64,000 bases of DNA from a bacterium (GTDB lineage: Bacteria > Patescibacteriota > Minisyncoccia > Phycocordibacterales > UBA6899): positions 12,214 through 76,213 of the forward strand of contig JAYTCK010000013.1 in the NCBI GenBank assembly GCA_043736515.1. The letters are read 5' to 3'. Of the stretch, positions 1 through 64,000 are shown piece by piece. A program made the translations under genes and the position numbers. The notes beneath the pieces are model-generated. The model had not been told where the DNA came from. It ran no database searches and saw nothing but the letters and a program-made list of their open reading frames with translations. How positions within the stretch are numbered: position 1 is the stretch's first letter; every line of letters starts with the position of its first letter.

Positions 1-2883
1 AGTACCCATCCACACCGCACTTGGTGCCACCACCGTCTCGTCCCCATCGAGCGTTGTAGAATTAATGCTGCGATCAAGCGTTGCGAGTTTGCATAATATA
101 ATCTGACATGAATAACGAATATCTTTAATAGTATCAACCCCCCACCCAGCAATCTGCACCACCTGCATTCCCGGAGGCGGCACCCATGCATCTATGGTTG
201 TGTGCATATCTCTCGCATTCGAAAGCAATGAATCCTTGAGCACGTTCGGAACATCACGCTCATTATCCGCAGGCTCACTCCATGTGCCACCTTGACCACG
301 GAGGAAGTATTCGAGTGCGGCTGCTGTGCTCACGGTCGTACTTGCAAGAGCATGTAATTCGCTTAACTCGCTCACGCTTTCATCAAAAATAATTACCGGA
401 GATTGCACCGTAGTGAAATAGTGTGCAGATGGAAGCAGATTGTACGCACTCGGCATATGCTCACCAAGCATTCGCGCTTCTTGTTTCGTGAGAATAATTC
501 CTGCACCAAGATTTGCTTCATCACCATGCAGCAAGCCGGCAATCGCCTTGGGTGTTCCTAACTGTGGTGCGGCAACCATAATAACAGTATCAATCTTCTT
601 TTCGAATGGATCATGATTTTCTGCCAATTTTGCAAGGAAGTATTTGGCGAGCAAGCCGCCATTTGAATGTGTGACGATGGTCACCTTGCCTGTATCGGAA
701 GTGCCCGCAAGGCGGTGAAGTTCCTGAATGAGAAATGGGGTTGTGGTGCTTTGGAGATATGAAACATATGCACCTGTTTTGTTGCCACTCTTTAATAATT
801 CAGGAAAATCAAGACGCCAGTCATACGGCAAAGCTTTCCATTCATTAATCATTCCGGCACCCACAACATCTTGCTTCATAAAATTAATAAAGTTTTTATA
901 GACGTTCACGCCATAGACTTCGTCAAGCACACTTTTTTCAGGTAATCCATCCAATGTGACAATATCAGTATTAATAGATGTGCCGTTGGGGTTGAGATAC
1001 AGTTGAGTGTTGTCACCGAATGTCGGAGGATCCCAGATTTGCGTTGCGGGAGAGGTGCTTGCGCGGAACAGTCGTGACGCCTCAAGTCCCGGCAAGAATG
1101 CAACATTCGAATATCCTGTTTTAAAGGAAAATTGATTTTCCGTGGCAGTTGGTATTGTTGTCGTTGCACCACCGACAGCGGCAGTGAAGGAGTAGTTGTA
1201 TGTGTGTTTTGCAAACGTGAGTGGATGATAATAACTGAAGAGTTCACCATTACGATAGTCCCCGTCTTTGAGTGTTGTTGATGCAGTTGTTGTGTCTCGA
1301 GTGAGCGCCATGATTGTGGGGATCGATGATACCGGATTTGCAACCTCAAACACAGGAATAACCGTAGCGGTTATATTCTCCGGTGCACGATTCCCTGCGT
1401 CAGTATAAATAACAGAAAACGTGAAATGCGTTTTCCCTGCAGTGCCCTTGTGATCCTGAATCCCGTCATCTTCATAGAGACCTTTGAGAGTGTCGGTGGC
1501 AAAGGAAAGTCTGGGTACTTGAATGACAAGAGCTTTCCACCCATCCTTCACCGTCCATGGGAGGTTGTCCTGTCCGATCGTGTACATGCGAGGTGTATCA
1601 CAAAAACCATCCGTGTTTGAATCATTGCATCCCTCTGGTGGTGTATCGAACGTATCCCAGTAATTGCCACCATTTGGATTAGCTATATGAAACACGTTTC
1701 CCACACCGGCGTAATTCACGGCGTGCGCCCCATTATTCAAAAAATTATTATTATAGACTTGATTCCCTATTGCAGGGGAGAAAATCATAAGCCCCGTGTT
1801 TTGATTGTCTCGTATCGTATTCTCGTGCACCACATTGTTGGATGAAGTAAAGAAGAGCACTCCTTGGTATGTACGAGAAATGTTGTTGGACAGGAAACTG
1901 TTGTTGTTTGAATTAAAGAGAAGTATCCCTTGATATACATCGGAAACACTATTGGATATAAAACGATTATTATTCGAACCAGAGTAGAGCAGGACTCCTT
2001 GATGTCCTGGGCGTCTTTCGAGAGTTCCTAGGTTAATCGCATTGTTTTCAAATAAATTATCAAGAGAACTGAAGAGCGCAAATCCTTGATTGCGATAGAT
2101 TACCGGAACAGTGAGCAACACGGTGTTCCCTGTTATTGTGTTCGCACTTGAAGAGTAAAAGACTATTGCCTGATAGTCATTGTTAGTGAAGTTATTATTC
2201 ACGATATGGTTGCTTAATGAACTGAATGCACTCACGCCATAAGAAAAATTACTAATCTGGAGGTTCTTGAGGGTGACATTTGTTCTGCCATTCAAATACA
2301 CCCCAGAGCCGGTATGGGATCCCGAGAGCGTGAAATTATTTCCATCAAGTGTGATGTTGTCGGAATCGATCTGGACGGTTTCGGAGAGATTTTGTGTAAG
2401 GGTGCAGATTTTTGTAATGTTGTCCCATATTCCCACAACAATACAATCTCCGCCCGTTGCATCGTCGCGGATGAACTTGGTGCTTTTGTGCGGTTGGATG
2501 AAGATGACATGGGGAATTAGGATATCTTGCGTGTATGAATATATACCCCTTTCGTCAGTATTGAATTGAGTGAGATTGTGATAGCTATCTTCGTATTTGT
2601 AGTATGTGGTGTTTGGAAGAAAGCCACCCATAGAGATGGTGGTCGCAGTGGAAGAGGAAGTCGTCGCATCGATCATGAGTGTCACAATGTTTGGAACAGA
2701 TTCGAGGCGGAGATCTATAAGTGCGGAACTTTGGAGGGTGATGTTGAGATAGTCACTGTCGGTGATGACAAAGTGTGTGCCCTCATCTTGGATCGTGCCC
2801 GGGGGGTTGATTGTTTCGGCGGAAGCAACACCGTGCATGAGCAAAGAAAGAAAGATCGACAGGGTGAAAATAATGCCACGCAT
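1..2883 (-). CDS. Large secreted protein, N-terminus at 2883, running off the window start (>960 aa). Signal peptide MRGIIFTLSIFLSLLMHGVASA, then right-handed parallel beta-helix repeats (NNNFTNNDYQAIVFYSS..., SNSVSDVYQGILLFNSNNNSF...), then a C-terminal alpha/beta-hydrolase (lipase/LCAT/PGAP1-like) region with nucleophile elbow VTIVTHSNGG
   Basis: Manual reverse-complement translation from the CAT at 2881-2883. The frame stayed open at spot checks 2761-2883, 1441-1500 and 961-1020. It is not in the ORF track because it is edge-truncated. Domain calls are from motif recognition only. Confidence 0.6.
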   Translation of the reverse strand, partial: MRGIIFTLSIFLSLLMHGVASAETINPPGTIQDEGTHFVITDSDYLNITLQSSALIDLRLESVPNIVTLMIDATTSSSTATTISMGGFLPNTTYYKYEDSYHNLTQFNTDERGIYSYTQDILIPHVIFIQPHKSTKFIRDDATGGDCIVVGIWDNITKICTLTQNLSETVQIDSDNITLDGNNFTLSGSHTGSGVYLNGRTNVTLKNLQISNFSYGVSAFSSLSNHIVNNNFTNNDYQAIVFYSSSANTITGNTVLLTVPVIYRNQGFALFSSLDNLFENNAINLGTLERRPGHQGVLLYSGSNNNRFISNSVSDVYQGILLFNSNNNSFLSNNISRTYQGVLFFTSSNNVVHENTIRDNQNTGLMIFSPAIGNQVYNNNFLNNGAHAVNYAGVGNVFHIANPNGGNYWDTFDTPPEGCNDSNTDGFCDTPRMYTIGQDNLPWTVKDGWKALVIQVPRLSFATDTLKGLYEDDGIQDHKGTAGKTHFTFSVIYTDAGNRAPENITATVIPVFEVANPVSSIPTIMALTRDTTTASTTLKDGDYRNGELFSYYHPLTFAKHTYNYSFTAAVGGATTTIPTATENQFSFKTGYSNVAFLPGLEASRLFRASTSPATQIWDPPTFGDNTQLYLNPNGTSINTDIVTLDGLPEKSVLDEVYGVNVYKNFINFMKQDVVGAGMINEWKALPYDWRLDFPELLKSGNKTGAYVSYLQSTTTPFLIQELHRLAGTSDTGKVTIVTHSNGGLLAKYFLAKLAENHDPFEKKIDTVIMVAAPQLGTPKAIAGLLHGDEANLGAGIILTKQEARMLGEHMPSAYNLLPSAHYFTTVQSPVIIFDESVSELSELHALASTTVSTAAALEYFLRGQGGTWSEPADNERDVPNVLKDSLLSNARDMHTTIDAWVPPPGMQVVQIAGWGVDTIKDIRYSCQIILCKLATLDRSINSTTLDGDETVVAPSAVWMGT

Positions 2884-3334
2884 AAAATAGTGAGCGGATA
2901 CTTGATAAAATGTATCCTTTAAGCTACTCAGAATTTACTGAAACGCAAGGAGTGGGATTTTCTATACTTTGCTCAGGACGCAGTACGACTCCTCAGGGGC
3001 AGTGCTTCAGGGAGTCCGAACCAGATGTTACAAATGCTACACCCAAAGCCCCATTCTGGAGGCAATCTGAGCGAGCAATTTTAAAATCGAAATGGCTTAA
3101 AATATAGGGATTTGACGAAAAAACGAGGGTGTACAATTAAGGTATATGAATACAAACAAAATGCCGCGATTCTCGGCACGTAAAAAGAACAAGGATCTCA
3201 TGACGCTTCTCCTTTCGACCGCCTCATTCCAAAATGAGGTCAAGGCACTCCGCAAACAATTCGGAATTAAGGAGGGGGGAAATAGCACATCTGAAGAACA
3301 CGAAAAATGAGAACGACTCTTTTGGGATAGTGCA

Positions 3335-4141
3335 ATGGATCAGAAGGCAGAGAGTGGGGATGGGCACACGAAGAGTGACGAGTACTTCAGGGCACTGAAC
3401 GACCTCACGAGAAGATATCACCTCCCAGGAAATTTCGATCGCCATACTCGATGTTACGTTGAAATGGGAATGATCTCCTGGCCAGTCAACAGCTTCGACA
3501 TAACGCCAGTGGGATTCCCTGCTCGTTCGTTTAGGTTGAACATCTATCTCCTCCTGCGTAATCCCTTCTATTATGGTGAATTTGAATATCCGATGGGGAG
3601 TGGTAATTGGTATCCCGGCAAACAAACACCCATTATCACCAAGGAACTTTTCGATAGAGTGCAGTCATCTCTTCAAGATCACTACATTCCAAAAACGGAA
3701 AGCAGGGAGTTCGCCTTCACGAAGCTCATTAAATGCGGGTACTGCGAGAGTGGCATCACCGCCGACGAAAAATTCAAGAGACTCAAAGACGGAGGAACAA
3801 ATCGGCATGTCTATTATATGTGCACCAAGGGCAAGGGTGTGGAGTGCAAGAATGCGCCGATCAATGAGAAAGACCTAATCGAAGAATTGACTGGGCTACT
3901 CGACACCATCGACCTCGACGAGATCGGAATGAGGTCAAAGATCGAGGACGAAATGGCCCGCTATAATAAATTCCGTATCGGCGTGCTCGGACTGAAAACG
4001 AAAGAGCGCAATACCGATGTCGATGTGCGCAACTACGCAAAGTACCTGCTCAAAGATGGCACGCTAACCGAGAAGCGCGAGCTACTGGTATGCCTCAAGA
4101 GTCAGCTCATTCTGAAAGATCGAAAAGTATCACTGCAATAG
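3335..4141 (+). pseudogene. C-terminal fragment of a large serine recombinase. It has the recombinase-domain tail (NPFYYGEFEY), a zinc ribbon (KCGYCESGITADE ... YYMCTKGKGVECKN) and a coiled coil. The N-terminal resolvase catalytic domain is absent
   Basis: ORF-track protein of 268 aa. No catalytic-domain sequence upstream at 3100-3334, which holds only a short unrelated ORF. Adjacent to tRNA-Gly and a duplicated tRNA fragment. Confidence 0.55.
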
Positions 4142-4157
4142 TCGAACAAAACAGAAA

Positions 4158-4190
4158 AACCGCTTCATGTTGAAGCGGTTTTTCTGTTCA
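4158..4190. terminator. Hairpin AAAAACCGCTTCA-TGT-TGAAGCGGTTTTT, bidirectional intrinsic-terminator-like
   Basis: Perfect 13-bp stem flanked by A/T runs, just after the recombinase-fragment stop. Confidence 0.5.
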
Positions 4191-4263
4191 TGCCAGCCTT
4201 GACGCATGCGATTCTCGACTGTGTGAGTCGCGATGCATCCTAGTCACTTGACTTAGCCCTGTC

Positions 4264-4337
4264 TGGTGCGGGATGGGAGAATCGAACTCCCACCAGAAGT
4301 TTGGAAAACTCCTATTCTACCATTAAACTAATCCCGC
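4264..4337 (-). tRNA. tRNA-Gly(UCC), CCA encoded
   Basis: Reverse complement GCGGGATTAGTTTAATGGTAGAATAGGAGTTTTCCAAACTTCTGGTGGGAGTTCGATTCTCCCATCCCGCACCA. Acceptor GCGGGAT/ATCCCGC, anticodon loop TTTCCAA, T-arm GGGAG-TTCGATT-CTCCC. Confidence 0.85.
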
Positions 4338-4385
4338 ATTATTGTCTTTTGCCTCACGATTCTCGAATCGAACCTCTTACAGAGG

Positions 4386-4474
4386 CTGTATACCTTTTGG
4401 ATTTTTCAGAAAAAACCTCAAAAGGTCTTGCGCTCTGGCTCCCGCAAAGCCGGGTTCCCAAATGCCAGAGCTCA
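4386..4474 (+). repeat. tRNA-associated structured repeat, copy A (~90 nt). Followed at 4475-4523 by an exact duplicate of the first 49 nt of tRNA-Gly(UCC)
   Basis: CTGTATACCTTTTGGATTTTTCAGAAAAAACCTCAAAAGGTCTTGCGCTCTGGCTCCCGCAAAGCCGGGTTCCCAAATGCCAGAGCTCA aligns with copies at 26783-26870 and 30203-30289. Compensatory changes in two stems. Confidence 0.7.
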
Positions 4475-4620
4475 CCCACCAGAAGTTTGGAAAACTCCTA
4501 TTCTACCATTAAACTAATCCCGCTTGCTTATTGTGAGACTTTCGTATCCTAGCAAATTGACAACAAGGTGGCAACGGGGAAAAATGAGTAGAGATGCACT
4601 TTTTATAATAAGGATGGGTC

Positions 4621-5433
4621 ATGCCAATGAAGACAAATCCGCTTTTGGATCCCGTGCGTGCAAAGAATATGTACCGGCTTATACAGGGAATTTTTGATTT
4701 TTGGAAGCTTTGTGTCAGTCACCGCTTACTTTTACTCGGAGTAGACCGGGCGACATGGGTAATGATGCAGCGAGAAAAAATGCTCCCACCGCGAGACGAT
4801 CTCGCATCCCGCATCGCGGCGTTAATCCGAATTTACCACATGAGTGGAGATATTTACCCGCGGGACTCTGATCTCGCCGCAAAGTGGATTGAGAGGCCAA
4901 TTTTTGTTGAACCCTTTTTGGGGGTTAATCCGCGCCAATTCATGCTTATGTATGTAACGAGAGATGGGGTAGAAGAACTACAGGTTATTATTGAGTATCT
5001 CAACAATTGTTTTACTCGTTGGGATTGCCTTCGCGATCAGCATGGAAGACTGCTGCGCTGTAATGACGAGTTGCGCATGAGTGAAGAGCCCATCGACACT
5101 CTTGCACAAATGATTCTTCGAATTCAAAACAGCTGGAAATTACCCGACTCGATATTTGAACACATCATTGGAGTAAGCATGGCCGAGGTCGCTGATGTGG
5201 CAATTGGGAAAAATATACCGCCATTGAAAGTGGCTACTCAGATGAGGAGAATTGCTTGTATTGACATCGCACTGTGGTGCAATGTAGAGGACGATGAAAA
5301 AATATCTTTGTGGATGCTTTCGTTAAACAGTCATCCCCTTTTTTGCGGAGCCCCGCCGTATCATCTCCTCTCTTCACAAAACCCGAGCGTTGCAAGGGTT
5401 GTCTATACTTACCTTCGCAATATTTCACCGTAG
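4621..5433 (+). CDS. Hypothetical protein. The N-terminal ~130 aa resemble the DUF2384 (Xre/MbcA/ParS-type antitoxin toxin-binding) domain. The C-terminal ~140 aa are unassigned
   Basis: Motif pattern LLLLGVDRATW...DDLASRIAALIRIYHMSGDIY...AAKWIERPIFVEPFLGVNPRQFM...GVEELQVIIEYL. No RES-domain partner seen. Confidence 0.35.
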   Translation: MPMKTNPLLDPVRAKNMYRLIQGIFDFWKLCVSHRLLLLGVDRATWVMMQREKMLPPRDDLASRIAALIRIYHMSGDIYPRDSDLAAKWIERPIFVEPFLGVNPRQFMLMYVTRDGVEELQVIIEYLNNCFTRWDCLRDQHGRLLRCNDELRMSEEPIDTLAQMILRIQNSWKLPDSIFEHIIGVSMAEVADVAIGKNIPPLKVATQMRRIACIDIALWCNVEDDEKISLWMLSLNSHPLFCGAPPYHLLSSQNPSVARVVYTYLRNISP

Positions 5434-5483
5434 CCTCGTGCTACGGCTTTTTCATTCTATGATATTCAGAGTATAATTCTTTT

Positions 5484-6818
5484 ATGTCTTCTATTTTTAA
5501 ATCCTATGATGTGCGTGGGCTGTATCCTTCAGAAATTAATGAGGAAATTGTTGAGAAAATTGGCCGTGCGTATGTGCTTCATACTCACGCAAAGCGTGTG
5601 GCTTTAGCAAGCGATAAGCGCGCATCATCACCATCCCTATTTGCGGCTTTAGTAAAAGGCATCACTGAAAGTGGGGCGAGTGTAATCGATCTCGGACTTC
5701 TTTCAACTCCAATGCTGTACTTTGCATCTTCCGCTTTAGATGTTGATGGGGCTATTATGGTCACTGCGTCTCATAATCCCGGAGAGTATAACGGCCTTAA
5801 GTTTTGCGAGAAGAATGCTGTGCCGATTGGCCTATCGAGTGGCCTTGCTCAAATTAGAGACCTTGTACTTACTGGAAACTTTGCTCCTGCACCCAATTTG
5901 GGAGCGATAACCTCGCAAGATATAAAGCCCGACTACGACAAACACATCGCATCTTTTGCCGACTTTAAGAATACACACTTTCACATTGCAACAGATACTG
6001 CACATGCGATGGGAGTGCTCGAGCTTCCCGTCTTGAGACAACTTCCGGGAATTGTGCTCACGGCTACGCTCTATGACACTCTTCAATTCCCAGGGGTGTG
6101 TCCTCACGAAGCAAACCCTCTTCAAACAGAAACACTGATCGAGCTCCAACATGCTGTGCGGAGCACAAAAGCAGACATGGGGATCGCATACGATGGAGAC
6201 GCTGATCGCATTGGTTTTATTGACGAACTCGGACGTGTCGTCCCCATGGACATTGTGACGGCGCTCCTAGCGCAAGCACTACTTCCAGAGCACAAGAACG
6301 GTGTAGTGCTCTATGATCTCCGCTCATCACGTGCAGTCAAAGAAGCGATAGAAAATGCTGGGGGTATCGCACATGAATCTAAGGTAGGGCACGCCAATAT
6401 AAAAAGACAGATGATAGAGGAAAACGCATTCCTTGCGGGTGAAGCATCAGGACACTACTACTTTGCACTTTCGGGATATCGGGCTGAAATGGGCACACTT
6501 CCTGCAATTCTTATCTTGAATTTAATGACACGAAACAAGAAAAAGCTCTCCGAACTCGTTGACTCAGTGCGACTTTATGCTCACTCTGGGGAAATAAATA
6601 TGGAGGTAAGCAATAAGGATGAAATTTTTGCGAAAATAAAAGCATCGTATGCAGATGGGAAATTATCCGAACTGGATGGGGTAAAAATCGAGTATCCTGA
6701 GTGGTGGTTTTCACTCCGCGCTTCGAATACCGAGCCATTAATCCGACTTAACCTTGAGGCAAGCACAAAAGAGCTCATGCAGCAGAAATTGGAGGAGGTG
6801 CTTGCGATAATCTCTTAA
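5484..6818 (+). CDS. Phosphomannomutase/phosphoglucomutase (alpha-D-phosphohexomutase family)
   Basis: Active-site TASHNPGEYNG, metal loop AYDGDADR, sugar-binding GEASGH. Confidence 0.9.
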   Translation: MSSIFKSYDVRGLYPSEINEEIVEKIGRAYVLHTHAKRVALASDKRASSPSLFAALVKGITESGASVIDLGLLSTPMLYFASSALDVDGAIMVTASHNPGEYNGLKFCEKNAVPIGLSSGLAQIRDLVLTGNFAPAPNLGAITSQDIKPDYDKHIASFADFKNTHFHIATDTAHAMGVLELPVLRQLPGIVLTATLYDTLQFPGVCPHEANPLQTETLIELQHAVRSTKADMGIAYDGDADRIGFIDELGRVVPMDIVTALLAQALLPEHKNGVVLYDLRSSRAVKEAIENAGGIAHESKVGHANIKRQMIEENAFLAGEASGHYYFALSGYRAEMGTLPAILILNLMTRNKKKLSELVDSVRLYAHSGEINMEVSNKDEIFAKIKASYADGKLSELDGVKIEYPEWWFSLRASNTEPLIRLNLEASTKELMQQKLEEVLAIIS

Positions 6819-6945
6819 CAAACTGTCCGGAAAAAATAAAACCCACATTGTTTATGCGGGTTTTATTTTTATGCATCGACTTTGAGATGCGCATCATTTT
6901 GATGATGCCTTCCAGGCCATTCTGATGGCCGTTTAAACTTATAGA

Positions 6946-7377
6946 TTAACGTTCCACTTGAATGACTTGTGTCAACTCTGCTGTGGGCGCCTTTACAACA
7001 ATACGATTTCCGGATGAGGTAGCAATCGTATAGCCTGTGTTATTAACGGAAGTTGATAAAGGATCAACGGGCATGCTAACAATGTAGCTTGGGACCAAGC
7101 CAGAGAGATCTGCGCATGATGTTGTTGCAACAGCGTTTGACTTACAGACCTGCTTATCAGTTCCATTAATTCCCGAAGGAAGTGCCCCGCGGTTGTCTAC
7201 TGCGTACTGATGTACTGCATTTAAAATGGCATTTACATTACTCCAGCGCTGAGAGTTGTTTGCCTGAGCAAATTGACGTGCGGGGTTAATTGCAACAACG
7301 ACAATTGCTGCGAGGATAGCGATGATACCGATAACCACGAGCACTTCAATAAGCGTAAAACCTTTATTTTTCTTCAT
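6946..7377 (-). CDS. Type IV pilin (prepilin with class III signal peptide)
   Basis: MKKNKGFTLIEVLVVIGIIAILAAI: G/F cleavage site, Glu at +5, hydrophobic N-terminal helix. Confidence 0.85.
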   Translation of the reverse strand: MKKNKGFTLIEVLVVIGIIAILAAIVVVAINPARQFAQANNSQRWSNVNAILNAVHQYAVDNRGALPSGINGTDKQVCKSNAVATTSCADLSGLVPSYIVSMPVDPLSTSVNNTGYTIATSSGNRIVVKAPTAELTQVIQVER

Positions 7378-7502
7378 GTCTCATATAAAAACTAATAAAT
7401 AATTCCTTAGATACTACCGTACATATACTATTCTACAGCACAGAAAGTGGGCATGAAAGGGCGAGAAGGGCATAAACTGTGCAAAACTCATCTAATCTGT
7501 AC

Positions 7503-8021
7503 TTAATGGCCGACCGATATGATATCTCCGTTTTCGGACAAAAGCGCTGTCACCATGATGCCGGTTTCGTCATGAACTAAAACTGCATATCCGCTTCCCA
7601 TTCCGTCCGCGAGTGTGTCAACGGGGAGTTCTTTGAGGTAGGCGGGAATAAGGTGAGAAAGGCTTACAAACCCGGCCTCACTGCACCGTGCTGCATCTAT
7701 ATGAGGATGACAAATTTCTTGAGCAGTCCCGGTGGCTCGAAGGAGAAGCTCCCCATTGAGCATTCTTTGGTACTCGCTCAAGCTATTGTGCAGCATATTC
7801 ACCTGACTCCACCGCTCGGCATTACGAGCTTCGGCAAAGGCATTCGATGGGTTCATGGTCACAATCGCAAGAGTTCCTAATACGAAAAATAAACTCACTA
7901 TCATGAGTACTTCAATAATACTCAACTTATGGGGTGACCCCTTAAGGAATGATCGTTTCCTCGGAGCGTAACGCCCTTTTTTTTGTGGTGCTTTGTGAAG
8001 TTGTAAAAAATTATTTATCAT
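7503..8021 (-). CDS. Pilin-like protein with a non-canonical leader
   Basis: N-terminal segment SIIEVLMIVSLFFVLGTLAIV is pilin-like, but it lacks a canonical G-F/M cleavage motif. Sits in the pilus operon. Confidence 0.55.
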   Translation of the reverse strand: MINNFLQLHKAPQKKGRYAPRKRSFLKGSPHKLSIIEVLMIVSLFFVLGTLAIVTMNPSNAFAEARNAERWSQVNMLHNSLSEYQRMLNGELLLRATGTAQEICHPHIDAARCSEAGFVSLSHLIPAYLKELPVDTLADGMGSGYAVLVHDETGIMVTALLSENGDIISVGH

Positions 8022-8026
8022 AAGTC

Positions 8027-9625
8027 TTAATTCTGAATTTCTTCAGTGTATTTTTCCGAAACCCACCCATCACCACGCTCGCTCAAATCAAGATGAATCC
8101 AATCTTTTTCTTGCCCGATCACTACATACTCTTCCTGCGGATAAATTTTTGTAACCGAATCAAATGTCGCACCCGGACCACTTCGCACATTGAGCCATCC
8201 TGTCGGAGTGTTGCGAATGCGTACTTTTGTCTCATTTGCAATTACTTCCGTAGACGTGGCCTCCTCTTCTGGGGTGATTTCTTCAACTACCATTTCGGTT
8301 GTTGTGCCCGTATTCAAATTCACTTCAGTCACAGGGGTGCTGGTACTAATGCCACCGCTTGACGCAGGTGCAATACGGGAAATATTTTGTTCACGCAGCC
8401 CCATGTAGGGAAGGTATAAATATGCATATGCGACATACGCAAAAAGGATCAAGCTTGCACCAAAAAGTGGAAGTGCAAGTTTTCTCCATTGTCTCAAAAT
8501 TTTTGCTTCACGCTCTTCCCACTTCTCTCCTTCCCATCCGTGAAGGAGATTAATCCCCTCATTTTCGGGGCTCGGTGAACGAGCGCGGAGCGAAAGCCCT
8601 ATCACGGGTGCATACAACACAGATTCTTGTTCCCCAAGGATTTGCGCTGCAGACTTAGAAAGTAGCGCTAGCGGATTACCAAGAACCACATCGCATTTCA
8701 AGTTCATCGCTAGGTATACCACAATGTCGGGTATAAGTGCCTCGCCGCCAGCCAAGACAACATTGGTCACTGCCTTGTGATATGTTGATTCAAAATAGCT
8801 TGTCGCCTTTGTTAATTGAGGCAGTATAAGCTGAAGCTGCTCTTGGAGTATAACCATGGAGCGATTGTCGGGAAGTGCGCGAGAAAGTCCACTCGTCCGC
8901 TTCAGTTCTTCGGCGTCTTCAAAACTCACGTGCAATCGATCAATAAGCGCGCGGGTAAAGTTGTTTCCTGCAATCGGCAGGCTGAGAGAGAGTCCAAGTC
9001 GGTGTTGTTCGTCAAAAAAACCCAACGTGGTGGTTCTATTTCCGATATCGATAATCATGCTCGCATTGCCGTCTTCAAGGAGAAGCGCGCGGGCCAAGCT
9101 TATTGTTTCCATGTCGATCGCAAGCGGAAGCAAATTGACATCTTCACATACCGCAATGTACGCATCAATGATCTCTCGAGGTGCCGCAGCAAAAAGGATG
9201 CGATCATTTCCCCCGACATTCTCCTCTGCAATATGCCAATCAGTATAAAGCGAATCAAGCGGGGCAGGAATAATTTCACCCGCCTTTTTTTGTATAGTTT
9301 TTGCAATATGCTCATCGGGCAGCGACGAGGAGACAGTAAAGAGGTGCGTAAAACTTTGTGACTCGGGGATAGAAAAAACAACAGGAACTTCTTCGTCGAG
9401 CCTGATTGGCTTAGGGAGCGCGCCGGCACAGGCCGCACGAATATGTTCTCCCAATTGTTTTCGGTCACGCACCAACCCCCCCTCGATAACACCTTGGGGC
9501 AGCGGTGACCGCCCAAACGACACAATCTCATTCTTTGAATTCAAACGTAAAACTGCACAGGTGCGGTCACTGATGTGGAGTGCAATTGGAGAAACGGTAA
9601 ATGATGAAAATGGAAACCAGCGCAT
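8027..9625 (-). CDS. pilM: PilM (actin-like pilus assembly ATPase fold) fused to a PilN-like transmembrane region and a C-terminal SH3b domain
   Basis: PilM-like core (IDIGNRTTTLGFFDE...), TM helix LALPLFGASLILFAYVAYAYL, C-terminal GWLNVRSGPGATFDSVTKIYPQEEYVVIG. Confidence 0.7.
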   Translation of the reverse strand: MRWFPFSSFTVSPIALHISDRTCAVLRLNSKNEIVSFGRSPLPQGVIEGGLVRDRKQLGEHIRAACAGALPKPIRLDEEVPVVFSIPESQSFTHLFTVSSSLPDEHIAKTIQKKAGEIIPAPLDSLYTDWHIAEENVGGNDRILFAAAPREIIDAYIAVCEDVNLLPLAIDMETISLARALLLEDGNASMIIDIGNRTTTLGFFDEQHRLGLSLSLPIAGNNFTRALIDRLHVSFEDAEELKRTSGLSRALPDNRSMVILQEQLQLILPQLTKATSYFESTYHKAVTNVVLAGGEALIPDIVVYLAMNLKCDVVLGNPLALLSKSAAQILGEQESVLYAPVIGLSLRARSPSPENEGINLLHGWEGEKWEEREAKILRQWRKLALPLFGASLILFAYVAYAYLYLPYMGLREQNISRIAPASSGGISTSTPVTEVNLNTGTTTEMVVEEITPEEEATSTEVIANETKVRIRNTPTGWLNVRSGPGATFDSVTKIYPQEEYVVIGQEKDWIHLDLSERGDGWVSEKYTEEIQN

Positions 9626-9661
9626 AAATCAAAATTGAACGAAGGAGAGCTAAAAAACAAA

Positions 9662-10078
9662 CTACGGTACGGTTGCCCACGAGCGAATCTCTAGCAAGGG
9701 ATTTACTTGTGCAATATCCACGCGCACATTTCGGACATAGTTGTTATGGATGCCTTGTGTTGTAATAACACGATCAACATTCCCCGAACCCGAAAGAGGC
9801 AGAATTCTGCATGTTTCCCCTCCACCTACTATTATAGTCTCATTACCGATATAGGCTAAATCGGCTTTCAGTCGCATCAATGCCTCCTCGGCACACGCAT
9901 CGCTCAAGAACAGCGCCCTAAGGGAGGATTCTTCCCCAGAAACTGCATTGAGCGTATCGATGCCGCGGAGTGACGATCCAACGCCAATAAGAAGCATCAG
10001 TGCGCCTGCAATAAGCACGCTGATAAGTGCAATATAGCCACCGTGTAATTCTGATCTTTTTTGTGTAAAAAGTAGCAT
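9662..10078 (-). CDS. Minor pilin-like protein
   Basis: Hydrophobic N-terminal helix GGYIALISVLIAGALMLLIGVG. Operon context. Confidence 0.45.
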   Translation of the reverse strand: MLLFTQKRSELHGGYIALISVLIAGALMLLIGVGSSLRGIDTLNAVSGEESSLRALFLSDACAEEALMRLKADLAYIGNETIIVGGGETCRILPLSGSGNVDRVITTQGIHNNYVRNVRVDIAQVNPLLEIRSWATVP

Positions 10079-10081
10079 ATT

Positions 10082-10597
10082 TTATCGTGTATTACCCAGC
10101 AGCAGCGTTGTCGTAAAAGTTTCAGAAAACTGGAAAGGACGCCACACCCCCGTTGTGCTCGCCGAAAGCAACAACGTCACACGCACCCCAGTCGACGTGC
10201 TCATTGTCCCAACTGAGGAAAAAACGATATCGTCAACACGCACAAGAGGGGGTGTTATAGCAACGGAAGGGCTCGTTCCCAATGTGCGAAAAAGCGTTCC
10301 ATTTACCAGCGTAATCCTCCCTGCCCCGACACTGGGACTCAGTGTCTCAAGTGCCGATGACGTTGCAGAGACTCCCGGGGTGGTAATCGCATTGCTTACA
10401 TTTACAAGCTCTGACAATGTGCCGAATACTTTTGTTGCAGTAGCGAATACATCTCCAATTGCTCTCCCTTTTGTCTTTGCGTCCATGACACTCATACTCA
10501 CGGAGCCAACCCCAATAAGAAGCACAACAACAATGGCAATATAGAGAATCATCTCGATCAATGTCGTGCCTCGGCTTTTGTTTATAGAGACTCTCAT
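10082..10597 (-). CDS. Prepilin-type pseudopilin
   Basis: RGTTLIEMILYIAIVVVLLIGV: G/T cleavage site with Glu +5. Confidence 0.7.
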   Translation of the reverse strand: MRVSINKSRGTTLIEMILYIAIVVVLLIGVGSVSMSVMDAKTKGRAIGDVFATATKVFGTLSELVNVSNAITTPGVSATSSALETLSPSVGAGRITLVNGTLFRTLGTSPSVAITPPLVRVDDIVFSSVGTMSTSTGVRVTLLLSASTTGVWRPFQFSETFTTTLLLGNTR

Positions 10598-10600
10598 GAG

Positions 10601-13402
10601 TTAATTATACGTTATTGAAACATCTGTTAGTGCAGGTGTCGTTATTCCATCTCCCACAAGTTTCGCGCGGTACTGTATCCACTCAAGACCATCAGCAAGT
10701 GGGTCCGGTGTGATGATGCTTCCTGAAACAGGAAATGTCCCTCCTCGGATACCGCCCGATCCAACCCACGCAGCGTTTATAAGTCCAGCTTCTGTGGCAG
10801 AAGTACGCACCTGTACTGTTGTTGTTCCTGTTCCTGATTGAGTCCAATCAATACTGCCCCACACAACTCCCGTACTCCCCACATCAAATGCAGATGACGT
10901 GAGCCACCCCTCCCGAGCAAATAATGAAGAAACTGCAGATGGTGCCACAATAGCAAATTCCCGATTATTATCCGCGGAGGAAAGATACGCATAAACCCCA
11001 TCCGTAGCAACACCACTTACAACACCCCCAAATAGGAGCGTCCCGATTCGCTGTGGTACTCCCGGATTTATTGTGTTGAGAATAGTGAAGCCTGCTCCTG
11101 ACTGGTTGTTTCCGACAAACACAAGACTGCCCAATGCGCGAACGGAATTATTGTCTGCACCAAGATCCAAGGAACTCGTGAATGTAATTGCGCCGGAAAG
11201 CACATTGAACGCAAAGAGGAAAAGATCACTAGCGGCCCCATTGTTTTGGGTCCCCAGTACAACATGAGTATTGTTTACATAAGTAATACTGAGTGCATCT
11301 GTGGTGCCGGTTGTGTTATACGATTGCACTTCAGTGAGAATCCCCGGTATGTTCCTATTGAGTATCATCAACTCCTTTGCATCATTCGCTGTCGCAACAC
11401 CAATGTATCCTCCGCGAAGAAACACAAGGCCGTTTACATTTGCACCCACTTCAAATGCAGCCGAAAGCGTCGGCAGAGAGGGGTTTGCTACATCAAGGAG
11501 GTGCACTTCGCGACCACCTCCCGCCGTATTATTCCTCGTACCAAGAGCGAGTGTGGTGCCCGACACCGCAACGGTCGCTCCATCAAGACTCCCGAGACTA
11601 TTATACACACCGACTATTGTGGGATTATTGGGATCAGCAATATTCACCACAATAAGTTCGCGATTGTTGTCGCTCGTTGCCAAGTAAGCATAGGGACCGG
11701 AAACCGCAATCGCGTTTACGTCGGCACCAATTTCTAATGAACGAATAAATTGGGGGAGTGCGGGGTCAATTATATTAATGACCGAAAACTCTGCGCTACT
11801 TCCGCTCACAAGTGTTCCCACGTATGCATAATTTCCGCTTACTGCCATTCCTACTCCGTCGGCAGCACTAGTCAAATTCACACTGCTTCGCAGGAGTGGT
11901 ACCTCCCATTCACCACTCCCTCCTTTGAGGACGACAAGTTCCGGATTGTTATTGGCAAGACCGACATATATATACGGTCCAATCGGTAGTAGGGTGTTTG
12001 CCCCTGCACCTTGTGTGACATCGTATATAGCGGGGGCGAGGAAGGATGGGAGAGCAAACGCAATAACCTCACTATTTCCTAGCGGAGTTGCAGCATACAG
12101 ACGAGCATCAGAACCAAGTGCAAGTTTGTGAACCGCCACTGATACATCTGCACCATCGCTTATCGCGAGTACCCCGAGAGGATTTGCTACATCCACACGC
12201 ACAACCTCCTGTGCTGTGGATTGGTTTCGTGCGATGTAGAGCTCAGTCCCACCTAGCACAAAGGACCTCACATCTGCACCGCCAGGGAGATCGAGCGAAT
12301 TTGCTGTGCCAAAATCACTTGTACGCACAACCAAAAGTTCAATTGCATCCGAGGTTCCCATAAATAGGTATGGTTCATAAAGTGCAAGTGCATTCACTCT
12401 TCCCGGATAATTTGCGGTACGCACAGTCGGAACTCCTCCTGTGGGATTTGCAATGTTGAATTCGTACAATTCAAAACTTGTTGAATTGGCACGGCCGAGA
12501 TAGAGCGTTGTTCCTGTTGCAACAAGCGAGAGCGCGTCGGCTCCACCAGCAAGGTTGAGTGCTTGTACCTCTCCCAGGTCGGAACGACGAAGCACGACAA
12601 GTTCGCGTGTATCACTGTCTGTTGCAAGGTAGATATAGTTTCCTGACACGAGAACGGCATTCACTGTCGCACCGATATCCACGCTTCCGAGCACTGAAAG
12701 CGTGCCCCGTCCGGCATCAGCGAGGTCGAGGGCCGTAAACGGTTTAGTAGAAGCGGCAGAGGATGCAAGATACAGAACACCATCTGCTTCTGCCATTGCC
12801 GAAAGTGTTCCGATATCCGGCATATCATAAGTAAGAAACTCGCTGGGTTTTACCCAATCACCGCGGGGAGAGAGGAGTACTGCACCATCGCCATCGTTAC
12901 CCACCCTCACACCATTTAATTTTCCTCCTTCAAAATCTGCGACGGTGGTATGCGTCCACCGCGAGCCGTACAGTTGGTGGAGAAATGTTTGCGTTTCAAC
13001 TTTTCCCACTGTCCCAATTCGCGAGGGCCACTCGACCGTCACCCGGGCGAGCAATTTTCCAATGCCGGACGAAGAAATGGTAACGGTGCGTGTGAACTTG
13101 TCCGTAATATCCGGTGTGGGAGTAAGCTGCCAATTTGATCCCGAAAGTGCGAGACCATGAGTACCCGCGGTAAGCAGTGAGTAGTTTTCCGATCTTATGC
13201 TCCGTAGTGCGCCAATACTTTCCTGTGCGACAAGTGTGGCACGAAAGCGCTCCACCGCATCACTCGTCATAAGCATTCCTGAAAGACCGATGGTGCCGAG
13301 TGACGCAACGAAGAGCGTAAAGATTGCAATCGCAAGGAGTACCTCAACGAGGCTTATTCCACGATTGTAATGTTTCTTTAATTTATCAGTAGTCAGTATC
13401 AT
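10601..13402 (-). CDS. Giant (933-aa) prepilin-type protein, candidate pilus tip adhesin. It has an N-terminal pilin helix followed by multiple LVIVD-type beta-propeller repeats
   Basis: N-terminus NRGISLVEVLLAIAIFTLFVA. Repeats such as YAYLATSDNNRELIVVNIADPNNPTIVGVYN, REVHLLDVANPSLPTLSAAFE, GNYIYLATDSDTRELVVLRRSDLG. Confidence 0.7.
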   Translation of the reverse strand: MILTTDKLKKHYNRGISLVEVLLAIAIFTLFVASLGTIGLSGMLMTSDAVERFRATLVAQESIGALRSIRSENYSLLTAGTHGLALSGSNWQLTPTPDITDKFTRTVTISSSGIGKLLARVTVEWPSRIGTVGKVETQTFLHQLYGSRWTHTTVADFEGGKLNGVRVGNDGDGAVLLSPRGDWVKPSEFLTYDMPDIGTLSAMAEADGVLYLASSAASTKPFTALDLADAGRGTLSVLGSVDIGATVNAVLVSGNYIYLATDSDTRELVVLRRSDLGEVQALNLAGGADALSLVATGTTLYLGRANSTSFELYEFNIANPTGGVPTVRTANYPGRVNALALYEPYLFMGTSDAIELLVVRTSDFGTANSLDLPGGADVRSFVLGGTELYIARNQSTAQEVVRVDVANPLGVLAISDGADVSVAVHKLALGSDARLYAATPLGNSEVIAFALPSFLAPAIYDVTQGAGANTLLPIGPYIYVGLANNNPELVVLKGGSGEWEVPLLRSSVNLTSAADGVGMAVSGNYAYVGTLVSGSSAEFSVINIIDPALPQFIRSLEIGADVNAIAVSGPYAYLATSDNNRELIVVNIADPNNPTIVGVYNSLGSLDGATVAVSGTTLALGTRNNTAGGGREVHLLDVANPSLPTLSAAFEVGANVNGLVFLRGGYIGVATANDAKELMILNRNIPGILTEVQSYNTTGTTDALSITYVNNTHVVLGTQNNGAASDLFLFAFNVLSGAITFTSSLDLGADNNSVRALGSLVFVGNNQSGAGFTILNTINPGVPQRIGTLLFGGVVSGVATDGVYAYLSSADNNREFAIVAPSAVSSLFAREGWLTSSAFDVGSTGVVWGSIDWTQSGTGTTTVQVRTSATEAGLINAAWVGSGGIRGGTFPVSGSIITPDPLADGLEWIQYRAKLVGDGITTPALTDVSITYN

Positions 13403-13408
13403 TGAATA

Positions 13409-13858
13409 TCAATTTTGCGTAATTATTCCAGCGTCATTAACCTGGATTTTATGAGTTCTTTCATAGAGCATAATGGTAATCGTTCCTGTCGCAGTAGGTA
13501 TTCCTGATACTCGAGCAAAAATAATTTCGTCTTCCTCGCTATTAATATTTGTGCCCGCGGGAAGTGGGAACATCTCGTCACGTGAAACAAGACGCGTACT
13601 ATGGGTATCACCCTGAAAAAGCACATAGCTCGTCGGTAAGAGTTTCACTCCATGTGCACTCCCCTCCATTCCCAATCGAGCCCTTGATTCTGCGTTGCGA
13701 AGCGCACTCAATATGCCAGTTGTGGTTTCATCGGCAACTTGAAACTGATAGAAACGAAATCCTACAGGAAGAGCGAGCGCAAGCAATGCCGTGCCCAGGG
13801 AAAGTACGAGAAGTATTTCGATTATTGAAAAGCCTTTTTGGGGTGATTGTAACCGCAT
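13409..13858 (-). CDS. Prepilin-type minor pilin, FimT/GspH-like
   Basis: QKGFSIIEILLVLSLGTALLALAL: G/F cleavage site with Glu +5. Confidence 0.7.
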   Translation of the reverse strand: MRLQSPQKGFSIIEILLVLSLGTALLALALPVGFRFYQFQVADETTTGILSALRNAESRARLGMEGSAHGVKLLPTSYVLFQGDTHSTRLVSRDEMFPLPAGTNINSEEDEIIFARVSGIPTATGTITIMLYERTHKIQVNDAGIITQN

Positions 13859-13902
13859 AACTTAAACTAAACCAAATAAGATTGTCCTATTGTCTCCTTG
13901 CG

Positions 13903-15033
13903 TTATCTTCCTGCACTCGATGTAAACTGGTAGATCGGCATAATGATTGCGATTGCAATAAAGGCGACCATAACACCCATGACAAGGAGAAGTACCGGCT
14001 CAATAACCGTAGGTAAGCGCTTCGTCATGGTATACACCTCTTTGCGATAGTATTCGGTAAGATACCCAAAGGTTTCGTCGAGCGTACCGCTTTTTTCTCC
14101 GACTGCAAGAATGCTCGTGAAGTCGCGCGGAAAAAGCTTGGGGTATCCTTTAAGTGCGGAGGCGAGGGTGGTCCCTCGTTGCACTTGCTTGCTGACGTCA
14201 ACGATGGCCTCCCTGTAGCGCAAGTTTGTTGCACCTTCTGCCGTTACATCGAGAATTTCATAGATTGAAAGCCCACCGTGAAAAAGCGTGGTGAAGAGTT
14301 GTCCTACAAGCGTCAGCTGATACTCACGGAGCATGCGTCCAACAAAAGGAATTCGGAGATACATACCGTGAAGCACACGCCGTACTGGAAGCAAACGATT
14401 CAGAAAAATAACAAGTACGGCAATGGCAGCGCAGAGTAGTGCGATGATAAACCATGACTCTTGAATCGTATTGGTGATCCAGAGGAGAATGCGTGTCGGA
14501 AGTGGGAGCTCCCCTTTCATTTGAGAAAAAACGGGAAGCAGTCGCGGGAGCACTAAAAGCGAGAGTCCACTCGATACTCCAATGGTCGCGACGAATACGA
14601 TGGCGGGGTAGAGCATTGCACCATGTACTTCCCTTTTAATGTCCGCATTGTGCTCAAGCCAATCAGCCAAAAAATTGAGGTTCTCATCAAGTGTTCCCGA
14701 GGCCTCACCTGCTTTAACTACCGAAATCATGACGTCTCCAAATACTCGGCGATGCTTTGCGAGCGCGTCAGTAAGTGTGACGCCAGACTCAACGTCATTT
14801 TTCATTTTGAGCAAAATCTTGGAAAGCCGTGGCGTGGCGGTGCTGGAAAGCTCCTCGAGAGACTCGTTGATCGTCATTCCACTCTTCAGCATGAGTGAAA
14901 GATTTTTAGAAAAGTGCACCAATTCTGCGGTTCCTATGCCGAACATATCTCTATAGTATACAGCATCCTGAATAAAGCATGGAACATAAAAAGTTCCAAA
15001 ATAAGCTGCCGGAAAAATCGTGGGGGGCACCAT
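13903..15033 (-). CDS. pilC: Type IV pilus inner-membrane platform protein PilC (GspF family)
   Basis: Two GspF-type domains and three TM segments. The ORF-track version extends to 15276 and would overlap the RT gene. An internal Met (MVPPTIF...) at 15033 is the likely start. Confidence 0.85.
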   Translation of the reverse strand: MVPPTIFPAAYFGTFYVPCFIQDAVYYRDMFGIGTAELVHFSKNLSLMLKSGMTINESLEELSSTATPRLSKILLKMKNDVESGVTLTDALAKHRRVFGDVMISVVKAGEASGTLDENLNFLADWLEHNADIKREVHGAMLYPAIVFVATIGVSSGLSLLVLPRLLPVFSQMKGELPLPTRILLWITNTIQESWFIIALLCAAIAVLVIFLNRLLPVRRVLHGMYLRIPFVGRMLREYQLTLVGQLFTTLFHGGLSIYEILDVTAEGATNLRYREAIVDVSKQVQRGTTLASALKGYPKLFPRDFTSILAVGEKSGTLDETFGYLTEYYRKEVYTMTKRLPTVIEPVLLLVMGVMVAFIAIAIIMPIYQFTSSAGR

Positions 15034-15101
15034 GCTCCTAATAAGAGAAACCGCTGAGCGTCTGTTGCCCACGTCTACTGCTAACCGTGCTGCGTACGAG
15101 C

Positions 15102-16097
15102 TTAAAACTCCCAAAAAGAAAGAATCTGCTGCTTTAAGCCATGAGCATTCCCATGACTCAAGAGTCCAAGATAGGAATTGATTGTTTCTGCCTTGCCTTT
15201 TTTTGCTCTGATCCCCCGAAGCATTCTTTTCTTCGTCGCTGTTCGCAGTACACGATGATCGGGAAAATGCACCCACCCAAGAAAGTCCACGCCGGATGCG
15301 AATGCCCGAAGCGACACCTTGTTGGGATGAAGTTCCAATTTCAACATTTCCCCCAAAAACTCTTCAATGCGTGGTAGCAGAGTTTCAAGCAGACTTTTGT
15401 CTTCCGAAAAAAAGACAAAATCATCCGCATAACGAATATAATATTTTGCTTTGAGTGTATGCTTTACAAATTGATCAAATTCGTTCATGTAGATATTCAC
15501 CAAGAGTTGGGAGGTCAGATTACCGAGTGGAAGACCCTTCCCGGGTGCGGTGCTCTCAAAGCTTTCAATCACACGCAGAAGCAACCAAAGAATATCTTGG
15601 TTCGTAATATATTTTTTAAAAATACTCATCAATATCTCCTGATCAATCGAAGCAAAAAATTTGCGAATATCACACTTCAGCACCCAGCATGTCCGTGTGT
15701 GATTCTGAGAGACTTTGTATCCAAGAGCACGGAACCGATCAATTGCTCTGTGTGTCCCCTTTCCTTCACGACAGGAATACGAGTCTGCGATAAACATGCG
15801 ATCAAAGTAGGGATAGAGAATGCGGTAGATGGCATGATGTAGCAATCGGTCGCGCACTGAAGCTTTGTGGATATTGCGCGGTTTGGGGTCGGAGATATTG
15901 AAGGCGTAATATTCACCATGGCGATAGGTCTTCCCTTTCAGATCGGCATGCAAACAAAAAACGTGGTCTGACAATTGATACTGAAATTCCTGCACATCAC
16001 TCTTTTTTCTCTTTCCCTTTAAGAATCCTCTCCACGCCGCGAGCAAATTTTCCACAGAAATGATATCCTCATATGTATGAATGAACTGAATACCCAT
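15102..16097 (-). CDS. Diversity-generating retroelement (DGR) reverse transcriptase
   Basis: YADDFVFF catalytic box. The DGR-specific LGNLTSQ motif replaces the canonical QGxxxSP. N-terminus ENLLAAWRGFLKGKRKK. ORF track starts at TTG 16133. ATG 16097 is more likely. Confidence 0.85.
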   Translation of the reverse strand: MGIQFIHTYEDIISVENLLAAWRGFLKGKRKKSDVQEFQYQLSDHVFCLHADLKGKTYRHGEYYAFNISDPKPRNIHKASVRDRLLHHAIYRILYPYFDRMFIADSYSCREGKGTHRAIDRFRALGYKVSQNHTRTCWVLKCDIRKFFASIDQEILMSIFKKYITNQDILWLLLRVIESFESTAPGKGLPLGNLTSQLLVNIYMNEFDQFVKHTLKAKYYIRYADDFVFFSEDKSLLETLLPRIEEFLGEMLKLELHPNKVSLRAFASGVDFLGWVHFPDHRVLRTATKKRMLRGIRAKKGKAETINSYLGLLSHGNAHGLKQQILSFWEF

Positions 16098-16110
16098 ACA
16101 CCAAAGGTTA

Positions 16111-16120
16111 CCCCCCCCCC
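16111..16120. repeat. Homopolymeric C10/G10 tract between the divergent avd and RT starts
   Basis: ACCCCCCCCCCG on the + strand, 13 nt upstream of RT ATG 16097 on the minus strand. Confidence 0.8.
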
Positions 16121-16154
16121 GAGCATTTTGCAACCCAAACTCATCCCAGTTGTT

Positions 16155-16508
16155 TTGAAATTAAAAGACACTTACGGAGTGTGGCAAAACTATCTCAACC
16201 ACTTTCCCAAGGCCAATCGTTTTACCCTTGGATCAAAAATTGACGACGTATTTCTTGGAGCAATTGAGTATTGCTTTCTAGCAAGTTACGCATCCGCCGG
16301 TGACAAACTCATATTTATCGACAAAGCGATATCGCGGGTCGATCTCATAAAATTGCTTTTGCAACTCGCGTGGGATATTCAGGCGCTTGATACGAAAAAA
16401 TATGTTCACCTATCGGAATATTTAGCGGAGAGCGGAAAGATGCTGGGTGGATGGCGACGACAAATTGCAAACAAAACTCCCGAGACTATTGCTCGGGAGA
16501 AATTATAA
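16155..16508 (+). CDS. avd: Avd-like accessory variability determinant (four-helix-bundle DGR protein)
   Basis: About 117 aa from a TTG start (the ORF track extends to ATG 16077, which would overlap the RT start). C-terminal GKMLGGW motif typical of bAvd. Lies between RT and TR, but on the opposite strand to RT, TR and target. Confidence 0.55.
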   Translation: MKLKDTYGVWQNYLNHFPKANRFTLGSKIDDVFLGAIEYCFLASYASAGDKLIFIDKAISRVDLIKLLLQLAWDIQALDTKKYVHLSEYLAESGKMLGGWRRQIANKTPETIAREKL

Positions 16509-16513
16509 GAGTA

Positions 16514-16642
16514 GCGAACCCCAAGGAAACGGTAGTTGCCATTCCAGTCATCGTTCCGCCAGTTGAGGTTGAGGTTGCGCTTCGAGCCATTCCTGTACAG
16601 ATACGGTACGTTCCGATTGCCGTTCACCTTCGCGACCGAACC
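16514..16642 (-). repeat. DGR template repeat (TR), 129 bp
   Basis: Identical to VR 16990-17118 except at 15 positions. All 15 are T on the + strand (A on the coding/minus strand) in TR, against C/A/G in VR. Read in frame, the TR encodes Asn (AAC) at the variable positions. Confidence 0.85.
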
Positions 16643-16903
16643 CTGTGCAGTAGGTCATCCTCACCACCACCCCTTGAACTTTCACAGACGGCGCCATCCG
16701 CGAATACATTCTCGAGATTGTATCGTATTTGTGATCTTTTTATCACCAATCCTACTGCGCCAACTTTTTCAATTTTTTAACAATCTTATGCAACTCTCCC
16801 TGCAATCGTAACCGCAAGAATTCTCGGCATAAGCGTTGCGGACAAATTATTCACAGCCGTAACCGTGAATTTTTCATTTATCATGATTACTATATCAAAA
16901 AAA

Positions 16904-16926
16904 GTCCCGCACGAAACGTGCGGGAC
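16904..16926. promoter_or_regulatory. GC-rich hairpin downstream of VR (DGR hairpin/cruciform-like element)
   Basis: GTCCCGCAC-GAAAC-GTGCGGGAC, perfect 9-bp stem, about 50 nt 3' of the target-gene stop. Confidence 0.6.
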
Positions 16927-16974
16927 AAGGGTCCAAGGTACAAAGGGTCAAAGTGCGGACCCAAGGAGCGAGAG

Positions 16975-17571
16975 TCAGAGTGCGGAGTTGCGAACCCCAA
17001 GGAAACGGTAGTCGCCAAACCAGTCAGCGTCCCGCCAGCCGAGGCTGAGGTCGCGCTCCGAGCCATCCCTGCACAGATACGGTACGTCCCGACTGCCGTC
17101 CACCTTCGCGACCGAACCGAGAGCAACGATCGGGAACTTACGTTGCTCTTCGGGGTTTGCAGCGGCGGAGGCGAGCAAGTGTTCGATCTTCCCGGGTTGA
17201 TAGCCCTCGGCGATAATCAGGCGTTCGGCTTCGTCCGCTGAGACGACACGATCGAAGTGGAAAAGCTTGCGCTCGACCACCACGATACCAGAGCCGACGA
17301 CGGAAAAGCGTTTGGTGGTGATGTCGCTGTTGGTCCAGTCGTAGCGTCCGGCGGCGATCATTTGTTCGAGGGTGAGGGCGTAGTTGATGGCGAGGCGGGT
17401 GCCGCCACTCACTTCTTGTGGCGGATTGAGTCCCGCAAGGAACTTCTTCACATGCGTGAGGATATTCCCCTCCGAGAGACTCTTGACGTCGGCCGGAGTC
17501 CAGCCGTTACGCTCGAGTGCGTGATCAAGCTCCGCTGCTTGACGGGAAGACATAACAAACTTGTCGCTCAT
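16975..17571 (-). CDS. DGR target protein (198 aa) with a C-terminal variable repeat (VR 16990-17118)
   Basis: C-terminus ...DVPYLCRDGSERDLSLGWRDADWFGDYRFLGVRNSAL is encoded by the VR. Only 4 codons follow the VR before the stop. Confidence 0.8.
   Translation of the reverse strand: MSDKFVMSSRQAAELDHALERNGWTPADVKSLSEGNILTHVKKFLAGLNPPQEVSGGTRLAINYALTLEQMIAAGRYDWTNSDITTKRFSVVGSGIVVVERKLFHFDRVVSADEAERLIIAEGYQPGKIEHLLASAAANPEEQRKFPIVALGSVAKVDGSRDVPYLCRDGSERDLSLGWRDADWFGDYRFLGVRNSAL
16990..17118 (-). repeat. DGR variable repeat (VR)
   Basis: See the TR entry. Adenine-specific TR/VR mismatch pattern. Confidence 0.85.
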
Positions 17572-17913
17572 GACATGTTCCTTTCAAAAGTGACTTGTTT
17601 CAAAAACCTGTCACACGCCATTGGGCTCCCGAATATCGGGTTTGCCATAGCCAGAAAATGCTTATTTTTAAGTACCTTATGGCTATGGCAAACTTGGTTC
17701 AACTATCAGGCAATCTCAAAAAATTCTGCTTAGAGTATACACCCAAAACCTAAAACTGTCAAGTTCGGAAAGAGTTACGTTGGTGTGTATGTTAAAAAAT
17801 AATATTTGCTTAGAAGCACAAACTCCAACGCTCACTCTTAGAAGCGAGTCCAGCTCCACTTTTGATTGGCCGCAGGCTTCTACAGACCAAAAGTGGGGCT
17901 GGGCGAGCGGACG

Positions 17914-19623
17914 TTATGAGCTCTTTGTTGCACGCACAATCTCCTCGAGAGTTGTTTCTCCTGAAAGCACCTTGGTAATGCCGTCTTCGAGCATGGTTTT
18001 CATCCCTTCGGCGCGTGCCTGTTTGGTGATGATTTCGGCGGACGAACGGGCTGCAATGAGTGCGCGAATCTGGTCGGAAACTTCCATGACTTCAAAGATT
18101 CCAAGGCGGCCGTGATAACCCGTATCGCCGCATAGCTTACATCCATTCTTTGCGCCACGGTAAAAACGAATTTTTGCAATGTCCTTTTTTCCGGAAAATT
18201 CTTTGATCAACTTGGTCAGCTCCGGTTCACTTTTTAAAAGTGCTAATTCATCTCCCCCAAGGAAATAATTGGTTCGACATCTGTCACAAACACGTCGCGT
18301 GAGACGTTGAGCAATAATGATATTGATCGAAGAAGAAATAAGGAAAGGCTCAATCCCCATTTCAACAAGTCGAGGAAATGTTGTTGATGCATCATTGGAG
18401 TGTAATGTTGAGAGAACAAGATGTCCGGTCATTGCAGCATTCACCGCAATTGACGCAGTCTCGTTATCGCGAATTTCTCCAACCATCACAATATCAGGAT
18501 CTTGGCGTACGATAGAACGCAGTCCTGTTGCAAAGGTAAGTTTCTTTTTTTCGTTCACCTGCGTTTGTTGGACATGCTCAACAGCATACTCAACCGGGTC
18601 TTCAATTGTCATAATATTCACATCAGATGTATTCAGGATTTGGAGGATAGCGTAGAGGGTCGTTGTTTTTCCAGCACCTGTCGGTCCCACAGTAAGAATC
18701 ATGCCGTATGGCTTGCGTGACGCGCGTTCTACTTTTGCTAAATCGGAAGTATCAAATCCAATGTCAGTGAGTGAGAAGCGCTGTGACTCTTCAGCCAAAA
18801 GACGCATGACAATATTTTCTCCGTGCGTCACGGGAAGTATTGAAAGACGCACATCAAATTTTTCCGGGCGTTCATTTGGGGTAAGAGGGTCTGCCGCAAA
18901 ACTAAATCGTCCGTCCTGCGGAGCCGCGTGTTCATCAGTACGAAGTCGAGACATGATCTTAAGGCGAAACACAACCTTCTCATGAAGTGGCAGTGGGTAG
19001 CGCGATAGTTCATGCAGTATGCCGTCGATACGAAACCTAACCGACACATGTGCGAGGAGTGGTTCAATATGAATATCAGACGCACGAGAAGAGTGCGCAT
19101 ATGCAAGAATGTAACTTACAAATGTCACTACGTCTTGATCGCGAAATTGTACCTTGAGCTGCTCCAATGTTTTTTCGATTTTATCTCCAAAACTTTTTTC
19201 ATATTGCCTGAGCACTTCACGCAATGCTTTAGGGGTCGCATACGAGATCAAGACCGTCTTCCCATGCTTGCGTTCAATCATGTTAAAAAATTCGTAGTTG
19301 TTGGGATTTGCAGTTGCAATGGAGAGAGACTTCTCATCTTGCCGAAAAATTACCGCCTCCTGACTGCGTGCAACAACCTCGGGAAGAAGTTCGAGTAACT
19401 CTTTTGGAATCCTCTCTTGTGCGAGGTCGATGAAATTAACTTGAAAAATACTTGCGAGCAATTGTCCAAGATGTGCGTCGGAAATAAGTCCGCTCTGCGG
19501 CAAGTATTCGAGGATTGGAATCCCCTTTGCTTCGACATCTTTTGCAGCCTGATCAAACTCCTCGGCTGTCACAAGGTTCATGCCGAGTAAGTATGTTTTA
19601 ATTTGTGCTACGGAAATTTCCAT
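17914..19623 (-). CDS. pilB: Type IV pilus assembly ATPase PilB (GspE family)
   Basis: Walker A GPTGAGKTTT, GspE N-terminal domain, C-terminal tetracysteine motif. Confidence 0.9.
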   Translation of the reverse strand: MEISVAQIKTYLLGMNLVTAEEFDQAAKDVEAKGIPILEYLPQSGLISDAHLGQLLASIFQVNFIDLAQERIPKELLELLPEVVARSQEAVIFRQDEKSLSIATANPNNYEFFNMIERKHGKTVLISYATPKALREVLRQYEKSFGDKIEKTLEQLKVQFRDQDVVTFVSYILAYAHSSRASDIHIEPLLAHVSVRFRIDGILHELSRYPLPLHEKVVFRLKIMSRLRTDEHAAPQDGRFSFAADPLTPNERPEKFDVRLSILPVTHGENIVMRLLAEESQRFSLTDIGFDTSDLAKVERASRKPYGMILTVGPTGAGKTTTLYAILQILNTSDVNIMTIEDPVEYAVEHVQQTQVNEKKKLTFATGLRSIVRQDPDIVMVGEIRDNETASIAVNAAMTGHLVLSTLHSNDASTTFPRLVEMGIEPFLISSSINIIIAQRLTRRVCDRCRTNYFLGGDELALLKSEPELTKLIKEFSGKKDIAKIRFYRGAKNGCKLCGDTGYHGRLGIFEVMEVSDQIRALIAARSSAEIITKQARAEGMKTMLEDGITKVLSGETTLEEIVRATKSS

Positions 19624-19634
19624 CTGTGAGAAAC

Positions 19635-20006
19635 TTATTTACCGGAAGGAGGGAGTACGCAGATTGCTTCAACAATATTGTGGACAGTGTTTTCGCCTTT
19701 CATAAAGTATGCGGTTGCACCTAGCGATAATGCCTCCTCTTTATCATGCTCTTGCGCCAGTGTGGAAAAAATAAATATCGTGGCATGTTTCGCTTCGGGT
19801 AAATTGTGGATTTTTTCAAGCACTTCAAAACCATCTGTTTTGGGTAAAATCAAATCGAGGACTACAACATCGGGTTTCCATTCTTTTACTTTTTGAATGC
19901 CCTCCTCTCCACCAGCAACAACAGCTACCTCCATGTTTGCCTGATGCAATTCAGACTCGAGGAGCGTGCTCAAGAATTTATCATCGTCAATTACTAAAAC
20001 TTTCAT
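19635..20006 (-). CDS. Single-domain response regulator (receiver)
   Basis: MKVLVIDDD..., DVVVLDLILP, K near the C-terminus. Confidence 0.8.
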   Translation of the reverse strand: MKVLVIDDDKFLSTLLESELHQANMEVAVVAGGEEGIQKVKEWKPDVVVLDLILPKTDGFEVLEKIHNLPEAKHATIFIFSTLAQEHDKEEALSLGATAYFMKGENTVHNIVEAICVLPPSGK

Positions 20007-20107
20007 AAAGATACTATAGCAGGAGTTAGGGTCTGGTGGCTAGGGTATGGGGTTTAGTGAAATGCTCGATGCAATTCTTCACTAGACACTAGTGGCTATA
20101 CCCTGCA

Positions 20108-20746
20108 TTATTTGTGTCCTAGTGGACATCCACTATGTTTGCGTGCCGGGCAATATTGTCGCCCATATTCGATAAGTAGGTACGTTACGCGGAACCAGTC
20201 CTTTTGAGAAAACATTTCCATGAGGTCCTTTTCGATCTTGTTTGGCAGAATTTCATCCGAAAGACCGAGTACCCGAGCAAGACGTTTCACGTGTGTGTCC
20301 ACAGCAATCCCCTCCACTATCCCATATGCATTCCCCAAGACGACGTTTGCTGTTTTTCGTGCCACACCGGGAATAAGCAGCATCTCCTTCATTGTTCGCG
20401 GCAATGTGCCATGAAACATCTGTTTCACCATACGTGCCGCAGCGAGAATATTTTTTGTTTTGTTACGATAAAAACCGGACTGAAAAATCATTTGCTCAAA
20501 TTCACGAGGATTTGCATGCACATAATCTTCAATTGTGGGGAATCGTGCAAAGAGAGCCGGAGTAATTTCATTAACTTTTTTGTCGGTACACTGCGCTGAA
20601 AGTTCCACTGCAACGAGAAGCTCCCAGTTATTTGTAAAACGAAGCATCATTCCTGCACCAGGAATAAGTCGTTTTAGTTTTTTTAAAATAGCTCTACCCC
20701 GCAACATGCGTGCACGTTTCTGAGATATCGTTTCATGACGTTTCAT
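20108..20746 (-). CDS. nth: Endonuclease III (HhH-GPD DNA glycosylase with 4Fe-4S cluster)
   Basis: LIPGVARKTANVVLGNAYG helix-hairpin-helix. C-terminal Cys cluster CPARKHSGCPLG. Confidence 0.9.
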   Translation of the reverse strand: MKRHETISQKRARMLRGRAILKKLKRLIPGAGMMLRFTNNWELLVAVELSAQCTDKKVNEITPALFARFPTIEDYVHANPREFEQMIFQSGFYRNKTKNILAAARMVKQMFHGTLPRTMKEMLLIPGVARKTANVVLGNAYGIVEGIAVDTHVKRLARVLGLSDEILPNKIEKDLMEMFSQKDWFRVTYLLIEYGRQYCPARKHSGCPLGHK

Positions 20747-21258
20747 ATACTCGAATCGAATACAGGGCGACCGACATACGGGGGTATCGCAGCAACAGAT
20801 TCTCCGGAGATTGTGAGATTGTGCACGTCCACAACAAAGCGAGTGAGCGCTCCATTACTCCTTCCGTAGAACATTAGTGTTGTTGCGGTGAGCCACGTGA
20901 ATGAGACATCATCCGCCTCAACAGAAAACGCACCTTCAAGAACATATAAAGCACGTGGGCGGGCGACCTCAACATACACCGCAGGCATTCCAGAGTGAGT
21001 GGGAGCAACGTATGCTCTCTTTGTTCGCAAATGATTCGCATACTGTGCATCTATGGGCACGCTTGGCGCATTTGTAATTTCTCTTATCACAAGCACGCCA
21101 TCGATTGATTGTCCCACCGTGACACTTTGTGTTTCACGGTACATTGCTAATTTTGCTGTTTCAGGTGAAACACGAGAAAAAAAATCTCCGGATGTTTCAT
21201 ACGCGAATGCGAGCAGGGCAATAAGGAGGGCGATAATGGTGAACAGGTATCGTGGCAT
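20743..21258 (-). CDS. Hypothetical membrane-anchored or secreted protein
   Basis: N-terminal TM/signal segment LFTIIALLIALLAFA. No recognisable domain. Confidence 0.35.
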   Translation of the reverse strand: MPRYLFTIIALLIALLAFAYETSGDFFSRVSPETAKLAMYRETQSVTVGQSIDGVLVIREITNAPSVPIDAQYANHLRTKRAYVAPTHSGMPAVYVEVARPRALYVLEGAFSVEADDVSFTWLTATTLMFYGRSNGALTRFVVDVHNLTISGESVAAIPPYVGRPVFDSSI

Positions 21259-21347
21259 ATTTTTAGTGTAGCGAAGTAGAAAAAAAGTACAACCCAGCCC
21301 CAGTTTTGTTTATGGGGATTGCAAAACTGGAGCTGGGCGAGCGGGAT

Positions 21348-21836
21348 TTACACTTTGGTGATAATTTCTACTACCCCCGTAGCACAATCAAAATAGACAT
21401 TACGCCCCACCGTTCCGCCGATCACTTCTGTTTCAATTTTTATTCCCAATTCAAGGAGGCGAGCTCTGGCAGACTCAGTGTTTTCAAAGCCAATACCTTT
21501 TTTGTCACCATCAAGAAGTGTAAACATATGTGCGCCTCCCACGAGTTTAGCAACAAGACTTTCGCGCTTAGCTCCCCGTGCTTCAACCTCAAGGAGAAGG
21601 ATATCAATTGCCTTGTCCGCATATTTTGAAAAAAGTCTTCCCTCACTATCCCGGGTTGTATTTTGGTATTGATCGTCCCTTGCACGGGGAAGGATCGCAT
21701 GGGCCATTCCACCCACACGAGCAAGTCCGTCATGAAGCACAACAACAACGCATGAGCCAACACCATTTGTCACAATGGTGTACTCGTGATTTCCTGCAAA
21801 CAATTCCGCGATGCGAATTTCGATAGTTTTGCTCAT
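21348..21836 (-). CDS. cheD: CheD chemoreceptor glutamine deamidase
   Basis: GVGSCVVVVLHDGLARVGGMAHAILP matches the CheD signature. Confidence 0.8.
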   Translation of the reverse strand: MSKTIEIRIAELFAGNHEYTIVTNGVGSCVVVVLHDGLARVGGMAHAILPRARDDQYQNTTRDSEGRLFSKYADKAIDILLLEVEARGAKRESLVAKLVGGAHMFTLLDGDKKGIGFENTESARARLLELGIKIETEVIGGTVGRNVYFDCATGVVEIITKV

Positions 21837-21840
21837 ATCA

Positions 21841-22491
21841 TTATGAGACTATTTTACTTGTGAGCCTCAAAATTTCTTTTACGGCCTCTGGTCCAAGAAA
21901 AAGATACATGCGGCCTGTAACTTCTTCACCAAGATGACAGTCAGTTGCGTCTGGTGATGGATCAACACAAATGGTTACATTCATGGAAAAAAATTCTTCG
22001 TGCCGGGCAAACATTGAGGCGGTCAGCGAGTTGAAGATTGCTCCACCCATATCAACAACAACATTCGGTACGGAATGCTCGAGTGAACAATGAAGGAATT
22101 TTTCAAGTCCCTGGAGCATTCCTCCTGTCAGCACATTTCCTACTTCTTGAAAGACGGACCTGTCGAATGCATCAAGCGCGCGAAGATCTCCTACTTTTTT
22201 TCCGGAAAGGACTTGAAGAAGGTGTATCGCTGTGTCACGAGGGAAGAGCAGAAAAACATATCCGTCCAAACCACCCGAAATGCGGAGCAACACCGCAAGG
22301 GCAATATCTTGAGGCTTATCGATAAAGTGCGCAGCACTGACAGAAGTTTTGAGAGACGACATGGGAACACTGATCGTTGTCCTCTGTCCTACTAATTTCG
22401 AGAGAGTTGTGCCAGCATGAGACACGCCAATATTTAAAAGTTCAGCAAGCTGGTCTTTTTCATCTGCTGTAAGTTGGAGTAGTGATGTCAT
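21841..22491 (-). CDS. cheC: CheC-family CheY-P phosphatase
   Basis: N-terminus EKDQLAELLNIGVSHAGTTLSKLVGQRTTISVP is CheC/FliY-like. Confidence 0.7.
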   Translation of the reverse strand: MTSLLQLTADEKDQLAELLNIGVSHAGTTLSKLVGQRTTISVPMSSLKTSVSAAHFIDKPQDIALAVLLRISGGLDGYVFLLFPRDTAIHLLQVLSGKKVGDLRALDAFDRSVFQEVGNVLTGGMLQGLEKFLHCSLEHSVPNVVVDMGGAIFNSLTASMFARHEEFFSMNVTICVDPSPDATDCHLGEEVTGRMYLFLGPEAVKEILRLTSKIVS

Positions 22492-22496
22492 AAAAA

Positions 22497-24239
22497 TTAA
22501 TGTGAAGATACTTCTGTAGAAGTCGTTTCACGCAAAATGTCCGCATGAGTGTTCTCCAGTATATCTCCGAATGCGCGAAGGAGTAAACCGTGGGTATCCA
22601 GGAGAAGAACGGTGCGCCCATCGGGAAGAAGGGTTGAACCCGAAAAACCTTGAATTTCGCGCAGGACGGGTGGAAGTGATTTTACCAAAAGCTCCTGCTC
22701 GCCCACACACGAATCAACAACGAGAGCTACTTCTTCTCCTTCTATGGATAGGAGTACAGCGTGAAGCTCTTGTCCCAATACTGTTTTCCGAAATGTATCG
22801 CCAAATGTTATTCCAAGGAGTCGACTAAGCCAAAAGATGGGTACAGGTTTCTCGTTTAATACAATGTTGGGTTGATGGGCACTGCGCACAATAGTATCCG
22901 GAGCAATATCAAATGTCCGCACAATACTCGTAAATGGGACTGCAAAAGTAAATCCACTCGCACGCACAATAAGCACCTTTACCGTCGCAAGAGAAACGGG
23001 TAAGTCGAGCAAAAAGCGTGTCCCTCCTTTTTCAGAAAGTGGCGACACAATACTCACGTGTCCCCCGACATCTTGAGTAAACACGCGCACCGCCGAAAGT
23101 CCGACACCTCTTCCGGAGATATCGGTCACCTCAGTGTTTGTTGACATGTTGGGATTAAACAGGATGTCAGCAATTTCATTATTACGGAGCACCACTCCAA
23201 CTTCTTTACTTACTATTCCACGTTCAATTGCAACTTCTCGTACACGTTCGTAATTTATTCCTGCACCGTCATCTGAAACGATTACATGCACACGATCATT
23301 TTTTCGCTCCGCCTTAAGTGTCACTGTTCCGCTCTTTACAATGCCATGATCAACGGCATTTCGTAGAAGATGTGCGAGGGCTCCACCTAAACCTTCAAGC
23401 ACCGTACGATCGAGTTCGACATCGCTTCCTTCTACGTGAAACGACACCTGCTTGCCTTCTCGAAGCGACAAATCCCGGATCATGCGAGGGAACTGCCCAA
23501 ATATCTGTTCAACGGGAACCAACCGTACACGCAAGAGTTCACTCTGTGTTTCAGAAAGAAGACGCGCAAGTTCACTGAATAACCCTTTAAACTCTTGGAC
23601 AAAAAATAACTTTTGCTTCAGCATGGGGTCTGCAGTTGTTTTCGAAATATCCACAACCGGCTCTAGTATCGTGTCGAGCTTAAGGCGAAGCATGAGCATT
23701 TCTTCAAAAAGTCCCATGAGTGCGTCAAGACGTTCAACCGCAACGCGCACTGTTGTTGGCGGAACATAAGGAGCACTAATCAGATTTTTATTTACCACAG
23801 GAGTCGACACTGGTGGGGTTATGGGTGCTGTTTTTTCGGAAGTCCCGTTTGTGGATGGCTCGAGAAGCACCTTCAATGCACTTACGGTTGTCTCGACAGA
23901 AAGCTCTTTGTCAGCTTCTTTAATAGAAGCGAGCGACTGACCAAGATGATCTGTAGCAAGAAGTGCTGCGCTTACTGCCTCTTTGGAAAGCACGAGTGTG
24001 CCTTGTTCACACGCACGAAACACATCTTCCATAAGATGTGCGAGTCGCGCCATTTCCGTATAGCCCATAGTCGCTGAGGATCCTTTAATAGTATGTGCAC
24101 TGCGCATCAAGGTAGCGTAATGCTCAAGGTTACGCGGATCTTCTTCCAGCAAAAGAAGTGTGCGTGAAAGAGTGCTCAGCTGATCTTCGGCTTCCGTACA
24201 AAAAAGGTCTTTAAACTTACTTCTGGCATCAGGAGTCAT
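22497..24239 (-). CDS. cheA: Chemotaxis histidine kinase CheA
   Basis: HPt domain HTIKGSSATMGY, HATPase LLRNAVDHGI and DDGAGI, C-terminal CheW-like domain. Confidence 0.9.
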   Translation of the reverse strand: MTPDARSKFKDLFCTEAEDQLSTLSRTLLLLEEDPRNLEHYATLMRSAHTIKGSSATMGYTEMARLAHLMEDVFRACEQGTLVLSKEAVSAALLATDHLGQSLASIKEADKELSVETTVSALKVLLEPSTNGTSEKTAPITPPVSTPVVNKNLISAPYVPPTTVRVAVERLDALMGLFEEMLMLRLKLDTILEPVVDISKTTADPMLKQKLFFVQEFKGLFSELARLLSETQSELLRVRLVPVEQIFGQFPRMIRDLSLREGKQVSFHVEGSDVELDRTVLEGLGGALAHLLRNAVDHGIVKSGTVTLKAERKNDRVHVIVSDDGAGINYERVREVAIERGIVSKEVGVVLRNNEIADILFNPNMSTNTEVTDISGRGVGLSAVRVFTQDVGGHVSIVSPLSEKGGTRFLLDLPVSLATVKVLIVRASGFTFAVPFTSIVRTFDIAPDTIVRSAHQPNIVLNEKPVPIFWLSRLLGITFGDTFRKTVLGQELHAVLLSIEGEEVALVVDSCVGEQELLVKSLPPVLREIQGFSGSTLLPDGRTVLLLDTHGLLLRAFGDILENTHADILRETTSTEVSSH

Positions 24240-24286
24240 GTGTCTATTGTATCAGACATCATCCCGAAGTGAGCGTGGGGTAGCTC

Positions 24287-25372
24287 CTAGAATTTGCTGA
24301 CCCGATCAAGAATCCAATTAGGGATTTCCTCGAGGGCAAGTACTGCATCAACAACACCTTCGTGAAGGGCGCTTTTGGGCATAAATGGCACCACTGCTGT
24401 TTCTGGATCCTGGACAACTGTTACACCGCCATAAGATTTTATTGCACGGAGTCCCAATGTCCCATCACTTCCCATTCCTGAAAGCAACACCCCAAATACA
24501 CGCGAACCGTAACTCTTGGCAATTGTTTCCATGGTTTGGTCGATGACACCGTTTTCACTATCAGGGTTTGGAAAAGACAAGACAAATCGATGAGTACCAT
24601 CAGCCTCATCTTTTTTCGAATGCTCCTTATGCAGAAGAGAATATCCGCCGGGTACCACAAGTGCCGTGCCGGGCATAAATGCGTCATTGCCTTTTGCTTC
24701 CCGCACAGAAAGTCTGACGGTGCGATCGAGTCGTTCAGCAAAAAGCTCCGTAAAATATTTTGACATGTGCTGCACAACAACAAAAGCGATCTGTGGGGTT
24801 GGTGGAAAAATAGTGAGGAAGTGCTCAACTAATGGTGGTCCTCCAGTTGAAGCACCGATTACAACCACCGAAAGCGGGCTGTCATTGTGTGCATTACTTG
24901 GGATTGGTTTAGTACCGTGTATTTCAAGGTATGCGTATGCTTTCCTAATTTTTACTTGTTGAACCCCCACCTCATATATTTTTGAAACAATGGATTCTGC
25001 GATTTTTTCCAAATCCAAAGAAACCTCACCTGAAGGTTTTGCTATCACATGTGCTCCCGACTCACGTAACATCTGAAATACTTTTTGCCCGTCGGTGCCG
25101 TCAAAAGCGGAAAGCATGATGATCGCGGGAAGGATTTGATCGCCAAGCATAATCTCTGCCGTAGCTTCAATGCCATTTTTCTGAGGCATATGATAATCCA
25201 TCGTGATCACATCAGGCCTGAGATCTCGAGCAAGCCGCACAACTTCAGTCCCGGTGCTTGCAGTGCCAACAACCGTAATGCCGCTGTGCGCACGAAGAAG
25301 CTCGACGACATAGGTACGAATAAAAAATGAATCATCCGCTACGAGCACGCGAATGTCATCATTGTGATCCAT
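24287..25372 (-). CDS. cheB: CheB methylesterase (receiver plus methylesterase domain)
   Basis: RVLVADDS...TMDYHMP, VVIGASTGGP. Confidence 0.9.
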   Translation of the reverse strand: MDHNDDIRVLVADDSFFIRTYVVELLRAHSGITVVGTASTGTEVVRLARDLRPDVITMDYHMPQKNGIEATAEIMLGDQILPAIIMLSAFDGTDGQKVFQMLRESGAHVIAKPSGEVSLDLEKIAESIVSKIYEVGVQQVKIRKAYAYLEIHGTKPIPSNAHNDSPLSVVVIGASTGGPPLVEHFLTIFPPTPQIAFVVVQHMSKYFTELFAERLDRTVRLSVREAKGNDAFMPGTALVVPGGYSLLHKEHSKKDEADGTHRFVLSFPNPDSENGVIDQTMETIAKSYGSRVFGVLLSGMGSDGTLGLRAIKSYGGVTVVQDPETAVVPFMPKSALHEGVVDAVLALEEIPNWILDRVSKF

Positions 25373-25399
25373 AAATATACAAAAGGCGCAGAGAAAGAG

Positions 25400-25765
25400 T
25401 TACGCGCTCAAATAGTGCTTTGCTTTATCAAGCACCTGGTCACGATCAAAAGGTTTCACAACGTAATCAAGTGCACCGAGAGACTTTGCTTCGGAGATCA
25501 TTTCCTGCTGTCCTACCGCAGACACAACAATGATTTTTGCTTCCTTGCCAATTTCGCGGAGTACATCCATTCCATTGAATTCCGGCATGATCATATCAAG
25601 AAATACAAAATCAGGATGTTCACTCTTGTATTTTTCAAGTCCCTCTCGTCCGTTACTTGCTTCAACAAAAGAGGAGTAGCCGGCGCTTTCAAAAATATCT
25701 CGAAGCACCTTCCGCATAAATGCGGAGTCATCAATAATTAAAATTTTCTTTGAATTGGTTTCCAT
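25400..25765 (-). CDS. cheY: CheY-like response regulator
   Basis: KILIIDDSAFMRKVL, FVFLDMIMP, VVKPF. Start taken at the internal Met METNSKK. Confidence 0.85.
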   Translation of the reverse strand: METNSKKILIIDDSAFMRKVLRDIFESAGYSSFVEASNGREGLEKYKSEHPDFVFLDMIMPEFNGMDVLREIGKEAKIIVVSAVGQQEMISEAKSLGALDYVVKPFDRDQVLDKAKHYLSA

Positions 25766-25810
25766 AATGTAAGAATAGTGTAACATACGTGCCCTAATTC
25801 CGTGAAGTCT

Positions 25811-26464
25811 CTACGGTGCTAGTGGTGCGTCAGCAACGTGTAAAAGATCTTCTTGATTCAATATTTCCTCAAAATTAAGCCATAATACGGGTCGGAGTTG
25901 GTTTGTTTCAGGCAAAGGAGTGGGTGCTACTGGTTCCGGCCTGATCATAAAATCTTGTACATTATTTTGCTGCTGGAGTGGGAGCATATACATGAACATT
26001 CCTTTTACATAGCGTGGCGGAATATGTGCCGCTATGACGGGGTCAGGCGCAACAACATCCTTTTGCAAAATATGCACCACTGTTTTGGGGTGATCGACAA
26101 GAACTGCAAAATAGTTATTCTGTGTGTGTATGACAAAAAGATAACTTGGAATAAGTGGTCTCGTCCTCGCAAGATGCATGCGCTTGAGAATATCGAGTAC
26201 GACAACAACCTTACCGCGCATATGAAAAATCCCTGCGATGGATATTGGGGCATTCGGAACAATCGTCACAGGAGGGATTTTCATCACGTGATCAACATCG
26301 AGCGCCGGGACAGCATATATTTCCCCATCAATCTCAAAAAGAAAAAATTGCATGCGGTCATTCTCTTTTGTTGCATCTGATAGAGAATTAAATGCTTCAA
26401 TTGTTGGATCGGTTAATGTTTCCATACTATAGAGTATTGTAGCGCGGAGTGGGGTGCACAACAA
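25811..26464 (-). CDS. cheW: CheW-like coupling protein with a C-terminal extension
   Basis: FLFEIDGEIYAVPALDVDHVMKIPPVTIVPNAPISIAGIFHMRGKVVVVLDI. Confidence 0.75.
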   Translation of the reverse strand: MLCTPLRATILYSMETLTDPTIEAFNSLSDATKENDRMQFFLFEIDGEIYAVPALDVDHVMKIPPVTIVPNAPISIAGIFHMRGKVVVVLDILKRMHLARTRPLIPSYLFVIHTQNNYFAVLVDHPKTVVHILQKDVVAPDPVIAAHIPPRYVKGMFMYMLPLQQQNNVQDFMIRPEPVAPTPLPETNQLRPVLWLNFEEILNQEDLLHVADAPLAP

Positions 26465-26585
26465 ATGCGCCGGGAATTTCTCGCCTTACAGGCGCAGTAC
26501 CCCTTTCCCATTTCTGAGGATTCAGAAATCCTCAGAAATATGGGAGAAGGGCTTCGAATCCCGACGAAAGGCACGCAGGTGCCTT

Positions 26586-26648
26586 TCTCGCCCCGACAAT
26601 ATGAAAAAAGAACCTTCATTAGGTTCTTTTTTTATATTGTCGGGGCGC
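26586..26648. terminator. Long nested perfect hairpin abutting or overlapping the tRNA-Pro 3' end
   Basis: GCCCCGACAATAT-[GAAAAAAGAACCT TCAT TAGGTTCTTTTTT]-ATATTGTCGGGGC. Confidence 0.5.
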
Positions 26649-26712
26649 CGGGATTCGAACCCGGAGTCGCTCGCTCCCAAAGCGAGAATGTTAGCCGTTA
26701 CACCACGCCCCG
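26640..26712 (-). tRNA. tRNA-Pro(UGG), no encoded CCA
   Basis: Reverse complement CGGGGCGTGGTGTAACGGCTAACATTCTCGCTTTGGGAGCGAGCGACTCCGGGTTCGAATCCCGGCGCCCCGA. Anticodon loop TTTGGGA. Confidence 0.85.
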
Positions 26713-26782
26713 TATATTTACTACCTTGTGACACACGCTCATTTCGCACAAGCACTGAGTGTTAGCCGTCTCCGTACCGGAG

Positions 26783-26870
26783 CTGTACACCTTTTGGATT
26801 TTTCGGAAAAAACCTCAAAAGGTCTTGCGGTGTGGCTCCCATAGGAATGGGTTCCCTTTTGCCACACCTC
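26783..26870 (+). repeat. tRNA-associated structured repeat, copy B. Followed at 26871-26883 by a duplicate of the first 13 nt of tRNA-Pro. A D-loop fragment (TGTTAGCCGT) lies on the other side at 26760-26769
   Basis: CTGTACACCTTTTGGATTTTTCGGAAAAAACCTCAAAAGGTCTTGCGGTGTGGCTCCCATAGGAATGGGTTCCCTTTTGCCACACCTC. Confidence 0.7.
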
Positions 26871-26943
26871 ACACCACGCCCCGTTAAACAACAAAACGCT
26901 CATCTGAGCGTTTTGAGTATAGCAGATAGTGAAACAAAGACAA

Positions 26944-28095
26944 TCAGAAGTTGCGGAATACGTCTCGGGCCATATCGCGAGAAGTTGTGTATCTCATTTT
27001 TGCCATATCCATATTTAACTTCTCGATTTGAGTCCTTATTTGTGCTTGCTTTATATTCTTACGGTCAATTTGGTCATATATATTCGCGACCCCATGTTCG
27101 GCTCTCAAGCTTTTTGTATCTCTACGGACTTCGTCCTTCACCGTCTTTATTTCCGTCGTTGCATCAAGACGAATCTCCTGCTCATTTAATTTAGCAATTT
27201 GGGCTTCATATCTTGCCTGTTCGGCGGCCGAGGGGTTGGGCTTGGAAAGAAATGCTGCCCGCGCCTCTGCCCGCTGGGTTTTCAGTTGCGCCTTGCTTAC
27301 ATCATACCTTGCTTCCATTTGCATGGGTTGGGTTCTGTTCTCTACACGTGACTCAACCTCGGCAATTCGGGAATTTCCGCCTGCTCGTAACAATAGCTCC
27401 TCTTTTTCTCTATCTAGCTTCTCATGCTGCATCGCAAGATTTTGTTGCTGTTGTTGCATACGTTCAATTCGTTGTCCTCCTTGCACTCCACGCTCAATTG
27501 GACGGATAACGCCTCCTTCAATTGTTTTTCCAAGTCTTGGATTTTGAGCTCCGACAACACCGGCCACTACAGGGATAAAGTCAACATAGCCCGCCGCTTC
27601 TGCATTGTCGGTGTGCGAAAAAGCCGCAATTGCGACCACTACGCCGGTAGTTACATGACGCACAGCTTTAAGCGATCCATTCATTAATTTCTTTAACAGA
27701 CCACTGCTTTGCTCAGCTTTTTCCGCATTCTCTGGGCTCTCCACAGCAGCAAAAGTACCGCCCACTGCTGCAACACGAGCAGCTTGGTTTGATTTTCCTT
27801 CCACATCGAGGGCATTAAGCGCCATCGCTTCGGTTCCCTCCCCTACCTCTGCCGCTAACCCTTGATTCTCTGGAGTAAGATTGGTAAATTCCATAACTGC
27901 ATTTTGTGTGGCAGGTGGAAGTTCTGACATTTCTATAATCTCAATTGATTCAGAGTCTGGAGACTCATTAAGATTAGTGACATCAGATATACCGCTCTCC
28001 TTCTCTGCCTCTGATATATGTACCGGAATTATGTCTTCGTGAATCACAACTCCTTCCTCCTCGGGTATTTCGAAACTTTGGAATTTCTCGCTCAT
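26944..28095 (-). CDS. Hypothetical coiled-coil protein (Q/E/K-rich)
   Basis: Long heptad-like region (MQQQQQNLAMQHEKLDREKEELL...). No catalytic motifs. Confidence 0.4.
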   Translation of the reverse strand: MSEKFQSFEIPEEEGVVIHEDIIPVHISEAEKESGISDVTNLNESPDSESIEIIEMSELPPATQNAVMEFTNLTPENQGLAAEVGEGTEAMALNALDVEGKSNQAARVAAVGGTFAAVESPENAEKAEQSSGLLKKLMNGSLKAVRHVTTGVVVAIAAFSHTDNAEAAGYVDFIPVVAGVVGAQNPRLGKTIEGGVIRPIERGVQGGQRIERMQQQQQNLAMQHEKLDREKEELLLRAGGNSRIAEVESRVENRTQPMQMEARYDVSKAQLKTQRAEARAAFLSKPNPSAAEQARYEAQIAKLNEQEIRLDATTEIKTVKDEVRRDTKSLRAEHGVANIYDQIDRKNIKQAQIRTQIEKLNMDMAKMRYTTSRDMARDVFRNF

Positions 28096-28104
28096 ATAAA
28101 AATA

Positions 28105-28383
28105 TTACGCTAATGCTTCTTCGTATTCACGACGCTCTTGCTTCACAATTTCGTGAAGCTTTTTTAAATTTCCCTGAGCATCGAGCTTTTTCTTCAAATT
28201 TTTTACAATCGCATCGATACCAAACGGATCTTCCTCGCAGACTTGTATAAACATCAGGAGCATCACGTCGGCCACAAACGGAATTCGTCCAGAAAGAATT
28301 TTTTTATCTTCAGCAGGAATATGCGATTGTTCAACAATTGCAGTTGCTTTTTCAGTCAGTTCCTTGCGTGATTGTTCTATCAT
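28105..28383 (-). CDS. Small hypothetical protein
   Basis: ORF only. Confidence 0.3.
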   Translation of the reverse strand: MIEQSRKELTEKATAIVEQSHIPAEDKKILSGRIPFVADVMLLMFIQVCEEDPFGIDAIVKNLKKKLDAQGNLKKLHEIVKQERREYEEALA

Positions 28384-28704
28384 ATATACATTAATACTAT
28401 ATCACAATTTTAATATAAAGCAAATCCTAGCCAGGCTTTTCTGACTAAGTTTTATACAGGACAGTATACCACCAGAACTTTTTCTTACATATGTAATTTA
28501 TTTAACTGAGGAGCGCCGCACAAAACATTAGGTAGGCCTGACCGATCAATATCTTACGAATTACTATAAAAAACGTTTCACGTGAAACGTTTTATGTATT
28601 TGTTGTGTTTCACGTGCTACCAAATTGGCAAGAAATGAACACTTTGTTAATTAAATATAAAACACCATCTCGTTACACATGAAACTAACTATCGCGCACA
28701 ATCA

Positions 28705-29100
28705 CTACAAAATGACATCATGAATTACATTTACTCGTGCAGTTTTGTTAAAAGCGTTCAATTCTATAGTAATTACATCAAACTGCCAGTCTTCGGAAAC
28801 ATTATATTCGAAAATATATGCTTGGATTGTGCGGCCAATACTCTGAAGCTTTGATTTGTGTACATTATCTTCCGGGCGGTAATTATCAAGTTTCTCCCCT
28901 AATGTTCCACGTGTAACAGTTTTCACCTCAACAAAGTGCAAGCGTTGATTTTTCCTGCAAATAACATCAATCTCTCCATACTTTTTTAAGTAATTTCGCT
29001 CAGCTATCGAAAAACCTTGTTTCACAAGAAACCTAACTGCAATATCCTCACCAATTTGGCCAACTTTTTGTTTTTCTGTTTTTTCACCCATTTCTCCCAT
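28705..29100 (-). CDS. yraN: YraN-family (UPF0102) endonuclease-like protein
   Basis: GQIGEDIAVRFLVKQGFSIAERNYLKKYGEIDVICRKNQRLHFVEVKT. Confidence 0.75.
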   Translation of the reverse strand: MGEMGEKTEKQKVGQIGEDIAVRFLVKQGFSIAERNYLKKYGEIDVICRKNQRLHFVEVKTVTRGTLGEKLDNYRPEDNVHKSKLQSIGRTIQAYIFEYNVSEDWQFDVITIELNAFNKTARVNVIHDVIL

Positions 29101-29605
29101 ACTAATCTAAAACCGTTCCACATGAAACATTCTCAAACACAGAACGGCATGGTACGGCAATTAAGCCGGCATACGCACTGTGCCAATCAGCAATGAAACT
29201 TCCTGGCAATGTTCCACGTGTAACATCTGATTGCCACGATCATGTCTCTTCTGAAATGCTTGGCTTTTTATGATTTATTAGACTTTTTTAAAAAATCCTT
29301 CGCGAAGCTATCCACTGTTTAAAAACCCGCGCTTTATCCTGCGAGGTTCAACCTCGTAGGATGTTATATAAAGCCTAATTCTTGAAGGAATACTGACTAT
29401 TAAAAGAGGTCTCATGTGTAGCTGCCATAAAAACTGAGCCGAAGCACTGAGGGTAGTGTCTGTGTATAAACATGTGGATAGTGTGCATAAAGGACACTCA
29501 AGGACACAATTTTGTCCTTTATAAACACTATACACAGGGTTATCCACAGTTGTGCGCACAGGAGGTGACAAAAAGCGCGAGTTGCTATTTAATTAGAAAA
29601 GAGCC

Positions 29606-30007
29606 TTGCCGTATGGAGGTATTGTGGAAAACAGACTGAAAGTTTTGGTTGTTGAAGATGATTCTGATCTTCAAGATGCCTACCGAATGAGCCTTGAGCA
29701 TCTTGTAGACGTTGTCACTGCCGGCAGTATTTCCTCAGCAATGACTGCGCTGCGACGTGAAAAAAAGTTTTCGCTTATTATTCTCGATGGGAATGTCCCA
29801 CGGCGCGATAATGAGCCTTTGATGCAGACGACGGTTGAACTTGCACAACACATCTCGTTTGTACTTGGCATCCCCATGATTTCCGCTTCCGGCGACGAGA
29901 AATTAAACGACATACTTGTCTGCAGAGGCTGTATACGAGCAGACAAGTTCACTGCTGTTCAAGAAGCGGAGAGGTTCCTTGCGGGAATTAATGCCAAAAT
30001 AACCTAG
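29606..30007 (+). CDS. Receiver-domain-like protein (degenerate response regulator)
   Basis: KVLVVEDDSDLQD, LIILDGNVP. Confidence 0.5.
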   Translation: MPYGGIVENRLKVLVVEDDSDLQDAYRMSLEHLVDVVTAGSISSAMTALRREKKFSLIILDGNVPRRDNEPLMQTTVELAQHISFVLGIPMISASGDEKLNDILVCRGCIRADKFTAVQEAERFLAGINAKIT

Positions 30008-30040
30008 CTGTAGTACAGCTGCCCGAAATTTTCGGGCTTT
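30008..30040 (+). terminator. Rho-independent terminator
   Basis: GCCCGAAATTTTCGGGC followed by TTTTTTATT. Confidence 0.65.
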
Positions 30041-30150
30041 TTTATTGGTCTTTCATTAGCAAAATTGGCGGGAGGAGGATCGTCGTTAATTTGCCATTTC
30101 AAATAAGATTCGCTAGTATATGGCGACACGCTGAGCATAAAAATGCGCTT

Positions 30151-30202
30151 GCGGGTATGGTTTAGTGGTAGAATACGTCCTTGCCAAGGATGAGACGGGA
30201 GT
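30151..30202 (+). pseudogene. Exact duplicate of the first 52 nt of tRNA-Gly(GCC), ending in the T-stem. Interrupted by repeat copy C
   Basis: GCGGGTATGGTTTAGTGGTAGAATACGTCCTTGCCAAGGATGAGACGGGAGT is identical to 30345-30396. Confidence 0.75.
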
Positions 30203-30289
30203 GAGGTGTGGCTACTGGGAACCCATTCTGATGGGGCCACACCGCAAGACCTTTTGAGGTTTTTTCTGAAAAATCCAAAAGGTGTACAG
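30203..30289 (-). repeat. tRNA-associated structured repeat, copy C. Inverse orientation on the + strand, but in the same orientation relative to its tRNA as copies A and B
   Basis: Reverse complement CTGTACACCTTTTGGATTTTTCAGAAAAAACCTCAAAAGGTCTTGCGGTGTGGCCCCATCAGAATGGGTTCCCAGTAGCCACACCTC. Confidence 0.7.
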
Positions 30290-30344
30290 GTCCTGTAGGG
30301 ACCGATTCTCCCTAAATGAGGAATCGCGGTACAATATAAAAAAT

Positions 30345-30415
30345 GCGGGTATGGTTTAGTGGTAGAATACGTCCTTGCCAAGGATGAGACGGGAGTTCGA
30401 TTCTCCCTACCCGCA
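30345..30415 (+). tRNA. tRNA-Gly(GCC), no encoded CCA
   Basis: GCGGGTATGGTTTAGTGGTAGAATACGTCCTTGCCAAGGATGAGACGGGAGTTCGATTCTCCCTACCCGCA. Anticodon loop TTGCCAA. A TACAAT -10-like box lies at 30329-30334. Confidence 0.85.
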
Positions 30416-30459
30416 CAAATACAAAAATACCGCCGCCGCAAGGCGGTATTTTGTATTTG
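30416..30459 (+). terminator. Long perfect hairpin immediately 3' of tRNA-Gly(GCC)
   Basis: CAAATACAAAAATACCGCC-GCCGCAA-GGCGGTATTTTGTATTTG. Confidence 0.6.
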
Positions 30460-30706
30460 TGCGGGTAAGAAGTGCCCCACGGCACTTCGTGGGAGAATCG
30501 AAGCCGTTCTCCCATAATTTTAAGCGACAACCGCTGTCGTTTAAAATTGGGAAACGGGTACTGCGCCTGTAAGGCGAGATTCTCATATTTAAGTACCTGC
30601 GGAAGTAATCGGCGATTCTCCCTAGTTATGCCTGCTTAATGCGTAGTTGGCGATTCTTTGATTTTTTGTCAACTGCGCGCTATAGTTGGCCTATTATATA
30701 GACGAC

Positions 30707-30778
30707 GCTCCCGTAGTGAAACGGATATCACAACGGTCTTCGAAACCGTTAGTCCAAGTTCGAGTCTTGGCGGGAGCA
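30707..30778 (+). tRNA. tRNA-Arg(UCG), no encoded CCA
   Basis: GCTCCCGTAGTGAAACGGATATCACAACGGTCTTCGAAACCGTTAGTCCAAGTTCGAGTCTTGGCGGGAGCA. Acceptor GCTCCCG/CGGGAGC. Anticodon loop CTTCGAA. Confidence 0.8.
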
Positions 30779-30791
30779 CAAATAGAAATTT

Positions 30792-32279
30792 ATGAAAAAA
30801 TTATTTTCCATTCCGGAAGAAATATCTTTTGTAACAAGGACCCTCGAACACGCCGGTTATGAAGCATACCTTGTTGGCGGCTGCGTGCGCGACCTTATCC
30901 GCAGTGCGAAACCCAAAGACTGGGACGTGACGACCAACGCAAACCCTGATCAAATCATCGGACTTTTTCCAAAAACATTTTACGAAAACGAATACGGCAC
31001 AGTTGGCGTGGTAAATGAGGAGATTCCGGAAGGGGACATAGAGCGCGGAACACTGCGTGTTGTTGAGGTTACTCCGTATCGCAAAGAGACAACGTATTCA
31101 AACTTTCGACATCCCGACGAAGTATTGTTCTCTGGAAATTTGCATGACGATCTTCTCCGGCGAGACTTCACGATGAACGCGATTGCGTACAGTACCTCGA
31201 CGGGAGAGATTGTTGATCCACACATGGGAGTTGAGGATATTGAGCGCCATCTTATTCGTACCGTTGGCAAGCCCGAAGACCGCTTTCATGAGGATGCGCT
31301 CCGTGTCATGCGTGCCATTCGCTTTGGTGCTGAGCTAGGCTTCGCTATTGAAATGGAGACAATGAATGCTGTTGTGAAGTTCGGACATCGATTGGAGAAA
31401 ATTGCGGCTGAGCGTATTCGTGATGAATTCATAAAAATTATTATGTCGGAGCGCCCAATGGAGGGAATTATTTTGCTGCATCGTGCCGAGATACTCCAAT
31501 TTATTATGCCTGAGCTAGAGCAAGGACTTGGGTGCGAACAAAATGGCGATCACATCTACCATGTGTGGGAACACAACCTTCGTGCACTCGAACACTCGAA
31601 GGAGCGCAACTGGCCGCTTCATGTACGCATTGCGGCACTCCTCCATGATGTTGCGAAACCCGCGACACGCAAGTGGGCGGAGGAAAAAAAGGATTGGACA
31701 TTTTACGGACACGACGTTGTTGGAGGACGAATGGCGACGAAAATGCTTGAGCGGCTCAAATTTCCCAAACAATTTATTCATGACGTTGCAACACTCGTGC
31801 GGTATCATCTTTTCTTTTCCGATATTGAAAAAATAACACTTTCTGCAGTAAGACGCATTGTCGCAAATGTTGGACCGGAACTTGTATGGGATCTTATGAA
31901 TGTTCGTGCCTGCGATCGCATTGGAATGGGGCGCCCAAAAGAAACTCCATATCGTCTACGCAAATATCACTCAATGATTGAAGAGGCGATGCGCGCCCCA
32001 GTCTCCGTGGGAATGCTCAAGATTGATGGTGCTCGGATTATGGAGGTGGCACAGATCAAACCGGGTCGTGAAATCGGATTTATTTTACATGCACTCTTTA
32101 ATGAGGTGCTTGATGACCCCTTGAAAAACTCCGCACAATATTTGGAGGAACGCACAAAGGAGCTCTTAGCTCTTCCGCTAAATGAATTAGCAAAGCTTGG
32201 TGAAGCGGGAAAAGAAACGAAGGCAGAAAAAGAGGAAGGAGAGGTAAGTGCGATACGTAAAAAATACGGCGTAAAGTAA
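30792..32279 (+). CDS. cca: CCA-adding tRNA nucleotidyltransferase with HD domain
   Basis: GYEAYLVGGCVRDLI...DWD polymerase-beta head. HD motif LLHDVAKP. Confidence 0.85.
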   Translation: MKKLFSIPEEISFVTRTLEHAGYEAYLVGGCVRDLIRSAKPKDWDVTTNANPDQIIGLFPKTFYENEYGTVGVVNEEIPEGDIERGTLRVVEVTPYRKETTYSNFRHPDEVLFSGNLHDDLLRRDFTMNAIAYSTSTGEIVDPHMGVEDIERHLIRTVGKPEDRFHEDALRVMRAIRFGAELGFAIEMETMNAVVKFGHRLEKIAAERIRDEFIKIIMSERPMEGIILLHRAEILQFIMPELEQGLGCEQNGDHIYHVWEHNLRALEHSKERNWPLHVRIAALLHDVAKPATRKWAEEKKDWTFYGHDVVGGRMATKMLERLKFPKQFIHDVATLVRYHLFFSDIEKITLSAVRRIVANVGPELVWDLMNVRACDRIGMGRPKETPYRLRKYHSMIEEAMRAPVSVGMLKIDGARIMEVAQIKPGREIGFILHALFNEVLDDPLKNSAQYLEERTKELLALPLNELAKLGEAGKETKAEKEEGEVSAIRKKYGVK

Positions 32280-32299
32280 TAAAAACATATTTCAATACT

Positions 32300-33970
32300 A
32301 TGAGTTTAGAATTTCCAATACAGGAGGATGTGGGCGACAACCAGCAGGGTCTGGTATCTGAAAATATCTCCGTCGAGGCTCCTTTGTTTGCGCGACAAGC
32401 CGGCACATTGACTGAGGAGCTTACTCGGCAAAATCCGCAGTCGCGGAAGCAGATAGAACAATTTGCAAGCGATTATGGAATGTTCAACGAAGTTGCCCAG
32501 GAAAATACCTCAACAAGTTCAATTCCCAAAATGCCTATTTTTTCAGAAGCACATACCTCTGAATCGGGCGAGCGAATGATGGAACAAGGTCTTCTTTATC
32601 AAGATATCGCAAAGTACCTGCGGCAATATAGTGGGGAAAAAGGCATCGCCGACAATGGGATTACCGTGACCTTAAATGCACTTACTGAATTCTTTTTAAC
32701 ATACGGGAGTGAGATTACTCGTGATGCCAGTGGAAAAGCGAGCGTACCAGCCGAAGGGATTTCTGAGAGCAGGAAAATGCAGATAGATCGTTTTCTGCTT
32801 GGAGACAGCGTATACAATAATAGACTTGGTCGCCTGAAGTCCAAATTTGGAGAAGAAATTCCAGAAGGTGCGATCGACGAGCTCAGGCACAAAACAGTTA
32901 TGAATTATATACGTGCCCTTTCGCGAGAACCCTCAGCGCACATGAGCATGGAAGATCAGCTCGTCGACACAAAAGATCCGTTCGCTCACCTTCAAGAAAA
33001 AACATTAGAAAATTTGTCTTTTTCTGCACACCTACCAACTCGAGAACTTTTAAAAGCTCTTGCGCAGACAAGTGGCGAGCGCTTTCTCACTGAGAAAACA
33101 TTTGATAGCGACCGTTCTTTGTATGAGATCCTTGATTTGGCAAATTTGAAAAGGGAGTTGATGGAGGTAAGGCGATCAGGAACACCAGAAGAAGTGTCCC
33201 GTGTGATCACAGGCACGGTCGACAATTTGAGTCGAAACATAAGAAAAATTTTTCAATATCAGAAAAATTCTCCGACCATAAGTGAGATGTCCAAAACTCG
33301 CACGGCAAACTGTGCCGGTTATGCTTTGATTGCCTCACTATTACTCAAGGAACTAGACATTAGCAACGCGACCGTCGGTGGAACACGTCACGCATTTATA
33401 GGATACACCACACCGGACAAATCGGTCTTGTTCAGCGATTTTCAAGGAGGACCTAGTACGAAAATCACGAGTGACGATCTCGACAGGGCAGACCCCGAAC
33501 ACGTGCAGAAATTTATCGACCAAGGCGACCGCGTCGTGATGCCGCTCAGGCTGTCTATTGGCACTCCGCTAAATTGGTGGAATCCAGATGAGGGATTCTC
33601 ATATCGGCAAGAGACGGTATATTTGTACAGGGAAATCGACCCTGGTCTCATGAATAGTCTCTACAGAATTCAAACCGGCTCCGGAATAACGCCAGAAATT
33701 ATCCTGGGAGCAGGGAGTGCAGTAGACCCAGGAATGCTAAAGTCTGTCGCACAGCTTAAGTCTGCCATTCAGTACAACCCAGACGATCCTTCGTTGTATC
33801 ATGAGTTGGCAGACAAACTTTCGCCTGTGGTCGGACAAGAACCTGATTTAGCTAACAAAGCATACGCAAAGTGGTTAGACCTTAGCAGCGAGGCAGGGGT
33901 TTCGCAAAAGGGGGAAAAGCAAAGAAGTTTTTGGACGAAGCTGAAGAAAAAATTTTGGTCAGATAAGTAA
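32300..33970 (+). CDS. Hypothetical protein with a transglutaminase-like cysteine-peptidase core
   Basis: RTANCAGYALIASLLLKELDISNATVGGTRHAFIGY (Cys...His arrangement). Confidence 0.45.
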   Translation: MSLEFPIQEDVGDNQQGLVSENISVEAPLFARQAGTLTEELTRQNPQSRKQIEQFASDYGMFNEVAQENTSTSSIPKMPIFSEAHTSESGERMMEQGLLYQDIAKYLRQYSGEKGIADNGITVTLNALTEFFLTYGSEITRDASGKASVPAEGISESRKMQIDRFLLGDSVYNNRLGRLKSKFGEEIPEGAIDELRHKTVMNYIRALSREPSAHMSMEDQLVDTKDPFAHLQEKTLENLSFSAHLPTRELLKALAQTSGERFLTEKTFDSDRSLYEILDLANLKRELMEVRRSGTPEEVSRVITGTVDNLSRNIRKIFQYQKNSPTISEMSKTRTANCAGYALIASLLLKELDISNATVGGTRHAFIGYTTPDKSVLFSDFQGGPSTKITSDDLDRADPEHVQKFIDQGDRVVMPLRLSIGTPLNWWNPDEGFSYRQETVYLYREIDPGLMNSLYRIQTGSGITPEIILGAGSAVDPGMLKSVAQLKSAIQYNPDDPSLYHELADKLSPVVGQEPDLANKAYAKWLDLSSEAGVSQKGEKQRSFWTKLKKKFWSDK

Positions 33971-34098
33971 TACAGAGGAGCGGTAATATACGAAAAAAAT
34001 ACAACGTAAAGTGATAACAATCCCCGCGAGACTTCTCTTGTGGGGATTGTTTCTAGGTTCAACAAGTAAGTGCAACACTCCTGTAACATAAGGAGCAT

Positions 34099-34813
34099 AT
34101 GAATTATAGGCATTTCAGCATTGTGGAGCGCGAAAAGCTTCAAGATGGGTTGTGGGCAAAAAGGTCGATTCGTTCAATAGCCGAGGAACTCGGCAGGAGT
34201 CCCTCCTCAGTTTCTCGCGAAATTGCGAAGAATAAACCCCTGCAGTTCAGGCGATACACCCCACGGTTAGCACACGAGCGGGCGCTCGAGCACCGCCACC
34301 ATCGCGGAAGAACAGACCGTCTCAAAAATCAGGTTGTACGCAGCTATGTCCATCACAAACTCAAGGAGGGCTTCTCCCCCGAACAGATCGCCGGACGACT
34401 CCGCATCGACCACCCCAAGGAACGTATCTCCCACGAAGCAATCTATCAATTCATCTACGTGCAAGTGCATCGTGGTGGACGTGGGGACGTTCGACCTGGA
34501 CATGTTGATCTCCGTCCATGGTTGAAGCGCAGACATAAGGCACGTGCAAAGCACGGATTCCGTAAAGGAGCCCGTGTCTTGCGGCCTTCCGGACCATCCA
34601 TTGATGTACGACCCAGAGTGGTCGATCGTCGCACCCGTCTTGGAGATTGGGAGAGCGACACGGTGGAATCCTGTCTCCATCGTCCGGGAATCAACACGCT
34701 TGTGGTCGGATGAAGAGCTTGCACGGGTGGAGTATGCGATCAATACACGACCGAGGAAACGGCTGGGGTGGAGAACCCCGTTAGAAGTATGGAGTGTTGC
34801 ACTTCGAAGTTGA
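34099..34813 (+). mobile_element. Degenerate IS30-family transposase gene, frameshifted with an internal deletion. No intact DDE core
   Basis: Two overlapping ORFs in different frames. N-terminal HTH plus ...GDWESDTV. C-terminal ...INTRPRKRLGWRTPLEV. Local GC well above the window average. Confidence 0.7.
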
Positions 34814-34923
34814 ATGTACCGTTATATGAGTTGACAAATCAATAAGAATGTGTAGTGTGTGAAATAGGCACCTTACAAAGTTCGGAGCCATCCCTGTAAC
34901 AACTTTTCTCAAGGAGAGACAAA

Positions 34924-35607
34924 GTGGTAAATCAATTTGAAGTATTGGATGACGGACGACGAGCAAAACCTTCACATCAGAACAATGACCAACGCGGCGA
35001 TTTCGGCGCAACGGCGATATTCATTTTTTCACCCGACTTCCATGAGATCGTGACCGTATACGGATCTCGATTCGGTAACCGCAAAGTGCCTTCCGGCGGC
35101 ATAGAAGAAAGAGACTTCGCATCTTCTCGCTCAAGTATTGCTGAAGCTGCAGAGCGCGGTGCTCTTCGTGAATGCACAGAGGAGACACGCATGACGGAGG
35201 ACAAGCTCGTCGGTGTATGCAAGTCATCAGTCGAGGATGTCATCCGCGGCAAAATGATGCGTTACTACTTCATTGGGATTGCCAAGGAGCGCTGTGTTAT
35301 CACTCCTTTTCGCTCCAAGGAAGACGGCAAGGACCGGTATGTCGATCACCAGCGCTGGGAACATGTCGCCGACGTGCTGTGTGGAGCTTCCCGTAGTGGA
35401 GAGCAGTACAACACGCACTATTCAATCGCGCTGCTCAAAATAATTCAAGAGATGAAGGAATGGGGATATGACAATGACTCGGGTTTTGTGGAGCTCTTGA
35501 GGACACTCAGATTATTTTCGGAATCTGACTTCGAGGAGCAATTAAAGGTGCTGATTGCCCGCAGAGAGGTCGAAGAGGCATCGAGGAGACAGCGCCAGTA
35601 TTCATAG
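34924..35607 (+). CDS. Nudix hydrolase
   Basis: Nudix box PSGGIEERDFASSRSSIAEAAERGALRECTEETRM. Confidence 0.7.
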   Translation: MVNQFEVLDDGRRAKPSHQNNDQRGDFGATAIFIFSPDFHEIVTVYGSRFGNRKVPSGGIEERDFASSRSSIAEAAERGALRECTEETRMTEDKLVGVCKSSVEDVIRGKMMRYYFIGIAKERCVITPFRSKEDGKDRYVDHQRWEHVADVLCGASRSGEQYNTHYSIALLKIIQEMKEWGYDNDSGFVELLRTLRLFSESDFEEQLKVLIARREVEEASRRQRQYS

Positions 35608-35652
35608 TGTGCAGAGAGTGTGTGCCCGGCAAATTGCCGGGCTTTTTTATAC

Positions 35653-36447
35653 TTATTTTAGTTCGATCCAAACTGGACAATGATCTGAGCCATAGATGTT
35701 TGGGGAAATTCCTGCGGAGACAAGTTTGGGCATAGCTTCAGGTGCAAGGAAAAAATAATCGATGCGCCAGCCGACATTGCGTTCTCGTGCGGCTGTTTTC
35801 ATATCCCAATAACTGTATGCTCCTTCCCTGGTCGGATAAAAATGGCGGAATGAATCAATCCAGCCTCGATATGTGAGCTCGTCAATCCACGCACGCTCCT
35901 CAGGTAGGAATCCTGTATTTTTTTCGTTCGCTTTTGGCCGCGCAAGGTCAATTTCTTCATGAGCCGTATTTACATCGCCGCAGAAAATAACTTTCTTTTT
36001 TTGCAAACGGAGTTTTTCAACATAAAGAAGAAATGCATCATAAAAATCAAGCTTATATTTGAGTCGCACTGGTCCGCCTCCGCCATTGGGGAAATAGACA
36101 TTTAAAAGGACAAGGTCACCCCAATGTCCTATAACCACGCGTCCTTCATCATCAAATCCAGGAAGTCCGATACCGTATTCAACCTTGTCAGGTTTTATTT
36201 TCGAATAAAGCGCAACGCCGCTATACCCCTTCTTTATCTTCGAATGTGAAAAATATGCAAAATATCCCTTTGGCGCACGCACTTCTTCGGGGAGCTGGCT
36301 CGGCTCAGCCTTTGTCTCCTGAAGCAGGACAATATCAGCACTGCTTTCATAAAGCCAATCCAAAAAACCTTTCTTGTGCGCAGCCCGTAGTCCGTTCACA
36401 TTCCATGAAACAAGTTTCATGGGAAACATTATATCGCAGGTGGACAC
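35653..36447 (-). CDS. xth: Exodeoxyribonuclease III (AP endonuclease)
   Basis: KLVSWNVNGLRA, LLQETK, C-terminal SDHCPV. Confidence 0.9.
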   Translation of the reverse strand: MSTCDIMFPMKLVSWNVNGLRAAHKKGFLDWLYESSADIVLLQETKAEPSQLPEEVRAPKGYFAYFSHSKIKKGYSGVALYSKIKPDKVEYGIGLPGFDDEGRVVIGHWGDLVLLNVYFPNGGGGPVRLKYKLDFYDAFLLYVEKLRLQKKKVIFCGDVNTAHEEIDLARPKANEKNTGFLPEERAWIDELTYRGWIDSFRHFYPTREGAYSYWDMKTAARERNVGWRIDYFFLAPEAMPKLVSAGISPNIYGSDHCPVWIELK

Positions 36448-36507
36448 TCTTGCGCTAACAACATTTGGACGTAATAATACGAAAGGAAGTTTAAACAGGG
36501 GTTCATC

Positions 36508-36909
36508 ATGGGCAAGATAGTGCGGTTACTACAGAAACCTACCGAATTAATCAGAGGGGAAAATCCCTACATGCCAAGTGCGAAAGTAATAGCAAAATTC
36601 CGCCTTCCGCGAAAACTTGAAATACAGCATCTTGCAAAAGTTGCTGAGACAATCGACCTCGCAGAGCTAGGAATCTGGATACCGCGGTGTCGATATCCTG
36701 AGCGCTATGAGGCTGGGGTTCGCTACGGGCTTGCGCACAATCTTCGGACAGATGTGAAAACACAATTTCGCCCCCTCTTTAGTAGCGGATTTTGTTTGGC
36801 AAAAATTTTTTACCGAACACTCGCACCGAATCACCGGCTCGCCGCTTCAGGATCATACAAGATGAAGGTCAGCCAAAACTGGCAAATAAGCACATTGAAA
36901 GAAGTTTAA
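36508..36909 (+). CDS. Hypothetical protein
   Basis: ORF only. Confidence 0.3.
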   Translation: MGKIVRLLQKPTELIRGENPYMPSAKVIAKFRLPRKLEIQHLAKVAETIDLAELGIWIPRCRYPERYEAGVRYGLAHNLRTDVKTQFRPLFSSGFCLAKIFYRTLAPNHRLAASGSYKMKVSQNWQISTLKEV

Positions 36910-36953
36910 TAGAAAATCGTCCGATGGACGATTTTTTTGTTTCACAGGAAACA

Positions 36954-37907
36954 TTACTTTCTTCGTTTGTCGTGAAACATTTTGTGAATTTCGCGTAACT
37001 TCGAATCAGTTACATGCGTGTATATTTGTGTAGTAGAAATATTGGCATGTCCGAGAAGCGCTTGTACCGACCGGAGATCAGCACCGTTTTCAAGGAGGTC
37101 GGTTGCAAAGCTGTGGCGAATAACATGCGGTGTGACTTTTTTAGAAATCCCTGCCTTGATAGCGTAGTGTTTCACAATACGTTCCACGGAGCGCGCGGTG
37201 ATACGAAGCGATGCATTCTCGTTTACGTTAGGGGGTTTACTACCGGCTTTGCCGCTCCGTCCTATGTGAATGAACAGAGCGTCATCCACATCTGTCCTTT
37301 TGTTTAGATAGTCCTTGAGGGCCTGCTTGGCTGTATCGGACAAAAAAACGACACGCACCTTTTCTCCTTTGCCACGTACGGAAAATTCATCGCGCGAAAG
37401 GTCCAAGTCGCGGGGAAGGCCGCAAAGTTCAGAAACGCGTAATCCTGTTGAAAATAGAAGCTCGAGCATTGCCTTATCCCGAAGCTCTGCAAGATTATTC
37501 CCTGCGGGAGATGCCAAGAGACGGCCTAAGTCTTGAGTACTCATGAGATCGAGCTCACGTTCTGATGTTTTTGCCAGTTCAATTCGATCGGGGGGCATGA
37601 CGTTTACGCCTTCTTTCGCGCAATACTTAAGAAACGCACGCAGTGCAATAAGGTAATAGTTTTGAGTACGTTTTTTGAGCGTTGTTCCCTGTATTCCTCG
37701 CTTCGACATGCTCGCCGGTTGTCGATTAAGCCATAAGCGATACTCGCGAATAACCTCATAGGTAATATCTTCGGGCTGCGAGAGCTTAGCGTAGGCGATA
37801 AAACGTGAAAGGTAGTGATCGTAATTCATCACTGTTTTTACGCTTCGTCCTTTTTCGATCTCTGTGTATTCAAGAAATCTACGTTTCCATTCCATAATAT
37901 CCATCAC
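36954..37907 (-). CDS. Tyrosine recombinase XerC/XerD
   Basis: R...HxxR...Y catalytic region HVIRHSFATDLLENGADLRSVQALLGHANISTTQIYTHV. Confidence 0.85.
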   Translation of the reverse strand: MMDIMEWKRRFLEYTEIEKGRSVKTVMNYDHYLSRFIAYAKLSQPEDITYEVIREYRLWLNRQPASMSKRGIQGTTLKKRTQNYYLIALRAFLKYCAKEGVNVMPPDRIELAKTSERELDLMSTQDLGRLLASPAGNNLAELRDKAMLELLFSTGLRVSELCGLPRDLDLSRDEFSVRGKGEKVRVVFLSDTAKQALKDYLNKRTDVDDALFIHIGRSGKAGSKPPNVNENASLRITARSVERIVKHYAIKAGISKKVTPHVIRHSFATDLLENGADLRSVQALLGHANISTTQIYTHVTDSKLREIHKMFHDKRRK

Positions 37908-37943
37908 ATCATTATAGTCTGTGTGTCCTACTGTGTATAACGA

Positions 37944-38138
37944 TTGAAAAAAAATATGGCGAATGTTACGATAAGTACATCACCTAAACCTATGTCGTTA
38001 GAATCATTTGTCGAAAAACAAGAAGCCTCTCCTGATAGAATCATGGACCCTTTGGGGGATGTCGATCAAAAAGTAGTCCAAGATGAGATTGATGCGAATC
38101 CACAGATTCTCGCAAATGCCGTAGAAGACCTAGTCTAA
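37944..38138 (+). CDS. Small hypothetical protein
   Basis: ORF only. Confidence 0.3.
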   Translation: MKKNMANVTISTSPKPMSLESFVEKQEASPDRIMDPLGDVDQKVVQDEIDANPQILANAVEDLV

Positions 38139-38147
38139 TTTTTTGGC

Positions 38148-38432
38148 ATGCCTATACCCACCTACACTGATAATCTTGCGAAGGAAGCAAAGAATTTGCT
38201 CAATTCGGCAAATATTACCGTTATTTCCGGAGGAAACATCTTTAGTGATGATCATGAGAGTGAGGACGTAGCAAGCATCAGCATTGAGTCGCTCAATAAA
38301 GAGCTGGCCAGCATTCAGACAAAAGCTGCTCCAGACGATGCAATTGAATTTCTTTCCGAAGAGTCACCCCACGACCTCCCGTTTGAACATTTCAAAAATA
38401 GCCTCAAGGAAGCAGCTCAAAAGACGGCCTAA
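38148..38432 (+). CDS. Small acidic hypothetical protein
   Basis: ORF only. Confidence 0.3.
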   Translation: MPIPTYTDNLAKEAKNLLNSANITVISGGNIFSDDHESEDVASISIESLNKELASIQTKAAPDDAIEFLSEESPHDLPFEHFKNSLKEAAQKTA

Positions 38433-38502
38433 GGTCGTTCCTCGGCTTTGAGAGGTGCGACCTTGAAGAAGCTGGCCGTTTTTTGCGGTACTGCTCGATA
38501 AG

Positions 38503-38562
38503 CGGCAGCCAACTTCTCCGAGGTACGACCTCCCAAGGCTGAGGTCGGACCTCAAGCTGCCT
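38503..38562. repeat. Palindromic REP-like repeat, family copy 1. A degenerate half copy precedes it at 38433-38462
   Basis: GCGGCAGCCAACTTCTCCGAGGTACGACCTCCCAAGGCTGAGGTCGGACCTCAAGCTGCC. Other copies at 59577-59630, 60111-60171 and in-CDS at 59441-59484. Confidence 0.8.
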
Positions 38563-38603
38563 AAAACTTGCGTACTTTAAATTTGTGTGCTAGGCTACAC
38601 CCC

Positions 38604-38867
38604 ATGCTTACAGTCAAGAAAAAGCAGGTCATTATCGGAAAACACCAGCGTCATGCAGAAGACACGGGTTCTCCGGAAGTGCAGGTTGCGATCATTAGCC
38701 AAAAGATCAACGAACTTGCCGCGCATTTGAAGGATAATAAGAAAGATCATCATTCGCGCCGCGGGCTTCTCAAGATGGTTTCTGATCGACGCGCACACCT
38801 GAAATATTTAAAAAAGAAGAGCGAGACGAAATACAACGCTCTGGTCAAAAAATTAGGAATTAAGTAG
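38604..38867 (+). CDS. rpsO: 30S ribosomal protein S15
   Basis: DTGSPEVQVAIISQKINELAAHLKDNKKDHHSRRGLLKMVSDRR. Start taken at the internal Met. Confidence 0.85.
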   Translation: MLTVKKKQVIIGKHQRHAEDTGSPEVQVAIISQKINELAAHLKDNKKDHHSRRGLLKMVSDRRAHLKYLKKKSETKYNALVKKLGIK

Positions 38868-38904
38868 CAATCTTCATAAACGGCGAACACTCGCTCATGA
38901 AGAT

Positions 38905-38940
38905 CAGACAACAATAATGCGCGTTTATCGCGCATTATTT
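38905..38940 (+). terminator. Intrinsic-terminator-like hairpin after rpsO
   Basis: AATAATGCGCG-TTTAT-CGCGCATTATT followed by a T-rich run. Confidence 0.6.
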
Positions 38941-39058
38941 GTTCATCTTGTATCTGTTATAATGTGTAGTGTGCGACATCGGTTTTTATAAATTTTTAAT
39001 TCGTGGGAGGCCTTCGATGAATTTTCTTTGATTATTTCCTCCCACTCTCATTTTTAAT

Positions 39059-39637
39059 ATGGCAATTATCAAACACCTGGACCAGCGTGTGGGCGTTTTC
39101 ATCGACACACAAAATCTCTACCACAGCGCAAAACATCTGTATGATGACTCTCGCGTTAATTTTAATAACATCCTCAAAGACAGCGTCGCCGGGCGAAAAC
39201 TTATTCGTGCGATGGCGTATGTAATCTCCACAAAAGGAGGGGAGGAGAGTGTCTTTTTTGATGCACTGAATAAAATCGGCATCGAAACACGCGTCAAAGA
39301 ACTCCAGGAGTTTTGGGGAGGGGCAAAAAAGGGTGACTGGGACGTTGGGCTCGCCGTTGATGCTATTACACTTGCCCCAAAACTCGACGCAGTAATCATT
39401 GCTTCCGGCGACGGAGACTTTGTGCCGCTTGTGGAATACCTGCGCGTTAATATGGGAACTCAAGTAGAGGTGATCGCTTTCGGCAAGTCAGCATCTACAA
39501 AACTTCGCGAAGCAGCAGACGATTTCTTCGACCTTTCAGACGATCCAGCATCCTATTTGATAGGCTACAAGGAAAAGCGCAGGACAAACGGAAACGGCCG
39601 AAACGGAGGCGCTACAAGACGCGCCGTGTCACTATAG
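39059..39637 (+). CDS. NYN-domain (LabA-like) putative RNase
   Basis: VGVFIDTQNLYH...DWDVGLAVDAITLA...VIIASGDGDFVPLVEYL. Confidence 0.75.
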   Translation: MAIIKHLDQRVGVFIDTQNLYHSAKHLYDDSRVNFNNILKDSVAGRKLIRAMAYVISTKGGEESVFFDALNKIGIETRVKELQEFWGGAKKGDWDVGLAVDAITLAPKLDAVIIASGDGDFVPLVEYLRVNMGTQVEVIAFGKSASTKLREAADDFFDLSDDPASYLIGYKEKRRTNGNGRNGGATRRAVSL

Positions 39638-39949
39638 AATTTACACAAAAGCTTTACTGTGTTAGCTTGGTGGAAGATGAGCCAAAGGAGTTTTCATGGA
39701 TTTCTGGATAGAAAGTGCATGGTTTCTGGCAACGGGATGCGCAATCGGTGCTGTCATCTTTGGAATAGCACTCCTTGCACAACGCAAGAAGTAACCGTGA
39801 CGCAATGCCCTCAACCGGGGGCTTTTGTTTTTGCTAATTTTTGATAGAGTGACAACATTAATGGTTGTGGCGCACAGATCATCTTGTTGAACCCAGCAGA
39901 ATAAGGAGTTCAATTCGAGAATCTGAGCGACACAAAGTAATTTTGTGTT

Positions 39950-42109
39950 ATGAAAAAAGAATCATACGAAGTAGAGATCGGTGGCAAAAAACTTATTGCG
40001 GAGTTTAATGACCTTGCAGATCAAGCGCATGGATCAGTGATGATCCGTTATGGGAACACCGTCATACTTGCAACGACAGTAATGTCGAACAAAAAACGTG
40101 AGGGTGGAGACTTCTTCCCGCTCACGGTTGATTATGAGGAGCGGTTTTATGCCGCAGGGCAAATTCTCGGAAGTCGCTTTATGCGACGCGAAGGCAGGCC
40201 CTCGGATGCAGCAGTGCTTTCGGGTCGTATCATTGATCGCACCATTCGCCCTCTTTTTGACGGACGTATTCGCTACGACGTACAAGTGGTTATTACGGTA
40301 CTTTCTATCGATGATAATGAGCCCGACATCCTCGCAGTCAACGGTGCATCACTCGCCCTTGCGACATCAGACATTCCCTTTGACGGACCCGTCTCTGCAA
40401 TTCGTGTCGCACGACAAAATGGTAAGTGGGTCACTCTTCCGTCATTCAAAGTTGAGGAAGGTCACGAGGTCATCGACGGGGACTGTGAACTTGTTGTGTG
40501 CGGAAAGGATGGCAATGTAAACATGATTGAAATGGGTGGAAAAGAAATTCCGGAAGATGCGGTGATGGAAGGACTCGCGTATGCAAGTGCGGAAATCGAA
40601 AAGCTGCAAAAATTTCAAAAGGAAGTCGTTGCAAAACGCGGGAAAGCAAAGCGCGCTATTGTGCTTGATGAGATTGGTGATGATATCAAAGCTCTGTTCG
40701 CGGAAAAAATCGCTCCGAAATTTGAAGCATCTATTTGGGGGGAGGCGGGCCGCGCGCGTGAATATGCACTCCTTGAAGAGTGGCTCTTGTCTGTAAAGGA
40801 GGTAGAAGGAATGAATGTGAAACTTGCAGAACAATACTTCGATGATGCAGTGAATGATCTCCTCCACACAAAAGCCATCAATGAGAACAAGCGCCCTGAT
40901 GGTCGCGGGTTTGATGACGTGCGACCGCTCTTTGCACAAGCAGGAGAAGTATCTCCCGTCTTGCACGGAACAGGAATTTTTTATCGTGGAGGAACTCATG
41001 TACTCTCCGTCTTAACCCTTGGCGGACCGCAAGATTCACAAATTGTTGAGGGTATGGAAGTGCAGGGCAAGAAACGCTATATGCATCATTACAACTTCCC
41101 ACCGTTCTCCTCAGGTGAGACGGGTCGCATGGGGGGCATGAACCGCCGCGCAATAGGCCATGGTGCACTCGCAGAGAAGGCGCTCATGCCTGTGTTGCCT
41201 GAAAAAGAGGCTTTCCCTTACACTATTCGCATCGTCTCAGAATCAATGGCTTCGAACGGTTCTACATCAATGGCCTCGGTGTGTGGTTCAACACTTGCAC
41301 TCATGGATGCCGGTGTACCTATCACAAGCCCAGTCGCTGGTATTGCATCCGGACTTATGATGGAGTCAGCAACAAAGTATAAAGTACTTACCGACATTCA
41401 AGGCCCTGAGGACCATCATGGGGATATGGACTTTAAAGTAGCGGGAACAAAGAACGGGGTCACAGCAATACAAATGGATGTAAAGGTTGGAGGTATTCCG
41501 CTTCCGATACTTAAAGAGGCATTTGAAAAAGCAAAAGCTGCACGTATCACCATCCTTGCGACAATGAAAGCCGCAATTGACGCTCCACGAGGTGATATTT
41601 CTCCCTACGCACCAAAGATCGTCGTGATAAAGATCAAGCCCGATCAAATCGGCATGGTCATCGGATCGGGCGGCAAGACAGTAAATGAAATTCGTGAAAT
41701 GACCGGAGCTGAGATCGATATTGAAGATGACGGCACAGTATTCTGCACCGGAAAAAATGGTAGTGCTGAGAAAGCGCGTGATATCATCGCAGAGATGACG
41801 CATGAATATCAGCCGGGGGAAATGTTTAAGGGTGTTGTTACTCGCCTTATGGACTTTGGTGCGTTCGTGAAAATCGGGCACAGCGCAGAAGGTTTGGTGC
41901 ATGTTTCCGAGATTGCATCATTCCGCGTCGAGCGCGTCACTGACTATATTAAGGAGGGAATGGAAGTTCCCGTTGTCGTGAAAGAAGTTGACGAAAAAGG
42001 ACGCATCAACCTCTCAATAAAGCGAGCCGATGCAAATTTCTTTCAACAAAAAGATACTCCACCATCCCCAACCGCACGACCATTCACCCCAAAACCACCG
42101 ACTCAATAA
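39950..42109 (+). CDS. pnp: Polyribonucleotide nucleotidyltransferase (PNPase)
   Basis: Two RNase PH domains, KH (IGSGGKTVNEI) and S1 domains. Confidence 0.95.
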   Translation: MKKESYEVEIGGKKLIAEFNDLADQAHGSVMIRYGNTVILATTVMSNKKREGGDFFPLTVDYEERFYAAGQILGSRFMRREGRPSDAAVLSGRIIDRTIRPLFDGRIRYDVQVVITVLSIDDNEPDILAVNGASLALATSDIPFDGPVSAIRVARQNGKWVTLPSFKVEEGHEVIDGDCELVVCGKDGNVNMIEMGGKEIPEDAVMEGLAYASAEIEKLQKFQKEVVAKRGKAKRAIVLDEIGDDIKALFAEKIAPKFEASIWGEAGRAREYALLEEWLLSVKEVEGMNVKLAEQYFDDAVNDLLHTKAINENKRPDGRGFDDVRPLFAQAGEVSPVLHGTGIFYRGGTHVLSVLTLGGPQDSQIVEGMEVQGKKRYMHHYNFPPFSSGETGRMGGMNRRAIGHGALAEKALMPVLPEKEAFPYTIRIVSESMASNGSTSMASVCGSTLALMDAGVPITSPVAGIASGLMMESATKYKVLTDIQGPEDHHGDMDFKVAGTKNGVTAIQMDVKVGGIPLPILKEAFEKAKAARITILATMKAAIDAPRGDISPYAPKIVVIKIKPDQIGMVIGSGGKTVNEIREMTGAEIDIEDDGTVFCTGKNGSAEKARDIIAEMTHEYQPGEMFKGVVTRLMDFGAFVKIGHSAEGLVHVSEIASFRVERVTDYIKEGMEVPVVVKEVDEKGRINLSIKRADANFFQQKDTPPSPTARPFTPKPPTQ

Positions 42110-42144
42110 TATGGAAGAAAACATCCGCCCCTCATAACAGGCGG

Positions 42145-43080
42145 ATGTTTTGTTGTATGCGAGCAAACACAGCGTATAATAAGCGAATGAAGGAAATCTC
42201 GTATGATGATTCACTGTTTAAAAACAAAGAATCAGAGTGGCTTAAAAAACATAAACAACGGATCCCTCCGCCTGTTTCTCCTTTACCGCCACAGGAAGTG
42301 GCAATAAAAGAAGTAGCAGTACCTGCTGCACTAGTGAGACCGGTCGCTCATACCGTTACAGAGGACGAAGAGCACCATTTTGGTTTAATTATTTTTGTGC
42401 TCACTCTTGTGCTCGCCTTCGGAATCGGAGTAGGAGCGTATGTACTTATTGGGATAAATAAGAAACGTGTTGCTGTCGACGAAACGCCTGTAGTTGAGAA
42501 GATCGCCACCAACGATGTCCAGTATACCAACATACTGTTAAGCAACTCTCCTCGTGCTCAAGTCCTTGTTGACGTTGCCCTCGCTTTTAAAAATACATCA
42601 CTCACAGAGAGTGGTGTGCACCATGTTGCGTTCATGGAGAGCACCACAAAAGAGACTACGCGACCGGCAACAGTGCGCGAGCTCTTCGGAGCGATACGCG
42701 TTGAACGTGTCTCTGACGCACTCTTCAATTCTCTGGAAGACAGCTTGAAATATGAAATCTATTCAGATCCAGTGCCTGCAGGCAAACTTATTTTGTCATC
42801 CCGAGGAAGTGCGCATACATTTGGTGCATTCTTTGACTGGGAAGCGGGCATGGTCCGAACGCTTGTTCCACTCCTCCATCCCATACAACCCACAAGTTAT
42901 CTGAAGGACCTTGAGGGGAGGAAATTCCATGATGAACGCATTGGCACGATCGACGCTCGGGTCCTCTTTGATGGGGGAGAAAATGTTGTGCTTATCTACG
43001 GATTTATTGATCCTAAAACATTCGTTATTGCTGGAAGTAGAGAGGCTTTTTTCAAAGAAAGTTCAAAAATTGAGAAATAA
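42145..43080 (+). CDS. Hypothetical membrane-anchored protein
   Basis: Single TM (FGLIIFVLTLVLAFGIGVGAYVLIGI). The start codon is uncertain. Confidence 0.4.
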   Translation: MFCCMRANTAYNKRMKEISYDDSLFKNKESEWLKKHKQRIPPPVSPLPPQEVAIKEVAVPAALVRPVAHTVTEDEEHHFGLIIFVLTLVLAFGIGVGAYVLIGINKKRVAVDETPVVEKIATNDVQYTNILLSNSPRAQVLVDVALAFKNTSLTESGVHHVAFMESTTKETTRPATVRELFGAIRVERVSDALFNSLEDSLKYEIYSDPVPAGKLILSSRGSAHTFGAFFDWEAGMVRTLVPLLHPIQPTSYLKDLEGRKFHDERIGTIDARVLFDGGENVVLIYGFIDPKTFVIAGSREAFFKESSKIEK

Positions 43081-43137
43081 TAAAACGGAAATGGCCGTGT
43101 TTGCATCCTTTATACACATTGCGTATGATGGGCAGAT

Positions 43138-43494
43138 ATGGATACAGCACAATACAAGGAATCACTTTTAACGGAGCTGGCACTGCTTAAAAAAGAACTG
43201 GAGAATGTCGGCCGCATTAATCCGGATAATCAAAATGACTGGGAGCCAGTTGCAAACGACCTCAATATTGATACAGCCGAAGATGAGGAGCGAGCTGCCG
43301 GTATTATTGATTTTGAAGCACAGAGTGCAGTAGAGTTTACCCTCGAAGAGCGATTCAATAAAGTAAAAGCTGCGCTCGAGCGCATCGAGAACAACAACTA
43401 TGGTCTCTGCCGTGTGTGCAAAGAGCGAGTTGAAGATGCGCGTCTTCGCGTAAACCCTTCTGCCGAAACGTGTATCGCTCACAGGGATAACTAA
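43138..43494 (+). CDS. DksA/TraR-family zinc-finger protein
   Basis: Coiled-coil N-terminus. C-terminal CRVC...C motif. Confidence 0.55.
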   Translation: MDTAQYKESLLTELALLKKELENVGRINPDNQNDWEPVANDLNIDTAEDEERAAGIIDFEAQSAVEFTLEERFNKVKAALERIENNNYGLCRVCKERVEDARLRVNPSAETCIAHRDN

Positions 43495-45089
43495 TGAGTA
43501 TGGTAGCGAAAGTATACTCAGCCCAACCGACAATATTCGGTGCACATCCGATCACTATCGAGGCGGATCTCGCAAAAGGTCTCCACGCGTTTACCATTGT
43601 CGGACTTGCCGATAAAGCCGTGGATGAATCGCGCGACCGCGTGAGTGCTGCCATCAAAAATTCCGGATGGAAGTCTCCCAAACAACGCAATCAAAAAATT
43701 ACCGTTGCACTTGCGCCTGCTGATCTTAAAAAGTCTGGACCCCTTTTTGATCTCCCCATTGCACTCTGCTATCTGCTTGCGGCCAATGATATTCGATTTA
43801 ATTCTGCAGAAAAACTTTTTGTTGGTGAGCTTGCACTCGACGGAGCAGTGCGGGGTGTCCGTGGAGTCCTCGCGATTGCTTCTGAGGCAAAGAGGCGCGG
43901 AATAAAAGAACTCTATGTCCCAAAAGAAAATGCCGAAGAAGCGGCGCTAGTATCTGGCATTACGGTATATCCTGTCACGTCGCTTTACGAAATCATTGCG
44001 CATCTCTCACCAACCAGCAACATCGCGCATGAAGAGGGCGAAGAGAGGGTAGGTATCGTGCTGAAGCGAATCGACCCAATGCCCCACACCAAGCTTACGC
44101 ACAAGGAAATAAAAACTGCGGACCGTTCGTTTGCGGATATTCGCGGACAAGAAGTTGCAAAGCGTGGGCTCATGATCGCCGCGGCGGGTGGCCACAATAT
44201 CGCAATGTGGGGACCGCCCGGTACAGGTAAGTCCATGCTCTCCAAGGCATTTACCGAACTTCTTCCACCGCTCTCGGAAGCTGAGGCTCTTGAAGTAACG
44301 GCGATACATTCAATTGCAGGCCAACTCAAAGAGAGTATCATCGCGCTACCGCCTTTTCGCTCTCCGCATCATACTGCCTCATACGTATCTGTCGTTGGTG
44401 GGGGGACTACTCCCAAGCCTGGTGAAGTCACGCTTGCACACCATGGTGTACTTTTTCTTGATGAGTTCCCTGAATTTGATAAACGCGTACTTGAATCGCT
44501 ACGTCAACCGCTTGAGGAGGGCATTGTGCACATCTCGCGCGCCAAGGGTTCCGAGCAATTCCCAGCCCGTTTTATTCTGGTCGCAGCAATGAACCCTTGC
44601 CCGTGCGGATACTTCGGTGACCCGAAGAAGCAATGCGCATGCAATCCCGCACAGATCACACGTTACCAACGCAAAGTATCAGGACCGATTGTGGACCGCA
44701 TCGACCTCTGGATCGAAGTTCCGCGTCTTCCACACAGCACTCTTGCGCCGGGAAAACGCGATGTAAATGCACACAAACAATTTGATGAGTTTACCAAAAA
44801 AATTCTCTCTGCACGGCATCATCAAGCAAATCGTTTTGCCGGCAATGAGAAAGTGAAGCTCAATGCGCATATGGGAGTACGTGATATCGACCGCATGATC
44901 AAACTCACTGACAAAGTAACAACACTATTAAACGATAGCGCAAAACGTCTCGATCTTTCACCGCGCGCATATCACCGTATTATTAAGCTCGCGCGCACGA
45001 TTGCCGATCTCGACGAATCCCGTTATGTTGGAGAAGCACACATCCTTGAGGCACTGCAGTACCGCCCTAAACGCTTATTCGCATCATAA
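43494..45089 (+). CDS. Mg-chelatase-like AAA ATPase YifB/ComM
   Basis: Lon-like N-terminal domain, Walker A GPPGTGKSM, C-terminal Mg-chelatase region. Confidence 0.85.
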   Translation: MSMVAKVYSAQPTIFGAHPITIEADLAKGLHAFTIVGLADKAVDESRDRVSAAIKNSGWKSPKQRNQKITVALAPADLKKSGPLFDLPIALCYLLAANDIRFNSAEKLFVGELALDGAVRGVRGVLAIASEAKRRGIKELYVPKENAEEAALVSGITVYPVTSLYEIIAHLSPTSNIAHEEGEERVGIVLKRIDPMPHTKLTHKEIKTADRSFADIRGQEVAKRGLMIAAAGGHNIAMWGPPGTGKSMLSKAFTELLPPLSEAEALEVTAIHSIAGQLKESIIALPPFRSPHHTASYVSVVGGGTTPKPGEVTLAHHGVLFLDEFPEFDKRVLESLRQPLEEGIVHISRAKGSEQFPARFILVAAMNPCPCGYFGDPKKQCACNPAQITRYQRKVSGPIVDRIDLWIEVPRLPHSTLAPGKRDVNAHKQFDEFTKKILSARHHQANRFAGNEKVKLNAHMGVRDIDRMIKLTDKVTTLLNDSAKRLDLSPRAYHRIIKLARTIADLDESRYVGEAHILEALQYRPKRLFAS

Positions 45090-45104
45090 TCGACCCGCAA
45101 AAAC

Positions 45105-45620
45105 ATGGAAGAACAAATAATTACCGTAAACGAAAAAGATGAGCCGATCGGAACAATGGGGAAACTTGAAGCCCACCAAAAAGGAATGCTTCATCGCGCA
45201 TTTTCAATTTTCATAAAAAATAACGAGGGGAAGTTTTTACTCCAGCTGCGTGCAAAAACCAAATACCATAGCGGCGGGCTCTGGACGAACACCTGCTGCG
45301 GCCACCCTAAAGCGGGGGAAGAGACCTTGGCTGCGGCCCACCGCCGACTCCGTGAAGAAATGGGTTTTGATTGTAATCTCGAAGAAGTGTTTGTTTTTCA
45401 CTATCAGACTGCGCTCGAGCGTGGGTTACAAGAAAATGAAATCGACCACGTATTTGTTGGGACTTATGATCAAGAGCCGAATATCAATCCTGAAGAGGCA
45501 GAAGATTGGGCGTGGATGACGCGTGTGGAAATCGAGAAAGATATTGCAGAACGACCTCAAAAATATACATACTGGTTTGGGATCGCAATACAAAAAGCAA
45601 AAGAAGGAGGTTTCTTTTAG
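45105..45620 (+). CDS. idi: Isopentenyl-diphosphate delta-isomerase type 1 (Nudix fold)
   Basis: GMLHRAFSIFIKNNEGKFLLQLRA...TNTCCGHPKAGE...RRLREEMG. Confidence 0.85.
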   Translation: MEEQIITVNEKDEPIGTMGKLEAHQKGMLHRAFSIFIKNNEGKFLLQLRAKTKYHSGGLWTNTCCGHPKAGEETLAAAHRRLREEMGFDCNLEEVFVFHYQTALERGLQENEIDHVFVGTYDQEPNINPEEAEDWAWMTRVEIEKDIAERPQKYTYWFGIAIQKAKEGGFF

Positions 45621-45636
45621 CACCCACATTTATAAA

Positions 45637-46329
45637 TCAGCGCACGTGCACACGATGGTGCGTGATACGCATTTGAATATCATCGACAGGCTTGAGTAAT
45701 TTTTCTTGTTGGTGGGAAACAAATTTGTAGTGCGTAATGTCGCACATATCTTCAGCGATCTTCCACGCATCATTTCCCGTGATCCATTTTTCAGGCTTAT
45801 ATCGTGACAAATCGAGCGGACGTGAATAGGTGCGCAGTGTCTTGTCGCCCGTTTGATTATAGTACTCGTGAAAATATGACATGACGAGTTCGCGGAGCGA
45901 GCGGTAGATCGGATCACGGTAGCGTACATAGGCATGGTTGCCTTTTGAAATGGCTCCCCAATATCCATTTTTTTTAAACACAGCGATAATGTGGTCGTCG
46001 TCCTTGTTGTTCGCAGCGAGATCAACAAGCAGGGGACTCTCGCCATGAAACCAGAACGCAAGAGCGGCCAGAAGTGCTCCCTCAATGCAGTGTGCACGGT
46101 TGGTCTTCATGACTTCGCGCACCGACATGCAGCTATCGCCATTACGCTCAAAGTTCTGCGGAATTGCAGAAACAAAGTCCTGAATTTTTTGTGGGGTGTT
46201 AAGTCTCTTTAACACAGCAATCTCCTTTGAAGTAAGACCTATTTTTTTGTTATCAAAAGCAATTTTGTTCACTATTTCAGTGTAACAAAAAAAGAGGGGA
46301 TTCTCCTCTTTGTTTACTGCCCTTAACAC
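45637..46329 (-). CDS. Hypothetical protein, possibly with a cysteine-peptidase-like fold
   Basis: Segment RAHCIEGALLAALAFWFHG only. Weak. Confidence 0.35.
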   Translation of the reverse strand: MLRAVNKEENPLFFCYTEIVNKIAFDNKKIGLTSKEIAVLKRLNTPQKIQDFVSAIPQNFERNGDSCMSVREVMKTNRAHCIEGALLAALAFWFHGESPLLVDLAANNKDDDHIIAVFKKNGYWGAISKGNHAYVRYRDPIYRSLRELVMSYFHEYYNQTGDKTLRTYSRPLDLSRYKPEKWITGNDAWKIAEDMCDITHYKFVSHQQEKLLKPVDDIQMRITHHRVHVR

Positions 46330-46577
46330 AACCGAGCTGCATTATCTCTTGTGATCGATTTTACCCAATTCTGATTAATCACCTGAACAAGTGCGCCAGC
46401 AGTGAACGTGCTTGTAAGTACCAAGCCGGCCATCGTCATCACCTTCACATCAAACTGCCGCATGTCTTTGGTAAGGTACGCTGTGCGTATTTCATCCCGA
46501 AATGCATCATCGAAAACAAATTGGGCAAGACGATTTTCGTTCAAAATATTCACATGATCACCAAACTTCATTACCAT
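46323..46577 (-). CDS. Small hypothetical protein
   Basis: ORF only. Confidence 0.3.
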   Translation of the reverse strand: MVMKFGDHVNILNENRLAQFVFDDAFRDEIRTAYLTKDMRQFDVKVMTMAGLVLTSTFTAGALVQVINQNWVKSITRDNAARLC

Positions 46578-46660
46578 CGCGCTCCCCTAAAAGAATGTGC
46601 CGTTGCTCAATCTAACATTAGAGAAGCGAAAAGCAAATCAACAACAAAGCCCGATTAGCA

Positions 46661-46791
46661 GAAGAATCCTTTTTGATTTGGGATGAGATGCGCAGTCCTG
46701 GACCGTTTCGGAGTCGGGGGCTGTAGTCTCCTACTGCCCCCGACTGCGAAATCGGGAAGGCTACCAGGTCGCCCAAATCAAAAAGGATTCT
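46661..46791. repeat. MITE-like element or structured region: 21-bp perfect terminal inverted repeats flanking ~90 bp with an internal GC hairpin
   Basis: AAGAATCCTTTTTGATTTGGG at 46661-46681 and its reverse complement at 46771-46791. Inner GTCGGGGGC...GCCCCCGAC. The right arm overlaps the last codons of the M23 peptidase gene. Confidence 0.55.
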
Positions 46792-47827
46792 TGGCGCCGC
46801 GGATCTCGAAGTGAAGGTGCGTGCCAGTACTTCGTCCCGTATTCCCCATCGTCCCTAATTGTTGCCCCTGCACTAACACATCACCAACAGACACTGTCAC
46901 CGTGAGAAGATGTGCATAGAGCGTTTGCGTGCCATTCCCGTGTTTCACAACAACATAATTTCCATAACCGCCGTTACATCCTCGGCTGACGCAACCACTG
47001 CGCGCAATGATCACCTCACCGCCCGCTGCAGCGAGAATCGGTGCCCCAAGATAAGCACCAAGGTCGACACCATTGTGACCGTGTATGCCTTGTGTTTTGC
47101 GATAGCTGGCTACGGGCGATTTATAATACCCAGCGCCCGCAGTCAAAATAGTTCCTCCCAACTTCGTTGAAGCGGGGCGTGTGGTGGGCTGCACCGCAAC
47201 AATTTCACCGTCGGGAATAATAAGCGTATTACCGATCATGAGTGCTCCTTCCTCAATGCCGTTAAAGCTGAGGATCTCCTCGACATCGCTGCCGTATTTT
47301 TTTGCAAGACTGGCGAGCGTATCACCCTTTTTCACGGTGTGCTGGATTCCCGTTACAGGAAGAATGACCAATGTTTCCCCTATGGTTAACTTTTGTCCGC
47401 GGCTCATATTGTTTGCCCAAATAATTGTATTTACCGAAACATCGAACATACTGGCGATTGAAGACAGAGAATCTCCCTCACGTACCACGTAAATACTGAT
47501 TTCCCCATGGTTGTTCATTCCATCAGGAACATCGGCTAAGCCGCCCCCGGGACCCGCATCCGGTAAAATAGCACTACCACCCACGGTATTCACATCATTT
47601 ACCGACTGTTTTTGGGCAAGGTCACTCCCTGCTACGCCCGCAAGCAAGGCGATATTTTGCGAATTAATAATCTTCTCTTGGGTATTGGCCTTCACAAAAA
47701 TATCGCTAAAGAAAGAAAAAAAGCCGGCATATGCGACGGCTCCAGGCAAAATAAGAAATAATAACATGGAAAAGCCCAGCTTTGTCCATGAAAGCGGAGT
47801 TTGGGAAAAACTATTATGCCGCTTCAT
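46778..47827 (-). CDS. LysM-domain M23 family metallopeptidase
   Basis: Two LysM motifs (YVVREGDSLSSIA..., HTVKKGDTLASLAKKYG). M23 motifs HNGVDLGA and HLHFEIR. Confidence 0.85.
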   Translation of the reverse strand: MKRHNSFSQTPLSWTKLGFSMLLFLILPGAVAYAGFFSFFSDIFVKANTQEKIINSQNIALLAGVAGSDLAQKQSVNDVNTVGGSAILPDAGPGGGLADVPDGMNNHGEISIYVVREGDSLSSIASMFDVSVNTIIWANNMSRGQKLTIGETLVILPVTGIQHTVKKGDTLASLAKKYGSDVEEILSFNGIEEGALMIGNTLIIPDGEIVAVQPTTRPASTKLGGTILTAGAGYYKSPVASYRKTQGIHGHNGVDLGAYLGAPILAAAGGEVIIARSGCVSRGCNGGYGNYVVVKHGNGTQTLYAHLLTVTVSVGDVLVQGQQLGTMGNTGRSTGTHLHFEIRGAKNPF

Positions 47828-48230
47828 GCCGCGCGAATGCGGGGAATCGGGATGAGTATTATTGAGCTGTATAAGCCATTGTGAGTTAATTCGATCAGTA
47901 GTGCATCTGTTCCTCTAGAAATCACTATTTGAAGAGGATGAGTCGAGCAATCGTTGACAACCGTATTAAAAGATTATATCTGCTGCGGAAGACCCACGTC
48001 AATCACTTTTTGAAGAATTTTCCTTAAATGAGACCCTCGTATAACAGTATAATATGGCTAAAAACATGGGTTTTCTGGAAATGCTGTTTTGGGGAGTCTT
48101 GTTATCTGGCTCAGGAAAAGGCTCTTTTCAGCATTGTGGACAGTGTGGCCATAAGGCCATAAAAGCGCTCAACAGGGCTATTCTAGGAATACTTCGGCGA
48201 TATTGCCAACTAGTGCTAATATAATGTCTA

Positions 48231-50249
48231 ATGATAAATCTCCTTTCAGGCTTAAATCCGGAGCAGCAAGAAGCTGTCCTCGCCACCGAGGGCCCCGTGC
48301 TCATTGTTGCCGGGGCTGGAGCCGGAAAAACAAAAACACTTACCCATCGGATCGGCCATATTATCGAAAAGGGGGTACCACCCCAGGCAATTCTTGCTAT
48401 TACCTTTACAAACAAGGCCGCAAAGGAGATGCGGGAGAGGGCACTTAAGCTTATCGGAAAGGAGAGTGGGGGCAGTATGTGGGGGCGGCGTGACATACCA
48501 TTTATTGGCACGTTTCACGGACTGGGGATTTCTATCCTCAGAGAGAAAGGGGAGGTAATAGGGATACCCCGCTCTGCTACCATTCTTGATGCTGACGATG
48601 CGTTCAAACTAATTAAGAGTGCGATGAAAAAGGCAGGGATAGATCCAAAACAGTTTGAACCCCGCAAGATTCAATCGCTTATCTCCCGACACAAAGGAAA
48701 CATGGGGACCGCGGATACCATTGAAGCAACCATTCAAAACCGTTATCTGGCGCAAGCGGCAAAACGCGCATTTATTATCTATGAGCAATCACTTCGTGAG
48801 ACTAATGTACTCGATTTTGATGACCTGCTTGAAAAGACAGTACGGCTCCTTGAAACACACCCCGACGTACGCAGATATTATCAAACACAGTGGCAATATG
48901 TGCACGTCGATGAATATCAAGATACGAACGAAGTGCAGTATCAGCTTGTACGGCTTCTTGTGGGCGAGCGCAAAAACATTTGCGTTGTCGGCGACAGCGA
49001 CCAAAACATTTACAGTTGGCGTGGTGCCTCGATCGCAAATATTTTGGAATTTGAAGAAGACTACCCCGGCGCGAAAGTGATATTGCTTGAACAAAATTAT
49101 CGCTCGACTCAACGTATCCTTTCTGCTGCTAACGGCGTCATCGGAAAAAATACGATGCGCAAGGCAAAAAATTTATTTACAGAAAACGGCGAAGGGGAAC
49201 AACTCTCAGTGATGGCATCATACGACGAAGGGGATGAGGCGCGCTACGTCGCATCGAAGATCGGAGCGCTGCTCGGAGAAGGCCGTCTGCCGGATACGAT
49301 CGCAATACTCTACCGCACGAACTTCCAATCACGTGTGCTTGAAGAAGCACTGCTTTATTCCGGTATACCGTACCAAGTGCTCGGGGTGCGATTTTATGAA
49401 CGCAAAGAAGTGAAGGATGTGGTCGCGTATCTTCGCGCTGCAATGAATCCCAAAGCACACTTTGATTGCGAGCGCGTCATTAACGTACCACCACGCGGAG
49501 TCGGCAAAGTCACGCTTGAGAAAATTTTTCGCGGAGAAAGGAGTATGCTACCCGCCACCATGCGTGCGAAGGTTGATGCTTTTTTTGAATTGCTTCTCCG
49601 AATCAAAACTGCTGCCGATACTTTGAAGCCTTCACAACTTATTTCCTATATCATCAAAGAAACAGGGATTGAAAAGATGTATGCAGGAGAACATGAAAGC
49701 GGTGACGAAGAGGACACTGAACGACTCGCAAACGTGCACGAATTGGTTACGGTGGCTATGCGCTATGATGCATTTGGTGGACAGGAAGGAATCGAGCAGT
49801 TCCTTGCAGACATCGCACTTGAGTCAGATCAGGATAATCTCAATACCAATCAAAGTGCCGTACGGCTTATGACGATTCATGCAGCCAAGGGGCTAGAATT
49901 CGACTATGTCTTCATCACAGGAATGGAGCAAGATCTTTTTCCATCACGCCGCTCACAGGACGAAAGTAAAGATATTTCAGAACGCGAGGAGGAACGACGT
50001 CTGTTTTATGTTGCGCTCACCCGCGCAGCAAAAAAAGTCTTTCTCTCGTACGCATCATTTCGTACGATTTTTGGCCAGCGCCAGGTTAATTTTCCCTCGG
50101 AGTTTCTTTCTGATATTGCCGACGAATTAATCAGTTACGAGTCACGGACAGGCGAAACACTTGGCGAGAAGCCCAAACGGAAAGTAAGTTTGCTCGGCTG
50201 GGATGAAATGTTCGGTGATGATAGCGAGGAAACCGTGACCTATATATAG
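48231..50249 (+). CDS. ATP-dependent DNA helicase PcrA/UvrD
   Basis: LNPEQQEAV, Walker A AGAGAGKTKTL, UvrD helicase motifs throughout. Confidence 0.9.
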   Translation: MINLLSGLNPEQQEAVLATEGPVLIVAGAGAGKTKTLTHRIGHIIEKGVPPQAILAITFTNKAAKEMRERALKLIGKESGGSMWGRRDIPFIGTFHGLGISILREKGEVIGIPRSATILDADDAFKLIKSAMKKAGIDPKQFEPRKIQSLISRHKGNMGTADTIEATIQNRYLAQAAKRAFIIYEQSLRETNVLDFDDLLEKTVRLLETHPDVRRYYQTQWQYVHVDEYQDTNEVQYQLVRLLVGERKNICVVGDSDQNIYSWRGASIANILEFEEDYPGAKVILLEQNYRSTQRILSAANGVIGKNTMRKAKNLFTENGEGEQLSVMASYDEGDEARYVASKIGALLGEGRLPDTIAILYRTNFQSRVLEEALLYSGIPYQVLGVRFYERKEVKDVVAYLRAAMNPKAHFDCERVINVPPRGVGKVTLEKIFRGERSMLPATMRAKVDAFFELLLRIKTAADTLKPSQLISYIIKETGIEKMYAGEHESGDEEDTERLANVHELVTVAMRYDAFGGQEGIEQFLADIALESDQDNLNTNQSAVRLMTIHAAKGLEFDYVFITGMEQDLFPSRRSQDESKDISEREEERRLFYVALTRAAKKVFLSYASFRTIFGQRQVNFPSEFLSDIADELISYESRTGETLGEKPKRKVSLLGWDEMFGDDSEETVTYI

Positions 50250-50250
50250 T

Positions 50251-51093
50251 ATGAAACGTATTAGCGCAAAAAAATCACTCGGGCAACATTTTCTTCGTTC
50301 AAAAACTGCGATCAAGCAAATCGTTGGTGCTGCGCGATTGTTACCCGATGAGATTGTGCTTGAGATCGGCCCCGGAGAAGGGGCGCTCACTGATGCACTT
50401 CTTCAAAGCGGCGCTAGGGTGATTGCGGTTGAAACAGATAGGCGATGTATAGAAAAACTCAATGAACGCTTTGCAGATGCGATTGATAAAAAACAGTTGC
50501 TTGTGATTGAAGGAGACATCCGCAACGAGGAGGTACAAAAAATGCTATTTTCAAAAAAGTACTGCGGGGCCCTGCCGTATAAATTGGTTGCAAATATACC
50601 TTACTACATTACAGGGATGCTCTTCAGGCTTTTTCTAGAACACCTGCGACAACCGACGCATATAATTTTTCTTGTGCAGAAAGAGGTTGCACAACTCATC
50701 GTCGCAAGGGAAGGGAAAGAAGGCATACTCTCACTGGCTGTGAAGGCATACGGCACTCCCCGCATTGTTGCGAAAGTGAAACGCGAAGCATTTTCCCCGC
50801 CTCCCAAGGTTGACTCAGCGATTATTGCCATTGAAAACATTTCACGCGCACAATTAGTAGGCCTTCGTGATGAAGATTATTTTCGTGTTGTCAAAGCCGG
50901 ATTTGGTGCCAAGCGCAAAATGCTGCTGGGGAATCTCGCAAAAGAATTGAGTATCTCACGAGAAAAACTCGAAGCAATCTTTGCAGATATTGGCATTGAT
51001 ACACAAACTCGAGGAGAAGATGTTCCCGTTTCTCAATGGATTTTTCTCGCAAGGATTTTACTTGAAACAGAGAAAACAAAGAGTTCAAAATAA
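50251..51093 (+). CDS. rsmA: 16S rRNA (adenine1518/1519-N6)-dimethyltransferase RsmA/KsgA
   Basis: LGQHFL, SAM-binding VLEIGPGEGALT. Confidence 0.9.
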   Translation: MKRISAKKSLGQHFLRSKTAIKQIVGAARLLPDEIVLEIGPGEGALTDALLQSGARVIAVETDRRCIEKLNERFADAIDKKQLLVIEGDIRNEEVQKMLFSKKYCGALPYKLVANIPYYITGMLFRLFLEHLRQPTHIIFLVQKEVAQLIVAREGKEGILSLAVKAYGTPRIVAKVKREAFSPPPKVDSAIIAIENISRAQLVGLRDEDYFRVVKAGFGAKRKMLLGNLAKELSISREKLEAIFADIGIDTQTRGEDVPVSQWIFLARILLETEKTKSSK

Positions 51094-51113
51094 CTGGAAG
51101 TTGAGGGGGGGGG

Positions 51114-51548
51114 TTAGCCTGATGTCCCAACGCGAACCATAATTCCACTAGTGGGCCACGTCGCACAAGACTTGCCCACCCAATAGAGGCACACGCTGCC
51201 TACTTGGCGGTTTCCAAGAAGCCATACGCCTGTTGAATACACCATTCCATACGGATGAAGGATCGTATACCCTGGAGAGTAAACATAATTCGGGGGAGTT
51301 CCAGGTGTGGTGCTGAGATCAATTACGGTGACGGCAATATCAGCTGGATTAGAATTGCAGGTACAATAATGAATGTACGTAGAGAGGCCACCAAAGGGAA
51401 TTCCTGTTTCTGCTTGTACTCCGCGTGTCGTAAACATAATCGTGAATGCGACAACCGCACCCACAACGAGAATGATAAATACCGGCAAAAATCGAAATAT
51501 ATTTTGCCCATGTATGGTAAGCGCGAATAATTGTTTAAATGAGGACAT
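51114..51548 (-). CDS. Hypothetical membrane-anchored Cys-containing protein
   Basis: N-terminal TM FLPVFIILVVGAVVAFTIMF. ORF only. Confidence 0.3.
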   Translation of the reverse strand: MSSFKQLFALTIHGQNIFRFLPVFIILVVGAVVAFTIMFTTRGVQAETGIPFGGLSTYIHYCTCNSNPADIAVTVIDLSTTPGTPPNYVYSPGYTILHPYGMVYSTGVWLLGNRQVGSVCLYWVGKSCATWPTSGIMVRVGTSG

Positions 51549-51607
51549 ATATCAAGAATACAATGTATGAATAAAAATGTGTAGCTCGTTTTTCGCGGAT
51601 CGAGCGA

Positions 51608-52696
51608 CTAACGTGTGACGGTGAAAATAATTGACTCAGTAAGTCCGTTTTCATTGCGCAAATAAAACCAAATAGGAACGCGCATACTACTAGGAAGATC
51701 ATTTGCGGTAAAGTTCAGTCCGGGTATCGTCGCGTTGACCGTAAATTGAATCGTTTTGCCATCTGAAGAAGCAATAGGGGACTGAACACCCTGACCCCCC
51801 ACCGCTTCGTTCCCCGTAAAGGTGAATCCCTCTCCCGTCACAGTAACAACTGAGCCGAGGGGGCCTTCTTTCGGGCTAAAGGTCAGTATTTTGGGGGAAG
51901 AAACGGCAGGGTCGGTCACAATAAGAAACGAGCTGTTGGTATTACCTTTGCTGCTTGATACGAAAAGGTTCTGTATTCCCCGCGGTGCATCAGGTGGGAT
52001 TGTAAATGTGAGCATGCCCCATGAATCAACAAGAGTCTTCTCAATTACTGATGAGCCAAGATGCACCGTATTTCCCGTCGTGGCAAGGCCTAACGCGTAA
52101 AGCGTTATTTTTGTCCCACGTGGTGCAGCGTAGGACGACGGGTACATGATGAGTGGCGTGGGGGAAGTAAATGTAGTGACGCCAAAATCGATCGGGGGAG
52201 CTCCGCTTTGTACACTTGTACTACTCTGTGCGGGTATTGGAGGAAGAACAGGTTCAGCAACTGGGGTCACGGGGGAAAGTGATGGGGCCTTGGAATACGC
52301 AGCAATGCAAAGTGCGAGAAGTTTCGCTCGACTGTATAACCCAACATAGCCTGTACCGCCCGCAAGCCCAGCTGGGGTAAGCACCTCAGCTTTGAACAAA
52401 TTCTGAAATTTGATTACAGCGAGTTTCGTTTTAGTACCAAAATACGTTGTTTCTTGACCACGAGAACCTATCCCGGTTTCTGAAACACGTGTTGCCGGGT
52501 TGGCATTAAGTAGTTGTTGTAGTTGCTTTACATCCTGTCCGCTCGCACCTACACCCAGATTACGCGTAAGGGAAGCACAATTTTCGGCAGCGAGAGCAAA
52601 GCTGGGCAATCCCAAAAAAGCTATTAATAGAGGGAGGGTACTCAATAACAATTTTTGATAATTATTCATGTGTCTCATTAATGAACCAATATTCAT
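51608..52696 (-). CDS. Secreted protein with a putative peptidoglycan-binding domain and Ig-like repeats
   Basis: Signal peptide. PG_binding_1-like segment LGVGASGQDVKQLQQLLN...TYFGTKTKLAVIKFQ. Confidence 0.5.
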   Translation of the reverse strand: MNIGSLMRHMNNYQKLLLSTLPLLIAFLGLPSFALAAENCASLTRNLGVGASGQDVKQLQQLLNANPATRVSETGIGSRGQETTYFGTKTKLAVIKFQNLFKAEVLTPAGLAGGTGYVGLYSRAKLLALCIAAYSKAPSLSPVTPVAEPVLPPIPAQSSTSVQSGAPPIDFGVTTFTSPTPLIMYPSSYAAPRGTKITLYALGLATTGNTVHLGSSVIEKTLVDSWGMLTFTIPPDAPRGIQNLFVSSSKGNTNSSFLIVTDPAVSSPKILTFSPKEGPLGSVVTVTGEGFTFTGNEAVGGQGVQSPIASSDGKTIQFTVNATIPGLNFTANDLPSSMRVPIWFYLRNENGLTESIIFTVTR

Positions 52697-52820
52697 CTAT
52701 AATACCACACCAAAAAACATGTGCATTAAGTATTTCTGTGTTCATTTCGTAAATATTGACAATATAAAAAAACAAGCTAGAATACACAATAGTCACGTCA
52801 ATTGTTCATTGGAGAAAATT

Positions 52821-53405
52821 GTGAAAAAGTCGCTTACTCTCGTTTTGTTCGTCTTGGTTCTTACTGGAGCAACTTCGGCTATTGCAGCAGTTCGCTGCGG
52901 TGCAGACGGAAAATGTTACGACCTCGGCCCCAAACGAAACCTCGATACGGGTAAAATGGCGCCTGAGCCTGTTGATAACCTGCTCAAGCGCTATAGCTAT
53001 GTGACCCCGTATTTACCCAAAGGCACCAAACAGGTGTACGACGCCCCCGAAGCCGGCCCTTGCACAAAAGATGGGATCGTTCACAAGAACGCCACCTCGA
53101 GCAGAGGATGCTACATTTTTAGCAGCTCGGACGGCAATTTCAAGATCCAAATTCAAAAACAAGGCTCCTCCTTTTCCTATATTTCACAAATTTGGAAGAA
53201 AGTGAACAAGGAATGGGTGGCCTGGGCCGAATTCGATACAAGCGGACAAGCAACCTATGCTTCGACTGAGGCAGCTCGATTTGCCGGACAGAATGTCCCT
53301 CGAAGAAACGAGGACTACGCAAAAGACTTGCCGACAGTGCCGGGAATACTGAATGCTCCTGGGGTGGGCACCATACTGGATGGTATCCTGAAAAAATCTA
53401 GATGA
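52821..53405 (+). CDS. Secreted hypothetical protein
   Basis: GTG start with a GGAGA RBS. Signal peptide VKKSLTLVLFVLVLTGATSAIAA. The ORF-track version starts earlier, at 52668. Confidence 0.4.
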   Translation: MKKSLTLVLFVLVLTGATSAIAAVRCGADGKCYDLGPKRNLDTGKMAPEPVDNLLKRYSYVTPYLPKGTKQVYDAPEAGPCTKDGIVHKNATSSRGCYIFSSSDGNFKIQIQKQGSSFSYISQIWKKVNKEWVAWAEFDTSGQATYASTEAARFAGQNVPRRNEDYAKDLPTVPGILNAPGVGTILDGILKKSR

Positions 53406-53512
53406 GATGAGCACAAATCGCAACAAGCGGGACATAGTCCCGCTTTTTTTTATCTGAAAGGTGTATAACTCACAATCATAACTACCTGACACCTGTTATA
53501 CTAAGCGTACGC

Positions 53513-54541
53513 ATGAACTGGAGAAGCGTTTTCTTGGATAACAAAAAAATACTCACAAGCTGTTTTGTTGCACTCGTTATTCTCGGATTGGGCTTTTTGT
53601 CACATTCACAGGGAAACCTCTTTGCTGCTTTAGCAACACTCGGAGGGAAACAAGCGGATAAAATCATGCTTCCAGCCGATCTTATTACGCCCACACCGAT
53701 TGACATCACCAATCGTGACACCGACAACGACGGGTTGGCTGACTGGGAAGAGCGACTTCATGGTGCAGACCCGGAAAATCCCGATACCGACGGTGATGGG
53801 ACAAATGACGGCGGCGAAATCCGGGGGGGGCGCGATCCGGTCAAGCGAGGCCCAAATGACCTGCTTCCTGTCATAGCAGACCCCAACTTCGCCACATCAT
53901 CGACAGACGTTCTGGGGCTCAAAAAGGAGTTTTTTGCAAAATACTTAGCCGCACAAGCACAAGATGTACGCGAAACAACCTTCCGCGACCTCATTAAAAA
54001 TTTTGACGCAAAAAAATACCGTACCACTCATCAAATCGTTAGCCTAAACATATCTTCAGACAACAGTATTGAGGCCATGCGCGCCTATGGAAACGCATTT
54101 GGCATACTTATTGTGCGCTACACCAAACGCACACACCGAACTGAGGAAGAAATTCTCGGAGATGCGTTACCTCAAAAGAACAGCAAAGTCCTCCAGGAAT
54201 TGCAGCTGCCCGCCGTCACATATAAAAATTTTGCAAAGGATCTTTTAGTGCTTCGCGTCCCCTCATCACTCGCATCACATCACTTGAAAATTGTTAACGG
54301 CTACGACGGCATGTCAAAAGGTTTACTGGGTTTGCAGAAACTTTTCCTTGACCCCGTGGAAGGGGGTGGTGCTTATCAGGTATACACGGAACAGCGCTTG
54401 AAAGTCACTGAGGGCTACGCGGGAATTGTTTCATCGTTTAATGCAAACAGAGTCACGTTTGCTCCTGACGAACTTGGATATCCATTTTATAGACCGCAGA
54501 CCAGAGGAGGGGTGGGGACAACTTCACAACAAAAAATATAG
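53513..54541 (+). CDS. Membrane-anchored hypothetical protein with Asp-rich calcium-binding-like repeats
   Basis: TM near the N-terminus. DTDNDGLADWEERLHGADPENPDTDGDGTNDGGE. Confidence 0.4.
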   Translation: MNWRSVFLDNKKILTSCFVALVILGLGFLSHSQGNLFAALATLGGKQADKIMLPADLITPTPIDITNRDTDNDGLADWEERLHGADPENPDTDGDGTNDGGEIRGGRDPVKRGPNDLLPVIADPNFATSSTDVLGLKKEFFAKYLAAQAQDVRETTFRDLIKNFDAKKYRTTHQIVSLNISSDNSIEAMRAYGNAFGILIVRYTKRTHRTEEEILGDALPQKNSKVLQELQLPAVTYKNFAKDLLVLRVPSSLASHHLKIVNGYDGMSKGLLGLQKLFLDPVEGGGAYQVYTEQRLKVTEGYAGIVSSFNANRVTFAPDELGYPFYRPQTRGGVGTTSQQKI

Positions 54542-54569
54542 TAAAACACAATTTATCCGCTATAATAGT

Positions 54570-56120
54570 ATGATGACAATGTTACTCCTTGCAATCTCAA
54601 CTGTACTTCACAAAGGTTTCAGGGTAACACTCATTTTAAGTTTTTTGTTTCCTGTTTTTTTTGCGCACACCGAAGTTGCTTTGGCACAATCATACGTACC
54701 TGTAGCCGTCGTCCGTTTTGATGCCTTCGACGATTACGTCAATAGATTTAATGAAACTTTTGGAGCGGATGTTCCAAATGGCACCACCGACTCTCTGCGT
54801 GATCTTATTTCCGGTTCAAACCCCGGAGGTTTAGCTGCTGCGCCCTGCGAAAAAAAAGACAATGAAAATGAGGCTTTTGCTTACGAAGACGGTAATTGGG
54901 CGGCGGCGCACGCAAGCAGCACAGAAAATGGCAACGAAGGAATTCCGCTCACTGTACCCGAAGGGGGGCCTGCCGGCGGGCCGGCGCCTAGCCGTGTACA
55001 GATCAATGCATCCGCTTCATTGCGATGCCTCCTTCAAGAGCTCGTCGAGTGGCAGAAGCTTGATCTCAGTATTCAAATTCACGGCATGCTCAAGACATAC
55101 ATTGCCGATGCACAAGCAAAACAACTCAATAATCAACTTCGCAACAAAATTGCAGCAGCAAACCTTGATTGGGGCAAAGCAGGAAATGTCGTTGTCAATG
55201 ATGGCGTAAATTCAAATACGGCCGTTTATAATTTAAATTCCACCCAAAATATTACAAACAAGAATTCTCGACAACTCGATCACATCGCCGCTCAAGGCGT
55301 GGCTGATCCGGCATCGGGAAACCCGGTAGGTTCGCTTGATATCTGCGAACCGTGGCGACTCGATACCACAGCGAGCATGGTACGCAATAACCGTACCGAC
55401 GATCCTATCAACTACACCCAAGAAGTGACGAGGTGTACGCTCTCCTCGGTGATCAATCCCGTTGATTGGGATAGGTTTAGCGACAACCTCAACGACACCG
55501 CAAGTATTGAGGGGGGATTTGCCACGTTTGATGCGATGCTCCTCGGAAACGCAAACTCACCGCTCGATGCGGCGAGCACCGCAAGTTTTGCCGCGCAGGG
55601 CCGTATTGACCGGCAAGAAGAGGCCACAAAAGCAGAATCGCAATCGGACGATTTTGAAAGTACGAAAGAATGCAGTGGGCTTCCCGACGACCCTCATTGT
55701 CTCGACACACGATCACTGGCTGTTTCTCCCAGCGGTCAAAACAAGGAGACAGTCACACGCAACGCTGCTCAGGGTGATGATGCGGTTGCGAACAATACCA
55801 TGCTTGATGGTACCGCAGCAACAAGCTCAGAGCTCCAATCACTGCAGCTCAATACGCAAGGTGGGGCCTACGGATACGACGCGACACCACTTCAGGCGTC
55901 GCAAACATCCGTCAATAAACTCGTAGAGGAGTTTTATGACGTTATCAATGTTGCATACTTTTATGGTGTAACTTCTGACACTGCACTTTGGGCAGAGGCA
56001 ACCATGCTGATGATCTACGACGAAATGAAATTCACCGAAAACAGTACGGAGGTTATTGTTACCACAGGAACCGCAGATGATCCGACAGGATACGGAGGTG
56101 GATGGAATGCTGTACCATAA
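54570..56120 (+). CDS. Secreted hypothetical protein
   Basis: Start placed at the internal Met, after the upstream gene's stop. Signal peptide MMTMLLLAISTVL. Confidence 0.35.
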   Translation: MMTMLLLAISTVLHKGFRVTLILSFLFPVFFAHTEVALAQSYVPVAVVRFDAFDDYVNRFNETFGADVPNGTTDSLRDLISGSNPGGLAAAPCEKKDNENEAFAYEDGNWAAAHASSTENGNEGIPLTVPEGGPAGGPAPSRVQINASASLRCLLQELVEWQKLDLSIQIHGMLKTYIADAQAKQLNNQLRNKIAAANLDWGKAGNVVVNDGVNSNTAVYNLNSTQNITNKNSRQLDHIAAQGVADPASGNPVGSLDICEPWRLDTTASMVRNNRTDDPINYTQEVTRCTLSSVINPVDWDRFSDNLNDTASIEGGFATFDAMLLGNANSPLDAASTASFAAQGRIDRQEEATKAESQSDDFESTKECSGLPDDPHCLDTRSLAVSPSGQNKETVTRNAAQGDDAVANNTMLDGTAATSSELQSLQLNTQGGAYGYDATPLQASQTSVNKLVEEFYDVINVAYFYGVTSDTALWAEATMLMIYDEMKFTENSTEVIVTTGTADDPTGYGGGWNAVP

Positions 56121-56132
56121 GAATGATTCATA

Positions 56133-58766
56133 ATGTTTACCTTCTTTAATCAATACAAAACAAAAACAGGCGCGCTGCTTTTTGCTCTCCAACTGCTCAT
56201 CGTTTTTGCCGTTCCTGTTGAGGTGGTGTATGCACAGGGCGCTCATCGCCCTGGAAATACTGTATGCCACGCCAGCCTCGTTGGTAGGGGGTGCTATCCG
56301 ACCATGGCAGCATGCACAGCCGCGGCAGGGGTGTGGACATGTAGAGACTCAATATCAACACAGAGTGGCGGAGAAGGAGTATCAACAGGGATAGACAGAC
56401 TAACTAAAAAGGGTGGGGAAATAGCGCTGAAAGGAACCCTGGCCATTGTCGGCACCGTGCTTGAATTCATTGCCAAATTCGTTGCAAAATTTGCTGGAAT
56501 GTTTATGCGCTCAATGGGCCATATTCTCGACATGGCGATCGATCGCACCATTAACGGCGAGACATACCGCGATTTGGCCGCGGTGCTTGTCGGCTGGACC
56601 GCCGTACGTGATTTTTCAAACATGTTGTTTATTTTTGTGCTGCTTTATATCGCCATTCAAACAATTCTTGGACTTGGGGGGGGCGGCGCGAAGCGTTTGC
56701 TTTCGCATGTCGTTATTGCGGCACTGCTCATCAACTTCAGCCTCTTTTTTACACAGGTCGTCATTGATGCCGGCAACGTACTTGCGATGGGATTTTGGAC
56801 TCAGATGACAACCAAACAGGGGGCGAGAGAGTGGCCGTCTGCTTCAGCTGCTTTTCTTGAGGGTTTTCGTATGCAAACGATCTTTGATACTAATGGGGAT
56901 ATCATGACGGAGACACCAGGCGGTCCGACCAATACTGACCCGATGGACAGAGCGATGATCTATGCGGGCGGTGCGGTCATGATGTTTGTCGCAGGATATG
57001 TCTTCCTTGCGGGTGCGGTCATAATGATCGTGCGTACGGTATGGCTGCTTATCCTTATGATTGGCTCTCCTTTTGCGTTTGTTTCTTTTGCTCTGCCCTC
57101 AAAAGGGGGATTTACAAGCTGGTGGTGGAGTAATCTCGTTAGCCAGGCTTTTGTCGCACCCGCATTTGTGTTCATGCTTTTTATTTGCTCAATCATCATT
57201 AAATCCCTCGACCTCAATATGCTCACCGGGGCCGTCAACGCAAAATTTGCGCCGGCGATTCTCGGGGGGGTAAATAATTACGCGATCTTCTACAACTTTT
57301 TTGTCATCATCATTTTACTGCTTGCATCGCTCACTGTTGCAAACAAAGTAAGCAGCGGCGCAGGAAAGATGGGGGGTGACATGGCAAAGAAATTTATTGG
57401 CAATGGCGCAGCTTATGGCTTTACCGGTATGGCTGCTGTTGGACGACAAACATATGGACGTAGCGCTGCAGCCTCACTCCGTGACAAAGACGGGAAGGAA
57501 ACAGAGTGGGCAAAGAAACAACGCCAACTTGTTACTGCGGGCGGCATGAAAGACGCGACTTTCCTAGATAAGAGCAAAGCACGTCTTGCAAACAGCCGAC
57601 TTTCTCTTGCAGAGAAAGGTGCCAGCGGAACATATGATATCCGCAATGCTCCAATGGGTGGCCTCGGCGTGACTGCAGCACTCGGGAAAGCAGGGGTAAG
57701 TACCGGGGCAGGAAGCAAGAAGAGCTACGAAACACACGGACAAGCACTGGGTAGCGTAACGGGTGGATACCGTGGAACCGCCAACGAGAAAGACCTCATT
57801 GCCACAGCAAAGGCACGATTCCCCGATGACCCTGCAGCACAAAAAGCCTACCTTGAAGGCCGCGGTGTATCACTCAGCGCTGACCGCAATAAAGATCTTA
57901 CTAAAGATCTTGACCGCAAAATTAAGACTGGCGACAAAAAAGAAATACTTAAAACTGAGCCTGACACCCACAATGCTCAGAAAAAGAAGCTTGCAGAGCT
58001 CAGAGCGTCCAATGCAAATGCGACTGAGATTGCAGAGGCGGAAAAATCGCTGGCCAGCACCGCCAAAACAATCGCTGACGCGCTCAAGGAACTTAATGCA
58101 AAAGAAGTTGCTGAACTTTCTCCCACCATACTCAACAAGAAGGTTGTTCAGGAGAATCTCAATGCACAGCAGCTTGGAGCAATCCTCGCTCACGACAAAG
58201 AGAAGGGCTATGATGACCCAACACTTCTTCCTGCAATTGGTGCAGCTGTGCTTGCTTCTCAGAATAATGGAGCGAAGAACTACATGAGGAAAGTTGCGGC
58301 TTCCCAGCCTGGTGCATTTGGTCTCGACTTCAAAAAAGATGTTGTTGATATCAAAAACGAATATGAGAGCCGAAAATCTGCAAACAAACTTGGAGAAATT
58401 CACACTGAGAGCGGTAAAACATACGAAGAACATCTCCGTGAGCAGTCTGCTAAATCGTTAGGATACATGGATCCAAAAGAAATTTCCGATTGGGATGAGG
58501 AGACGATCACGCATGAACTAGTGGCAAAGAGTTTGAATAAGCAACACCTGACTAACCTTGTAGCCAAGCAGAAAATTGAAGCGAGCTTCGACGACGAATT
58601 CTTTACCAAACTCGCTAATGAAATAAGCGCTGGAGGAAATGACGCCGCGAAAAAGTACATTAACACCGCAAAAGGCGACAACCCATTCTCCGGAAAAGGA
58701 GTGCAGGCCCCACCACCCACACCACCCTCAACAATTATCATTCCTCCGGGATCAAGGACAGCATAA
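56133..58766 (+). CDS. VirB6/TrbL-like polytopic membrane protein with a long Lys/Ala-rich low-complexity C-terminal extension
   Basis: Signal peptide plus at least 6 TM helices in residues 150-420. Adjacent to PrgI-like and VirB4 genes. Confidence 0.45.
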   Translation: MFTFFNQYKTKTGALLFALQLLIVFAVPVEVVYAQGAHRPGNTVCHASLVGRGCYPTMAACTAAAGVWTCRDSISTQSGGEGVSTGIDRLTKKGGEIALKGTLAIVGTVLEFIAKFVAKFAGMFMRSMGHILDMAIDRTINGETYRDLAAVLVGWTAVRDFSNMLFIFVLLYIAIQTILGLGGGGAKRLLSHVVIAALLINFSLFFTQVVIDAGNVLAMGFWTQMTTKQGAREWPSASAAFLEGFRMQTIFDTNGDIMTETPGGPTNTDPMDRAMIYAGGAVMMFVAGYVFLAGAVIMIVRTVWLLILMIGSPFAFVSFALPSKGGFTSWWWSNLVSQAFVAPAFVFMLFICSIIIKSLDLNMLTGAVNAKFAPAILGGVNNYAIFYNFFVIIILLLASLTVANKVSSGAGKMGGDMAKKFIGNGAAYGFTGMAAVGRQTYGRSAAASLRDKDGKETEWAKKQRQLVTAGGMKDATFLDKSKARLANSRLSLAEKGASGTYDIRNAPMGGLGVTAALGKAGVSTGAGSKKSYETHGQALGSVTGGYRGTANEKDLIATAKARFPDDPAAQKAYLEGRGVSLSADRNKDLTKDLDRKIKTGDKKEILKTEPDTHNAQKKKLAELRASNANATEIAEAEKSLASTAKTIADALKELNAKEVAELSPTILNKKVVQENLNAQQLGAILAHDKEKGYDDPTLLPAIGAAVLASQNNGAKNYMRKVAASQPGAFGLDFKKDVVDIKNEYESRKSANKLGEIHTESGKTYEEHLREQSAKSLGYMDPKEISDWDEETITHELVAKSLNKQHLTNLVAKQKIEASFDDEFFTKLANEISAGGNDAAKKYINTAKGDNPFSGKGVQAPPPTPPSTIIIPPGSRTA

Positions 58767-58784
58767 GATTGGTATTACGTAATT

Positions 58785-59552
58785 ATGGCAACAGATTTTA
58801 ACAACCTTCCTCAAGCAATAAAAGACTTACTTCTCTCCGAGAAGCTTGTTGATGACGTTGAAGGTATCGCTAAGCATCATGGGCTACGCCCTGAGGAATA
58901 TGGCTTGCTCCTTCGTGCGACTACTCAACTCCTTGAGGGCAACATGCCCGCAACAGAATACATGGCTTCTCTTGTTGGTGAATTAGATCTCTCTCGTGAA
59001 AAAGCTGCGCTTGTGGCTCAGGACATTAATCAGAATATTTTTAACCCTGTCAAAGAAGAGCTGAAGCAAGTTCATGCAGTAAATGGAGCGAAAGATGGGG
59101 TTACACCACCACAACCTCTCCCTAAGGTCGCATCGAGTTCACACCTCTCCTCAAATCCTGTTGCTACAGCAACACCGGCACCTCTTCCCAAGCTTTCCGA
59201 AATTGCAGCCGCCTACACCGGCAAAACGGAAAAGCCAATGCCGCCCCAAAGTCCTCCGTTATCTGCCCCCTCCCAAAGTATTTTTGAGCAGAAAATGGGG
59301 GGGACATTTCGCATGAAAAGCGATACCACAAGTCACGCCGGGAGTGTGCCGCCACAGGGGGCAGCTAACTTCACCACAGGAGTACTTCCAAATTTCAGTA
59401 CTCGAGGACTCGATGAAATTTCTGGTCGCTCCGAGGTACGACCACCCAAAGCTGAGGTCGGACCCCAGTCTGCCCCCACATCGTCTAGTGCTGTTATGCC
59501 GAACCCCGGCACGTCATCCAAGGTTGACCCGTACCGAGAAGCGACAGGCTAA
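58785..59552 (+). CDS. Hypothetical Pro/Ser-rich protein. Its C-terminus is encoded by a REP-like repeat copy
   Basis: ORF only. The repeat at 59441-59484 encodes ...RSEVRPPKAEVGPQSA. Confidence 0.35.
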   Translation: MATDFNNLPQAIKDLLLSEKLVDDVEGIAKHHGLRPEEYGLLLRATTQLLEGNMPATEYMASLVGELDLSREKAALVAQDINQNIFNPVKEELKQVHAVNGAKDGVTPPQPLPKVASSSHLSSNPVATATPAPLPKLSEIAAAYTGKTEKPMPPQSPPLSAPSQSIFEQKMGGTFRMKSDTTSHAGSVPPQGAANFTTGVLPNFSTRGLDEISGRSEVRPPKAEVGPQSAPTSSSAVMPNPGTSSKVDPYREATG

Positions 59553-59576
59553 TAAAATGTGCAGAGAGTATCAGTT

Positions 59577-59630
59577 CAGCCAACTCCTTCGAGGTCCGAC
59601 CTTTCAAAGCCAAGGTCGGACCTCAGGCTG
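59577..59630. repeat. Palindromic REP-like repeat, family copy (variant)
   Basis: CAGCCAACTCCTTCGAGGTCCGACCTTTCAAAGCCAAGGTCGGACCTCAGGCTG. Confidence 0.75.
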
Positions 59631-59663
59631 ATCAGTCACTGCTAACAACCACTCCCTACTTAT

Positions 59664-60095
59664 ATGCAATTCCAAGTCCCACAATTTCTCGATGTCGAAG
59701 ACAAGGTCATAGGACCGCTCACCATCAAACAATTTCTCTACTTAATAGGAGGGGCGGGGTTTGCATATCTCACGTTTCGTTTTATTCCGTACATTGGACT
59801 CGTGCTCTCCTTAGCATTCGTGGCTCTGGGTGTGTCGCTCGCTTTCTATAAATTCAACAACAAGCCCTTTGTATACATTATTGAAGCGGCATACAATTAT
59901 ATACGAAACGCGCGTCTCTACGTGTGGCACAGAAGAGAGCGCACGACGGAGGTTTCTATGGCACCTGATCTCACAAATTTTATTCCAACAAAAACAGGGG
60001 GCATGGGTATCCCCAAATCAGGAGGGAGCAAATTGAATGAACTGTCATGGAGCATAGATGTGAAGAAGGAGACAAGCGCGAAAGATACTTTGTAA
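59664..60095 (+). CDS. PrgI/VirB3-like small T4SS membrane protein
   Basis: FQVPQFLDVEDKVIGPLTIKQFLYLIGGAGFAYLTF followed by a second TM. Confidence 0.5.
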   Translation: MQFQVPQFLDVEDKVIGPLTIKQFLYLIGGAGFAYLTFRFIPYIGLVLSLAFVALGVSLAFYKFNNKPFVYIIEAAYNYIRNARLYVWHRRERTTEVSMAPDLTNFIPTKTGGMGIPKSGGSKLNELSWSIDVKKETSAKDTL

Positions 60096-60110
60096 GACGG
60101 TCAAGGTGAT

Positions 60111-60171
60111 GCGGCAGCCAGCTTCTCCGAGGTCCGACCTCCCAAAGCTGAGGTCGGACCTCGGGCTGCCG
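60111..60171. repeat. Palindromic REP-like repeat, family copy
   Basis: GCGGCAGCCAGCTTCTCCGAGGTCCGACCTCCCAAAGCTGAGGTCGGACCTCGGGCTGCCG. Confidence 0.8.
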
Positions 60172-60237
60172 GAATAAGCACAACATTACAATTATCCCCG
60201 CACATCGTACTTCGTTTTCCTATTCGTATCATTTAAT

Positions 60238-60915
60238 TTGATTTATACTGTAGATATGGCAATTCCTGGAAGACCAACACAAGAGTTCATACCAATCAAA
60301 GATGTGCGGAATGGTGTGATCGTGCTCAACAACGGCGACCTTCGCATGATGCTTATGACATCATCGCTCAACTTTGGACTCAAATCCTCAGATGAACAAA
60401 CAGCGATCATCATGCAATTTCAGGATGCCCTCAATTCGCTGGAATTTCCCATCCAGATATATATTCAATCAAAGCGACTTGATATCCGTCCGTATCTCAA
60501 GCTTCTTGAAGAGCGCGAAAAAGTGCAGTTAGTCGATGCTATGAAAATTCAAGTCCATGAATACATCGCCTTCATTAGCGACTTCACGAGTCACACGAAC
60601 ATCATGTCAAAAACCTTTTTTATTGTTGTGCCTTATTCATCAGGACCCAAGATAGCAGGAGAGAAAGGAGGAGGAGGCCTGCTGTCGGGAATTTTAGGAG
60701 GTGGCGCCAATGATCCAAAGAAGAAACTCACTCAGGCAGAGCAGCAAAGTTTTGAGGAGGCGCGCGTACAGCTTGAACAGCGCGCTTCGATAGTTGAGCA
60801 AGGTCTTTCACGCTGCGGTATTCGTACGACACGGCTTGGGACAGAGGAGATCGTGGAACTTTTTTATAAGAAATTCAACCCCGGGGAGCTTGAAGCGGGG
60901 ATAGCAACACCCTAA
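60238..60915 (+). CDS. VirB4-like T4SS ATPase, N-terminal domain (separate ORF)
   Basis: Ends at TAA 60913-60915. The next ORF starts 5 nt later in another frame. Confidence 0.55.
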   Translation: MIYTVDMAIPGRPTQEFIPIKDVRNGVIVLNNGDLRMMLMTSSLNFGLKSSDEQTAIIMQFQDALNSLEFPIQIYIQSKRLDIRPYLKLLEEREKVQLVDAMKIQVHEYIAFISDFTSHTNIMSKTFFIVVPYSSGPKIAGEKGGGGLLSGILGGGANDPKKKLTQAEQQSFEEARVQLEQRASIVEQGLSRCGIRTTRLGTEEIVELFYKKFNPGELEAGIATP

Positions 60916-60919
60916 TCTT

Positions 60920-62713
60920 ATGGCAGACTACAACCTGATGAATACTGGGGGAGTACTCCCAACCGACCTTTATCAAGCAACAAACCTTGATATGAAGGAT
61001 ATTCTTGCGCCGGCGGCAATTAAGATTACCCCGAATGAAATGTATGTGGGTGGAAAAATGCTCCGCACGTTTTTTGTCATTTCGTATCCACGCTACCTTT
61101 CTCAGGACTGGTTTACTCCTGTCATTAACCTCGACAAGGTCTACGATGTGTCTATCATGATTCATCCCGTTGAGACCGAGCTTGCGCTCCGCACATTTCA
61201 GAAAAAAGTTGCCGAGGTGCAGAGTCAAATCAATGAACGTGAGCGCAAGGGATTTGTGCGCGATCCTATTCTTGATATTGCCTATCAAGATCTTGAGGAC
61301 TTGCGTGACAAACTGCAGCAGGCACAAGAGCGTCTGTTTGATGTGGGTATCTATATCACCGTCTATGCAAATGAGAAAAACGAACTCGACAGAGCGGAAA
61401 GTGAGCTAAAAAGCATTCTTGACTCAAAGCTCGTCTATGTAAAGCCCGCTATCTTCCAGCAAGGAGAGGGGTACCGCAGTGTACTTCCGCTTATGACCGA
61501 CGAGCTTGAGGTGCACTACAAATTGAACTCCGCTCCGCTCTCTTCAATATTTCCTTTTGTATCCTTTGACCTCACCAGCGACAAAGGAATTCTTTGGGGA
61601 CTGAACCGCCACAATGCATCACTCATTCTCTTTGATAGATTTTCGATGCCGAACTACAACTCGGTGACCTTTGCAGTATCCGGCTCAGGAAAATCATATA
61701 CCACGAAGCTTGAGATCTTGCGTACGCTTATGTTTGACGCTGATGTGATCGTTATCGATCCTGAACAGGAGTACCAATTCCTTGCCGAAGCAACTGGTGG
61801 GAGATATTTTAATATTTCACTTACGTCTGAACACCACATCAATCCTTTTGATCTTCCTGTTCCGCGTGATGATGAGTCGCCGGCGGATGTGCTGCGTTCA
61901 AACATCATTTTCTTGGTGGGACTTTTCCGCATTATGTTGGGAGGCCTTACTCCGGAAGAGGACGGTATTATCGATCGAGCTATCTCGGAAACGTATGCAT
62001 TAAAGGACATAACTCCTGAGGCAAACTTCCTCGATATTGAGCCGCCGCTCATTTCAGACTTCGAACTCGTCTTATCGGGCATGGAGGGAACGCAATCGCT
62101 ACTCCTTCGTCTTGAGAAATACACCCGAGGTACGTGGGCTGGATTCTTGAACAAACCCACAAATATCGATATAAGTAAGCGTTTTACGGTATTTTCCGTC
62201 CGCAACATGGAAGATGAGCTCAAGCCCGTTGCTGTCTATATCGTTACGCATCATATTTGGACGGCAATCAGAAAAGAGCTTCGTAAACGCCTCCTTGTTG
62301 TAGACGAGGCCTGGTGGATGATGAAATCCGAAGATACTGCATCATTTCTCTTTAGCCTCGCCAAGCGCGGTCGTAAGTACTATTTGGGCATCTCGACCAT
62401 CACGCAAGACGTGAACGACTTTCTTCGCTCACCCTACGGCCTGCCCATTCTCACCAATTCATCTATTCAGCTTCTGCTTAAGCAGTCGCCCACCTCTATC
62501 GACCTCGTGCAGCAGACATTCCACCTTACGGACGAAGAAAAATTCCTTTTACTTGAATCATCCGTTGGTGAGGGGCTCTTCTTTGCCGGATTGAAGCATG
62601 TGGCCATTAAAGTGCACGCCTCCTATATCGAAGACCAGATCGTGAGCTCTGACCCGGCCCAGCTCCTCTCAATTGCGAAGGCAAAGCAAGACCTGAAAGA
62701 TGCACAAGGTTAA
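60920..62713 (+). CDS. VirB4/TrsE-like T4SS ATPase, C-terminal ATPase domain
   Basis: Walker A FAVSGSGKSYTTK. Walker B LLVVDEAWWMM. Confidence 0.8.
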   Translation: MADYNLMNTGGVLPTDLYQATNLDMKDILAPAAIKITPNEMYVGGKMLRTFFVISYPRYLSQDWFTPVINLDKVYDVSIMIHPVETELALRTFQKKVAEVQSQINERERKGFVRDPILDIAYQDLEDLRDKLQQAQERLFDVGIYITVYANEKNELDRAESELKSILDSKLVYVKPAIFQQGEGYRSVLPLMTDELEVHYKLNSAPLSSIFPFVSFDLTSDKGILWGLNRHNASLILFDRFSMPNYNSVTFAVSGSGKSYTTKLEILRTLMFDADVIVIDPEQEYQFLAEATGGRYFNISLTSEHHINPFDLPVPRDDESPADVLRSNIIFLVGLFRIMLGGLTPEEDGIIDRAISETYALKDITPEANFLDIEPPLISDFELVLSGMEGTQSLLLRLEKYTRGTWAGFLNKPTNIDISKRFTVFSVRNMEDELKPVAVYIVTHHIWTAIRKELRKRLLVVDEAWWMMKSEDTASFLFSLAKRGRKYYLGISTITQDVNDFLRSPYGLPILTNSSIQLLLKQSPTSIDLVQQTFHLTDEEKFLLLESSVGEGLFFAGLKHVAIKVHASYIEDQIVSSDPAQLLSIAKAKQDLKDAQG

Positions 62714-62813
62714 AGCATCCAGGTGGAGGCAAGACAGGGATGTTGTGAGGGTAGAGTATCTCTGTCCACAGAGATGAACCGACGAGATGGTATGAATAGG
62801 CTATAATAAGCAA

Positions 62814-63281
62814 ATGGCTATTTCCACTTTAAACTCTCAGGGTTACCAAGTTACAGAGTCAGCAAAAAAGCCAAGTGAGAAGAATAAGACAAATTTACTC
62901 TTTTTTTTCTTAGTATTAGGATTGGCAATTACAAAAGACCTTATTGATATTATCAGCCATGCGCTTATTGCGGTGGGTATGGGGCTTACTGCAACCATGC
63001 TTGGAGCTGTGGTAGGAATACCGCTTGTGGCCGTGTCATGGGTAGTGACTTTTGTTTTCGGGCTTTTTGTAAACTTCACCATTGCAGCCTACTTCTTTTC
63101 AACGGGACATGGGATAGGCCGCCGCTTGGCGATACAGAGTATTGGATTTATAATGGAGTTAGTGCCTTACGTCAGTTTGCTCCCACTCACGACTATCACT
63201 TTTGTCATCGCACATTTCCTCGGCAAGGTGCCGAATCCCACCAAAGTAATACAGTCTGCTCGAAAGCTTGCTCATATTTGA
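62814..63281 (+). CDS. Hypothetical polytopic membrane protein (possible T4SS component)
   Basis: 3-4 TM helices. TATAAT-like box upstream at ~62796. Confidence 0.35.
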   Translation: MAISTLNSQGYQVTESAKKPSEKNKTNLLFFFLVLGLAITKDLIDIISHALIAVGMGLTATMLGAVVGIPLVAVSWVVTFVFGLFVNFTIAAYFFSTGHGIGRRLAIQSIGFIMELVPYVSLLPLTTITFVIAHFLGKVPNPTKVIQSARKLAHI

Positions 63282-63293
63282 AAATAGTTCCTA

Positions 63294-64000
63294 TGAAATT
63301 ACCACACCACATTCCTTCATTCTTTTTTTCAATATTTATTGCTCTAACTATACTCCTCATGCCTACGGAGGCTTTTGCCGCCGGGGGTGATCTCGTGAGC
63401 GTCAAAACAAACCCCGTTACCCCCGGCCCGAACCAAAGCGTAATGGTAAGCATCGAATCATTTGCGGTAAACATCAACTCAGCGAACATTATTTGGTATG
63501 TGAACAAGGAGCCACGCAAAGAAGGGGTCGGTGAAAAAACATTTACCTTCACCCTTGGTGATTTTGGAAATGTCTCGACAATCGATATCCTGATTCTCAC
63601 CGCTGAAGGATCGCAAATAAAAAGACAAGTAGTTCTTGCACCTGCTGAGATCGATATTCTTTGGGAAGCTCAAACCTATACTCCTCCGTTTTACAAAGGG
63701 AAAGCCCTACCGTCATACAAAAGCTTCCTCAGAGTAAGCGCTATTCCACGATATAACTCTCCTTCAAGCAACCCTAGTGAATATCATTACAAATGGAGAT
63801 ACAATCGCATCGAGAATGTTGGTGAGGGACTCGCAAAAAATAGCGTGGTTATCCCTTCTGGCTACGCGGATGCTGCGGTGCCCGTAATCCTCGATGTGAA
63901 GCTGCCAAGTACTCCATGGAGTGGATCTGCAAGTGCAAACATCAAAGGAGCCGAAGCAAAAGTAGTACTGTATGAAAATGCGCCCCTTTTAGGAATTCAA
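63294..64000 (+). CDS. Secreted hypothetical protein, 3'-partial (runs off the window end)
   Basis: MKLPHHIPSFFFSIFIALTILLMPTEAFAA signal peptide. Open to the window end. Confidence 0.4.

Follow-up and report, generated by a model that had tools for sequence, protein, structure and literature searches.

A structured, strand-specific element in truncated tRNA copies of Patescibacteria: a candidate non-autonomous mobile element

Introduction

Why should an intact tRNA gene be preceded by a truncated copy of itself that is interrupted by a ~100-nt sequence, and why at three tRNA loci of one contig? Patescibacteria have very small genomes, usually with one gene per tRNA. A first-pass annotation of the 64,000-nt stretch analysed here (the window) had found this arrangement at tRNA-Gly(GCC), tRNA-Gly(UCC) and tRNA-Pro(UGG), and had proposed either a mobile element targeting tRNA genes or a structured leader. 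Here we describe the interrupting sequence, termed E, and ask which of these readings fits its fold, its distribution and its insertion behavior.

Results

Architecture of the three window loci

The shared architecture was confirmed at all three tRNA loci (Table 1). A search with a 36-nt core pattern, allowing at most 3 mismatches, gave exactly three sites in the window, compared to none in 100 shuffles. The arrangement had been read as a 5' tRNA fragment followed by an element, but it is rather a tRNA fragment with an insertion, in which the tRNA sequence resumes for 8–12 nt after E. Fragment lengths of 52, 49, and 13 nt hold when the bases shared with E are counted and are otherwise 50, 48, and 11 nt. 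The spacer, previously measured as 40–55 nt, begins with the resumed tRNA sequence, leaving 28–47 nt, and was as short as 21 nt at one locus outside the window. The length of E was corrected from ~90 nt to ~102 nt at the three window loci, including an extra hairpin (P4). An assembly artefact was excluded, as the same architecture recurred in over 20 independent MAG contigs, which come from different studies.

Table 1 Coordinates of the features at the three tRNA loci and of two distant relatives of E (E2) in the window
Feature	Position	Strand	Remark
Promoter-like site TTGCCA-17-TAGTAT	30091..30119	+	consensus match only; upstream of truncated Gly-GCC copy
Left arm, exact tRNA-Gly(GCC) 1-50	30151..30200	+	52 counting the first GT of E
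Element E, copy 1	30201..30302	+	covariance model 114.9 bits, E=7.6e-26
Right arm CGATTCTCCCTA	30303..30314	+	tRNA 54-65: T-loop remainder, T-stem 3' strand, 2 nt more
Spacer S, Gly-GCC locus	30315..30344	+	GAATCG and a TACAAT -10-like box
Intact tRNA-Gly(GCC)	30345..30416	+
E2, distant E relative downstream of tRNA-Gly(GCC)	30465..30576	+	model 21.1 bits
Promoter-like site TTGCCA-17-TAGGAT with TG extension	4546..4574	-	upstream of truncated Gly-UCC copy
Left arm, exact tRNA-Gly(UCC) 1-48	4476..4523	-	49 with the shared G
Element E, copy 2	4374..4475	-	model 114.5 bits (model bounds 4373-4475)
Right arm TTCGATTC	4366..4373	-	T-loop region of tRNA-Gly(UCC)
Spacer S, Gly-UCC locus	4338..4365	-
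Intact tRNA-Gly(UCC)	4264..4337	-
Left arm, tRNA-Pro(UGG) 1-11	26873..26883	-	13 with the shared GT
Element E, copy 3	26770..26872	-	model 119.7 bits
Right arm ACGGCTAACA	26760..26769	-	D-loop remainder and D-stem 3' strand of tRNA-Pro
Spacer S, Pro-UGG locus	26713..26759	-	hairpin resembling one upstream of the truncated copy
Intact tRNA-Pro(UGG)	26639..26712	-
E2 relative downstream of tRNA-Pro	26482..26565	-	model 26 bits, E=1.5e-4

Fold and strand of the element

Within E, the order of parts is GTGAG, P1 enclosing P2, CGCAAGA, P3, TGTACAG, and P4. Family members are non-coding and range from ~100 to 125 nt. The GTGAG strand folds into P1 (with P2 inside it), P3, and P4 as three successive hairpin domains, with GUGAG, GGGAA, CGCAAGA, and UGUACAG as invariant single-stranded joiners. 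P4 is a 13-nt hairpin of 5 bp and a GUA triloop, and it covaries too. The GUGAG start superficially resembles the GUGYG of group II introns.

The conserved RNA secondary structure proposed from the three copies was borne out by true covariation, and the compensatory changes quoted between the window copies are real. In the alignment, 97.5% of cells were paired compared to 84.4% in shuffles, double-change cells numbered 147 against 32.6 expected, and none of 500 shuffles reached the observed values. The covariation score was 0.361, while sliding the partners gave at most 0.081. The fold contained ~29 G·U pairs against ~4 A·C pairs, which assigns it to the GTGAG strand, and the sense fold was ~5 kcal/mol more stable than the antisense fold. 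Covariation outside the helices, as expected for a pseudoknot or an internal guide, was not found in E. Its termini lack inverted repeats, with GTGAGG... at one end and the variable P4 stem at the other.

Linkage to tRNA genes

We took a census of the window and 51 further loci, all from Patescibacteria (CPR) MAGs, which yielded 57 pattern matches and 65 model matches above 60 bits. Among the 65 copies, 27 (42%) lay within 300 nt upstream of a same-strand tRNA, while ~2% were expected; 31 had no tRNA within 300 nt. The suggestion that E targets tRNA genes is thus right as to a strong linkage and wrong as to specificity. Likewise, a scatter of copies free of tRNA linkage, named beforehand as grounds for rejection, was only half seen in the sampled loci: the linkage is strong, yet about half of the copies are elsewhere. 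The constant orientation relative to the tRNA is true of the window copies but has exceptions beyond them, with 32 same-strand and 2 opposite-strand copies within 300 nt of a tRNA.

Copies away from tRNAs had mixed orientations to their neighbour genes, and several would be antisense to a convergent gene. Some sit at the apex of palindromes in intergenic sequence. A general rule that E always occupies a hairpin loop closed by its flanks was rejected, since significantly complementary flanks were found for only 7 of 50 copies (overall p = 0.40 versus controls); the subset with hairpin-closing flanks comprises L015, L028, L030, L038, L043, L044, and L050. Short tRNA arms also close a hairpin around E, and are too short for the flank-complementarity test to see. 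Read by eye, L028 looks as if a promoter, a long closing stem, and a T-run formed one unit.

Insertion footprint and partial tRNA duplication

In ~22 copies covering at least 10 tRNA species and varied values of n, the left arm consisted of tRNA positions 1 to n and the right arm resumed at position n+2/4. In all 15 parent/filled pairs, 2–3 target nucleotides were replaced by E, the first always being G, and no target-site duplication flanked E. Two further cases, an E within an E2 in L048 and a tandem in L018, fit this footprint. There was a weak G preference at -2 and -1 upstream of E, and no conserved TAM-like motif of 4–5 nt was found at the insertion points.

The truncated tRNA copies start at about +1 and typically end 8–15 nt past E, followed by the spacer and the intact tRNA; by inspection, E is placed in the last arm of the truncated copy. 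That the insertion point and the end of the truncated copy are so closely tied suggests that the partial duplication would have been made, or trimmed, in the same event as the insertion of E. However, within the same genomes arrays of a tRNA 5' part and a spacer also occur without E (L008 and L028, tRNA-Val; L051), so duplication may be a separate process that is independent of E. The idea that E supplies a new 5' half describes a partial duplication in one of two ways that amount to the same. Partial copies of themselves surrounded 40 of 60 sampled tRNA genes, and small structured inserts were the usual companions of such partial copies in the sample.

The origin of the spacers was also considered. 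A simple tandem duplication that includes the upstream region was rejected, as similarity between spacer and upstream sequence was generally not significant; L051 was the sole clear case, and the window Pro locus gave p = 0.03 (0.027). Derivation of the spacers from degenerate E copies was rejected too, since TGAG- or GTACA-like strings were inconsistent and the model found nothing in spacers. The T-loop piece CGATTC, which at the Gly-GCC locus lies in the right arm, has its complement in the GAATCG motif of both Gly spacers.

Relatives downstream of tRNAs

Two distant relatives, E2, lie downstream of intact tRNAs in the window (Table 1). The one next to tRNA-Gly(GCC) scored E=0.002 when the whole window was searched and 1.5e-4 for the region alone; it runs from GTAAG through a P1 hairpin, a 12-nt stretch antisense to the T-arm, and a long hairpin to GTACTG and P4. 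The antisense segment of E2 elements is 11–12 nt long, lies in the P1/P3 junction, and is specific for the T-arm of the neighbouring tRNA. The E2-type layout is an intact tRNA, the element, and a displaced 3' fragment.

Presence and absence between relatives

The window and L045 are syntenic, with an adjacent protein 80% identical and the tRNA 5' part 100% identical. E is missing upstream of tRNA-Gly(GCC) in L045 and L048 and upstream of tRNA-Pro in L045, and the empty sites in L045 and L048 had no upstream partial tRNA copy. In tRNA-Pro, E is inserted at n=13 in the window but at n=38 in L048. Insertion sites shared between genomes also exist, at Gly-CCC n=49, Arg-CCT n=40, Ser-GGA n=17, and Ile n~8. 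Empty sites and differing positions in syntenic relatives indicate that E is gained or lost by insertion. Nested insertions of E within one pseudo-tRNA in L036 and a tandem E-E in L018 were also observed. Together with the constant footprint, these observations uphold the inserted, non-autonomous behaviour proposed at first.

Identity between E copies was 79% within genomes and 76% between genomes, and the nearest relative of a copy was in the same genome in 12 of 42 cases. Judged from their sequences, the copies are old. The sampled loci gave no sign of recent transposition and contained no near-identical pair of filled and empty alleles.

Promoters and leader transcription

E had been thought to supply a new promoter to the tRNA. 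This was not supported: at the Gly loci the promoter-like sites with expected spacing lie upstream of the truncated copy, as they do at orthologous empty sites. The site at the Gly-GCC locus is 31 nt from tRNA +1, a spacing similar to that of its empty orthologues in L045 and L048, and is probably the ancestral tRNA-Gly(GCC) promoter. The window spacers offer no more than a single -10-like box: the promoter search gave no full match in the Gly-GCC spacer, and the 9/12 match in the Gly-UCC spacer ends at tRNA -1. No terminator-like site was found between the upstream promoter-like sites and the tRNA at the Gly loci. With a promoter-like site upstream and no intervening terminator, E at the Gly loci is probably transcribed from the ancestral tRNA promoter within a long 5' leader, and the alternative proposal of a structured leader or ncRNA family is in this respect partly compatible with the data. 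At the Pro locus, the promoter-like site ahead of the truncated copy is doubtful, and a terminator-like hairpin follows it.

Searches for known families and for a mover

At the gathering threshold of Rfam 15, the four tRNAs alone matched in the window. A search of 30100-30480 at E<=10 added nothing relevant beyond a weak tRNA match to the truncated copy. The literature surveyed had no description of E in PMC13011429 and nothing else relevant. The E family is previously undescribed and, as far as sampled, confined to Patescibacteria.

An enzyme that could move E was sought among its neighbours. All-against-all clustering of 1195 ORFs gave syntenic housekeeping families only, and the recurrent neighbour families, which lack domain annotation, included no reverse transcriptase, integrase/recombinase, TnpB, IscB, or IS110-type protein. 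Homologues of the Y1 HUH transposase, Pfam-confirmed in L005, turned up at only 3 of the 51 loci and were absent from the window, and on the sampled loci this enzyme is an improbable mover; the Y1 transposase (RAYT) of L001 is flanked by its own inverted repeats, which are unrelated to E. Carriage by phages was not seen either (0 matches in viral_contigs).

Several element classes were considered. E is not a MITE derived from a DDE transposon, having no terminal inverted repeats and no target-site duplication of fixed length. The target rule of IS200/IS605 PATEs and TnpB omega-RNAs does not apply, with a weak G preference only and target bases lost; strand-specific secondary structure as in the PATEs is present in E, but this feature is not family-specific. 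A group I intron had been dismissed for its size, and rightly, with 102 nt in E against ~200 nt or more for a P3–P9 core and no Rfam match. Group II introns, the terminator-targeting class C included, were rejected since E has three hairpin domains only and no Rfam match, and none have been reported in Patescibacteria (PMC13011429). Self-cleaving ribozymes (HDV-like, hatchet, twister, hammerhead) gave no Rfam match and no pseudoknot covariation, and the invariant positions were uninformative. Where E could be taken to interrupt a protein gene, excision restored no long ORF.

Discussion

A candidate mobile element and its rivals

Our preferred explanation, to which we assign a probability of roughly 0.6, is that E is a new non-autonomous, strand-specific structured mobile element that persists in partial tRNA duplicates the cell can spare and is transcribed together with the tRNA as part of its leader. 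Insertion of E into a single-copy functional tRNA would be lethal, and the surviving insertions would be those with an intact tRNA copy beside the interrupted one. The ancestral promoter would transcribe E as part of the long 5' leader, from which RNase P would then free the tRNA. E would thereby gain expression, and the host would pay no cost.

A host-selected, non-mobile RNA is a less likely explanation, one that we would give perhaps a minority share. It would be a cis-acting domain of tRNA leaders and a small stand-alone RNA elsewhere, with a role in transcription, processing, or stability, and its copies would arise through local tandem duplication of the tRNA 5' part. The fold and the invariant loops are kept by compensatory change in old, diverged copies, including those that occupy one site in different genomes, and this upkeep is what such a role predicts. 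The orientation bias near tRNAs, the probable position of E in a transcribed leader, and the promoter-stem-T-run appearance of L028 point the same way, and the E-less tandem arrays show duplication happening regardless. However, a host RNA does not account for tRNA-derived sequence that is interrupted at many positions with a constant footprint. Nor does it suit relatives in which the same tRNA is interrupted elsewhere or lacks E in a syntenic context, the nested and tandem insertions, or the half of the copies that are unrelated to tRNAs and mixed in orientation. Moreover, a lack of E brings no evident impairment to tRNAs such as tRNA-Arg(TCG) in the window.

Movement at the RNA level is likewise only a tentative proposal. 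Here the transcript from the tRNA promoter would be copied back into DNA or recombined at tRNA-like sequences, making the partial duplications that start at the mature 5' end and stop a few nucleotides beyond the insertion. If true, this would be a new class of mobile element, a bacterial SINE- or R2-like system or a catalytic RNA targeting tRNA sequence, and it would include E2.

A third proposal, which we regard as improbable, is a miniature integrative circle composed of tRNA positions 1 to n, E, the right arm, and the spacer. It would enter by a single crossover in the left arm, through Campbell-type homologous recombination or a trans-acting site-specific recombinase, and yield A-E-B'-S-A-B. 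A single crossover in arm A gives exactly the observed order, accounts for the general lack of similarity between spacer S and what lies upstream of the truncated copy, and explains the absence of crossovers in the short right arm, which would destroy the tRNA. The E2 elements downstream of tRNAs would be its mirror image, the classical att pattern. However, no integrase or recombinase was seen among the recurrent neighbour families, and the circle leaves unexplained how each one acquired arms matching a different tRNA, why 2–3 nt, the first a G, are replaced at the boundary of E, and why some copies have no duplication at all.

We consider it highly improbable that E is a guide-RNA scaffold of the omega-RNA or bridge-RNA type, whose tRNA arms would direct a nuclease or recombinase to tRNA genes. 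Target-identical sequence does lie on both sides of a structured scaffold, and the T-arm antisense of E2 is specific for each tRNA. Yet internal positions of E show no covariation with the flanks, the top mutual-information pairs all falling in helices, and there is no TAM-like motif, no adjacent gene for TnpB, IscB, or an IS110-type protein, and no Rfam match to omega or HEARO RNAs. The bridge-RNA variant was rejected on the lack of covariation outside helices and of a recombinase among recurrent neighbour families. Arms of 11–52 nt are also unlike guides, and the flanks of many copies are unrelated to a nearby target.

An intron or self-cleaving ribozyme acting on the tRNA precursor is very hard to sustain: a sharp 5' boundary marked by GUGAG, the compactness of the fold, its invariant junction nucleotides, and the abundance of tRNA group I introns in Patescibacteria (PMC13011429) would suit it, but E is too small, matches no intron or ribozyme family in Rfam, has no pseudoknot covariation, always has an intact tRNA alongside, and on excision restores a full tRNA in 1 of 52 copies (the tRNA-Trp of L026, which has weak stems and is pseudogene-like).

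A family this widespread, with a strongly conserved fold and no entry in Rfam, gives RNA biology something new and definite to study; it could act as a ribozyme, as the partner of a protein, or as a substrate for transposition. Those who annotate CPR genomes will also find the prediction of tRNAs and promoters confounded by truncated tRNA copies and long structured leaders.

Comparison with known systems

Like E, the REP/BIME elements mobilized by RAYTs and the PATEs of IS200/IS605 are small, multi-copy, intergenic, and non-coding, have a strand-specific fold, and lack terminal inverted repeats and target-site duplications. REPs begin with GTAG followed by a hairpin, and the E family with GTGAG or GTAAG followed by a hairpin. 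In contrast to the single hairpin of a REP, E has four helices with invariant junctions. Insertion of E removes 2–3 nt at sites that have no conserved tetra- or pentanucleotide in common, Y1 genes are not regularly found near it, and the RAYT examined has other cognate repeats.

Rickettsia palindromic elements (RPEs) are structured repeats of ~100–150 nt that have spread in small genomes. They insert into genes for structured molecules whose function is kept, and are tolerated in frame in protein genes. By comparison, E would be tolerated thanks to an intact copy of the gene next to it, and its sequence and fold are apparently unrelated to theirs.

Elements of tyrosine integrases share with E a tRNA target, a flanking partial tRNA copy, and the retention of an intact gene. 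In the classical att arrangement, the 3' part of the tRNA is duplicated downstream and the element carries its integrase. The first-pass annotation had held E to be different, and it is: the duplicate is on the 5' side, E is 100 nt long and interrupts this upstream copy rather than abutting it, and no integrase was found nearby. The geometry of E2 is closer to the classical one.

The likeness to R2 (in rRNA genes) and tRNA-derived SINEs is an analogy of logic only: these ride the strong promoter of a host structural RNA and form non-autonomous copies, as E would. Small target deletions and a variable 5' junction are further points of likeness, as are flank duplications and inversions that arise as by-products. 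Unlike them, E has no poly-A and no 3' repeat, and no reverse transcriptase was found near it.

Finally, the group I introns of Patescibacteria share with E the phylum, the host genes, and the insertion of a structured RNA. They are self-splicing and occupy position 35/36 of a functional tRNA gene (PMC13011429), whereas E is ~100 nt long, resides in truncated copies at many positions, and has no Rfam intron match. Where the introns escape the cost of inserting into an essential gene by splicing themselves out, E would represent an unusual answer to the same problem, namely coexistence with a restored copy.

The tRNA-linked loci in the window

Four tRNAs were identified in the window, and the architecture described in the first-pass annotation was confirmed, co-oriented, upstream of three of them: Gly-UCC, Pro-UGG and Gly-GCC. 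A 36-nt core pattern with three mismatches allowed matched only these three loci and had no match in 100 shuffles. Comparison with the adjacent tRNA showed that each upstream copy has the order tRNA[1..n], a ~102-nt insert (element E) and tRNA[n+2..n+11/13], where n is the position at which the left tRNA-derived arm ends. On the 3' side of E, the tRNA sequence is picked up again as CGATTCTCCCTA, TTCGATTC or ACGGCTAACA. The right arm is followed by a 28–47-nt spacer and then the intact tRNA. The previously described length of ~90 nt holds for the core of E, but the full element is longer, since a further 13-nt hairpin (P4), likewise with compensatory changes, follows.

Features of E loci in the window and in further loci (L numbers)
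Feature	Location	Strand	Remark
tRNA Gly-UCC	4264-4337	-	ARAGORN, Rfam
tRNA Pro-UGG	26639-26712	-	ARAGORN, Rfam
tRNA Gly-GCC	30345-30416	+	ARAGORN, Rfam
tRNA Arg-UCG	30707-30779	+	ARAGORN, Rfam
Promoter-like TTGCCA-17-TAGTAT	30091-30119		Gly-GCC locus
Promoter-like TTGCCA-17-TAGGAT	4574-4546		Gly-UCC locus
Promoter-like TTGTCT-16-TATACT	26943-26916		Pro-UGG locus
E2	30465-30576	+	downstream of tRNA-Gly(GCC); 21 bits to E model
E2	26482-26565	-	downstream of tRNA-Pro; 26 bits to E model
E2	L045 2440-2690
E2	L048		downstream of tRNA-Pro
E variant, different 3' domain	L025 5755-5850
E variant, different 3' domain	L034 3630-3741
E variant, different 3' domain	L046 3364-3465
Tandem 5'-tRNA array	L008 2370-2630		tRNA-Val
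Tandem 5'-tRNA array	L028 2230-2390		tRNA-Val
Tandem 5'-tRNA array	L051 4570-4990		tRNA-Pro
Interrupted Ile			n ~8
Interrupted Pro-UGG			n = 13 (window), 38 (L048)
Interrupted Ser-GGA			n ~17
Interrupted Pro-GGG			n = 17
Interrupted Arg-CCU			n = 40
Interrupted Gly-CCC			n = 49
Interrupted Gly-UCC			n = 49
Interrupted Gly-GCC			n = 52
Interrupted Cys			n = 53
Interrupted Ser-UGA			n = 58

Five DnaA-box-like sites, one of them the sole perfect TTATCCACA of the window, are clustered at 29461-29631, where gene orientation switches from minus-strand genes on the left to plus-strand genes on the right; the cumulative GC skew reaches its minimum at 28–32 kb. These sequence features point to a probable oriC ~0.5 kb ahead of the locus of tRNA-Gly(GCC), in which case all three window copies of E would be co-oriented with fork movement.

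Family size, host range and relatives

Scanning one genome per species with the degenerate pattern GGGAACCC N17-20 CGCAAGACCTTTTG yielded 51 further loci, all in Patescibacteria/CPR MAGs (Paceibacterota, Lloydbacteria, Saccharibacteria and Parcubacteria), with individual genomes contributing several loci each. The window and these loci together held 57 pattern matches and, with a covariance model trained on 40 copies, 65 copies of E above 60 bits; exactly three strong matches (115–120 bits) were in the window. A viral collection held no copies, and a search of Rfam up to an E-value of 10 returned no family matching E.

The proposed linkage to tRNA genes proved strong but not exclusive. Of the 65 copies, 27 were followed on the same strand by a tRNA no more than 300 nt away (~2% expected from position alone), five were downstream of a tRNA on the same strand and two on the opposite strand, while 31 had no tRNA within 300 nt. 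Long imperfect palindromes carry some of the non-tRNA copies at their apex (L015, L028, L038, L043 and L044), and L015 has an uninterrupted paralogue at a distance of 430 nt. Several of the non-tRNA copies are 24–70 nt past a convergent gene. Complementary flanks were not a general rule (7/50 copies versus 6% of controls, p = 0.40).

By the covariance model, which matches it weakly over the full model length, the E2 sequence downstream of tRNAs is a distant relative of E. Its shared modules are GUAAG, a P1 hairpin, a junction, a long hairpin, GUACUG and P4; E2 also has, in the junction, 11–12 nt antisense to the T-arm of the neighbouring tRNA and is surrounded by one inverted and one direct copy of the tRNA 3' part. 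Its order is terminator hairpin, inverted tRNA 3' end, GTAAG with a 23-nt hairpin, the T-arm-antisense segment, a long AT-rich hairpin, GTACTG with P4, and a direct tRNA 3' fragment. Many tRNAs are likewise followed by such inverted and direct 3' copies (inverted 64-52 at ~+70, direct 52-72 at ~+150).

Insertion signature

In ~22 tRNA-adjacent copies, the left flank corresponded to tRNA positions ~1 to n and the right flank resumed at n+2 to n+4. At least 10 tRNA species were interrupted, at differing n, and a single copy in L030 was antisense to tRNA-Glu. Alignment of interrupted copies to their intact parents gave a constant footprint, in which E replaces 2–3 target nucleotides. The first of these was G in 15/15 parent/filled pairs, and GAG was the most frequent replaced sequence, with GGC, GCG, GGT, GTT, GTA, GG and GC also found. 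The footprint agreed in L048, where E interrupts an E2 in its segment antisense to the T-arm (CAGA/GAA/TCGAA), and in the tandem pair of L018, whose second copy is without its first GTG. Neither terminal inverted repeats of E nor target duplications around it were detected. The sole flank preference was G at -2 (32/49), with T seldom found at -3 and C seldom at -1; on the right, no base was preferred.

E was rejected as an intron of functional genes, because its excision restored no long ORF in any case and a complete tRNA in 1 of 52 copies tested, a tRNA-Trp in L026 that is degenerate, with weak stems, and probably a pseudogene. This tRNA-Trp(CCA) (833-1012), with E in its T-loop and situated within a 23S-5S-tRNA cluster, was the only full-length tRNA found with E.

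Fold and covariation

E begins with G1-UGAG. Helix P1 has 7–8 variable base pairs, with basal pairs U2-A and G3-C, and encloses the small hairpin P2 together with an internal loop, NNNN-GGGAA. CGCAAGA joins this domain to P3, whose lower stem (CCUUUUGAG/CCAAAAGG) is invariant and whose tip is variable and in some copies expanded, and UGUACAG separates P3 from P4, a 5-bp stem with a GUA triloop. The structure was also computed with RNAalifold.

Among 40 copies, standard pairs filled 97.5% of cells versus 84.4% after shuffling, and both sides had changed in 147 cells versus 32.6 expected, with double changes at 18 of the 33 base pairs. No shuffle out of 500 matched the observed value on any measure, and the covariation score of 0.361 fell to 0.081 or less once the 3' partners were slid. 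The excess of G·U over A·C pairs (~29 versus ~4) assigns the fold to the GTGAG strand, whether as RNA or as the corresponding single-stranded DNA; the sense-strand fold was ~5 kcal/mol better than the antisense fold. The top column pairs by mutual information all fell within these helices, with no sign of a pseudoknot or internal guide positions across E. In three copies of a variant of E, ~150–200 nt upstream of tRNA-Ile or tRNA-Ser, TGTACAG and P4 are swapped for another 3' domain (GGTGCTGAATTGCG...GCAATTTAGAGACGGA).

Gain or loss among relatives

L045 and L048 are syntenic with the window; in L045 the neighbouring protein is 80% identical and the 5' part of tRNA-Gly 100% identical. E is absent upstream of tRNA-Gly(GCC) in both and upstream of tRNA-Pro in L045, and these empty sites have no upstream partial tRNA copy. 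The tRNA-Pro of L048 carries E at a different position from that in the window. Inserts are nested in the upstream pseudo-tRNA of Gly-CCC loci, as in L036 (E, tRNA 8-30, 45-nt insert, tRNA 25-49, E, tRNA 52-63). This ~45-nt insert (TAAATTTTAACGACCGCAGGAAGTATAAAATTGGAAGTACTCTTGTG), with a local GTGACC repeat (L036 4157-4260; equivalents in L037, L010 and L032), may represent another small element family.

The E copies are old, with an identity of 79% within genomes and 76% between. With old copies, the covariation may come from selection on transposition-competent lineages, from selection in situ, or from both, and this ambiguity keeps a host function of E alive as a reading.

Partial tRNA duplication

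The left arm begins at ~tRNA +1 wherever traceable and the right arm is mostly 8–15 nt. At two window loci, as judged by eye, the truncated copy therefore stops just past the interrupted arm, which is the T-arm at Gly-GCC and the D-arm at Pro. By inspection, the arm that contains E is the last one of the truncated copy. This coupling of the duplication's 3' boundary to the position of E speaks for a link, at E loci, between insertion and the duplication (or its trimming).

Partial 5' duplication also occurs where E is absent. Upstream of tRNA-Val in L008 and L028 there are E-less arrays of [tRNA 1-~22 plus spacer], and L008 has an E-less pseudo-copy (tRNA 1-32) upstream of tRNA-Arg(UCU). Tandem arrays of this kind, mostly E-less, consist of the first 22–55 nt of the tRNA and an 18–52-nt spacer; in the tRNA-Val copies, the D-loop GCTCAG is changed to GCTGTC, GCTGTT or GCTATC. 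Of 60 tRNAs, 40 had one or more partial copies of ≥11 nt within 450 nt, and an E-family module was near 30 of these 40. The spacer generally had no homology to the DNA that precedes the truncated copy; the exception was L051, with four tandem units [tRNA 1-55 plus 36 nt upstream], only one of them carrying E, and similarity at the window Pro locus had p = 0.03. A small circle [arm-E-arm-spacer] with a single crossover in the left arm would yield the observed order exactly; a possible alternative is insertion that depends on a break or on synthesis, accompanied by local template switching.

Promoters and expression

The first-pass annotation proposed that the inserted unit supplies a new promoter. 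This is unsupported, because full -35/-10 consensus matches sit upstream of all three truncated copies in the window and the spacers contain at most a -10-like box, 5–10 nt ahead of +1; the spacer of L009 is 21 nt in total. In the Gly-UCC spacer, a 9/12 match at 4366-4338 has its -10 hexamer ending at tRNA -1. The Gly-locus promoter-like sites are 31 and 22 nt from +1, a spacing similar to that of empty orthologous sites (20–27 nt), with no terminator-like site between them and the intact tRNAs. The Pro case is less clear: its promoter-like site shares bases with the end of the upstream gene, and a terminator-like hairpin comes after it. On the simplest reading, E would be transcribed within a long 5' leader, from which RNase P would then release the tRNA. 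In the MFE fold predicted for the whole precursor (30151-30416; z = -5.5), the truncated copy pairs through its acceptor and anticodon-arm strands with their complements in the intact tRNA, so this leader could compete with correct tRNA folding.

Candidate mobilisers and comparison with known systems

We rate E as a small non-autonomous structured mobile element. Clustering of all ORFs of the loci revealed no recurrent enzyme near E. In L005, the gene of a Y1 HUH transposase (Pfam PF01797, E-value 2e-7) is situated 15 nt downstream of E. Homologues occur in three loci only and not in the window, and the L001 gene bears its own, unrelated 23-nt inverted repeats. In L001, tRNA-Ser(GGA) and its flanks are duplicated 2.35 kb apart (4571-4711 and 6918-7058), enclosing three small membrane-protein ORFs and the RAYT-like Y1 transposase (6164-6838, minus strand; repeats at 6122-6144 and 6872-6894). 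E failed the defining tests for an IS200/IS605 derivative (no TAM, and target bases are lost), a MITE (no TIR or TSD), a group I or II intron, an integrase-type att duplication, a bridge-RNA system and any Rfam family. Group I introns in Patescibacteria tRNAs have been reported (PMC13011429); E is not described there.

A categorically new mechanism has a low but real probability. In its working, E most closely resembles selfish structured repeats known from other bacteria (REP, PATE and RPE). Its relationship to tRNA genes is unusual and is reminiscent, in logic only, of retroelements that ride the transcripts of host structural RNAs.

Follow-up and report, generated by a model that had tools for sequence, protein, structure and literature searches.

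A family of small dispersed palindromic repeats is specific to Candidatus Lloydbacteria-like Patescibacteria (CPR), and we hold with moderate confidence that its copies are a non-autonomous palindromic DNA element, mobile in these organisms or mobile until recently. A 64,000-nt stretch of one such genome (the window in what follows) contains five copies. The case is built on copies at unrelated loci, on covariation across one long hairpin, and on sites that are filled in one genome and empty in a close relative.

Copies in the window and in related genomes

The window is placed in the Patescibacteria, near Candidatus Lloydbacteria, by its proteins. Named homologues of its PrgI-like protein come from Lloydbacteria MAGs, and its PNPase shares a 90% cluster with the PNPase of MAG JAYUQG01. 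A repeat search yields four direct copies and one inverted copy (Table 1), in mixed orientation and lying between or inside genes. The core pattern CNAGGTNNNACCNNNCAANGCNNAGGNNNGACC, with 20 specified bases, matches five times in the window and never in 100 shuffles; the 13-mer GAGGTCGGACCTC, allowing up to two mismatches, occurs 17 times against 0.83 expected. A first-pass annotation had described this unit, and the sequences at 38502-38561, 59573-59632 and 60111-60171 match its description, including the near-palindromic arms (AAGGT-N3-ACCTT in each inner arm). It was also right that this is not CRISPR, as there is no array and the copies are spaced at 20913, 158 and 538 nt. Its tally of three copies and a half was too low: what it called a degenerate half copy at 38433-38462 is a complete minus-strand copy (81 bits with the covariance model), and the copy inside the 255-aa gene was missed.

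Table 1. Copies of the palindromic element in the 64-kb window, with covariance-model scores and predicted folds
Coordinates	Strand	Copy	Covariance model	Fold
38424-38480	-	full, inverted copy, A.A-mismatch subtype	81.2 bits	-29.7 kcal/mol, z -4.6
38502-38561	+	full copy, fully paired subtype; reference copy of the direct repeats	74.8 bits	-28.9 kcal/mol, z -3.6
59357-59477 (121 nt), core 59429-59467	+	long/nested copy inside the 255-aa gene	core 26.7 bits	whole-insertion DNA fold z -4.1
59573-59632	+	full copy; 255-aa gene (stop 59552) upstream, PrgI-like gene (start 59664) downstream	78.5 bits	-32.1 kcal/mol, z -5.9
60111-60171	+	full copy with the best pairing; PrgI-like gene (stop 60095) upstream, TraC-like gene (start 60238/60256) downstream	78.2 bits	-44.9 kcal/mol, z -6.9

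Of the five copies, four form long hairpins, with energies of -29 to -45 kcal/mol and z from -3.6 to -6.9. The minus-strand copy, read on the plus strand, is a hairpin ACGGCC...GGCCGT followed by T7. The TAA stop (38430-38432) of a 94-aa ORF falls within it, and its outer stem encodes the last three residues of that ORF. It makes a head-to-head doublet with the next copy, which lies 71 nt past the 94-aa ORF and whose end abuts, from upstream, the rpsO promoter-like sequence TTGCGT..TGTGCTAGGCT. The long copy has termini GGGGGCAG/CTGCCCCC that form an 8-bp closing stem in the DNA fold, and its translation in open frame 2 reads GAANFTT...SEVRPPKAEVGPQSAP; its core folds poorly when taken alone (z -0.2). 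In the copy ahead of the PrgI-like gene, the changes in CCTTT/AAGG compensate each other. As for rpsO itself, a promoter-like block at 38566-38603 (ACTTGCG-N17-TGTGCTAGGCTAC), directly upstream of the gene, is conserved between the window and JAYUQG01 (locus L015, reverse strand). The intergenic DNA around this block is not conserved, and the element ends just upstream of it.

A scan of one genome per species with the core pattern matched 21 loci, 18 of which are true copies, all in Lloydbacteria/Patescibacteria assemblies. Four Lloydbacteria-related assemblies contribute six (MHLS01), two (MHLM01), four (JAYSSO01) and four (JAYUQG01) copies, and the remaining ones come from one "Patescibacteria group" MAG and one MAG labelled Saccharibacteria. 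The other three loci, in Proteobacteria and Bacteroidota, look like chance matches. A metagenome scan gave 44 further loci, and covariance-model searches add more divergent copies at the same loci, often several per 8 kb. The viral contigs scanned contained no copies. After deduplication there are 54 copies, with 48 distinct sequences at E 1e-8 or better; these counts are not phylogenetically independent, many of the metagenome loci being near-duplicates from the same populations. The proposal of a dispersed, palindromic, REP-like family is thus borne out: at least five other Lloydbacteria/Patescibacteria assemblies, and many metagenome contigs besides, carry the element at unrelated loci. The first-pass annotation had allowed that the unit might be absent elsewhere and its copies a local segmental duplication; the genome and metagenome pattern scans found otherwise.

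The window holds repeats of other kinds as well. A diversity-generating retroelement signature lies at 16077-17571, where a pair of 141-nt repeats (16509-16649 and 16985-17125) shares 87% identity and all mismatches but one have T in the first copy and C, A or G in the second, as read on the plus strand (the exception is A versus T). The mismatches are therefore adenine-specific on the minus strand, which points to a template/variable repeat pair. The variable member is at the C-terminal end of an ORF at 16975-17571 (minus strand), a bAvd-like ORF (PF22296) is at 16077-16508, and no reverse transcriptase ORF was seen near 16077-17571. Around 29300-29600 lies a probable replication origin: GC is at its lowest there (0.39), cumulative GC skew reaches its minimum, TTATCCACA DnaA-box-like motifs occur in a 37-nt inverted repeat (29460-29549), and gene orientation flips from mostly minus to mostly plus. 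Exact partial duplications of tRNA-Gly (4289-4337 = 4475-4523; 30150-30202 = 30344-30396), a 65-98-nt repeat common to three tRNA loci (4264-4532, 26771-26875, 30142-30416) and a serine-recombinase zinc-ribbon ORF at 3335-4141 suggest that tRNA genes here carry integrated elements or the scars of such elements.

Hairpin architecture and covariation

Most copies are 56-72 nt long, with a maximum of 92. The outer stem is usually 6-12 bp but reaches 22 bp; it is alike within one genome and drifts with compensation. A conserved bulge of 8-9 nt, (C)AACTTCTC, interrupts the 5' side only, and the 3' side has one or two unpaired bases (A/G). The inner stem is 13 bp, with AAGGT/ACCTT ends invariant in 48 of 48 copies, and it closes a conserved loop, N-CAAAGC-N. 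Although each inner arm is nearly a palindrome in itself, the central triplets of the two arms complement each other (CTC/GAG, CAC/GTG, CTT/AAG, CCG/CGG), so it is the long hairpin that is maintained. Two subtypes can be told apart: in one, the inner stem carries a conserved A.A mismatch, sometimes with a C.A mismatch in addition, while the other, which includes four window copies, has a fully paired inner stem. Inner-stem sequence is kept across genomes whose local GC ranges from 41 to 65%.

Across the 48 distinct copies, standard pairs occupy 91.2% of cells, and double-sided changes are seen at 14 of 20 pairs (151 cells in all). These pairing and covariation values were reached in none of 500 shuffles, and sliding the partner column by 1-3 positions drops pairing to 23-47%. 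The seed alignment shows the same covariation picture as the 48-copy set, and in both the covariation extends over both helices. A loop-bulge pseudoknot was also considered and dropped, since inspection of the alignment turned up no correlated loop/bulge variants.

We take the constraint to act on the DNA palindrome, or on both strands equally, rather than to be a strand-specific RNA signature. One-sided (wobble) changes number only 7 against the 151 double-sided ones, G.U pairs show no strand difference (12 on the mRNA strand, 14 on the antisense strand), copies occur in both orientations, and some are translated. RNA-level consequences are nonetheless likely where copies are transcribed, and, judging from sequence, transcript effects such as termination or mRNA stabilization are plausible. 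The copy at 38424-38480 with its T7 looks like an intrinsic terminator for the 94-aa ORF. T-runs follow only this copy and one in another locus (L002 1889-1959, on the strand opposite the adjacent gene). Canonical hairpin-plus-T terminator-like sites are found elsewhere in the window at 38913-38939 (after rpsO) and 39807-39822.

Gene context, in-frame copies and empty sites

The 54 copies were classified against simple longest-ORF gene calls. Between co-directional genes there are 19 antisense and 10 sense copies; two copies lie between convergent genes, four between divergent genes and four at contig edges. The remaining 15 overlap a called ORF, mostly through stop-codon overlaps or over-extended starts. 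Gene-end placement, noted in the first-pass annotation from the window copies, holds for about half of the family, with 26 of about 50 copies starting within 25 nt of a stop codon or overlapping it. Within apparent operons, several copies precede the next co-directional gene by 6-70 nt. Flanking genes differ by locus and include T4SS pilins, a HigB/HigA-like pair, an M16 peptidase, a deoxynucleoside kinase, a wHTH protein, the rpsO-NYN-pnp operon and a T4SS-like cluster.

In several antisense copies the TAA of the gene is the element's own CTAA (38430-38432 in the window; 338-340 in L002). The two strands differ accordingly in coding potential: two or more frames are open on the model strand in 40 of 48 copies, and on the reverse strand 42 of 48 have one open frame at most. 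Orientation goes with subtype, the A.A copies being antisense 21 times and sense 9 times and the fully paired copies sense 8 times and antisense 2 times (Fisher p = 0.009, relatedness ignored). Most copies are singletons; the four head-to-head doublets (window 38424-38561, L006, L011 and L049) are all minus-then-plus. Nested or long variants are seen at L035 940-1052 and in the window's 255-aa gene. The spacer downstream of the L002 1889-1959 element (1960-2270) contains degenerate element fragments and two copies of a different hairpin (caaaagtcgcccacaaggcgacttttg), so that a single spacer gathers repeats of several types.

The strongest evidence for mobility, overlooked by the first-pass annotation, consists of a site that is filled in one genome and empty in a close relative, together with in-frame insertions. 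The JAYUQG01 locus L015 aligns with the window across rpsO-NYN-pnp. It carries a 58-nt element, AATGGAC...GTCCATT, 16 nt upstream of the pnp ATG, where the window site is empty and both flanks align. The inserted segment includes the outer stem, which is thus not target-derived. We had considered that a core might insert into pre-existing terminator stems, which would explain why outer stems vary; this was rejected because the empty pnp site of the window has no stem and the outer-stem bases are absent from it. The T4SS-like cluster gives further polymorphic sites. In the spacer before the PrgI-like gene a copy is present in the window and in L072 (whose protein is 79% identical) and missing from L073 and L074, while the spacer after that gene has a copy in the window only, with none in L070, L072, L073 or L074. 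These comparisons show the whole hairpin being gained or lost as a unit, without target-site duplication; the polymorphic sites fit either direction. Of 45 copies examined for target-site duplications, 29 lack any adjacent repeat and the others are no different from chance, and the longest shared flank word (4.16) compares with 3.91 +/- 0.28 in permuted controls.

The copies inside genes are few (2 of about 48) and both are in frame. Protein and DNA alignments with three orthologues show about 40 extra in-frame codons (59357-59477) in the window's 255-aa gene. Downstream of the insertion the gene still encodes its conserved C-terminal motif, KVDPYRE. Compared with PDB 4r5f, an IscS-like cysteine desulfurase at L027 8294-9886 (minus strand) has 43 residues inserted immediately ahead of the conserved FHxDAxQ region. 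This insertion holds a well-preserved element copy (82 bits), whose in-frame translation is NFSEVAPFKAKERPQ.

The repeats also fragment metagenome assemblies. Short-read contigs of the same organism from independent assemblies, which carry the window's PrgI-like gene (L022-L025), end at about 59376, 59476, 60138 and 60157, inside copies, as expected for multi-copy sequence.

Origin of the copies and relation to known repeats

For REPs with RAYT, and for IS200/IS605 ends with TnpA, an enzyme makes copies by recognizing hairpins in single-stranded or extruded DNA (PMC3116915, PMC5581495). The mobile element that we favor would work in a similar way. A trans-acting enzyme, by analogy a single-copy HUH/Y1 (RAYT-like) protein, would copy the element on recognizing its inner hairpin and bulge in single-stranded or cruciform DNA. 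Propagation would then be limited to hairpin-competent variants, and the covariation would arise because only these were propagated. The element persists where it is least harmful, after stop codons (sometimes supplying the stop), between co-directional genes and in frame in tolerant protein linkers. Its stable hairpins, once transcribed, would probably act secondarily as 3'-end barriers or terminators. Against this reading, copy number is modest (about 5 per 64 kb), and the subtype-biased orientation is not what simple random insertion predicts. The conservation of the inner stem over such a range of local GC could instead reflect a host function, for example a protein-binding site.

Searches for the mobilizing enzyme covered genome fragments. 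Neither the window nor about 0.6 Mb of related loci yielded a RAYT/IS200-like gene. A phmmer search with E. coli RayT, of limited reach as a single query, gave no match at E up to 10 among 4273 ORFs of at least 60 aa from the window and 75 loci. Pfam assigned no Y1_Tnp or other transposase among about 60 window ORFs, the only recombinase being a XerC/D-like integrase at 36954-37907. Clustering of proteins encoded within 2.5 kb of copies produced no recurrent family as a candidate, and no transposase gene of a parent insertion sequence was seen in the window or beside copies in these fragments. A 5' tetranucleotide of the REP type (GTAG-like) is absent as well, the 48-copy alignment having no conserved flank outside the outer stem. 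With no RAYT, target-site duplication or parent IS found, and with the bulged double palindrome conserved across an entire CPR class, we give some limited credence to a route that is not RAYT/IS200-like. An unrecognized, vertically inherited hairpin-recognizing enzyme or host pathway might write hairpins behind Patescibacteria genes, donating stop codons and in-frame peptides.

Other explanations start from function rather than mobility. The copies might be "operon punctuation" for the host, serving as terminators, attenuators or 3'-exonuclease barriers in the manner of SPRITE or of the role proposed for REPs, with selection at the level of the locus and mobility only the route of arrival. The tight association with stop codons, the very stable folds and the T7 after one copy all suit such a role, as does the contrast between intergenic copies, which keep pairing, and the window's ORF-internal copy, whose core has lost foldability. 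Yet most copies lack a T-tract, the window has separate canonical terminators, several copies precede a co-directional gene within an apparent operon, four lie between divergent genes, and close relatives lack the element at the same sites with no obvious replacement. On balance we find punctuation rather improbable as the primary explanation. A strand-specific structured RNA, meaning a cis-regulatory element or a site for an RNA-binding protein or RNase (with P1, internal loop, P2 and conserved loop), would account for covariation in both helices, for the conservation of unpaired nucleotides (in the bulge, AACUUCUC, and in the loop, CAAAGC) and for the mostly sense placement of the fully paired subtype. 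We doubt this strongly, because the element occurs in both orientations to transcription, G.U pairs are nearly absent and have no mRNA-strand excess, some copies are in frame within ORFs, the neighboring genes are unrelated, and presence varies between close relatives. Rfam likewise offers no family match: only tRNAs pass gathering thresholds in the window, and with E up to 10 both repeat regions give, besides tRNAs, only sub-threshold generic (miRNA-type) hairpin matches.

Constraint on duplex DNA could take the form of an operator, in which two 13-bp palindromes (AAGGT-N3-ACCTT), with centers 21 bp or two helical turns apart, bind a dimeric or tetrameric nucleoid-associated or regulatory protein. 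Such a site would be indifferent to orientation, and its half-sites are indeed invariant at a fixed 21-bp spacing. Still, the N3 at the center of one palindrome covaries with that of the other instead of being self-symmetric, and the variable outer stem covaries too, neither of which duplex binding needs; the sites are moreover at gene 3' ends, not promoters. We consider an operator very unlikely. As for chance similarity or a segmental duplication confined to the window, three of the five copies do lie within 0.8 kb (59.36-60.17 kb), but no shuffle gives a core match, the flanks of the copies do not align, and the element stands at unrelated loci in many other genomes. That reading is already refuted, and its probability is negligible.

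In function and structure the family is closest to REP/REPIN sequences, and its in-frame intragenic copies resemble Rickettsia palindromic elements (RPE; PMC10969869). REP/REPIN sequences with RAYT transposases are described from Enterobacteria and Pseudomonas (PMC3116915, PMC3337134, PMC5581495). Like them, the copies are short, imperfect palindromes scattered through extragenic DNA, for the most part at the 3' ends of genes and within operons; they lie in both orientations and, in four cases, form inverted doublets. They also share a conserved stem irregularity (the bulge), compensatory stem changes and a lack of target-site duplication, and they are lineage-specific and apparently vertically persistent. 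The differences are also considerable. REPs are about 20-40 nt, so the element is about twice as long; it has no GTAG-type tetranucleotide and no RAYT gene in the fragments searched, tens of copies per genome (by extrapolation) rather than hundreds, and some copies in frame inside ORFs. The host, too, is unlike those of REPs, being a CPR bacterium with a reduced genome (CPR genomes are typically roughly 1 Mb).

The likeness to RPE, reviewed in PMC10969869, is one of palindromic repeats in a reduced genome that are tolerated in frame in unrelated genes (here the T4SS-cluster 255-aa protein and the IscS-like desulfurase) and also occur between genes. RPEs differ in being about 100-150 bp and mostly within ORFs and in belonging to a different phylum; their sequences are presumably unrelated, and the likeness is one of analogy. 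MITEs such as Correia/NEMIS and BOX/RUP/SPRITE (PMC10969869) are also small non-autonomous hairpin repeats near genes that can nest, create terminators or alter C-termini. Their definition, however, requires terminal inverted repeats together with target-site duplications and a parent IS (PMC10969869), and here neither target-site duplication nor parent IS was found. Rho-independent terminators share the GC-rich hairpin right after a stop codon, with T7 following in one copy, but the element's sequence is conserved across unrelated loci and genomes, and its hairpin is long, bulged and mostly without a T-tract. We therefore file it as a new family of small dispersed palindromic repeats, outside REP-RAYT, on the grounds that it has no target-site duplication, no REP tetranucleotide and no demonstrated RAYT. 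Literature searches for REP-, MITE- or RPE-like palindromic repeats in Patescibacteria, Parcubacteria or Lloydbacteria found nothing relevant. The phenomenon is familiar from other bacteria, undescribed for CPR in the searchable literature, and conserved across a class-level lineage.

CPR/Patescibacteria have very small, gene-dense genomes in which mobile DNA is generally held to be scarce. Here an element rewrites C-termini and stop codons and adds peptides to enzymes such as IscS, and it is relevant to the assembly and annotation of MAGs. The mobilizing enzyme is a concrete search target, and the non-RAYT route, if true, would amount to a CPR-specific genome-shaping system. In either case the element offers a way into the question of how reduced genomes retain mobile DNA.

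Follow-up and report, generated by a model that had tools for sequence, protein, structure and literature searches.

Evidence for a conserved two-gene VirB4 motor ATPase in a chromosomal T4SS of Patescibacteria

An essential T4SS locus was reportedly described in Southlakia epibionticum ML1, a patescibacterium, by Wang et al. in 2023. Among the T4SS components of Patescibacteria, the most abundant are the TrsD homologs, which are remotely homologous to the N-terminus of VirB4 and of which 1664 adjoin virB4; a TrsD homolog is listed as essential in S. epibionticum ML1, and those of Gracilibacteria are not adjacent to virB4, all according to the portions of PMC12102498 considered here. Going by the same portions, the adjacency of TrsD and virB4 in Patescibacteria has been published before, whereas the colinear mapping of the fission, the variability of the junction and the fused form in Candidatus Colwellbacteria are not spelled out there (PMC12102498). 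The locus analyzed here belongs, by the names of the homolog records, to the same phylum-level clade as the patescibacterial TrsD and VirB4 pair (Quinonero-Coronel et al. 2025, Microb Genom) and shares with it both the chromosomal setting, in which KsgA, UvrD and a Peptidase_M23/LysM protein are encoded nearby, and the gene order, with PrgI/VirB3 upstream and the TrsD-like gene directly upstream of virB4. There is no substantive difference between the two, and the locus represents one more instance of this system.

Comparable arrangements are the trsC-trsD-trsE genes of pSK41/pGO1 and the traD/traE-like pair of Bacillus cereus (MPF-FATA, pGO1 subclass), in which a VirB3-like gene, a TrsD gene of ~220 aa and an ATPase gene of ~600-670 aa follow each other in the same order. 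In contrast to the chromosomal system described here, these are conjugation systems that reside on plasmids and include a relaxase and a coupling protein. The single-chain VirB4 proteins, represented by the CD1110 family of Clostridia (797 aa) and by TrwK of R388 (823 aa; PDB 7o41, 8rtd), contain a homologous ATPase domain and are colinear over the whole profile, but form one chain, whereas in the present system the ~200 first residues are separate and there are no diderm outer-membrane partners. The N-terminal domain of VirB4 is wrapped by VirB3 (PMC9259494).

Within the window, that is, the whole stretch of 64,000 nucleotides that was analyzed, the ORF listing confirmed two plus-strand ORFs at 60238-62713. 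The original prediction described them as adjacent VirB4-like ORFs in different frames that together approximate the length of a normal VirB4, and the data agree: the junction reads aca ccc TAA tctt ATG gca, the frame of ORF2 lies one base further along than that of ORF1, and the two products add up to 219 + 597 = 816 aa, compared to 797 aa for the single-chain VirB4 of Clostridium botulinum (CD1110-type) and 823 aa for TrwK (Table 1). The predicted extent of the first ORF, 60238..60915 (225 aa), is correct as an open frame, but its TTG start is probably 18 nt too far upstream. The true start is almost certainly the ATG at 60256, because a database protein identical over the whole length has 219 aa and the aligned homologs begin with MA/MP-x-PGKPTQ. 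With thousands of homologs for each ORF, the pattern of the pair is not due to chance. Of the 150 top-ranking representatives of the homologs after clustering at 50%, just 2 exceed 700 aa. Scans with promoter and terminator consensus sequences around the junction yielded nothing above the shuffled expectation.

Table 1. Features of the virB4 region in the window.
Feature	Coordinates	Strand	Size or position	Evidence or detail
PrgI-family (VirB3-like) small membrane protein	59664..60095	+	143 aa	Pfam PF12666 PrgI, E 9e-07, 29.8 bits vs cutoff 27
ORF1, predicted TrsD-like / 'TraC-like' (PF26593) protein	60256..60915	+	219 aa	homologs, NCBIfam, hhalign, Foldseek
Spacer between ORF1 stop and ORF2 ATG	60916..60919	+	4 nt	tctt; ORF1 TAA at 60913-60915
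ORF2, predicted VirB4/TrsE-type T4SS ATPase, ATG start	60920..62713	+	597 aa	NCBIfam, PDB, Pfam, homologs
Walker A, AVSGSGKS	61673..61696	+	ORF2 aa 252-259	translation; aligns with P-loop of 4ag5
Walker B, LLVVDE	62291..62308	+	ORF2 aa 458-463	aligns with VLVVDEAW of 4ag5

The small PrgI gene directly upstream of the pair occupies the position of trsC in pSK41; the order PrgI, TraC-like, VirB4 recurs in another assembly (L086) and has its pSK41 counterpart in trsC-trsD-trsE. An 877-aa polytopic membrane protein encoded at 56133-58766, which would be a candidate for VirB6, showed no Pfam or NCBIfam match.

The assignment of the Walker A/B ATPase to the second ORF in the original prediction is borne out by both motifs and by matches to the Pfam domains P-loop_TraG (87.2 bits vs cutoff 25.8, E 1.2e-24), AAA_10 and DUF87. 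ORF2 comprises the second half of the VirB4 N-terminal domain (~aa 1-220) and the C-terminal RecA-like ATPase domain (~aa 221-575); the latter aligns with the structure of the VirB4 C-terminal domain (PDB 4ag5; ORF2 aa 221-574, E 1.9e-36). In the NCBIfam model of CD1110 VirB4 (NF045971), amino acids 19-562 of ORF2 match profile positions 181-733 (358.5 bits vs cutoff 325, E 7e-107), and the 120 best ORF2 homologs are all 558-648 aa long. Judged by these signatures, ORF2 is a VirB4-type T4SS ATPase in which both Walker motifs are intact but which lacks a complete N-terminal domain, profile positions 2-116 being matched by the separate ORF1.

ORF1 has 4398 homologs, of which the best 120 are all 207-234 aa in length and carry PF26593. 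Three NCBIfam VirB4 models are matched by ORF1, all at N-terminal positions, including the 752-position CD1110 profile (ORF1 aa 9-122 to positions 2-116, E 2.9e-6) and VirB4_plasma (positions 104-233, E 5.4e-9). In profile-profile comparisons with hhalign, the ORF1 family matches the protein at the TrsD position of Bacillus cereus with a probability of 98.8% (E 8e-17), residues 23-200 of the 797-aa single-chain VirB4 with 92%, and pSK41 TrsD itself with 68% (E 5e-5). Sequence identity to these plasmid systems is very low: on the NCBIfam TrsD/TraD model NF041427, ORF1 scores 12.7 bits (E 0.081), below the curated cutoff of 200 bits, compared to 227.6 bits for pSK41 TrsD, 69.4 for the B. cereus protein and 32.3 for the N-terminus of a fused protein (P0367, see below); TrsE of pSK41 has 672 aa versus the 597 aa of ORF2. 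By its location, ORF1 fits the TrsD position, that of a gene for ~200-230 aa between a VirB3-like gene and the gene of a VirB4-like ATPase without the first ~180 profile positions. The precomputed Pfam annotation assigns PF26593 to the protein identical to ORF1 (P0001) and to the 219-aa gene product in L086; the family name comes from this annotation only, as a local Pfam-A scan of ORF1 gave no match even at E values up to 10. The probable membership of ORF1 in the known TrsD / TraC-like (PF26593) family had been missed in the original prediction. A PDB sequence search with ORF1 found no match. The AlphaFold model of ORF1 alone, built from a shallow alignment, is mediocre (pLDDT 60.7), and the top 13 Foldseek matches of this model are all TrwK/VirB4 at TM ~0.4, which is supportive only; as these matches come without residue ranges, the placement of ORF1 on TrwK would follow from the sequence-profile mapping. 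By this mapping, ORF1 represents the N-terminal module of VirB4 in detached form, with the ~200 first residues predicted to form a separate soluble polypeptide.

The two ORFs thus map to a single CD1110 VirB4 profile in a colinear, non-overlapping manner, at positions 2-116 and 181-733, and BLASTP detects no cross-similarity between them. The same two modules occur in the same order and in one reading frame in proteins of Candidatus Colwellbacteria that fuse TraC-like and VirB4, MBI3088895.1 (797 aa) being an example. In BLASTP, amino acids 8-213 of the fused P0367 align with amino acids 8-213 of ORF1 at 34% identity, and amino acids 230-796 with amino acids 25-590 of ORF2 at 55% identity; where the window has a stop codon, a spacer and a start codon, the fused form has a 16-aa linker. 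Alignment to single-ORF VirB4, which had been proposed as a check for residues lost at the junction, indicates that none are missing, because the break falls in a linker of variable length. The fused form is clade-wide in Candidatus Colwellbacteria (~790 aa), with 118 of the 120 best P0367 matches in the range of 775 to 807 aa. The AlphaFold model of the fused protein (pLDDT 73) superimposes over its full length on R388 TrwK/VirB4 (TM 0.64, ~800 columns). An apparent split inside the fused Colwellbacteria clade (P0411 in L084, 600 aa) turned out to be an artifact of a 100-N scaffold gap. On the CD1110 profile, the 216-aa protein of B. cereus covers positions 2-173 and B. cereus TraE positions 169-735, and pSK41 TrsE covers positions 183-730. 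As far as profile positions tell, the break in the window pair is at the same place, around position 170-183, as that between trsD and trsE of the staphylococcal pSK41 and in the pair of the B. cereus plasmid. Across these groups, most Patescibacteria as well as plasmids of the pSK41 and Bacillus types have the split form, and Colwellbacteria and CD1110-type elements the fused form.

To follow the split through the relatives, 80 species-level Patescibacteria loci were fetched, of which 77 were measurable (two end too early and one is without an ATG candidate). In all 77, the two genes are adjacent and separate, the ORF1 homolog ending at a stop codon and the ORF2 homolog having its own ATG, so that the question whether relatives have the same split can be answered in the affirmative. 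The split is at the same place in every close relative, down to ~54% identity of ORF1. Strong purifying selection acts on the two genes: dN amounts to 0.16-0.21 in ORF1 and 0.07-0.10 in ORF2, and omega is below 0.1 where computable, although dS is saturated for nearly all pairs and only two omega values are usable. The exact 125-mer spanning the junction is present in two assemblies from other sequencing runs, L085 (SRR23617149), which is 100% identical over 3694 nt, and L086 (SRR23617151), which at 99.9% identity differs by 4 SNPs but not by any indel.

The original prediction left open whether the split is a genuine two-gene VirB4, a case of programmed frameshifting or a recent inactivating frameshift; the first of these is supported by the profile mapping and the fused forms, and the other two fail on the 77 loci, the purifying selection and the two assemblies. 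Slippage of tRNA-Pro at CCC-N is a known mechanism of +1 frameshifting. In the window, the frame of ORF2 is +1 relative to ORF1, the stop is directly preceded by a CCC codon (aca-CCC-UAA-u) and the ORF2 frame is open from 60905, which gives an 11-nt overlap window in which programmed, prfB-type +1 ribosomal frameshifting where ORF1 ends might yield a fused, full-length VirB4. The relatives led to the rejection of such recoding as a conserved mechanism and render it extremely unlikely: their last sense codons and stop codons vary, all three relative frames are about equally frequent (27/27/23), with 27 loci being in frame yet separated by a stop, the spacer lengths span -4 to 565 nt (median, 7 nt), and of the 78 relatives with both genes, 77 have a separate ATG for ORF2 that is aligned with the conserved ORF2 N-terminus. 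Neither slippery sites nor stimulatory Shine-Dalgarno motifs are conserved. Pseudogenization by a recent frameshift, or a 1-nt assembly or sequencing error in an ordinary single-ORF VirB4, could be invoked because the single chain is the textbook form of VirB4, fused relatives exist in Colwellbacteria, and the apparent split in P0411 was indeed an artifact. This explanation has next to no probability given the identically placed split in all close relatives, the selection on both parts and the exact junction in two independent assemblies, one of which carries 4 SNPs; moreover, ORF2 starts with a proper ATG, and the C-terminus of ORF1 (...FNPGELE), after which the stop follows, is conserved in the aligned homologs. 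The concern that inactivation would silence the T4SS is therefore unfounded.

Another possibility is that ORF1 is an independent paralog of the VirB4 N-terminal region with a function of its own, such as a regulator or chaperone, rather than the missing piece of ORF2. The separation of trsD homologs from virB4 in Gracilibacteria would fit with this scenario, as would the combined length of pSK41 TrsD and TrsE, which at 899 aa is greater than that of a normal VirB4. Nevertheless, a paralog is very unlikely: ORF2 and the TrsE/TraE proteins of Bacillota start at profile positions ~170-183 and lack exactly the part that is matched by ORF1 and TrsD (positions 2-116/173), each module is present once, and in order, in the fused Colwellbacteria proteins, which are modeled to fold like full-length TrwK, and the lack of similarity between ORF1 and ORF2 in BLASTP also speaks against it. 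Unlikely too, albeit less so, is a scenario in which the ~200-residue N-terminal module of VirB4 is autonomous and has been repeatedly detached and re-attached at one linker, such that separate expression could let the cell dose or regulate it apart from the ATPase instead of simply forming a 1:1 VirB4. If true, the module might, for example, be added exclusively to those 'central' VirB4 subunits that are bound by VirB3, or it might gate the assembly of an essential T4SS.

The explanation that we consider very probable is that the two ORFs encode a genuine, conserved two-gene VirB4 motor ATPase of a chromosomal, monoderm-type (MPF-FATA-like) T4SS in a Lloydbacteria/Paceibacteria-like member of the Patescibacteria. 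Under this explanation, one transcript would give rise to both polypeptides, and translation of ORF2 would begin at the ATG of that ORF; a spacing that is typically 1-16 nt, or an ATGA overlap, suggests that translation of the two ORFs may be coupled. A Shine-Dalgarno-like motif is absent before ORF2 in 77 of 78 loci, the window included. By analogy with R388, and given the existence of the fused forms, the two products might come together again, non-covalently, as a VirB4-like subunit. In this subunit, the ORF1 module would provide the membrane-proximal surface, the equivalent part of TrwK being wrapped by VirB3 in R388 (here, the counterpart would be PrgI), and may also mediate contacts between VirB4 subunits, whereas an ORF2 hexamer would supply ATP hydrolysis.

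The main value of these observations lies in annotation: the junction should not be flagged as a frameshift, a pseudogene or a recoding site. Since the two-gene VirB4 is, in all probability, genuine and conserved, the T4SS is expected to be functional rather than silenced, and that of the window genome is to be scored as intact. Furthermore, the occurrence of split and fused forms in nature marks a domain boundary within the N-terminal domain of VirB4, and this boundary would be usable for structural and genetic work on the essential T4SS of Patescibacteria.

The putative VirB4 of the window is encoded by two adjacent genes in different reading frames, as originally predicted and as the ORF table and the sequence confirm: ORF1, a small TrsD-like gene that corresponds to the VirB4 N-terminal module, and ORF2, a VirB4/TrsE-type ATPase gene (see the table). 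The stop codon of ORF1 and the start codon of ORF2 are separated by a 4-nt spacer (...aca ccc TAA tctt ATG gca...), with the frame of ORF2 shifted one base onward relative to ORF1. The true start of ORF1 is most likely the ATG at 60256, which yields a protein of 219 aa, because a full-length identical database protein has this length and the aligned homologues start at this position. A Gly/Lys-rich low-complexity loop is the sole poorly conserved stretch of the otherwise highly conserved ORF1. In ORF2, the Pfam domains P-loop_TraG, AAA_10 and DUF87 were detected, and residues 221-574 align to the VirB4 C-terminal domain in the Thermoanaerobacter pseudethanolicus crystal structure 4ag5 (E 1.9e-36).

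Features of the split virB4 locus in the window and matches of its products to VirB4 profiles
Feature	Window positions	Strand	Residues	Profile positions	Remarks
ORF1	60238-60915	+			225 aa counted from TTG (ORF table and sequence)
ORF1 Gly/Lys-rich loop	60637-60735		~128-160		Variable length; pLDDT below 50
ORF2	60920-62713	+			597 aa counted from ATG (ORF table and sequence)
ORF2 Walker A			252-259		AVSGSGKS
ORF2 Walker B			458-463		LLVVDE
ORF1 vs CD1110 VirB4 (752 positions)			9-122	2-116	E 2.9e-6
ORF1 vs VirB4_plasma			8-125	104-233	E 5.4e-9
ORF1 vs TIGR00929			6-79	6-81	E 1.3e-3
ORF2 vs CD1110 VirB4			19-562	181-733	358.5 bits, cutoff 325
PrgI-family (VirB3-like) gene	59664-60095				Directly upstream of ORF1
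877-aa polytopic membrane protein	56133-58766				Just upstream of prgI; long Lys/Ala-rich C-terminal half
255-aa Pro/Ser-rich protein	58785-59552				Just upstream of prgI
155-aa multi-transmembrane protein	62814-63281				Directly after virB4; no family matches
Palindromic repeat copies	60129-60162; 59591-59624; 38520-38553
Palindromic repeat half-site	59454-59466

The profile matches place the two products on colinear, non-overlapping parts of one VirB4, in particular on the NCBIfam single-chain model NF045971 (hereinafter CD1110). In profile-profile comparison, the ORF1-family alignment matches residues 23-200 of the single-chain, 797-aa VirB4 of Clostridium botulinum pCDC3875 (probability 92%, E 6e-7), and the 13 best PDB matches of an AlphaFold model of ORF1 alone, of lower quality (pLDDT 60.7), are TrwK/VirB4 chains. 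Naturally fused relatives delineate the break point. The 797-aa protein P0367 from Candidatus Colwellbacteria, found on three contigs, aligns over residues 8-213 with ORF1 aa 8-213 (34% identity) and over residues 230-796 with ORF2 aa 25-590 (55% identity). In the joint alignment, the window junction corresponds to a linker of variable length (16 aa in P0367, about 100 aa in P0389). On one side of it, the first module closes with the conserved ...ELFYxxFNPGE, and on the other the second module opens with a conserved stretch; thus, no part of VirB4 is missing, and ORF1 and ORF2 together are one VirB4 broken within the linker. Modelled with AlphaFold (pLDDT 73.2), the fused protein superimposes on full-length TrwK, the VirB4 of R388, over about 800-870 columns (TM 0.64, E 3e-27). 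The fused state is clade-wide in Candidatus Colwellbacteria and relatives (P0367, P0393-P0511), with 118 of the 120 best P0367 matches spanning 775-807 aa; the two short ones are P0411 (600 aa) and P0507 (601 aa). A true split of P0411 within this clade was considered and rejected given a 100-N scaffold gap inside the gene (locus L084, 1282-1775).

Besides a genuine two-gene VirB4, the original prediction allowed for an assembly error, a recent inactivating frameshift or programmed frameshifting, and called for a check of relatives. An assembly error is refuted by the exact 125-nt junction in two independent assemblies from other sequencing runs, one identical to the window over 3694 nt (L085, SRR23617149) and the other 99.9% identical, differing by 4 SNPs without any indel (L086, SRR23617151). 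Separate genes are the rule among homologues: the best 120 of the 4398 ORF1 homologues (E <= 1e-3) are all stand-alone proteins of 207-234 aa with Pfam PF26593, the named ones coming from Lloydbacteria, Paceibacterota or Parcubacteria, and the best 120 ORF2 homologues are all 558-648 aa long. An exhaustive HMMER search with ORF1 as the query against 1.84 billion cluster representatives retrieved 2171 relatives, and only 2 of the best 150 exceed 700 aa. Junctions were measured by script in 80 species-level loci from GTDB genomes, leaving out two loci that end too early and one without an ATG candidate. In all 77 remaining loci, a stop codon ends the ORF1 homologue and a separate, downstream ATG opens the ORF2 homologue. 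The spacer varies from -4 to 565 nt (median 7 nt; 0-16 nt in 59 loci), with six ATGA overlaps (-4 nt), and the relative frame is 0, +1 and +2 in 27, 23 and 27 loci, respectively. Neither a frameshift, be it mutational or programmed, nor a misassembly would produce such variable spacers and mixed frames, and programmed frameshifting is accordingly rejected. Both genes evolve under strong purifying selection (dN of 0.16-0.21 in ORF1 and of 0.07-0.10 in ORF2; synonymous sites are saturated), which, along with the universal split in the measured loci, is incompatible with recent inactivation. Thus, the pair consists of two conserved genes, each separately initiated and terminated, and the 77 loci, the selection and the colinear mapping bear out a genuine two-gene VirB4, a conclusion that we consider very likely to be correct.

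Between Lloydbacteria/Paceibacterota species, amino-acid identity is 85-90% in the ORF2 core and 66-80% in ORF1; for the fast-evolving phylum Patescibacteria, such conservation of the VirB4 core is unusual. The long spacers of 60-565 nt (L024, L038, L044, L046, L052 and L057) hold short direct or inverted repeats and, in the 565-nt spacer of L057, what seems to be an inserted small ORF, so the gene pair tolerates insertions between its members.

Similar pairs are present in Bacillota. Staphylococcal pSK41 carries, in this order, trsC (VirB3-like), trsD (227 aa; annotated as 'TrsD/TraD family') and trsE (672 aa, DUF87), and a Bacillus cereus plasmid has a 216-aa gene that overlaps with the beginning of traE (617 aa). 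The 216-aa protein matches the TrsD model (E 3.5e-19) as well as positions 2-173 of CD1110, and TraE and pSK41 TrsE cover positions 169-735 and 183-730, respectively; hence, the Bacillota pairs and the window pair share the profile position of their break. In profile-profile comparison, the ORF1 family matches the B. cereus protein with a probability of 98.8% and pSK41 TrsD weakly (68%), and ORF1 scores 12.7 bits against the NCBIfam TrsD model, far under the 200-bit cutoff. Given these weak TrsD scores, we denote ORF1 'TrsD-like / Pfam TraC-like (PF26593)' and not a certified NF041427 member.

The two products would reassemble non-covalently. In the R388 structure, VirB3 wraps the VirB4 N-terminal domain (residues 15-400), a domain that, in addition, forms the interface of the VirB4 dimer and contributes to that of the hexamer (PMC9259494). 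By analogy, ORF1 would be the membrane-proximal, PrgI/VirB3-binding part and ORF2 the motor. The prevalence of short spacers and the ATGA overlaps suggest translational coupling of the two genes. A Shine-Dalgarno-like 4-mer within 20 nt upstream of the ORF2-homologue ATG was found in only 1 of 78 loci, the window included, and the ORF1 start likewise lacks such a motif; translation initiation here seems to be independent of this motif in the window's lineage.

A GC-rich palindromic repeat, GAGGTCCGACCTC-N8-GAGGTCGGACCTC, is found between genes of the T4SS cluster and at other sites (10 matches compared to 0.03 expected). Its copy in the prgI-ORF1 spacer folds into a hairpin of about 22 bp that lacks a T-tail and is therefore closer to a REP or MITE element than to a terminator; the whole 160-nt spacer folds at -55 kcal/mol (z -4.6). 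A comparable 'aaggtccgacctt' hairpin lies within the 86-nt TrsD-VirB4 spacer of the related locus L001. The 877-aa and 255-aa proteins have no Pfam or NCBIfam match; the former may be a divergent VirB6-like channel protein. The 155-aa protein, possibly a further T4SS component, keeps its position in L085 and L086, and the genes that come after it in L085, of 331 and 473 aa, lie past the end of the window.

According to Quinonero-Coronel et al. 2025 (PMC12102498), no T4SS component was detected more abundantly in Patescibacteria than TrsD, with 2272 homologues, 1664 of these associated with virB4, and the virB4-adjoining TrsD homologue is listed among the essential genes of Southlakia epibionticum ML1. 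The chromosomal context that they describe recurs in the window, with KsgA close to virB4 and with VirB1 candidates in the form of Peptidase_M23/LysM proteins. By that account, the window pair is a further instance of a published arrangement. As refinements, and not as a new kind of system, the present analysis adds the explicit colinear mapping of the fission and its variable junction, the break point that the window pair has in common with those of the pSK41 and Bacillus type, and the Colwellbacteria clade with fused proteins.
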